Source: a virus (taxonomy: Duplodnaviria > Caudoviricetes). Taken from it: a stretch of 24,377 bases of DNA. Numbering within the stretch: position 1 is the first letter of the stretch; the number at the start of each line of letters is the position of its first letter. The DNA is taken from IMG/VR virus record IMGVR_UViG_3300020044_004943, positions 1 to 24,377 of that record; one strand, written 5' to 3'. Position numbers and translations under genes: made by a program. Shown in pieces: positions 1 to 24,377 of the stretch. The notes under the pieces were generated by a model that ran no database searches, had not been told where the DNA came from, and was given only the letters and a program-made list of their open reading frames with translations.

Positions 1-316
1 GGAATGATGCAGACTCAAACACAATCTGGTGGTCTGCTAGGTCAGCGGCTGCTTCTACAGCCTTTGCTGCCTTAGCCAACTGTCCAGCCTTGCTGGCGAG
101 GTTGGTCTGCTTGAAAGCCTCAAAGTCATCCTGAGAGATTCCCTCTGGTGCGGTAGCGGCTAGAGCAATCTCATAGCCCTTCTGGCCGCGCTCAAATGCT
201 GCGCGGATAGCGCCAGCGGTGCGGCCATCAATGGCAGCGAACTCATAGCGCTGCTTGTGCGCGGTGTGAATCGCTACGGTCTTACCGTTGTAAATTGCGA
301 TGTTCTTGATGCTCAT
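1..316 (-). CDS. Hypothetical protein (3' end outside window), cassette gene 1
   Basis: ATG at 316 preceded by SD AAAGGGGAA; frame open to the window edge (MSIKNIAIYNGKTVAIHTAHKQRYEFAAIDG...). Not in the ORF track. Confidence 0.8.
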   Translation of the reverse strand, partial: MSIKNIAIYNGKTVAIHTAHKQRYEFAAIDGRTAGAIRAAFERGQKGYEIALAATAPEGISQDDFEAFKQTNLASKAGQLAKAAKAVEAAADLADHQIVFESASF

Positions 317-424
317 TTTATTCCCCTTTGTTTTCAGCCTCTTTGGCTGATGTAATCAGTGTAGCAGAGTTTCAAGGGGAGATGTGACACATTTACAACA
401 ATTTATTTACTACATTTCGGTAAC
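317..424 (-). promoter_or_regulatory. Cassette promoter/leader, copy 1
   Basis: Minus strand TGC-TACACT-gattac-A-TCAGCC-aaaga-GGCTGA-AAAC then SD; same layout as at 2341-2450 and 13668-13779. Confidence 0.7.
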
Positions 425-811
425 GGAAACTTGCACCAAATCAACCAGGCCATAAGACTTGCGAGCGCGCAACTCCACCACCTGTGCATCATCACGCCAC
501 ACCACACCAGTGAGCGCATCCAAAATCGCGCGACAGGTCTTGTCAATGTCAGGCTTAGTGGTCATGTGAGTGCGCTTCACAGTCTTGCCAGGCACAAACT
601 GAAACAACAACTCAACACACACCGGGCCCTCAATCAGGCTCATGTCTTGCACATCCAACATGGCCTCTTTGGCCGCAAGCGCGACAACCGAGCGCCAAGG
701 CTTCAACCCCTTAGAGGCCTCCACCAAAACAACTCGGTTGCCGGACTTAAAAGCATTCTTAGACCCCTGCGGCAGTGGCCTGCCAAAAGCAGTGAATCTA
801 ATCTCGCGCAT
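410..811 (-). CDS. rusA: RusA-family Holliday junction resolvase
   Basis: PLPQGSK N-terminal motif and KPDIDK..RAILDAL..VWRDDAQVV catalytic signature. Confidence 0.93.
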   Translation of the reverse strand: MREIRFTAFGRPLPQGSKNAFKSGNRVVLVEASKGLKPWRSVVALAAKEAMLDVQDMSLIEGPVCVELLFQFVPGKTVKRTHMTTKPDIDKTCRAILDALTGVVWRDDAQVVELRARKSYGLVDLVQVSVTEM

Positions 812-813
812 CC

Positions 814-1167
814 CTAAAAGGGCATCTCATCAATGATTGCAGCAGCAGACTGAACAGGCTGGGCAGTGTTGCCGCTCGGAGTAAACACAGTGCCATTGAT
901 AGACACCTTCACCGACTGACCAGGCACACCATCACGGTTCAACTTCGGAGACCCATCCGGGTTAGTCCAATTATCAATCACAGCCGACAAAGTGCCAGAG
1001 AAAGTTCCCTCAGCGCCCTCACGGAAATCAACCGGGGCCTCAAACCAAGCAGTGTATTTGCGAGTGATAGTTGCCCCATCCTTGCCCTTAGCAAACTCGG
1101 TAACCTCAACACCCTTGTCACCAAAGAAAAGGCGAGTAGCAGTGCCCTGAACCTCGATGCGCGCCAT
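814..1167 (-). CDS. ssb: Single-stranded DNA-binding protein (phage type)
   Basis: 117 aa beta-rich protein ending in the acidic DEMPF tail typical of SSBs; located in the recombination module. Confidence 0.75.
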   Translation of the reverse strand: MARIEVQGTATRLFFGDKGVEVTEFAKGKDGATITRKYTAWFEAPVDFREGAEGTFSGTLSAVIDNWTNPDGSPKLNRDGVPGQSVKVSINGTVFTPSGNTAQPVQSAAAIIDEMPF

Positions 1168-1283
1168 TAGAAGCCACCTCGAACAATCGGACCAGTAGGC
1201 AGATTAGCAGCCTTCTTAGCCTTGCGAGCAGCAGCCTTCGCCTTATGCGTAGGCCACAAAATGCGGTTAGATGATTGAGCCAT
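1167..1283 (-). CDS. 38-aa basic Lys/Ala-rich peptide
   Basis: SD AGAAAGGGAA, ATG at 1283, MAQSSNRILWPTHKAKAAARKAKKAANLPTGPIVRGGF; stop overlaps the ssb start (TAATG). Below the ORF-track cutoff. Confidence 0.75.
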   Translation of the reverse strand: MAQSSNRILWPTHKAKAAARKAKKAANLPTGPIVRGGF

Positions 1284-1313
1284 TAGATTCCCTTTCTAGA
1301 GAAGTTAGTTGTG

Positions 1314-1583
1314 TCAACTGTAAGACCTATGGCTAAGTTCCACACAGTCGCGATGCTGGCAAATAGTTTCACCAAGTAAAGCATGCCCATTAATCAGCGG
1401 ATTGTCAAACTCATCAAACTCAGTGCCAGGCAGGCAAGGCTTCCGGTGACCATACCCAATACTCTTCGCAGGCCGCATCCGACAAGACGCACACAACACA
1501 TCAGACCGCCCACGCTTATCCGGCCCAGCCAACCACACCAAACCACACCTAGCACACCGTGCCTTATCCTCAAACCAATCCAC
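1314..1583 (-). CDS. Cys-rich putative zinc-binding protein
   Basis: CARC, CASC and CQHRDCVELSH motifs; GTG start 6 nt after a TAGGCT -10 hexamer (leaderless layout). Confidence 0.75.
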   Translation of the reverse strand: MDWFEDKARCARCGLVWLAGPDKRGRSDVLCASCRMRPAKSIGYGHRKPCLPGTEFDEFDNPLINGHALLGETICQHRDCVELSHRSYS

Positions 1584-1589
1584 ACACCC

Positions 1590-2034
1590 AGCCTAGCGGT
1601 TCTGTAGCAGATTTGTATACCAGACCTGCCTAAGGGTTCTGGAGGGGAAGAGAATGGCCTAATGCAACCACTCTCAAACCTGCCCAGTGGGACTATCGGG
1701 GTTTTGATTCATGGGTGAGGTCTTGCGATGCTCACAGTCTGCGCCAGAACAAACAGCCACAAGGCACCCAGGCAGACTCTATTGGATGCGCCGCTCATTC
1801 TCTGTTGTTCTCTCAACAACTCTTGCCCTAATCTACCGCTTCACCTATTTGTAGGGCGCGCGAAATCGGCAGCATATGACGCTCGATAACCGGCCGGGTG
1901 AGGGTCGGGAAGTTGAATTAGTGTCAGCCTAACGGGCTCGGCCCTCTGACAACCTGCTACACTTAATCTTGCTTGGTTAAGTTTCACAGGATTCCCCCAG
2001 AGTTGTTGGCTGGGGGATTTCTCTTTATTAAGTT
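1590..2034 (-). ncRNA. Candidate ~450-nt structured non-coding RNA or replication-origin element
   Basis: Longest non-coding gap in the window; about 10 stems found by eye, including a long-range 8-bp helix, a GCAA tetraloop and minus-strand G-U extensions; promoter directly upstream at 2041-2062. Confidence 0.5.
1955..2029 (+). ncRNA. Candidate short antisense RNA with extended -10 promoter and intrinsic terminator
   Basis: Plus-strand TGCTACACT at 1955-1963; hairpin TCCCCCAG (1993-2000)/CTGGGGGA (2010-2017) followed by TTTCTCTTT. Confidence 0.35.
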
Positions 2035-2040
2035 GATGCC

Positions 2041-2063
2041 ACTGTAGCACACAATTCAGACAC
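2041..2063 (-). promoter_or_regulatory. TGTCTG-N10-TACAGT promoter
   Basis: Same motif and spacing as at 5051-5072 and 17966-17987; also has the extended -10 TG. Confidence 0.65.
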
Positions 2064-2076
2064 TGATGCAACAAGC

Positions 2077-2104
2077 AAAGAAAACCCCGGCCGTAGCCGG
2101 AGAA
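2077..2104 (-). terminator. Intrinsic terminator after cassette gene 2
   Basis: CTCCGGC-TACG-GCCGGGG-TTTTCTTT (UNCG loop and U tract). Confidence 0.85.
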
Positions 2105-2124
2105 TCTTGTAAGTCTGTGGCCTG

Positions 2125-2340
2125 TTAGGCGGCACGCATCCCGACTAGTTCCCAGAGGCCAAGAGTATATTCATTGGTGCCATCAGTGACGGTCAAGTAT
2201 GTGGCAGGGTTTGCCATGTCATCGAAGCGAATGCGCTCGCGCTCGGTCACGGTGTAAGTGATTCCGTTGCCTCCAACAAACTCAAAGCCTGGCTGGATGA
2301 TGTCGCTGTTTACTTTTTCGCCTGGGTTGTAAGTGGTCAT
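2125..2340 (-). CDS. Hypothetical protein, cassette gene 2
   Basis: 71 aa, SD AGGAGA, own promoter and terminator. Confidence 0.85.
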   Translation of the reverse strand: MTTYNPGEKVNSDIIQPGFEFVGGNGITYTVTERERIRFDDMANPATYLTVTDGTNEYTLGLWELVGMRAA

Positions 2341-2450
2341 TTTGTATCTCCTAGTTTTCAGTGGTTGTTGCTGATGTATTTACTGTAGCACAAGTATCAC
2401 CCAATAAGTGACCAAATCACCAAAAAACTTTTTTGTTACCTAACCGTTAT
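2341..2450 (-). promoter_or_regulatory. Cassette promoter/leader, copy 2
   Basis: GTTAC-N6-GTTAT box (2435-2450, plus reading); TGC-TACAGT-aaatac-A-TCAG-caacaacca-CTGA-AAAC; SD. Confidence 0.75.
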
Positions 2451-2779
2451 TTATCAGACAAGTAGGCGCTGCGCTCATAGAAGTCATCCAGCAGATACCA
2501 CCTGCCCTCGGTCGCATACCAGACCGGCTCAAAATCGGGGTCTTGCCAGCGGTCAATCTTCCAACCATTCTGCCTCGCATAGTCAGCCACCTCAGCATCC
2601 GACTCAATGCGGCTGTTTAGGTCCGAGCACAACACAATGATGTTAGCCGGCCGGTTCAGCATTTTAGAGCCACCCATGCCACGGCCAGCGCGGTGTTGCG
2701 GTGACAAGCGCTCAGTCTCCCCACAGTGGATGCAGCACCCATCACGCCGCAGATACTTGGCCCACTCTCGGCTATTCAT
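2447..2779 (-). CDS. HNH-like endonuclease family protein
   Basis: RDGCCIHCG...HRAGRGMGGS...NIIVLC pattern; start placed at ATG 2779 (MNSREW), overlapping the upstream small ORF. Confidence 0.75.
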   Translation of the reverse strand: MNSREWAKYLRRDGCCIHCGETERLSPQHRAGRGMGGSKMLNRPANIIVLCSDLNSRIESDAEVADYARQNGWKIDRWQDPDFEPVWYATEGRWYLLDDFYERSAYLSDK

Positions 2780-2906
2780 TCCAGTCATCCTGGTAATACT
2801 CCATGAACTGCATCTCAATCCAAAACAGCACCGTAAACCAAAAGCCGGTAGTGAACGCGGCCACAAGCGCGATGAGTGACAACATCCACAACAACAACAC
2901 CCACAT
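2772..2906 (-). CDS. 44-aa small membrane protein
   Basis: MWVLLLWMLSLIALVAAFTTGFWFTVLFWIEMQFMEYYQDDWNE; TGATG coupling to the upstream gene; fills the gap. Not in the ORF track. Confidence 0.65.
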   Translation of the reverse strand: MWVLLLWMLSLIALVAAFTTGFWFTVLFWIEMQFMEYYQDDWNE

Positions 2907-3241
2907 CAGCGCAACACCTTCAACTCAGTCTCAATCATTCTGGCAGCGGTCTGGGTTGACATCTGCTGTAACTCCAACTGCTTCAGTTTGGTCTTGACCC
3001 GGTTATAGGTTGCCTTGGCCAGGTCTGCCTCTAGCCGGGCATCAGCGGCCTGTAACCGTGAGATGGCTGTTCGGTCAGCCACAGTTCCCTGCGCATTAAT
3101 AAAAGCCAACTGGAGGGTTTTCTCATAGTGCGCCTCAGCATCAGCAAGTTTGCACTCAGAGTCATACAGCACCCCGAGGCCGCGACTCATCTCAGCCGAA
3201 ATGTCTTGGAGGCTCTGGATTATTTGGCTTGGCGTATTCAC
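2906..3241 (-). CDS. Helical/coiled-coil hypothetical protein
   Basis: 111 aa, heptad-like Ala/Leu/Glu/Lys-rich sequence in the recombination operon. Confidence 0.8.
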   Translation of the reverse strand: MNTPSQIIQSLQDISAEMSRGLGVLYDSECKLADAEAHYEKTLQLAFINAQGTVADRTAISRLQAADARLEADLAKATYNRVKTKLKQLELQQMSTQTAARMIETELKVLR

Positions 3242-3392
3242 AGCGGTCTACTCTCAGTGCTCGGTCAAACAGTAGTGGCTTGAGGCCCTCAGCGGAGTTG
3301 AGTTGGCCATCAGCGAGCAACTCACTGTGCAACTCCTTGAGTTCCAGCAGGCTTGCCCACAGAATCGCCCTGTCCACCGGCAGCATTTCCAT
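3192..3392 (-). CDS. Small hypothetical protein overlapping both neighbours
   Basis: MEMLPVDRAILWASLLELKELHSELLAD...; amphipathic helix covering the 3242-3321 gap; start uncertain (3392 or 3386). Confidence 0.45.
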   Translation of the reverse strand: MEMLPVDRAILWASLLELKELHSELLADGQLNSAEGLKPLLFDRALRVDRCEYAKPNNPEPPRHFG

Positions 3393-3936
3393 AGGCCTTG
3401 ATTCTCTCCAGTATCTCTTTCGGCGCTCTAGCCGCCACTGCTTCTGAGTATAGTTTGCGCAGACCCTCAACATCATAGACAAGCGCCTTCGCCTCAGCCT
3501 CGCCTGCAAAGTCGCGGCTGGCCTCATAGGTGAAAGAGTCAGGGTCAGGCTCATCAGTTGGCAGAGCAAGCACCTGCAAAAGGAAAGACCTGAGAGCAAC
3601 ACTCATCGCTTTCGCTGTGGCCTTATCGCCAGAGTCAAAAGCCTCAGCCTGCACTGAGCCGGTGATAGGTTCACCGTCAAGGCCATAGATACCGAACTGC
3701 ACAGTCAGATGACAGACATTGATAGCCGAGCCCTTAGCGGTCAGAGCAGTTGAGTGAGTTGCCTCTTTAATCTCTGGCAAGATAAAGCCGCCAGCATTAC
3801 GCAACGCCGGGCCCACCTTATTCATCACAGCATCAATGCCACGGAAGTTAAACCCCTGAGCAGAGTTGCGGTCACGCTTCGCCACACCCTGCACCTCTTG
3901 CATGACGGCCAGAATGACCTCTCTCGCAGTAGCCAT
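3322..3936 (-). CDS. erf: ERF-family single-strand annealing protein
   Basis: AKRDRNSAQGFNFRGIDAV and DSGDKATAKAMSVALR..L.LPTDEPDPD motifs; next to the YqaJ exonuclease. Confidence 0.88.
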   Translation of the reverse strand: MATAREVILAVMQEVQGVAKRDRNSAQGFNFRGIDAVMNKVGPALRNAGGFILPEIKEATHSTALTAKGSAINVCHLTVQFGIYGLDGEPITGSVQAEAFDSGDKATAKAMSVALRSFLLQVLALPTDEPDPDSFTYEASRDFAGEAEAKALVYDVEGLRKLYSEAVAARAPKEILERIKAYGNAAGGQGDSVGKPAGTQGVAQ

Positions 3937-4127
3937 TAGTTTGTGCCCTTCTCAATCTGTGCCTCATCTGAGTAGATGGTCGCAGACAGTCCAGCAATCT
4001 GCACCCAAAAAACATCAGGCTTGTCGCGCACATCACCAACAGCAGTGACAATGCCCTGCACTCCGGTGATGCCGTAGCGGTCTGTGTGGATTGATACAAA
4101 AACCAAATCCCCTAGCAGTATGTTCAT
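3936..4127 (-). CDS. Small hypothetical protein (beta-rich)
   Basis: 63 aa, coupled to both neighbours, SD GAAAGGGAA. Confidence 0.75.
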   Translation of the reverse strand: MNILLGDLVFVSIHTDRYGITGVQGIVTAVGDVRDKPDVFWVQIAGLSATIYSDEAQIEKGTN

Positions 4128-5029
4128 TTCTTCCCTTTCTCAACAGTCACATAAGGTGCGCCTGTTCCTCGCTGCTGCCTCTTAGCAACAACAAACTTCT
4201 CACCGTCAACCTCGATGTAAGCAGTCTTAGCCTTGCCCATCTGGTCAATGGTGCGACTCTTCAACTCGGTCAAGGACACAGACAACTCATCTATCTGTGT
4301 AGCGATGTTCACTAAATCTATACCAAGCAATTCTGCAATCTCAACTTCACTGCCATCAATCTCCGGGTTGACTTTTCGCACAGCCTCAAGTGTTGAGGTT
4401 GCGCCATCGAACTCAGGAGGGCGATTGGTTAGAACTCGGTCATGGAAATCACTGACCTTCTCCCAGATGTAGTCTGCCTCAAACTGGTCAAACTCAATCG
4501 GAAACTCTAGATAACTTGAGCCAGCCAGAGCGACTATAAAACCCTGCCGAAAGCCTGTCACATTGAAGTAGTGAAACAACTGCGCTCGATACCCAATAGG
4601 AGGTTCACTGGCCCAGTAGTCGCGGCTGAACTTGATTTCTACAATGCCCCACTCGCCAGTTTCACGGACTCGGTAGACCGCATCCATGTTGGCATGACAC
4701 CATTCATGAGTGCTAGAGGCATAAGTGCCAACTGTGAAAACCTCGAGTTCAGGATGTTCCTCGGCAAAGATTTCCAGAATAGGAGACTCTAGTTTTGTGC
4801 CAAGCCGCATTGACATTGAGGGCTCAACCCGGTCATCAATCTGTCCAGTCGCTTTATAGAATCGCGCCAATGGACTTTCCCAAGGCGAGAAGCCACAGAT
4901 AGCGGCAACCTGAGAACCACCGATTGCGCCAAGTTGATTGCGCAGTTGATGCCATCCATCTGAGCCGTTCTCAAAATCGCCAATAAGCAAAGCATTGCCG
5001 AGAGTCTCGGCTGTTAAGTGTTGAATCAT
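4124..5029 (-). CDS. YqaJ-like (lambda exonuclease family) recombination exonuclease
   Basis: IGGS.VAAI.G.SPW, G..LE, ANMDA, VEIK and Y.AQ motifs; start ATG 5029 after SD GAAAGGGAA, ATGA overlap with the HNH stop. Confidence 0.92.
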   Translation of the reverse strand: MIQHLTAETLGNALLIGDFENGSDGWHQLRNQLGAIGGSQVAAICGFSPWESPLARFYKATGQIDDRVEPSMSMRLGTKLESPILEIFAEEHPELEVFTVGTYASSTHEWCHANMDAVYRVRETGEWGIVEIKFSRDYWASEPPIGYRAQLFHYFNVTGFRQGFIVALAGSSYLEFPIEFDQFEADYIWEKVSDFHDRVLTNRPPEFDGATSTLEAVRKVNPEIDGSEVEIAELLGIDLVNIATQIDELSVSLTELKSRTIDQMGKAKTAYIEVDGEKFVVAKRQQRGTGAPYVTVEKGKK

Positions 5030-5610
5030 TTTTCCCTTTCGACTGGCTTCAGTATAGAGCGAGGGCCAGACATTCCTAATCTCCATTCCATAATGAACCG
5101 TGCCCTTTTGTGATTGTTGCATTTAGCGCAGGCAGCAACCAAGTTACCTATGCTATGCCGGCCCCCTCTTGCAATTGGAATCACATGGTCAATTTGTATA
5201 GAGGTTCGGCTACCGCAATAGAAACAATTGCTCTTGTAGAGTCTCTGTTTCTCTTTATTGGTGACTGCAAAGATTCCGTTATTGACCGCCCTGGCTCTGC
5301 GCCTCGCGCCGCGTTCTCTGGCTTTGGCAGGGTTAGCCAGTGACCACTCCTTAAATAGTCTTTTCACTTGTTCAGGGTGCGCATCTCGATAGGCTTTTGC
5401 TCTTGCCTTGTGCAATTCAGGATTGGCCCTGTAGGCTGCTCGCCTTTGCGCTGCAAGTTGCGGCCTATACTTCTGGCGGTTGATGGCATTTATCTGCCTA
5501 TGACATTCCTTGCACCAACTAAAAAGCCGGTCTGCATTGGTTTGATGCTTGTGATACATCTCCAGTGACAAAGTTTGACCGCATTTAGAGCAGGTCTTAT
5601 ACTGATTCAA
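5026..5610 (-). CDS. Free-standing HNH homing-type endonuclease
   Basis: N-terminal CSKC...CKEC zinc motif, basic helical linker, C-terminal CFYCG..IDHVIPIARGGRHSIGNLVAACAKCN; TTG 5610 follows SD GGAAGGAAG. Confidence 0.9.
   Translation of the reverse strand: MNQYKTCSKCGQTLSLEMYHKHQTNADRLFSWCKECHRQINAINRQKYRPQLAAQRRAAYRANPELHKARAKAYRDAHPEQVKRLFKEWSLANPAKARERGARRRARAVNNGIFAVTNKEKQRLYKSNCFYCGSRTSIQIDHVIPIARGGRHSIGNLVAACAKCNNHKRARFIMEWRLGMSGPRSILKPVEREK
5051..5072 (-). promoter_or_regulatory. TGTCTG-N10-TATACT promoter for the recombination operon, inside the HNH 3' end
   Basis: Exact motif and spacing repeat; lies 21 nt upstream of the exonuclease ATG. Confidence 0.65.
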
Positions 5611-5696
5611 TCGGACTTCCTTCCGGTCATGCCCCAGGCGATTCACAGTCGCGCTGGGGTTTTACTATTTTGAGTCTAGCAGGCTAGGCTGGGCTC
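5611..5696. promoter_or_regulatory. Back-to-back promoters (HNH and whiB) and structured HNH leader
   Basis: Minus TGC-TAGACT (hexamer 5673-5678); plus TAGGCT (5685-5690) 6 nt before the whiB ATG; hairpins at 5632-5659 and 5612-5625. Confidence 0.6.
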
Positions 5697-6005
5697 ATGC
5701 AGATTTTCTCATTCAACAGCGCAGATGCCAGTGATGCCTACCTCGAACTGATGGCAGGCATCCGCAACAATGATGGTGTTGAGTGCGCACAGTTTCCAGA
5801 CATCTTCTTTCCCCATGATTGGGAGTTAGGCACACAGTCGAACAGCCTGCTGGCTAAACAGATTTGTGAGCGGTGCCCGGTCAAGATGTTATGCCTCGAG
5901 TATGCGATGATAGCCGAAGATGAGGCTGGCACCTGGGGCGGCCTTACAGCCTCCGAGCGCAGACAACTGAGGCAACTGTCGCGCCTCGGTTCTAATCCTT
6001 CTTAG
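5697..6005 (+). CDS. whiB: WhiB-family transcription factor
   Basis: Four cysteines (C..PDIFFP..AKQICERCPVKMLC) and GTWGGLT.SER motif. Confidence 0.95.
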   Translation: MQIFSFNSADASDAYLELMAGIRNNDGVECAQFPDIFFPHDWELGTQSNSLLAKQICERCPVKMLCLEYAMIAEDEAGTWGGLTASERRQLRQLSRLGSNPS

Positions 6006-6270
6006 CGGCTTCCTGAGCCTTCTGCACAGCATCCTGTGAGGCCTTAGCAACAGTCGAGCGAGACACTGAGCCGGTAGTAGCAATGGCGTAACCAATCGCA
6101 CCGATGACACCAAGCATCAGAGTGGACCATGCGATAACAACACCATTGAGCCATGAGCCTGTAACTACTGCACCAACACCTGCTGATGCGCCGAGGATGA
6201 AAAGGAACAGACCAAAACCGCGCCACAACAGTTCGGCAACAACAGCCCAAACCTGTTTCACGCGCTTCAC
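5992..6270 (-). CDS. Putative holin / membrane protein
   Basis: Two long hydrophobic segments and a charged C-terminus; directly after the endolysin (GTGA overlap). Confidence 0.65.
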   Translation of the reverse strand: MKRVKQVWAVVAELLWRGFGLFLFILGASAGVGAVVTGSWLNGVVIAWSTLMLGVIGAIGYAIATTGSVSRSTVAKASQDAVQKAQEAAKKD

Positions 6271-6776
6271 TTGCCAGCCGCCAATGCATCCTTGACAGCC
6301 TTACGGCCAGCCTTGCTAATATCAATCAACTTGAACAGGTCACGCTTAGCCTCAAGACCCTGCGAGCCCGGAACCGGATTCTTAGCCATCGAAGCATGCA
6401 AATGGTTAGCACCAGATGCTGACAGGCTAGAGCCAGTAGCACCAATCAGACCAATGACAAAGTTACCTCCAGTGACCTTCTGGCCCACAGTCAACTTAGG
6501 CTTAGCCATCATGTGATTATACTCGATGTGCTCGCCAACAAACTTGCAGTTATCGGCACACTCAATGCGCACAATGGCGGTCCAACCCAGGGCCGGGTTG
6601 TTAGTCACAGCAGTGACAACACCGGCATGGATGGCAAGAATCTCTTTGCCCTCAGAGCCACCCTTGAAGCCCCAGTCACAACCCTTGTGAGGGGATGAGC
6701 GGTAGGGCGCAGTGTTGCCAAGTTCATCGCGGCGTTCCCAACCTGGACCCTTGACAGGTTCAAAAAAACACTTCAT
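6267..6776 (-). CDS. M23-family peptidase, putative endolysin
   Basis: HKGCD (HxxxD), YNHM and NHLH (HxH) zinc motifs; position after the tail genes. Confidence 0.88.
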   Translation of the reverse strand: MKCFFEPVKGPGWERRDELGNTAPYRSSPHKGCDWGFKGGSEGKEILAIHAGVVTAVTNNPALGWTAIVRIECADNCKFVGEHIEYNHMMAKPKLTVGQKVTGGNFVIGLIGATGSSLSASGANHLHASMAKNPVPGSQGLEAKRDLFKLIDISKAGRKAVKDALAAGK

Positions 6777-6778
6777 GA

Positions 6779-6982
6779 CTAGGCACCAATCGCTTTGTTA
6801 ATCAGCGCAATAATGGTCGCTGTCATCGCCGCAGTGACCACACCGAGCAACATTGCGTAACCCTCAATCTTGCGCACACGGCGCTCAAGTTCCGCATAGT
6901 TTTTGACAGTTGCTTTTATTTCAGCAATATCTTCAACAATGCGCATCAGCAAATCTGATGTGGTTGCTTTAGGTTCAGTCAC
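6779..6982 (-). CDS. Small coiled-coil plus transmembrane protein (lysis region)
   Basis: 67 aa; N-terminal heptads and a C-terminal hydrophobic helix. Confidence 0.75.
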   Translation of the reverse strand: MTEPKATTSDLLMRIVEDIAEIKATVKNYAELERRVRKIEGYAMLLGVVTAAMTATIIALINKAIGA

Positions 6983-7013
6983 GGTGGCCCCCGGTGTAGT
7001 AGTTATCTAGTAT

Positions 7014-7247
7014 CTAGTTTAGTGCCGAGGTAACTTCATCAACTGTGAGGCCTGCAGCAGCAGCCAAAGCAGCAAGAACAGCAGCCTTCTTAGCCTGTGC
7101 TTCAGCCTCAGCGGATTCGCGCTCTGCTTGTGCTTGTGCTGCGAGTTCAGCCTGGGCTGCTAGTTCAGCAACCTCAGCATCAGTGAGTTCAATTTCGGTT
7201 GCGATGCCAGTTGAGCAGTCGACTTCGATTCGGGTTGGGTTGGCCAT
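7014..7247 (-). CDS. Hypothetical protein following the tail genes
   Basis: 77 aa, SD AAGAAAGG; Ala/Glu-rich helix. Confidence 0.8.
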   Translation of the reverse strand: MANPTRIEVDCSTGIATEIELTDAEVAELAAQAELAAQAQAERESAEAEAQAKKAAVLAALAAAAGLTVDEVTSALN

Positions 7248-7261
7248 TTGTGTTGCCTTTC

Positions 7262-7768
7262 TTAGGATACGGTTGCGCCGGTTGCGCCAGTGTTAGAGAT
7301 GCCATAAAGGGTTGCCGAAGAATACTGAGGAAGGCCAGTCAATCCTGCAATTGTTAGCGAAGTGACTGCGGAAGTTACCGAACTATAAGCCATAGCGAAC
7401 AATTCTTGTGCACTTGCGCTTGCATTATTTTCTGCGACATTGTCACAACTAGCAGCCTTAGCAACTGCGCTTGTGTAGTTAGCGACATAGAAAGATAGAT
7501 TGTTAAAAGTATTGGCTGTTTTATCGGAACCAGCAATGGAAGGGGTCACAAATCCATAAGATGCTACTGAACTACCATTGCCAAAAATTCCAATACCAGT
7601 GGGTGATGTTGAATTAAGTTGCATACTGGCACCAATAAACCCTGCTTGAGTGCTACGGATTGAAGCAATCAAATAAAGGTCAGTATATGTGCCAGGGATA
7701 GAAGTGAATGTGATTGTTGATGCACCACCAGCACCAACATCAACCTGAGCAATTTTAGTAATAGCCAT
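7262..7768 (-). CDS. Minor tail protein, paralogue 3
   Basis: ITFTSIPGTYTDL...VTSLTI...SSATLYGI; shares motifs with the two upstream genes. Confidence 0.75.
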   Translation of the reverse strand: MAITKIAQVDVGAGGASTITFTSIPGTYTDLYLIASIRSTQAGFIGASMQLNSTSPTGIGIFGNGSSVASYGFVTPSIAGSDKTANTFNNLSFYVANYTSAVAKAASCDNVAENNASASAQELFAMAYSSVTSAVTSLTIAGLTGLPQYSSATLYGISNTGATGATVS

Positions 7769-8244
7769 TATGCGCTCACTCCGTAAAGGGTAAAGGTAGA
7801 ACCAACAGCGAAGGTGCTTGCCGTTGGGAATACAGCGATGCTAGTGATTGCCGCAGTGTTAGCCCATCTTTGTGCTGTCGCAATAGTTTGAACGGCCGCA
7901 TTATTGGCTCTAGAAACCAACCCTTTGTGCTTATCGGTTGCTGAATAATCTAAAAAGTCATAGGTTGCAGCGGTAGTCGAAGCATAAGCCACAGCACCAG
8001 CAAAAGCATTTAGTGTGCCAGATGCGCTTGTGGCACTTGAACCATTGCCAATCATGAAAACATAGACATAATTATTGCCAGTATCTCCATTGACTCGCAA
8101 TCTTAAACCTTCAGTTCCAGAACCAGCCAACTGCATTACTAAGCGCAAATCGCGATAAGTGCCAACAATGCTTGAAAAAGTCACAGTTGCCTGAGCAGAA
8201 CCAAGGGTGAGAGTAGCGAGCGCTGTCATTGCTGAAGTAGGCAT
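7768..8244 (-). CDS. Minor tail protein, paralogue 2
   Basis: VTFSSIVGTYRDL...NGDT.NNY...DYS.TDK.K...NTAAITSI...GSTFTLYG. Confidence 0.75.
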   Translation of the reverse strand: MPTSAMTALATLTLGSAQATVTFSSIVGTYRDLRLVMQLAGSGTEGLRLRVNGDTGNNYVYVFMIGNGSSATSASGTLNAFAGAVAYASTTAATYDFLDYSATDKHKGLVSRANNAAVQTIATAQRWANTAAITSIAVFPTASTFAVGSTFTLYGVSA

Positions 8245-8820
8245 TTAGTTCCATCCATAAAGCGAGAAGCGGCAACCGGAAACAAAAGTCTGACCAGAAA
8301 CAGCGCCAATAGTCAGCGAGGTAATGGCGGCAGTATTCATCCACAAACCGCTGGTTAGCGAAACACTTTGTGCGCTATAAATCGAAGGGGCAGCGCCACC
8401 CAAAATGCGAGTGGTTTTGAATTTAGTTGTCTGGCTATAGTCGGCAATGTCCATGACATGGGCGCTGTGCGCTGAGGAAGTGAACAGTGTTGTTGCAACT
8501 GAGCGAATAGAGTTCACATAACTGTTGCTGTAGCCTGTGTTGACTCCAGAGCCGTTACCATCAAGGTAGTGCAAGGCATAGTTTCCTGCAGTAGTATCCC
8601 CATTGAAAGTGAAATAAGCCGCATCCATAGTTGAACCGCCATTGCTATCCTTCAAAGTCATTCGCACCTGCAGATGACGGAAAGTGCCAGGGATAGAACT
8701 GAAGGTGACTGAGGATGGTGAGCCTGTCACCAACTGAGTGCTGATTAACTGGAAGTCTGTGCCACCGCCAGCGCCACCTGCCCCACTGGCCGCCCAAATG
8801 CCTAAAGGGAGAAGAGCCAT
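8245..8820 (-). CDS. Minor tail protein, paralogue 1
   Basis: VTFSSIPGTFRHL...NGDT..NY...DYSQTTKFKT...NTAAITSL...FSLYG. Confidence 0.75.
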   Translation of the reverse strand: MALLPLGIWAASGAGGAGGGTDFQLISTQLVTGSPSSVTFSSIPGTFRHLQVRMTLKDSNGGSTMDAAYFTFNGDTTAGNYALHYLDGNGSGVNTGYSNSYVNSIRSVATTLFTSSAHSAHVMDIADYSQTTKFKTTRILGGAAPSIYSAQSVSLTSGLWMNTAAITSLTIGAVSGQTFVSGCRFSLYGWN

Positions 8821-9353
8821 TATGCTGTGATTCCACCGATGACACGGTAAGAGTTAGCCGCAACCTTCTCCACCGAAGCGCCACCATACTGTGAGGAAAT
8901 CTTGAAAGTCACTGCGGTGCCAGCAGTGCCTGCACCGGCCCAAGTGGTGATACCGGTTCCAGCAGCAATGCTCACAGTTCCTGATGAGTCGCGGATGATG
9001 TCGATGCGCTGCCAAGTGCTAAGGATGTCGGGGATGGTGATGGTGTAAGAGGCCGTGCCATTAGCAACAATGGTGTTGTTCACATCGCCGGCAACAGCCG
9101 AATAAGCCGCGCTCACAACAGTGCCTGAAGGTGCAGCGCTCACGCCCACCCAAGCGCTGCCCGAATAATACTCGACAGCATTAGTGTCAGTGAGGTAACT
9201 CATCATGCCCTCAGACACAGCCGTGCCAATCGCAGAAGAGCGAGCAGCCGATGAAGCATAAACCTGCACAACTTGGTCTTGCAGATAACCCTGCACATTA
9301 GCAGCAGTCAGCACCTCGCCTGCTGTGAAAGTCTTACGGCCTAAACCTGCCAT
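8820..9353 (-). CDS. Minor tail / tail fibre-associated protein
   Basis: KTFTAGEVLTAANV N-terminus typical of actinophage tail proteins; Ser/Thr/Ala/Gly rich. Confidence 0.75.
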   Translation of the reverse strand: MAGLGRKTFTAGEVLTAANVQGYLQDQVVQVYASSAARSSAIGTAVSEGMMSYLTDTNAVEYYSGSAWVGVSAAPSGTVVSAAYSAVAGDVNNTIVANGTASYTITIPDILSTWQRIDIIRDSSGTVSIAAGTGITTWAGAGTAGTAVTFKISSQYGGASVEKVAANSYRVIGGITA

Positions 9354-9368
9354 TGTGATTCTCCTCTG

Positions 9369-10595
9369 TTAGCCAACTGTGGCTGTATCTAGTTTACCAA
9401 ACACTGTGTCATCCAAAATCAGACTGATGTAATCAAGGGTGGAGAAGCCGAGAGTGATGGAGTGTTTGCGAACATCGGCGCTGTGGCTGATGGCGATGAC
9501 CTCAGCATATTTCTGGATGGCTGGGGCAATGCCATTCGGGGTGAACTTGATTTCACAAACTGAACCAATCTCAAGATTCAAAACTTGTGTGGCTTCTACG
9601 GTGCTAATCTCATCCAGGTTGATGGTGACCGCTTCGAATCGGAACTCAGGCTCGGAGTATTGACGCACAAGGTTTACAGCCAGCGAATCAACATCAGGGT
9701 TATAAGCGCTAAGCAGGTCAGTGTAGGTGAGTGTCTGCACGCCGTAAGCCTGTTGGCTGTCTGTGTCATTTGCTACCGCTGTGCCACCTGCAGTGATTGA
9801 TGAGGCAACCACTTGGTTATAGAGCAACTCGGAACCGTAGACAACTTGCATGCCAGTGTATTTGATGCCTGTGCCGTCATCGGCAAGGGTCACAAAGTCG
9901 GCTGATGAGGGTTGCACACCGTTCTGGTCTTTGAAAACAATGTCACCATTCTTGCTGACAAAGAAGCGGCCATTCTCTGAGCGCTCAACTGTCTGCAAAT
10001 AGGTGAGGGCGCTGGTGTCTGCTGGGATGACATCTGCACCCATGTAAACCTCACCGCTGTCAATGTCTCGATGCTCGGCCGGCCATTCGACATCGGCTGA
10101 GGAGAGGATTGTGTTGACTCTCGCGCCAGACAACTGGAGGGTTGCGGTGCCACCTGTGAGGGTTTGGTTGGCTAACTGTGAGAAAGCATCAGAAGCGGCA
10201 GCCAGTGCAGTGCTATCACCCTGCGGTGCGAACTCAAGATTCCAATCATCAATGAGCCCCTTGTATTGAACAATGCCATTGGAGGTGATGCGAATCTCGC
10301 GCTTAGGGATGACCTGCCCATAGAAAGGTGACGCAGCAAAGGTAGGGTCAAAGGCGCGGTCATTGTTGTTCAAAACAACTGAGGCCACACCAGCCTGAAA
10401 CACATCCAACTGGCGCGACTTGCCACGGCGAATGCTGTAAGAGCGCACGCGAGAAGTAATGTCATAAAAAGTTAGACCACCCAGAGGCCAGTCAGGGTTG
10501 TTTAGTTGGCCAGCAATCGGGTCATCCAATGTGAGAAAGGGGCCACCAGCAGTTGTGAGGTCGAAACCAATTTGTACTTTTTCAGTAACCGCCAT
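9369..10595 (-). CDS. Minor tail (tail tip) protein
   Basis: 408 aa directly downstream of the tape measure; IRRGKSRQLD..AG.ASVVLNN.DRAFDP pattern. Confidence 0.8.
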   Translation of the reverse strand: MAVTEKVQIGFDLTTAGGPFLTLDDPIAGQLNNPDWPLGGLTFYDITSRVRSYSIRRGKSRQLDVFQAGVASVVLNNNDRAFDPTFAASPFYGQVIPKREIRITSNGIVQYKGLIDDWNLEFAPQGDSTALAAASDAFSQLANQTLTGGTATLQLSGARVNTILSSADVEWPAEHRDIDSGEVYMGADVIPADTSALTYLQTVERSENGRFFVSKNGDIVFKDQNGVQPSSADFVTLADDGTGIKYTGMQVVYGSELLYNQVVASSITAGGTAVANDTDSQQAYGVQTLTYTDLLSAYNPDVDSLAVNLVRQYSEPEFRFEAVTINLDEISTVEATQVLNLEIGSVCEIKFTPNGIAPAIQKYAEVIAISHSADVRKHSITLGFSTLDYISLILDDTVFGKLDTATVG

Positions 10596-10596
10596 A

Positions 10597-12753
10597 CTAC
10601 AAACCTAGCACTCGAGTAAGACCGCCAGCGCCTGACTGTCGGGTATAAGTTCCAAGCGCATCCACAATCATCGCTGGAATCTCCTGCTTGTTAGCAATCA
10701 GCCCAGCCTCAACCTTGATGTTGTAAACATTCTGGCCGGCAGGGTTGTTGCCAGTTGATGACACTCGGCCATAGCCAGGGATGAAGTCAGTTGCATCAAT
10801 GCCAAAGCCAGGCATAACTGGCGCAGTAGGGGCAGCGAGATTCAGGGCAAGTTCCATGTTGAAAGCCTGTGAGAAAGCCTGAGCCATCGAGCGCGCCTGG
10901 TCAATCAGTTCCTGGTCTTTGCTCTTAATTCCTTCTAGCAACCCATTGGTCAGGTCAATGCCTGCACCATACATAACCTGCGCAGTCTGCTCGCCAATTT
11001 CAGCGCCCACACTGTTCAAGTCTTTGAAGATGCTGTTTAGCGAACCAACAGTGTCTGACCCACCTGCGAGAATAGCCTCAGCAGTTTGCCCTCCAGCATC
11101 AACACCAGCATCAACAATCTGCTTGTAAAGGTTCTGGTCAAGGCCCAACTCGCGCAACTTCTTAAGGCTGGCAGCAAAGGCTTTGGTCTTGTCAAGGATG
11201 GCTTGGAAGTTAGCAACAATGTCACTAGTAGTTGTCTGCTCAACAAGTTTCGAGCGAGTCATCTGAATGCCATCAACAACTGTGGTCATAGTTTCAGTGA
11301 CCATAGTTGACTGCTTAGTTAGCAAGCCAGTGATGTTGCCGAATGACTTGATAGCCGCTTCAACATCAGTTTTGACAGCCTTAGCAAGTGAGTATTTCTC
11401 AGCCAATTCATCGCGCTGTGCTGCTAGGCGCTCAATCGCAACTCGCTCTTTAGCGACATAGGCTAGGAGTGAAGCACCGCCATCGAGGAACATCTTTGAG
11501 TTCTCTCGGATGTTCGCAGCAATAGCATCGAATGAGTCAGCGGAAGCCTGAGCAAAACGGCCCAGCACCTTCTCCTCAAATGCTAAAGGCTTGACAGCAT
11601 CAGTAAGGTCTAGGAGAGAGTTCTTATATTCATTGACGGCAGCAACCTGCTCTGAGTAGGCAATGACTTGTTCGCTGAAACTTGCCATTGCTTCTTCAGC
11701 GGCCTTAGCCATCTCGGCGTTAGCAGCAGCAACAGCCTTAGCGATAGCAGCGCGCTCGGCAGCAGCCTTCTTAGCAGCAACCTCGGCCGCAGAAGGGCCT
11801 GTAGGGCCTTCCTTGCCGCCAGTTGTTTTCTTACCAAACTGACCAGTGTTGTATTTGTACTGGTCCAAGACACTAGCGCCTGTGGCTGCTTTCGGCTTCA
11901 AGCCAGAAAGAATATCCACATAAGCGCCGATGATAGGAATGAACTTTACCCAGTTGCCGTCAGAAAGTTCTTTACCCAGGCCATCAAATGCCTTGCCTAG
12001 AAGCGGAACCGCACCAGTAAGAACATCAACCGCATCAAAGATTTTGTCAAAACCCTTAAAAGCCGAATCAACTGCACCTGCAAACTCATCTGAGGTTAAG
12101 TAAGTAGCCAGATTCTTCATCGCAGGAAGAAGGTAGGTGCCAATCTGCTCTTGCAGTTCTCCCATGACAATAGACAGTTGCTGTATCGGGTCATTGTTAG
12201 CGGCTGCCTGGGCTGCACCATTAAACTGTTTAGTCAGTTCACCCATTGGGTTGGATGCGCCCTTGATGCTTGGAACAAGTTTTAGCAGGCTGGTGGTCGA
12301 ACCGTTGACAGCCTTACCCAGGGCAAGCGACACAGCGCCAAGGTCTTTACCTGTGCCAGCCGCAACATCAAGAGCCAGGCTGGTGAGTTTAGTTGCCTGG
12401 CCGACATCGCCCGTAGCGCGAACAAGAGAGGCGAAAGCCGGGCGAATTACATCATCTGCAACCGCCGCTTGGTTTTGCATAGATTTTATGCTGGCTTCCA
12501 CCGAAGCAATCTGCGCATCCGATGCCCCAACAGTGTTGCGAAGTTGATTGGCCAGCAGGGCCTGTGACTTAACATCATCTATAGCGGCAGCGGCTGATTC
12601 CTTTAAGACATTTGCAACACTGCTAAGCCCAACAGTTAGACCGGCAGCACCAAGCAGGCCCTTCATCGAAGAGCCAAGTTTGCCAAACTCAGACTGAGCC
12701 TTTTTTAACCCTCGGTCATCAAACTTGGAGACAATGGGAACAATAACCGCCAT
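10597..12753 (-). CDS. Tape measure protein
   Basis: Longest ORF (718 aa), Ala/Gly-rich helical, downstream of the tail chaperone region. Confidence 0.9.
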   Translation of the reverse strand: MAVIVPIVSKFDDRGLKKAQSEFGKLGSSMKGLLGAAGLTVGLSSVANVLKESAAAAIDDVKSQALLANQLRNTVGASDAQIASVEASIKSMQNQAAVADDVIRPAFASLVRATGDVGQATKLTSLALDVAAGTGKDLGAVSLALGKAVNGSTTSLLKLVPSIKGASNPMGELTKQFNGAAQAAANNDPIQQLSIVMGELQEQIGTYLLPAMKNLATYLTSDEFAGAVDSAFKGFDKIFDAVDVLTGAVPLLGKAFDGLGKELSDGNWVKFIPIIGAYVDILSGLKPKAATGASVLDQYKYNTGQFGKKTTGGKEGPTGPSAAEVAAKKAAAERAAIAKAVAAANAEMAKAAEEAMASFSEQVIAYSEQVAAVNEYKNSLLDLTDAVKPLAFEEKVLGRFAQASADSFDAIAANIRENSKMFLDGGASLLAYVAKERVAIERLAAQRDELAEKYSLAKAVKTDVEAAIKSFGNITGLLTKQSTMVTETMTTVVDGIQMTRSKLVEQTTTSDIVANFQAILDKTKAFAASLKKLRELGLDQNLYKQIVDAGVDAGGQTAEAILAGGSDTVGSLNSIFKDLNSVGAEIGEQTAQVMYGAGIDLTNGLLEGIKSKDQELIDQARSMAQAFSQAFNMELALNLAAPTAPVMPGFGIDATDFIPGYGRVSSTGNNPAGQNVYNIKVEAGLIANKQEIPAMIVDALGTYTRQSGAGGLTRVLGL

Positions 12754-13253
12754 TAGCGCAGACCTCTCGAAATCTTCTGGGATGCATCATTAAGGATGCG
12801 CTGAGCCGCCGCCTCTGCCTGAGGTAGCGCTTGTAGTGCCGCTGGCCAAACATAGCGTGACGGCTTCAGGCCAAGGCCGCGAATCATGGCAGCACCCTGA
12901 GGTGTGTTGCTGAATCTGGCCTGGTCAATAAGTGACACAATCGGGCTCATAGCCTGAACGCTTAGCAGGGATGTGACACCCTGGCGCTTAGAGCCACCTG
13001 CACGGAACTTGACTGTCACAGACTTAGCCGGCACGCGCCGGCCCTTGTAGTTCTGCGAGTTGTCCCAAGAGGTTCTACCGTTGTGACGCATGCCTCGCAA
13101 AGGTGGACCGTTAGGGATGCGAGCAACTACCGCCGCCTGCACCGGTTTGGCCACAGCCTTTAAGTCTTTGATAAGTTGCTTGCGTAGTTCTGGCTCGATT
13201 GCCTTGAGTTGTTTAGTCAACTCACGCACATTGGAATAAACAATATCGGCCAT
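12753..13253 (-). CDS. Putative tail completion protein (HK97 gp10-like)
   Basis: Basic 166-aa protein with C-terminal SRYVWPA motif; leaderless start (TAGAAT-6 nt-ATG). Confidence 0.6.
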   Translation of the reverse strand: MADIVYSNVRELTKQLKAIEPELRKQLIKDLKAVAKPVQAAVVARIPNGPPLRGMRHNGRTSWDNSQNYKGRRVPAKSVTVKFRAGGSKRQGVTSLLSVQAMSPIVSLIDQARFSNTPQGAAMIRGLGLKPSRYVWPAALQALPQAEAAAQRILNDASQKISRGLR

Positions 13254-13273
13254 GCATCCATTCTACCAATGAC

Positions 13274-13300
13274 AAAGCCCCCACCCCTGAGGGTGAGGGC
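13274..13300 (-). terminator. Intrinsic terminator after cassette gene 3
   Basis: GCCCTCACCC-TCAG-GGGTGGGGGC-TTT; the U tract is short. Confidence 0.7.
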
Positions 13301-13316
13301 CAGAGCCGAGGCTGTG

Positions 13317-13667
13317 TTATGCGGCAGCCTGGTTGCTGTAGACATCCATGCCTGCTGCTAGGCGCTCGACTGCGTAGATGGCCTGCGATGCGGTTAGGGT
13401 CTGGTCATCGGCTAGTGACCAGCCGGTTGACTTGTAGCCGAGGCGGTTGCGCTTGGTGAATGCTGAGAAGTATGAGGTGACATAGACGCGCTCTGAGTTG
13501 CGGATTAGGGCAAGCATGTTGTCTGCATCCCACTGTGGGCGGCGGATGATTGCTGAGGCGAACTCTCCGAACTCGCTTGAGTTAATCTCAACCTCAACCT
13601 GTAGGCCCAGGGTCTGAGCCAACTTGACTAGTGAGTTCAACTTGATGTGCTTTGCGGTGGTGGTCAT
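13317..13667 (-). CDS. Hypothetical protein, cassette gene 3 (moron in the tail operon)
   Basis: 116 aa, SD GAGAGGA, own promoter, terminators on both sides. Confidence 0.85.
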   Translation of the reverse strand: MTTTAKHIKLNSLVKLAQTLGLQVEVEINSSEFGEFASAIIRRPQWDADNMLALIRNSERVYVTSYFSAFTKRNRLGYKSTGWSLADDQTLTASQAIYAVERLAAGMDVYSNQAAA

Positions 13668-13779
13668 TTTGTATCCTCTCGATTTTCAACCTATCTGGCT
13701 GATGTATTTATTGTAGCAGATGTATCAGGGTAAACAACACCAAAACCACAAAAAACTTTAACCGTTACCAAACCGTAAC
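13668..13779 (-). promoter_or_regulatory. Cassette promoter/leader, copy 3
   Basis: GTTAC-N6-GTAAC box (13764-13779, plus reading); TGC-TACAAT-aaatac-A-TCAGCC-agata-GGTTGA-AAA; SD. Confidence 0.75.
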
Positions 13780-13807
13780 AAAAGAAAAACCCCCACCGAA
13801 GTGGGGG
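13780..13807 (-). terminator. Intrinsic terminator after the tail chaperone genes
   Basis: CCCCCAC-TTCG-GTGGGGG-TTTTTCTTTT. Confidence 0.9.
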
Positions 13808-13813
13808 AATCTC

Positions 13814-14211
13814 TTAGCCTCTGGGCTGATTACGGCTAACCAAGTATCTGCCCATAGTCCAAAGCATTCGCTCGCTCTCTAGCAGCAGCAGATGAGGTGC
13901 GATGCCTGTTTCACAAGCAAGGCTGGCGATATACCAATGAGCGGAACTATCGCCCAGCCCAACTATTTTGGGGATGACTCCGGACCCACTGATGCAACAT
14001 CAGCAAGCCAAGCATCGAACTCTTTAGCAGTCAGTTTCTGACGGCTTAGAGAGGTCCATGCAAGCCAGACCAGGTGAGTGAACTTCATCTCAGACTCGAG
14101 GCGAGTAACACTCAGATTGAACTTGTCTTCGAAAGCAACAAGGTCAGGGGCGGTCGCAGAAACTTCCTGCGACTCGCCAGACACAAACTCAACGCGTAGG
14201 TTAATCTTCAT
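13814..14211 (-). CDS. Tail assembly chaperone, long form via -1 frameshift
   Basis: Slippery C-CCA-AAA at 13966-13972 just before the TAG; the -1 frame reads IVGLGDSSAHWYIASLACETGIAPHLLL...QPRG to TAA at 13814. Confidence 0.8.
13963..14211 (-). CDS. Tail assembly chaperone, short form
   Basis: 82 aa directly after the major tail gene, ending in PK-stop at the slippery site. Confidence 0.85.
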   Translation of the reverse strand: MKINLRVEFVSGESQEVSATAPDLVAFEDKFNLSVTRLESEMKFTHLVWLAWTSLSRQKLTAKEFDAWLADVASVGPESSPK

Positions 14212-14236
14212 GAGTTAGAGTCTATACCTTTTAGAC

Positions 14237-14644
14237 CTAGGCCGTGGCCCTTGAGACGGTTCCGCTTGTAGGCCATGATACTGACAAAGTGGCCAAATCT
14301 CCGACTGATGAGCCGAAAGGCTGATAAGCGTTTGCAAGACAGACCACAGAATATGACGGATTGGTTGCCGACACAGTTGCTGAGGTCGGGGTGATGACCA
14401 CGGTTGCAGCAGTGTTGAACAGTGGGAATAGGGTTGCATCAACTGATGCGGCACCAAAGTCCTGGTTGAAGTTCAGGGTTAGCGAACCCGACTTCAGACC
14501 ACCAGTAACGGTGCGCCATTCTCCACCGAAGGTAGTAGTGTCAACCTCATCAGCCGAAAGGCTTAGGTCAACAGAGGTGAGCGATGATGACAAGTTTGTT
14601 CCATTGATGGTCACCTTGTAATCAGTAGCAACAAACTTTGCCAT
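14237..14644 (-). CDS. Major tail (tube) protein
   Basis: 135 aa; VDTTTFG...GGLKSGSLTL.F.QD and GDLATLSVSWP motifs; position. Confidence 0.85.
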   Translation of the reverse strand: MAKFVATDYKVTINGTNLSSSLTSVDLSLSADEVDTTTFGGEWRTVTGGLKSGSLTLNFNQDFGAASVDATLFPLFNTAATVVITPTSATVSATNPSYSVVCLANAYQPFGSSVGDLATLSVSWPTSGTVSRATA

Positions 14645-14658
14645 TGTGATTCTCCTTG

Positions 14659-15075
14659 TTAGTTAGCCTGAACTACTAAGTCAAACTCAGCAGCCAAGTA
14701 TGTGTTTTCTGCCACGGTTATGGAACCGTAGTTTCTCATGCCGGTCACTACGCAGTCATACGCTGCACCGCCTAGTTCCCTATCTGATTCTACCGCAACC
14801 TTAATACTGGCCGCCCCTGTAGGGGAACAGTAAGCATCTAGGCTTGCTTGCGATGTGCGCTCAGATACGCGCCCAACAACTACCGTGACGGTGAAGTTGT
14901 AAGTGTTTAGACCGCCGGTGCTGAAACTCTTGTGATAGTCAACCGTGGTCGGCGCGACTATCGCATAAGGCGGATTAATGTTGTCAGGGATAAAGCCTGT
15001 TGATGAGGTGCGAAGCCCTGAGATTGTGCCAAGGTTGGTTGCAATCCCGGTGCGCAGTGCGGCGATTGATGCCAT
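14659..15075 (-). CDS. Putative tail terminator / head-tail joining protein
   Basis: 138 aa between the connector and major tail genes. Confidence 0.65.
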   Translation of the reverse strand: MASIAALRTGIATNLGTISGLRTSSTGFIPDNINPPYAIVAPTTVDYHKSFSTGGLNTYNFTVTVVVGRVSERTSQASLDAYCSPTGAASIKVAVESDRELGGAAYDCVVTGMRNYGSITVAENTYLAAEFDLVVQAN

Positions 15076-15677
15076 TAAGCAAACCGCACAATCTTGTAAG
15101 GGTCCACCAACTGTGCAACATCCGGGTCCAGTTTTGAACCGACTCGCATAAAGCCGAGGTCAGGGCTAGAGAGCACACCGAGCGGTGAGTCTAGGCGCTT
15201 GAAGATGCGGCTCGCCTGGATGATGCAAGCCTGCTTGATGGCGATTGGGATGGATGCCCAGCCCCAGATGCCGGTGACCTTTACAAGGCCCTCACCGTTG
15301 AGGTATGGGAAGGTGTAATCCTGGATGGCGCGCAGTCCGTTGTATGGAACAGCCAGGCCGTCAAGGCGGCCGTTCAGTGGCAGCAGTTCATAGTCAGTGC
15401 TGGCCCAGATAGTGTCATAAGACCCATCTGCTGAGAAGTCAGTGGCCACCTCGGTGATGCTAGTGGCATCATCAATCTGGCAAACAAAGTCATTGTCTGC
15501 TGCGAAGTAGCGAGCGGTCGCAGTGCCGGCAGTGTAGAAAGACCGGGCAGTGTATGAGTCGAGCAGGCGAGATGCTGACTCGATTGCCATCTCTAGCAGT
15601 GAGTCATCAATGGTGTCAGTGATGCGCAAGGCAGCCTTCACCTCAGCCAAAGTTGTGTAACCATTTGTAATCGCCAT
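15075..15677 (-). CDS. Head-tail connector (adaptor) protein
   Basis: YTTLAEVKAALRI.D..DD.LL..AIESASRLLD.YT.R.F and WGW..IP.AIKQAC patterns of gp6/gp15-like adaptors; leaderless start. Confidence 0.85.
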   Translation of the reverse strand: MAITNGYTTLAEVKAALRITDTIDDSLLEMAIESASRLLDSYTARSFYTAGTATARYFAADNDFVCQIDDATSITEVATDFSADGSYDTIWASTDYELLPLNGRLDGLAVPYNGLRAIQDYTFPYLNGEGLVKVTGIWGWASIPIAIKQACIIQASRIFKRLDSPLGVLSSPDLGFMRVGSKLDPDVAQLVDPYKIVRFA

Positions 15678-15686
15678 GCTTCTATT

Positions 15687-16121
15687 CTATCGCTTGGCTA
15701 ATCGGGCCTTGATGTCTGTGGAGGAGATGCCGGCCGTATAAGGAATGTAAACCAAACCAATGGCGCGCTCATCCAGCCAGTCTTGAGTGAACCCCATCTG
15801 CGTGTAATAGTCGCGCCTAGCCCAGTCTGAACCAATTACAATCAGGTCAGGGCAAACCCAGTCAATCGCCATAGTGCTGTCAGCGCCGCCCCAATTTTCA
15901 ATGACCTCATCCACATAGCGGCAAGCCTTGAGCACGGCCCGGCGCTCGGCATAGTTCATGACCAAGCCTTTGCCCTTGTAAGCCTGAATGAACTCATCGC
16001 CGTTCAGACTCACAACAACCTTGCCACCCTTGCCTGCCAACTGCTTGCATCGCTTGAGGAACGCCACATGACCAGAATGAAACAAGTCAAAAGAGCCGCC
16101 AGTGTATACGGTTAGTCCCAT
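15687..16121 (-). CDS. Cytidylyltransferase (TagD/RfaE-like nucleotidyltransferase)
   Basis: YTGGSFDLFHSGH (HxGH), ER..VL.ACRYVDEV, GSDW and GISST motifs. Confidence 0.92.
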   Translation of the reverse strand: MGLTVYTGGSFDLFHSGHVAFLKRCKQLAGKGGKVVVSLNGDEFIQAYKGKGLVMNYAERRAVLKACRYVDEVIENWGGADSTMAIDWVCPDLIVIGSDWARRDYYTQMGFTQDWLDERAIGLVYIPYTAGISSTDIKARLAKR

Positions 16122-16759
16122 CGGTTTGCTCTCCTAGTCTTGAGGGTCCAGCCACCCTGAGTGTAATCACCCTCATGCTCTTTCTGAATCAACAGATTTT
16201 GGTTAGCCGCAAAAGTTCTTTGATTGACATTCTGGTAGCCAGAGTTCAGAGTGCTCGAGTTGTCATGGTGCACAACCGCATCAATGTGTTTGATTGGCAC
16301 ACCGTGATGGCGCACACGGCGCTCAAGGTCATTGTCATCGAAATATAGCGGATAGAAGCGCTCATCATAAAGCCCAACCTTGTCAACCATGCCCTCACCA
16401 AAAACAACCGCAGACCACGGCGTATTGATTTTGAGAAAGTTCAGAGCCTCAGTGTCAACCTCGCTGGCCACAGTCTCGAGGGTGCCCGGCGCAAAGTGTG
16501 CATCATCATTTACCAACAGCCAGTAGGGCGCATACGGTGTTGCCTTGATAATCAGATTCCAAGCGCCTACCAGGCCCAGGCCGTAAGGCACCCGGATGTG
16601 CCAGTGATGCTTCACAAACTCCGAGCGAGGAGACAGCCACTCACCAGTGCCAGAGTTATCAATGATGACAAGGTGCTCAACCGGGTAATCAATCGAGGCA
16701 ATGAGGCGCTCAGCCAGGTCAAACCTTTTGAGGGTTGCAAACCCTACAACCGGAATCAT
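16112..16759 (-). CDS. Glycosyltransferase, GT-A fold (family 2-like)
   Basis: VIIDNS, AWN, LVNDD, VGLYDERFYPLYFDDNDL..R motifs. Confidence 0.88.
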   Translation of the reverse strand: MIPVVGFATLKRFDLAERLIASIDYPVEHLVIIDNSGTGEWLSPRSEFVKHHWHIRVPYGLGLVGAWNLIIKATPYAPYWLLVNDDAHFAPGTLETVASEVDTEALNFLKINTPWSAVVFGEGMVDKVGLYDERFYPLYFDDNDLERRVRHHGVPIKHIDAVVHHDNSSTLNSGYQNVNQRTFAANQNLLIQKEHEGDYTQGGWTLKTRRANRWD

Positions 16760-17943
16760 TTAGCCAACAAGCGGTTGATGACCGGCAGCCAGTGCGACTG
16801 CCAGACAGTCTCAACATCGAACTGTTTAGCGAACTCAACAGCCACCTTGCTAGTCCCTCTATCAGCCTTGTAAGCCTGCTCAAGGGCGTTCACAATGGAT
16901 GGCACTAGAGGTGCTTGCCAAATAGCATTCTGGCCGGCATCCCACATCGGCTGCCCCTCAACCATCCAAGAGTCATCAGCCAACAAGTCAGGGGTTGCGC
17001 CCCAACTTGAACCGATGACGCGCACGCCACACGCCTGGGCCTCGACTGTCGGCACACCAAATCCTTCTCCGTAAGAAACAGCCAGCATCACATCCATAGC
17101 GGTGTAGAGCCCGGCCAAAGTTTCTTGACTCATGCCGTAGCGGTAATCCACAAATGGTGGGAACATTACAGCCTCTTTAGGGATGCCATACGCGGCGAGC
17201 ATCGGCAACAACTGCCAGCCACCCTGTGACCCAATCGGGTCAGTGTGCATATACAGCACCGCGTCAGGATGCTTCTGACGGAAGATGCTAAACGCCAGCA
17301 GGTTCTCGCTAAAAGCCTTGCGGTGGATTAGACCGCTGGCCTTGTTTGCAGCCACAACTCCCACAACAAACTCATCCGTCACACCCATGTAAGCGCGGCC
17401 AGGCTGACCCTCAATAGTCGGGGTCGGCTTAAAAATCTTGGTATCAATACCGTGCGGCACATACTCACACTCAATGCCCTTGGCTTCCATCTGACGCACA
17501 CCATTAGGTGCCATCGCAATCGGGGTCACATTCGGCTTGCGCAAAAACTCCTCAACCTTAGGCGGCATAGTCACATGGTCCAAAGGTGTCCACCAACCCA
17601 TGTTGATTTTGTCCCACTGAGCGCCCTGAATAACCCAGCAGTCATACAACCCAATCAGAGTGTCAGGCAGCCCAGGGTTCTGCGACTTGAAATGAGCATG
17701 ATGCATCGGGCCCACATCATTAGAGTAAGCCTCAGAGCCGCGAGGGTAATGAGGTATCTTGCCAAAGCGAGTCTGGTAAGTTGTAACATTTCCCTCCAGA
17801 CCATAGTTAGACATCGCAGCAGTCTTAGCGCCATCACGCACCAGGCGGTCTACCAGATACTCAGCCTGCTGGCCATAACCTGTCGGCTGACTTGGAGAGT
17901 TAGACCAGACAGAGACCAGGCCCTTGATTTTTGATTTGCTCAT
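16756..17943 (-). CDS. Glycosyltransferase, GT-B fold (family 4-like)
   Basis: PTGYGQQ, VPHGIDT..F.P, LY.AMDV...SYGEGFGVP.VEAQACG (EX7E); start ATG 17943 after SD GAAAGGG. Confidence 0.92.
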   Translation of the reverse strand: MSKSKIKGLVSVWSNSPSQPTGYGQQAEYLVDRLVRDGAKTAAMSNYGLEGNVTTYQTRFGKIPHYPRGSEAYSNDVGPMHHAHFKSQNPGLPDTLIGLYDCWVIQGAQWDKINMGWWTPLDHVTMPPKVEEFLRKPNVTPIAMAPNGVRQMEAKGIECEYVPHGIDTKIFKPTPTIEGQPGRAYMGVTDEFVVGVVAANKASGLIHRKAFSENLLAFSIFRQKHPDAVLYMHTDPIGSQGGWQLLPMLAAYGIPKEAVMFPPFVDYRYGMSQETLAGLYTAMDVMLAVSYGEGFGVPTVEAQACGVRVIGSSWGATPDLLADDSWMVEGQPMWDAGQNAIWQAPLVPSIVNALEQAYKADRGTSKVAVEFAKQFDVETVWQSHWLPVINRLLAK

Positions 17944-17965
17944 GTTCACCCTTTCTTTTCTTATC

Positions 17966-17987
17966 ACTCTAGCAAACACCTCAGACA
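17966..17987 (-). promoter_or_regulatory. TGTCTG-N10-TAGAGT promoter of the glycosylation cluster
   Basis: Third exact copy of the motif and spacing, directly after the capsid terminator. Confidence 0.65.
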
Positions 17988-18028
17988 AAGGGAAACCCCC
18001 CAAAGCCTACGCGCTCTGGAGGGTTTCC
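17987..18028 (-). terminator. Terminator hairpin after the major capsid gene
   Basis: GGAAACCCTCCAGAGC-GCGTAG-GCTTTGGGGGGTTTCC-CTTT with minus-strand G-U pairs. Confidence 0.75.
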
Positions 18029-18050
18029 GGTCTTTACTCGGTTGAGTGGC

Positions 18051-19226
18051 TTATGAAGCCCCACCTTTGAAATATCCAATGTGGGTTGCGTGAGTTAGGC
18101 CACCATCAATACGCATGGTGCCACGGAAGGTGGTAACATCCGAGTTGAATGCGTAGTCAGCAGACTGTGCAATCTGGATGCCGCCAGCAACGCGGACCTT
18201 GTATGAAGGTAGGTGTCCGAACAAGACGCTCTTAGCACCGGTCGCGACAGCCGCCACTGCAGGGTTCTCAAAGACACCGTAACCTAGAAGGGTTGCAGCC
18301 TGACCAGGAACAGCCGAGTCAGTCCAGATGTAGTTGCCTGCACCATCCTTCATCTTGCGAGCAGCAGCAATACCAGTCTTGCTCATCTGGAATCCGAGCC
18401 CTGGAAGCACACGGGCACCGTCTGCAATTCCATACACAAGGTCTACAAGATTCTCGTAAGTTGCGGCCCCAGACACTCCGGTGCCACCAGTTACAACAGA
18501 ACCTGCTGAGGTAGCAACACCAGTAGGCTGAACGGTTCCAGTACCGATGGTTAGTAGGCTGTTTGCCTGGTAACCAAGTGACTGACCCAACTGCTCTGCT
18601 AGGTAAGCAGTAATGTCGAAGCCTGCATCTGCAATCAGTTCATTCGCAACTGACACTAGAGCGCCAATCTTGTATGCGCCAAGTGAGAGGCTTGAGAAGG
18701 TTGGGTTCGACTCTGAGATTGCTGAGCCGGCTGAGGTAACATCAGCGGTTGAGTAAGCAGTTACGGTTGGGATAACTAGGGTCTCACCTGATGCAGTGTT
18801 GATTACCTCTGAGGTGTTTAGCATTGGGCCGATTAGGCGAGCAACACCAAATACCTGGTCATAGAAAGACTGACCGACAGTGTTTGCTGATGGAACAAGA
18901 GCGGCGCGCATTTCGCGGTTGAACTCATGGCCACGGACTTCACCGCGTGCGATTGCACGGATTAGGTCTGCATCAACAGCAGTTGCGGCAGTTGCAGGCT
19001 TGAAAGAAGCAGCAGCCTCTGATGCCTGTGCTGAACGCTCTTCTACGCGCTGAGCGGTAGCAATCGAAGCATCGCGTGCCTCGATGTCCTTCTCAATGCG
19101 GTCAATCTTCTGGATTTCTTCGGCTGATAGTCCGCGCTTTTCCTCAGCAGCGAAGTCAAGAACTTCACGCATCTGAGCAACAAGGTTTGAGCGAACCTCT
19201 GCCTGGTTCTTAATGAACTCTGACAT
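18051..19226 (-). CDS. Major capsid protein, HK97 family
   Basis: N-terminal coiled-coil delta domain; VANELIAD..FDITAYL, G.G..QP.G, KMKDG.GNYIW, LLGY.V and FR...R.DG motifs. Confidence 0.95.
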   Translation of the reverse strand: MSEFIKNQAEVRSNLVAQMREVLDFAAEEKRGLSAEEIQKIDRIEKDIEARDASIATAQRVEERSAQASEAAASFKPATAATAVDADLIRAIARGEVRGHEFNREMRAALVPSANTVGQSFYDQVFGVARLIGPMLNTSEVINTASGETLVIPTVTAYSTADVTSAGSAISESNPTFSSLSLGAYKIGALVSVANELIADAGFDITAYLAEQLGQSLGYQANSLLTIGTGTVQPTGVATSAGSVVTGGTGVSGAATYENLVDLVYGIADGARVLPGLGFQMSKTGIAAARKMKDGAGNYIWTDSAVPGQAATLLGYGVFENPAVAAVATGAKSVLFGHLPSYKVRVAGGIQIAQSADYAFNSDVTTFRGTMRIDGGLTHATHIGYFKGGAS

Positions 19227-19258
19227 TAGTAATTCCTTTGTTTAATGGGTTATGGGAT

Positions 19259-19321
19259 TCCGCCGCGCAGACGCTGAACAGACAAGAGGCCGAGCAAACT
19301 CAGAACCTGCTTCTATTCTAT
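19259..19321 (-). promoter_or_regulatory. Capsid promoter and two-hairpin 5' leader
   Basis: TAGAAT at 19315-19320 within a 14-mer identical to that at 15677-15690; hairpins at 19287-19308 and 19259-19282. Confidence 0.6.
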
Positions 19322-19351
19322 AACCTTGCTACAAGGTCGCTGAGGGCAAGC

Positions 19352-19390
19352 GAAAACCCCCAGAGCGAAAGGGGTAAACTCTCTGGGGGT
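19352..19390 (-). terminator. Terminator-like hairpin before the capsid promoter
   Basis: ACCCCCAGAG-15 nt loop-CTCTGGGGGT-TTT. Confidence 0.65.
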
Positions 19391-19408
19391 GAAACTCGCT
19401 AGTTAGGA

Positions 19409-19564
19409 TTAGCGCGTTTCTTTCGCAGCAACTACGCGGACTTCAGTGGCCGCGGTGCTGGAGTTTAGAAGGTCAATCAGTTCCTTGATGGCACCCACAT
19501 CTGGGTCACCAGAGACTTCCTTGATGACTGTGATTGCGGTTGCGATTTGTTCCTTGGTTGCCAT
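19409..19564 (-). CDS. 51-aa head-module protein
   Basis: MATKEQIATAITVIKEVSGDPDVGAIKELIDLLNSSTAATEVRVVAAKETR; TAATG coupling to the protease stop. Not in the ORF track. Confidence 0.75.
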   Translation of the reverse strand: MATKEQIATAITVIKEVSGDPDVGAIKELIDLLNSSTAATEVRVVAAKETR

Positions 19565-21399
19565 TAGTTGCCCATCTCGGCTAGTGCTAACTTCTTCTTA
19601 TATAGAGCCATCACATCGCCGTCAGTTTCTTCAATCTTACCGGCTGATAAGCGTGAGATAACATCTTGCATTAGCGCGCCTTGTTCAGCGTCTAGTTCCT
19701 CGCCAGATTCAATCTTGAGCAGAGCATCTGCTAGAGCGTCTGCTGAGATGCCATCGGTTGAGCGCACAGACACGGTGCCTGAGGTCTGCTCATAGGCAGG
19801 GGTGCTCACAAGGCTAACCTCATAGAGTGAGACATCCTCGAGGTAGCGAGTCTGGCCATCCTGTGACCATGAATCTTTGCGCACAGAAAATCCGAAACTC
19901 ATGGCATCAATCACACCATCGCGCACAAGAACAGCAATGTCATTCCCGAGCGAAGTTTGAGGGAGTGTCGCGGTGACCTTTAGGCCGCGCTCATCCTCAG
20001 TCAACTGGAGTGAACCGTTGCGAGTTGAGGCTAGAGGGTTAGAGGTGTCATGGTTCCACAACAGCATCATGCGGTTGCGTGACTGAAGCGAGCGCTTGAA
20101 AGCGCCAGGCTTGACAATCTCAGTGAAAGGTAGAGGGAGACTCGGCTGATTAAAAAGGGCCGCGTAGCCTGTGAAAGAGCGGCCATCGCCCTCAGCGCGC
20201 AACTCAACATGGGCAGAGCGAACCTCTTTGCCATCCAGCGAGCGGCCCTCAGAGCCCTCTAGGCGTGCCTTAATCTTCCAAGCGGCGCTAAGCCACTTGT
20301 CGCGGTTAGCAATAACAGGTTCAGTCATTGGCTCGCTTTCATTCATTGCATCAATCTTAGCAATAATCTGCTCAGCCTTAGCCTTGATGTCGCTGGTCGG
20401 GTCGGCCGGCTCATCGGTTGGCTGTTCCTCTGGGTGGTCTTGCATCTCTGGCAACTTCTCGGCAACCATCTCAGGCTTAGGGATGCGCTCAAGTTTAAAT
20501 ATGTTGAGAGGCATCACATACTCGGTCGGCTGGAAGATGCCATCCTCGAACTCATACAGGGCAAGCACAGCCTGGTCATCAGATACCTCAACAACCGTTG
20601 CAGCAATCTCAGGGTCCAGCACATTCCAAGATACCCAATCGCCAACAGCCAACTCATTCAGGGCAGCGCGCGTTGCATTAGTTTCCATGTCTTGCTCTTT
20701 TCTTATTCTGGCAACAACACTCTCAGCATATTCAAGAGCGCGCTGGGCTGCTGCCTTGCTAGGGCCTGAGCCCCAAAGCAGGTGAGCAACAACACCAGCC
20801 GAAGGGTAACCCTCCGAGTCAGGGTTAGCATCAGGGGCATCTAAGTCATCTAGGTGGCGTGCAATCCAAGCAGCAATGCGAATCCACTTGTCATCTGACA
20901 CAGTGCCTTCAACCATCAGGCGAGCCTCGCGGATGGTGCGCTCAACAAGCCCATCACCGCCAAGACCCTCGCTGTAATACTCCAGCCCTCGCGCGGCAGC
21001 ATCGCGCATATACTCTGGGGCCTCTTGATTGATTGCTCTCTGCTCTGGCTCAATGTCAGAAGGGTTGACAACCTTGATGCCCAGTGAGGCATAGGCCTCT
21101 CGAGTTGCTGGGTCATTCTCCACAGCAACAATCACACCCTTGGTGGCGAGCAGTTCCTCAGCCGTGGCACGCTTGTAATCCACAGAGTCATCACTAGCCA
21201 GAGGCTTCATGATTAGTCGGCTATAGGTAACACCGGCCGCTGACAGGTCTGCAACTGTTTCATCGCGCTGAGACTCAGGCCGAGCCGTCACAAGATACAG
21301 TGCTCCATTAAGCGACTGCACATAATCCCAGGTCTTATTAATCAGGTCAGAGCCGTTTAGCAGTGTGCCATCAATGTCGCAGATAATAATGTTCGGCAT
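19564..21399 (-). CDS. Multidomain HK97-type prohead protease with N-terminal HAD phosphatase domain
   Basis: N-terminal CDIDGTL, VTAR, K and VEND HAD motifs; C-terminal FTGYAALFN, LLWNHD, MSFGF and EVSLVSTPAY protease motifs. Confidence 0.9.
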   Translation of the reverse strand: MPNIIICDIDGTLLNGSDLINKTWDYVQSLNGALYLVTARPESQRDETVADLSAAGVTYSRLIMKPLASDDSVDYKRATAEELLATKGVIVAVENDPATREAYASLGIKVVNPSDIEPEQRAINQEAPEYMRDAAARGLEYYSEGLGGDGLVERTIREARLMVEGTVSDDKWIRIAAWIARHLDDLDAPDANPDSEGYPSAGVVAHLLWGSGPSKAAAQRALEYAESVVARIRKEQDMETNATRAALNELAVGDWVSWNVLDPEIAATVVEVSDDQAVLALYEFEDGIFQPTEYVMPLNIFKLERIPKPEMVAEKLPEMQDHPEEQPTDEPADPTSDIKAKAEQIIAKIDAMNESEPMTEPVIANRDKWLSAAWKIKARLEGSEGRSLDGKEVRSAHVELRAEGDGRSFTGYAALFNQPSLPLPFTEIVKPGAFKRSLQSRNRMMLLWNHDTSNPLASTRNGSLQLTEDERGLKVTATLPQTSLGNDIAVLVRDGVIDAMSFGFSVRKDSWSQDGQTRYLEDVSLYEVSLVSTPAYEQTSGTVSVRSTDGISADALADALLKIESGEELDAEQGALMQDVISRLSAGKIEETDGDVMALYKKKLALAEMGN

Positions 21400-22103
21400 C
21401 AGTCTTGCCTCATAACTGCTAGTTTGTTGCTGTTCATAAGTGAGGTGGCATTGATAGTTGCCAGCGGTGGCAGTTCTAAAATCAGTTCCTCGCCAGGTCT
21501 AAGAACCATTGAGTCATTGACAGCATCAAGCCAGATGTTGTTGTAGCCGTTGTAGTGCTCAGAGAATCCCAACTGAAAATGCACAGAGGTTGACTGTGCA
21601 CCTTGGTTGGTGAATCTAAACCCATACTCGGTGTTTGGCTCAAGGGTGTGAATCTTGGTTGATGACATCTGCCCAGCAGTCTGATTAGAGGCTGGCAAAA
21701 ACTCGGTTGAGATGGTTGTGCCGCCAGTGACAGTAGTGGCTGCCTTGAGAACTGCTTGGTGACTGTCAGCATAGTTGCGGTTTAGGTTATAGGCAGGGAT
21801 AGCGCTGCCAGTAGTGACAATGGTTGCGCCCTCAATCAGTTCAGCATAAACCGCTGAGGTATCAGTAACCATCGAGTAGAAGTCAAACTGTGCGCCTGTT
21901 GGGCCTGTTAGAAAAGAAAAAGTTACAGGGGTTATGGGTGTGATGGTGAACTGCGCATTGACTAAATAAATGTAGCCATCGCGCGCATACTCTGGAATGG
22001 TTGCTGGCTGAATGTTCTTAAGGGCATACTTAGCAAAATCGGCTGTCGGCTCAACAACAGTGACTGCTGCTGTTCCTACGGCGTAGACATTTTGAGTCAG
22101 CAT
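21399..22103 (-). CDS. Hypothetical beta-rich protein, probably structural
   Basis: 234 aa, Thr-rich, coupled to the portal (TAATG) and protease (TGATG). Confidence 0.75.
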   Translation of the reverse strand: MLTQNVYAVGTAAVTVVEPTADFAKYALKNIQPATIPEYARDGYIYLVNAQFTITPITPVTFSFLTGPTGAQFDFYSMVTDTSAVYAELIEGATIVTTGSAIPAYNLNRNYADSHQAVLKAATTVTGGTTISTEFLPASNQTAGQMSSTKIHTLEPNTEYGFRFTNQGAQSTSVHFQLGFSEHYNGYNNIWLDAVNDSMVLRPGEELILELPPLATINATSLMNSNKLAVMRQD

Positions 22104-23449
22104 TAGACCCCATAAACCGTTGCAGGATTCTCAGGGTCAATGGTGTTAACCGCTTGCAACTGAGTTGATGGCACACCTGTGTGAGCAACTGCTGGTAGGC
22201 CCAGCGCCTTGAGCACCTCGGCAGGGTCGAAGCCAACCGCAATCATCTTCTGAGCCATCGAGACCTTGCCCTCTTGCTCTGGCAAGTTAGAGGCAGACAG
22301 GTTCACATTTGCTAGAGGCACACGGTAAACATCGCCACCATCAACCGGGCTCATATCCTCAATGCGGCGAACATCATTGATGCTCATGAAGCCAGACTGT
22401 AGCGATGTTGCATAGGCTGAGATGCGCGAGTTGAAGTCTCCACGAAGCAGGCCATCAACATTGAACTTGAGGAACGCTTGCTCAGGTAGCAGGCGAGAGT
22501 AAGACCATTCCAACTTCTCGATGTATGGGCGCAAGCAGTGCTGAACAAACTGTATCCCGGATTGTTCGATACTGGAATAACTCGAGGCACCAGGCACATC
22601 CATCATGTGCAATGGGATGTTGAATAGGCGCGCGACTTCCTCAACAAAGAAGCGGCGCGACTCAATGAACTGACTCTGGTCATTCTGAATCGAGATGTCT
22701 TTGATGGTTGCGCCACCAGTGAGCACAGGCACACGGCCAGACTTACGCCAACCGCCATGACGGTTGCTCATAGAGTCTGAGAGTTGACGCGCCTGGTCAG
22801 GGGTCAGGTTACCTGGGACCTCAGCCACAAGTGAGCCAGTGACACCCTGGCCGAAGAAAGTTGCAGCAAAGTCTTGTAGGGCGATACCCAAACCGAGTGC
22901 CTCGCGCAGACGCTCGATGCGGCTCATGCCAACAATCGCGCCCGGCTCAAGCAGGTCAGTGAGGTGCATAATCTCATCAGAGGTGAGGGTCTTATCCTCG
23001 CCCTCATAGTGGAACAGTTTACGGCCGATAGCCGAGCGAGTCACCGTCATCTTCTGAGGGTCAAGTGCAACAAGGTTGATGACATCACCAGAGGTGTTGC
23101 GGAAGATGCGCACATAGGCGTTGCCCCAGATGAGCAGTGAGACAAGCACAGACTGGTAGTGGCCCTGTCTGGTCTGGTCAACATCTGGCTGGTCCACCCA
23201 TGATGGGCGAGGGCGGTAAGGCTTGCGGTTGCCATCAATGCGCTGGTAGGCATCCACTGGCAGAGTCGAGATGGTGTCAGAGATTAGGCTCACCGCGCTG
23301 TAAACAGGGATGAGGCTAAAGGCCGTCTTGGCGTTTACCTGTGTGCCGGCGTTGTTACCCAGCACAATATCGCCACCCATACCCCAGACAGTCTGGAATG
23401 AGATGGCGCGTTCTTCACGCTTAAACCTGTCAAAGATGCTTGCCATCAT
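22103..23449 (-). CDS. Portal protein, HK97 family
   Basis: VYSAVSLISDTISTLP, LLIWGNAY, QFIESRRF.VEEVARLFNIP, CLRPY and MSINDVR..EDM.P..GGD motifs. Confidence 0.95.
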   Translation of the reverse strand: MMASIFDRFKREERAISFQTVWGMGGDIVLGNNAGTQVNAKTAFSLIPVYSAVSLISDTISTLPVDAYQRIDGNRKPYRPRPSWVDQPDVDQTRQGHYQSVLVSLLIWGNAYVRIFRNTSGDVINLVALDPQKMTVTRSAIGRKLFHYEGEDKTLTSDEIMHLTDLLEPGAIVGMSRIERLREALGLGIALQDFAATFFGQGVTGSLVAEVPGNLTPDQARQLSDSMSNRHGGWRKSGRVPVLTGGATIKDISIQNDQSQFIESRRFFVEEVARLFNIPLHMMDVPGASSYSSIEQSGIQFVQHCLRPYIEKLEWSYSRLLPEQAFLKFNVDGLLRGDFNSRISAYATSLQSGFMSINDVRRIEDMSPVDGGDVYRVPLANVNLSASNLPEQEGKVSMAQKMIAVGFDPAEVLKALGLPAVAHTGVPSTQLQAVNTIDPENPATVYGV

Positions 23450-23455
23450 ACCTGC

Positions 23456-24377
23456 CTATAAATAAAACTGAGGAACAATCTCCTCTTCCATTCTAGCCGA
23501 TGCCCTATCATAAGCCATCATCAAAGCAATAGCATTGTCAACCTTGAGTTTAGGCTGCTTGTAATCCTTGGTGATGCGAGCACCTCGAGGGTCAATCTTG
23601 AGCACACAGTTATCAATGTGCCGGGCTAGGGCCGGGTCACCATCATGGATGAACTTGCCATTCATAATCGCATCAAAGAGTTTGCCAGTCGCTGGCACAG
23701 TGCGCTCAGGGCTGTTGCGATACATCACCACAGGCACACCAGACTCTTGCCACAGCATCAACTCATCAAACCAATAAGAAGGGTCGCAGGCCATCTCGCG
23801 CATCCGAGGGAAGTCTTGATGGAACTGCATAAGCCAGGCTGTCACCTCATCCTTAGACACACGCCATGAGTCATCATCAATGGCAAAGTTCTTCTCCCAT
23901 GACCTAACCAACTTGACTCGGTAAGGGCCGCCCTCCTCAACTGGCATGGCCACAGCAACAATCGAGGTGGAGTCACCAGACCAAGAACCATCGAAGCCCA
24001 GCACATACTCATCATCTGGGCTCATCTCCCACTCCTCAGTGAGAGCCTCCCAGGTGCCGGCAGGCAGCCAAGCCATCTTGCTATTCACCCATTGGTTCAG
24101 TCGCTTAGTGCGGAACTCAGCCTCAGGGGTTCGGCGCACAGCAGAGGCAAAGTCAGCCTCACTCACCAGGTCATCAAAGCCGGGGTTACAGGATGCCCAT
24201 GTTTCTGGCAGCCTGTGGTCTGCATCCTCATCAGCCTCCCACCAGGCCATGAAAAAGGTCGGGTCAACAACCTCGCCTGTGGCAACCTGCTTGCCATATT
24301 GGTAAAGGCTGTAAGCAATCGAATCCTGGCCGGTGCTATCGGTGCGAGTGCCGGCCGTGGTCACACAATACAACTGG
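23456..24377 (-). CDS. terL: Terminase large subunit (5' end outside window)
   Basis: VTTAG coupling motif, F.TKRLNQWV, LGFDGS.SGDST and KVDNAIALMMA nuclease motifs; frame open to the window edge. Confidence 0.95.
   Translation of the reverse strand, partial: QLYCVTTAGTRTDSTGQDSIAYSLYQYGKQVATGEVVDPTFFMAWWEADEDADHRLPETWASCNPGFDDLVSEADFASAVRRTPEAEFRTKRLNQWVNSKMAWLPAGTWEALTEEWEMSPDDEYVLGFDGSWSGDSTSIVAVAMPVEEGGPYRVKLVRSWEKNFAIDDDSWRVSKDEVTAWLMQFHQDFPRMREMACDPSYWFDELMLWQESGVPVVMYRNSPERTVPATGKLFDAIMNGKFIHDGDPALARHIDNCVLKIDPRGARITKDYKQPKLKVDNAIALMMAYDRASARMEEEIVPQFYL

Follow-up and report, generated by a model that had tools for sequence, protein, structure and literature searches.

The window, by which we mean the whole stretch of 24,377 nt that was analyzed, is an entire virus record and encodes a small siphovirus with nearly all of its genes on the minus strand. 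Read along that strand, the genes specify terminase, portal, protease, capsid, tail, and endolysin proteins, followed by a RecE-like exonuclease, ERF, HNH, SSB, and RusA. The record is probably incomplete, as it spans 24.4 kb compared to 30 to 38 kb in near-complete relatives. The sole credible gene on the opposite strand is whiB (5697-6005, plus strand), and the nearest relatives of the window SSB belong to Microbacterium phages; because of these two features, we infer an actinobacterial host. A PHROG scan of 24 window ORFs recognized no initiator, primase, helicase, or polymerase, bearing out an absence that had been pointed to in a preliminary description of this DNA made from sequence alone.

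Other parts of the gene map also stand out. An HNH gene (5026-5646) and the start of the RecE-like exonuclease gene overlap, and a 38-amino-acid (aa) Lys/Ala/Arg-rich ORF (1167-1283, minus strand) just upstream of SSB is kept in eight close relatives that include both of the slot types described below. A cytidylyltransferase-like gene and two glycosyltransferase genes between the head and tail genes (15687-18003, minus strand) suggest virion glycosylation, and a 611-aa fusion (19564-21399, minus strand) joins a polynucleotide-kinase-phosphatase-like HAD domain and an unknown domain to the prohead protease. The gap between the HNH gene and the RNA element (2125-2340) is a cargo hotspot, as it is in L021, L044, L057, L061, and L062, with contents that vary among DNA methylases, a Mom-like protein, and small ORFs, each with its own promoter and terminator.

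The preliminary description had singled out a gap of about 450 nt in the recombination module as a noncoding element. The absence of a credible ORF there held up, since the longest stop-free stretch shifts frame from one family member to the next and, of the 268 gaps in the alignment, 205 have lengths not divisible by 3. A hidden protein gene was considered and rejected: the 77-aa ORF at 1841-2074 and the 53-aa ORF at 1728-1889 have no PHROG match, and no frame stays open across members. The conserved core proved smaller than proposed, at about 330 nt. A minus-strand terminator, an extended -10 box, and a separate leaderless promoter for the next gene, all of which had been suggested, are present as consensus matches. 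The features of the element in window coordinates are as follows.

2085-2102, minus strand: intrinsic terminator-like hairpin with a U tail, which ends the upstream 71-aa gene and insulates the RNA unit.
2041-2049, minus strand: extended -10 box (TG-n-TAnnnT) of the long-RNA promoter, a consensus match, with a predicted start near 2034.
1620-2034, minus strand: predicted RNA II-like transcript of about 415 nt, counted as far as the distal repeat, composed of a variable leader of about 80 nt and the core; based on the promoter, alignment A5, and the helix tests.
1970-2027, plus strand: predicted antisense RNA (RNA I-like) of about 57 nt, complementary to the leader, with a terminator hairpin (1993-2017) and a U-rich tail (2018-2027).
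1955-1963, plus strand: antisense extended -10 box directly before helix P1, a consensus match.
1620-1951, minus strand: conserved structured core, one copy per genome, defined by profile matches and covariation.
1922-1951, minus strand: P1, a stack of two stems that includes a conserved internal loop (97 to 98% of cells paired).
1913-1919, minus strand: conserved AAGUCAA motif ahead of P3 and P4, from alignment A5.
1865-1908, minus strand: P3, with a 7-nt loop in which U2 is invariant and A4 nearly so, and P4, with a 7-nt loop of consensus GUUAGAG.
1804-1857, minus strand: P5, a variable domain, and P6, with a GAGAG-type loop, from the helix test.
1736-1801, minus strand: pseudoknot domain, in which Pc (1791-1801/1746-1756) encloses Pa (1783-1789/1764-1770).
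1772-1778 with 1736-1742, minus strand: pseudoknot stem Pb, formed by the Pa loop strand and a downstream strand, 99.4% paired, with a one-base linker.
1715-1735, minus strand: hairpin P7, with a GYRA tetraloop in most members; in the second lineage, five members have a loop of 7 nt instead.
1679-1685, minus strand: Y1, the proximal copy of a covarying direct repeat and predicted RNA anchor, from the repeat comparison.
1650-1675, minus strand: hairpin P8, between the two repeat copies, from the helix test.
1625-1631, minus strand: Y2, the distal repeat copy and predicted site of RNA:template-DNA capture, from the repeat comparison.
1590-1598, minus strand: leaderless promoter box of the next gene (an 89-aa Cys-rich ORF with GTG at 1583), a consensus match.

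L057 and L041 also have the extended -10 box of the long RNA, at -97, and L001, L021, and L045 have it at about -250; only 7 of 26 members have a strict match upstream of the core. Downstream of the core, a box similar to the leaderless promoter of the next gene was found in 9 of 15 carriers. One subgroup (L001:4621-4749, L021, L045, and L031) has a 42-aa basic ORF between the leader and the core that is absent from the window.

The preliminary description had rested its case on almost continuous base pairing. We found that the 474-nt stretch folds no better than its dinucleotide shuffles (z of -0.02 on the plus strand and -0.58 on the minus strand), and among 100-nt windows only those within 1925-2049, which covers the two 5' hairpins, fell below chance (z down to -3.9). 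Mean folding z scores across the family were -1.8 for the sense strand and -0.8 for the antisense strand. With window z scores of about 0, we rejected single-sequence folding as evidence for the element. The argument from dense pairing therefore fails, and the case for structure rests on comparison among homologues.

Homologues were sought with anchors (RusA, the downstream ORF, SSB, and DNA patterns) and then with iterated profiles. Profile iteration yielded 28 nonredundant homologues, to which one phage-like contig in a metagenome-assembled genome (MAG) was added. This contig came from a pattern scan of GTDB genomes that returned 17 stretches, of which 16 were chance matches and one was real; the latter (L138) is the 31.7-kb MAG contig, which looks like a misbinned phage. 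The core was present in a single copy in all 15 carrier genomes, was absent from all five initiator-type genomes, and was found in two lineages whose head and tail genes are unrelated. For the analysis of pairing we used 17 representatives sharing less than 85% identity, with an average of 51%. Across the 35 pairs drawn from the alignment, 92.9% of cells were paired, compared to 32 to 40% for slid partners, a control that favors structure in that the pairs were derived from the same sequences, and 28 of the 35 showed changes on both sides. In a less circular test, ten helices, the tenth of which (Pc) was added to nine others, were more stable in cis (within a phage) than in trans (between phages), each with 0 of 20,000 permutations. 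The check for covariation among homologues that the preliminary description had called for thus returned ten covarying helices among the 28 homologues, and on this comparative evidence the element is real, conserved, folded, and noncoding.

The helices follow the order P1, P3, P4, P5, P6, the pseudoknot domain (Pc, Pa, and Pb), P7, and P8. The ten stems listed previously all exist as perfect inverted pairs. Five of them are family-conserved helices (1922-27/1946-51, 1825-30/1852-57, 1804-09/1815-20, 1736-42/1772-78, and 1715-19/1731-35, the last with a GCAA loop), and the stem at 1736-42/1772-78 turned out to be one stem of a pseudoknot. Two others, the leader hairpins at 1961-82 and 1993-2017, were seen in close relatives only, and the remaining three are not conserved pairing. 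By our reading of alignment A5, each arm of the proposed long-range helix 1649-56/1796-1803 has a different conserved partner, and neither 1674-78/1703-07 nor 1620-24/1638-42 is conserved as a pair. The preliminary description had missed the direct repeat, the pseudoknot, and three more helices, as well as the paired promoter and terminator on the antisense strand.

Covariation cannot by itself distinguish RNA from single-stranded DNA, a point also made for plasmid motifs in the account given in PMC5737381, and counts of G-U and A-C combinations in the 35 aligned pairs were close (27 versus 20). The element could in principle act as folded single-stranded DNA, as an ssi or sso site or a primosome assembly site exposed by transcription. 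P1, P3, and P4 show no strand preference. In contrast, P8 and Pc rely on G-U pairs and favor the transcribed strand, with P8 more stable on the sense strand in all 17 representatives (mean of -18.0 versus -14.7 kcal/mol). GYRA loops, a pseudoknot, a promoter of its own, and an antisense promoter-terminator pair likewise fit RNA, and we regard a DNA element as very unlikely.

The RNA family appears to be uncatalogued, having neither an Rfam match nor a published description that we could find. Rfam 15 gave no match above the gathering threshold in the window, and a search to an E value of 10 returned five chance-level matches at E values of 3 to 7. A blastn search of the window or of member L049 against GenBank phages and plasmids found nothing. 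Our literature search likewise found no description of the family; subscription papers and the large supplementary catalogues of phage RNA motifs lay outside its scope, and an earlier unnamed listing is possible. Readings as RNase P (from CR-I/CR-V look-alikes), as group I P7, and as an HDV-type fold were rejected, since the supposed partners show no covariation in alignment A5. The core of group I introns and lariat-capping ribozymes has the strand order P15/P3/P7/P9. The pseudoknot strand order of the element (Pc-Pa-Pb...Pa'-Pc'-Pb', then a GNRA hairpin) recalls the lariat-capping ribozyme core. Assignment to this class was rejected: the element has a 5- to 6-nt loop instead of a P4-P6 domain, no invariant G-binding pair, and no Rfam match, and it is intergenic.

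The strongest functional clue comes from what takes the place of the RNA in related phages. Across 43 mapped loci, 19 carried the RNA, 22 carried a replication initiator, 2 were uninformative, and none carried both. Initiator-type loci pair an initiator with DnaB or a likely loader in the same gene neighborhood as the RNA, which in 14 of the 19 RNA-type loci lies directly before the Cys-rich ORF and SSB. Locus L002, whose flanking DNA is 74% identical to the window, has at this slot a 273-aa initiator and a 137-aa ORF that is likely a loader, judged by position only, as it has no family match. L093 has another initiator there, and a larger clade has an O-like initiator with DnaB. PHROG classed the slot ORFs of L002, L093, and L078 as replication initiation proteins, and the next ORF of L078 is DnaB. 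In an SSB tree, the initiator-type locus L059 (equivalent to L002) nests among the closest RNA-type relatives of the window. Most initiator-type rows form one clade and the tree needs only two changes of slot content, so independent swap events are few.

Searches for replication enzymes in the carriers gave a consistent picture. In six-frame searches, DnaB_C was found in none of 22 carriers, compared to 8 of 10 initiator-type records; phrog_270 in none of 23 carriers, compared to 4 of 5 initiator-type controls; and phrog_2447 in none of 10 near-complete carriers, compared to 2 of 2 controls. Prim-Pol, Pol A, and Helicase_C were each found in none of the 10 near-complete carriers, genomes that are at least 90% complete and of which five have terminal repeats. 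We called 471 ORFs of at least 85 aa in these ten genomes, and PHROG scans of 163 selected ones (67 plus 96) detected no replication enzyme. By these profile searches the carriers have no replication initiator protein, although a very divergent one may be present. GC skew around the element showed no switch in 10 genomes; in G026 (L148-L149) it reached about 0.35 in the tenths that flank the element on either side, compared to about 0.1 elsewhere. Among RNA-type phages, G032 has an RNA ligase and polynucleotide kinase pair (L155:16729-18605); a queuine tRNA-ribosyltransferase-like gene was seen in G006.

These observations bear on the possibility that the RNA is regulatory or acts in trans, for instance as an antiterminator, a leader, or a host-manipulating scaffold, and that the phages replicate without an origin, by recombination (RecE/ERF or RecT, SSB, and RusA) together with host restart proteins. 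The carriers examined do have genes for an exonuclease, an annealing protein, SSB, and RusA, and a complex pseudoknotted fold would suit such an RNA. However, initiator-type phages possess the recombination genes no less than carriers do, a separate leaderless promoter serves the next gene, and the two phage lineages have different downstream genes. Exclusion of initiator genes is also not expected of a regulator, and we consider this explanation quite unlikely. A partnership of the HNH/OMEGA type was rejected, as the HNH gene also occurs in initiator-type phages, and the two candidate families for an RNA-specific partner protein were rejected on the same grounds; no protein specific to RNA-type genomes was found.

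Further evidence comes from the 3' part of the core, where the 6- to 10-nt Y1 segment before P8 recurs as Y2 51 to 61 nt later. The sequence of this repeat varies between phages and matches within each (cis score of 6.9 versus 5.5 of 8; 0 of 2,000 permutations; 22 unique pairs). No fixed partner within the RNA was found at a constant offset for Y1 or Y2. Transitions between the copies were asymmetric, with Y1 G and Y2 A in 15 cases, Y1 U and Y2 C in 1, and the opposite direction in 2, a count that is too high because some of the phages are close kin (about 5 of the 15 G-to-A cases come from the L064 group) and in which 2 of the 22 pairs are misregistered. An asymmetry of 16 versus 2 is expected if Y1 in the RNA forms wobble pairs with the complement of Y2, which is the template strand at that site. 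Alternatively, it could reflect a melting bias, as most other differences between the copies also make Y2 more A/T rich. A precedent exists in ColE1, whose persistent hybrid is formed by an rG stretch of the RNA and a dC stretch of the template according to PMC4412123; in the ColE1 record we located same-sense G6 tracts at 928 and 1175. A ColE1-like pair of 3' motifs, two 5- to 6-mers flanking the last hairpin, was spotted post hoc and dropped as not significant.

The repeat also helps to separate two kinds of RNA-based origin. The folded RNA might not prime at all, serving instead to open the DNA or to recruit the host helicase loader while host primase makes the primers. Such an origin would fit the slot exchange and the missing enzymes equally well, the many conserved unpaired loop bases suggest a binding surface, and strand displacement allows ColE1 itself to start replication in the absence of RNase H, as reported in PMC4412123. 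A concerted repeat with a wobble-type asymmetry points, in contrast, to an RNA-template hybrid at a defined site, and we judge an origin without priming to be unlikely.

The ColE1-like alternative, in which the RNA is anchored on the template and primes, would also give a role to the antisense unit. A promoter-terminator pair on the antisense strand was present in 6 of 28 members, from four groups, compared to 0.27% of 1,500 random 300-nt windows. A looser pattern matched 8 of 28 members against a 2% background; the unit was not found in the other 20 of 28 even with this pattern. In the window, the predicted antisense RNA overlaps the 5' end, or leader, of the predicted primer RNA, and ColE1 RNA II has an A-run and hairpin geometry at the same 5' position as the antisense unit. 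A leader homologous to that of the RNA-type loci L001 and L021 also precedes the initiator gene in L002 (3730-3846) and L093 (4385-4503), where it comprises an extended -10 box, an A-run and hairpin (the antisense terminator), a second hairpin, and a hairpin over the ribosome site. RNA and initiator thus look to be under the same kind of control, of the countertranscribed RNA (ctRNA) type, and because this leader precedes an initiator in both loci, the antisense unit is not diagnostic of primer control. As for expression, seven RNA-labeled runs had small shares, and the short Logan contigs obtained from relatives include parts of the element along with many other genes, giving neither strand nor level.

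The closest known system is the set of RNA origins that serve extrachromosomal prophages in cluster A mycobacteriophages (Alma, RedRock, Gladiator, LadyBird, and Et2Brutus). According to the main text of Wetzel et al. 2020 (PMC7157519), these origins are necessary and sufficient for plasmid replication, occur in alternation with RepA, and can be dispensed with in lytic growth. Like the window element, for which transcription is predicted, these are ORF-free transcribed regions of actinophages, of similar size, that alternate with a Rep protein (PMC7157519). By eye, the origins of Alma, RedRock, Gladiator, and LoneWolf share further features with the window family. An A-run and C/G hairpin stand at the 5' end, an antisense -10 box lies immediately ahead of the first core hairpin, and a hairpin with a 7-nt loop is succeeded by one with the loop GUYAGAG; there are also nested long stems and a 3' direct repeat that flanks a hairpin and whose sequence matches the repeat of members L120 and L123. 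The antisense -10 box was found in four of seven fetched mycobacteriophage and Gordonia phage origins. The family sequence model matched three of three tested mycobacteriophage origins weakly, at the same place and on the expressed strand (E values of 0.027, 0.062, and 0.78 in 9 kb). A structural model of P3 and P4 searched over 486 kb gave nothing significant on these origins (best E value of 2.9), and blastn found no match, so that homology is not statistically shown. The systems also differ: a spacing of 25 nt separates the nearly invariant repeat copies of the mycobacteriophage origins, compared to 51 to 61 nt in the window family, where the copies vary between phages, and the mycobacteriophage origins lie, antisense to parA, beside parABS, which is absent around the window element in its initiator/helicase slot.

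Our comparison also turned up features of the published origins themselves. In L169 to L175 (Alma, RedRock, Gladiator, LadyBird, LoneWolf, and Daredevil), we predict an antisense unit resembling RNA I and see a covarying fold together with a direct repeat at the 3' end, none of which the main text of PMC7157519 describes; the term "secondary structure" does not occur in that main text. Et2Brutus shares only the 5' leader with the other mycobacteriophage origins and has a different body. In the Gordonia phage Daredevil, the origin body lies between an HNH gene and the terminase gene, with no parA in the 3.2 kb fetched.

This precedent raises the possibility that the element serves only as a low-copy, plasmid-state prophage origin, lytic replication being started otherwise. 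The motif order does resemble that of the Alma, RedRock, and Gladiator origins, which are dispensable for lytic growth (PMC7157519), no tyrosine integrase was found in 17 records, and antisense copy control would suit a carrier state. On the other hand, no other initiation system was found in the 10 near-complete carriers, and the element sits in the early lytic module, in place of an initiator and DnaB. There was also no parA in the gene maps and PHROG scans of the carriers, nor a ParA match among the scanned ORFs; the neighbors are the HNH gene, methylase genes, and the Cys-rich ORF. A role restricted to the prophage state is in our estimation highly improbable.

Other RNA-based replicons invite comparison with the ColE1-like origin that we favor. 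As in ColE1, there is no Rep protein, a long structured RNA has its own predicted promoter, a short antisense RNA is predicted to terminate at the 5' end of the long RNA, and a same-sense repeat near the 3' end is able to anchor the RNA on template DNA. Neither nhmmer nor the family sequence model found similarity to ColE1 RNA II/RNA I in the origin, and there was no Rfam RNAI match. Unlike ColE1, an enterobacterial plasmid, the window is a phage of a probable actinobacterial host with a 330-nt core that contains a pseudoknot; its anchor is a mixed, variable 6- to 9-mer about 55 nt upstream rather than a G6 tract about 245 nt upstream, and its antisense RNA is predicted at about 57 nt compared to about 110 nt. 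Marine RNA-based (MRB) replicons of Vibrio, as described in PMC3035462, have an ORF-free origin of about 500 bp and a 68-nt antisense RNA that terminates at an inverted repeat bordered by runs of A and T; these are Vibrionaceae plasmids, were compared by description only, and the window RNA has no plasmid match. The ARRPOF, GEBRO, and PAGEV plasmid motifs are large structured motifs that PMC5737381 and PMC12990946 tie to replication regions by genetics or position, and they are among the Rfam 15 families without a meaningful match to the window at E values up to 10. The element likely works like the mycobacteriophage origins and ColE1/MRB; we do not class it as a member of either.

Given the slot exchange, the missing enzymes, the conserved fold, the concerted repeat, the antisense unit, and the mycobacteriophage precedent, we put the probability at about 60% that the element in the initiator slot works as a ColE1-like RNA II/RNA I origin, with the repeat anchoring the RNA on the template strand and host enzymes priming. 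The preliminary description had proposed a ColE1 RNA II-like origin or an undescribed noncoding RNA. That proposal gains from the covariation among 28 homologues, the exchange with an initiator and DnaB, the missing enzymes, the antisense unit, and the actinophage precedent, while its stated basis, the dense folding and the 1649/1803 helix, did not survive. That the element is an RNA-based origin of some form, be it ColE1-like, nonpriming, or confined to the prophage, we consider very probable.

In the proposed mechanism, for which the roles of RNase H, Pol I, and PriA follow what is generally known of ColE1 replication, host RNA polymerase would transcribe the RNA of about 415 nt from the promoter at 2041-2049, starting near 2034. 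During transcription of Y2, the fold of this RNA would place Y1 close to the transcription bubble, and Y1 would base-pair with the template strand of Y2 to give a persistent RNA-DNA hybrid (R-loop). Host RNase H and Pol I would then cut the hybrid and extend the primer, and PriA would load the host helicase, placing the predicted origin at or just beyond Y2. The antisense RNA of about 57 nt would bind the leader and so set the frequency of initiation, providing copy control. Both transcripts, the R-loop, the pairing of Y1 with the template, the use of host RNase H, Pol I, and PriA, and the antisense control are all inferred steps. A bolder version, to which we give somewhat less than an even chance, is that these phages have no replication protein at all, that a 330-nt pseudoknotted RNA is their sole initiator, lytic growth included, and that Y1 is a freely changeable guide that pairs with the template at Y2.

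RNA-initiated replication is already known from ColE1, the MRB plasmids, and cluster A mycobacteriophages, in the last case for prophage maintenance only. Here, an uncatalogued RNA family takes the place of initiator and helicase genes in abundant small lake phages that belong to two unrelated virion lineages. An RNA origin, if true, explains how these phages replicate without a visible replication gene. If the RNA is indeed the sole initiator, it would represent a family of RNA initiators that is either the third independent one or deeply diverged and that can be swapped as a module for a lambda-O-like initiator and DnaB, and the model would also explain the uncharacterized RNA origins of mycobacteriophages. 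The covarying repeat offers a precise handle on template capture by a primer RNA, and the motifs in common extend to cultured phages such as Alma and Gladiator. Finally, a protein-free origin of 0.5 kb could serve as a compact actinobacterial vector.
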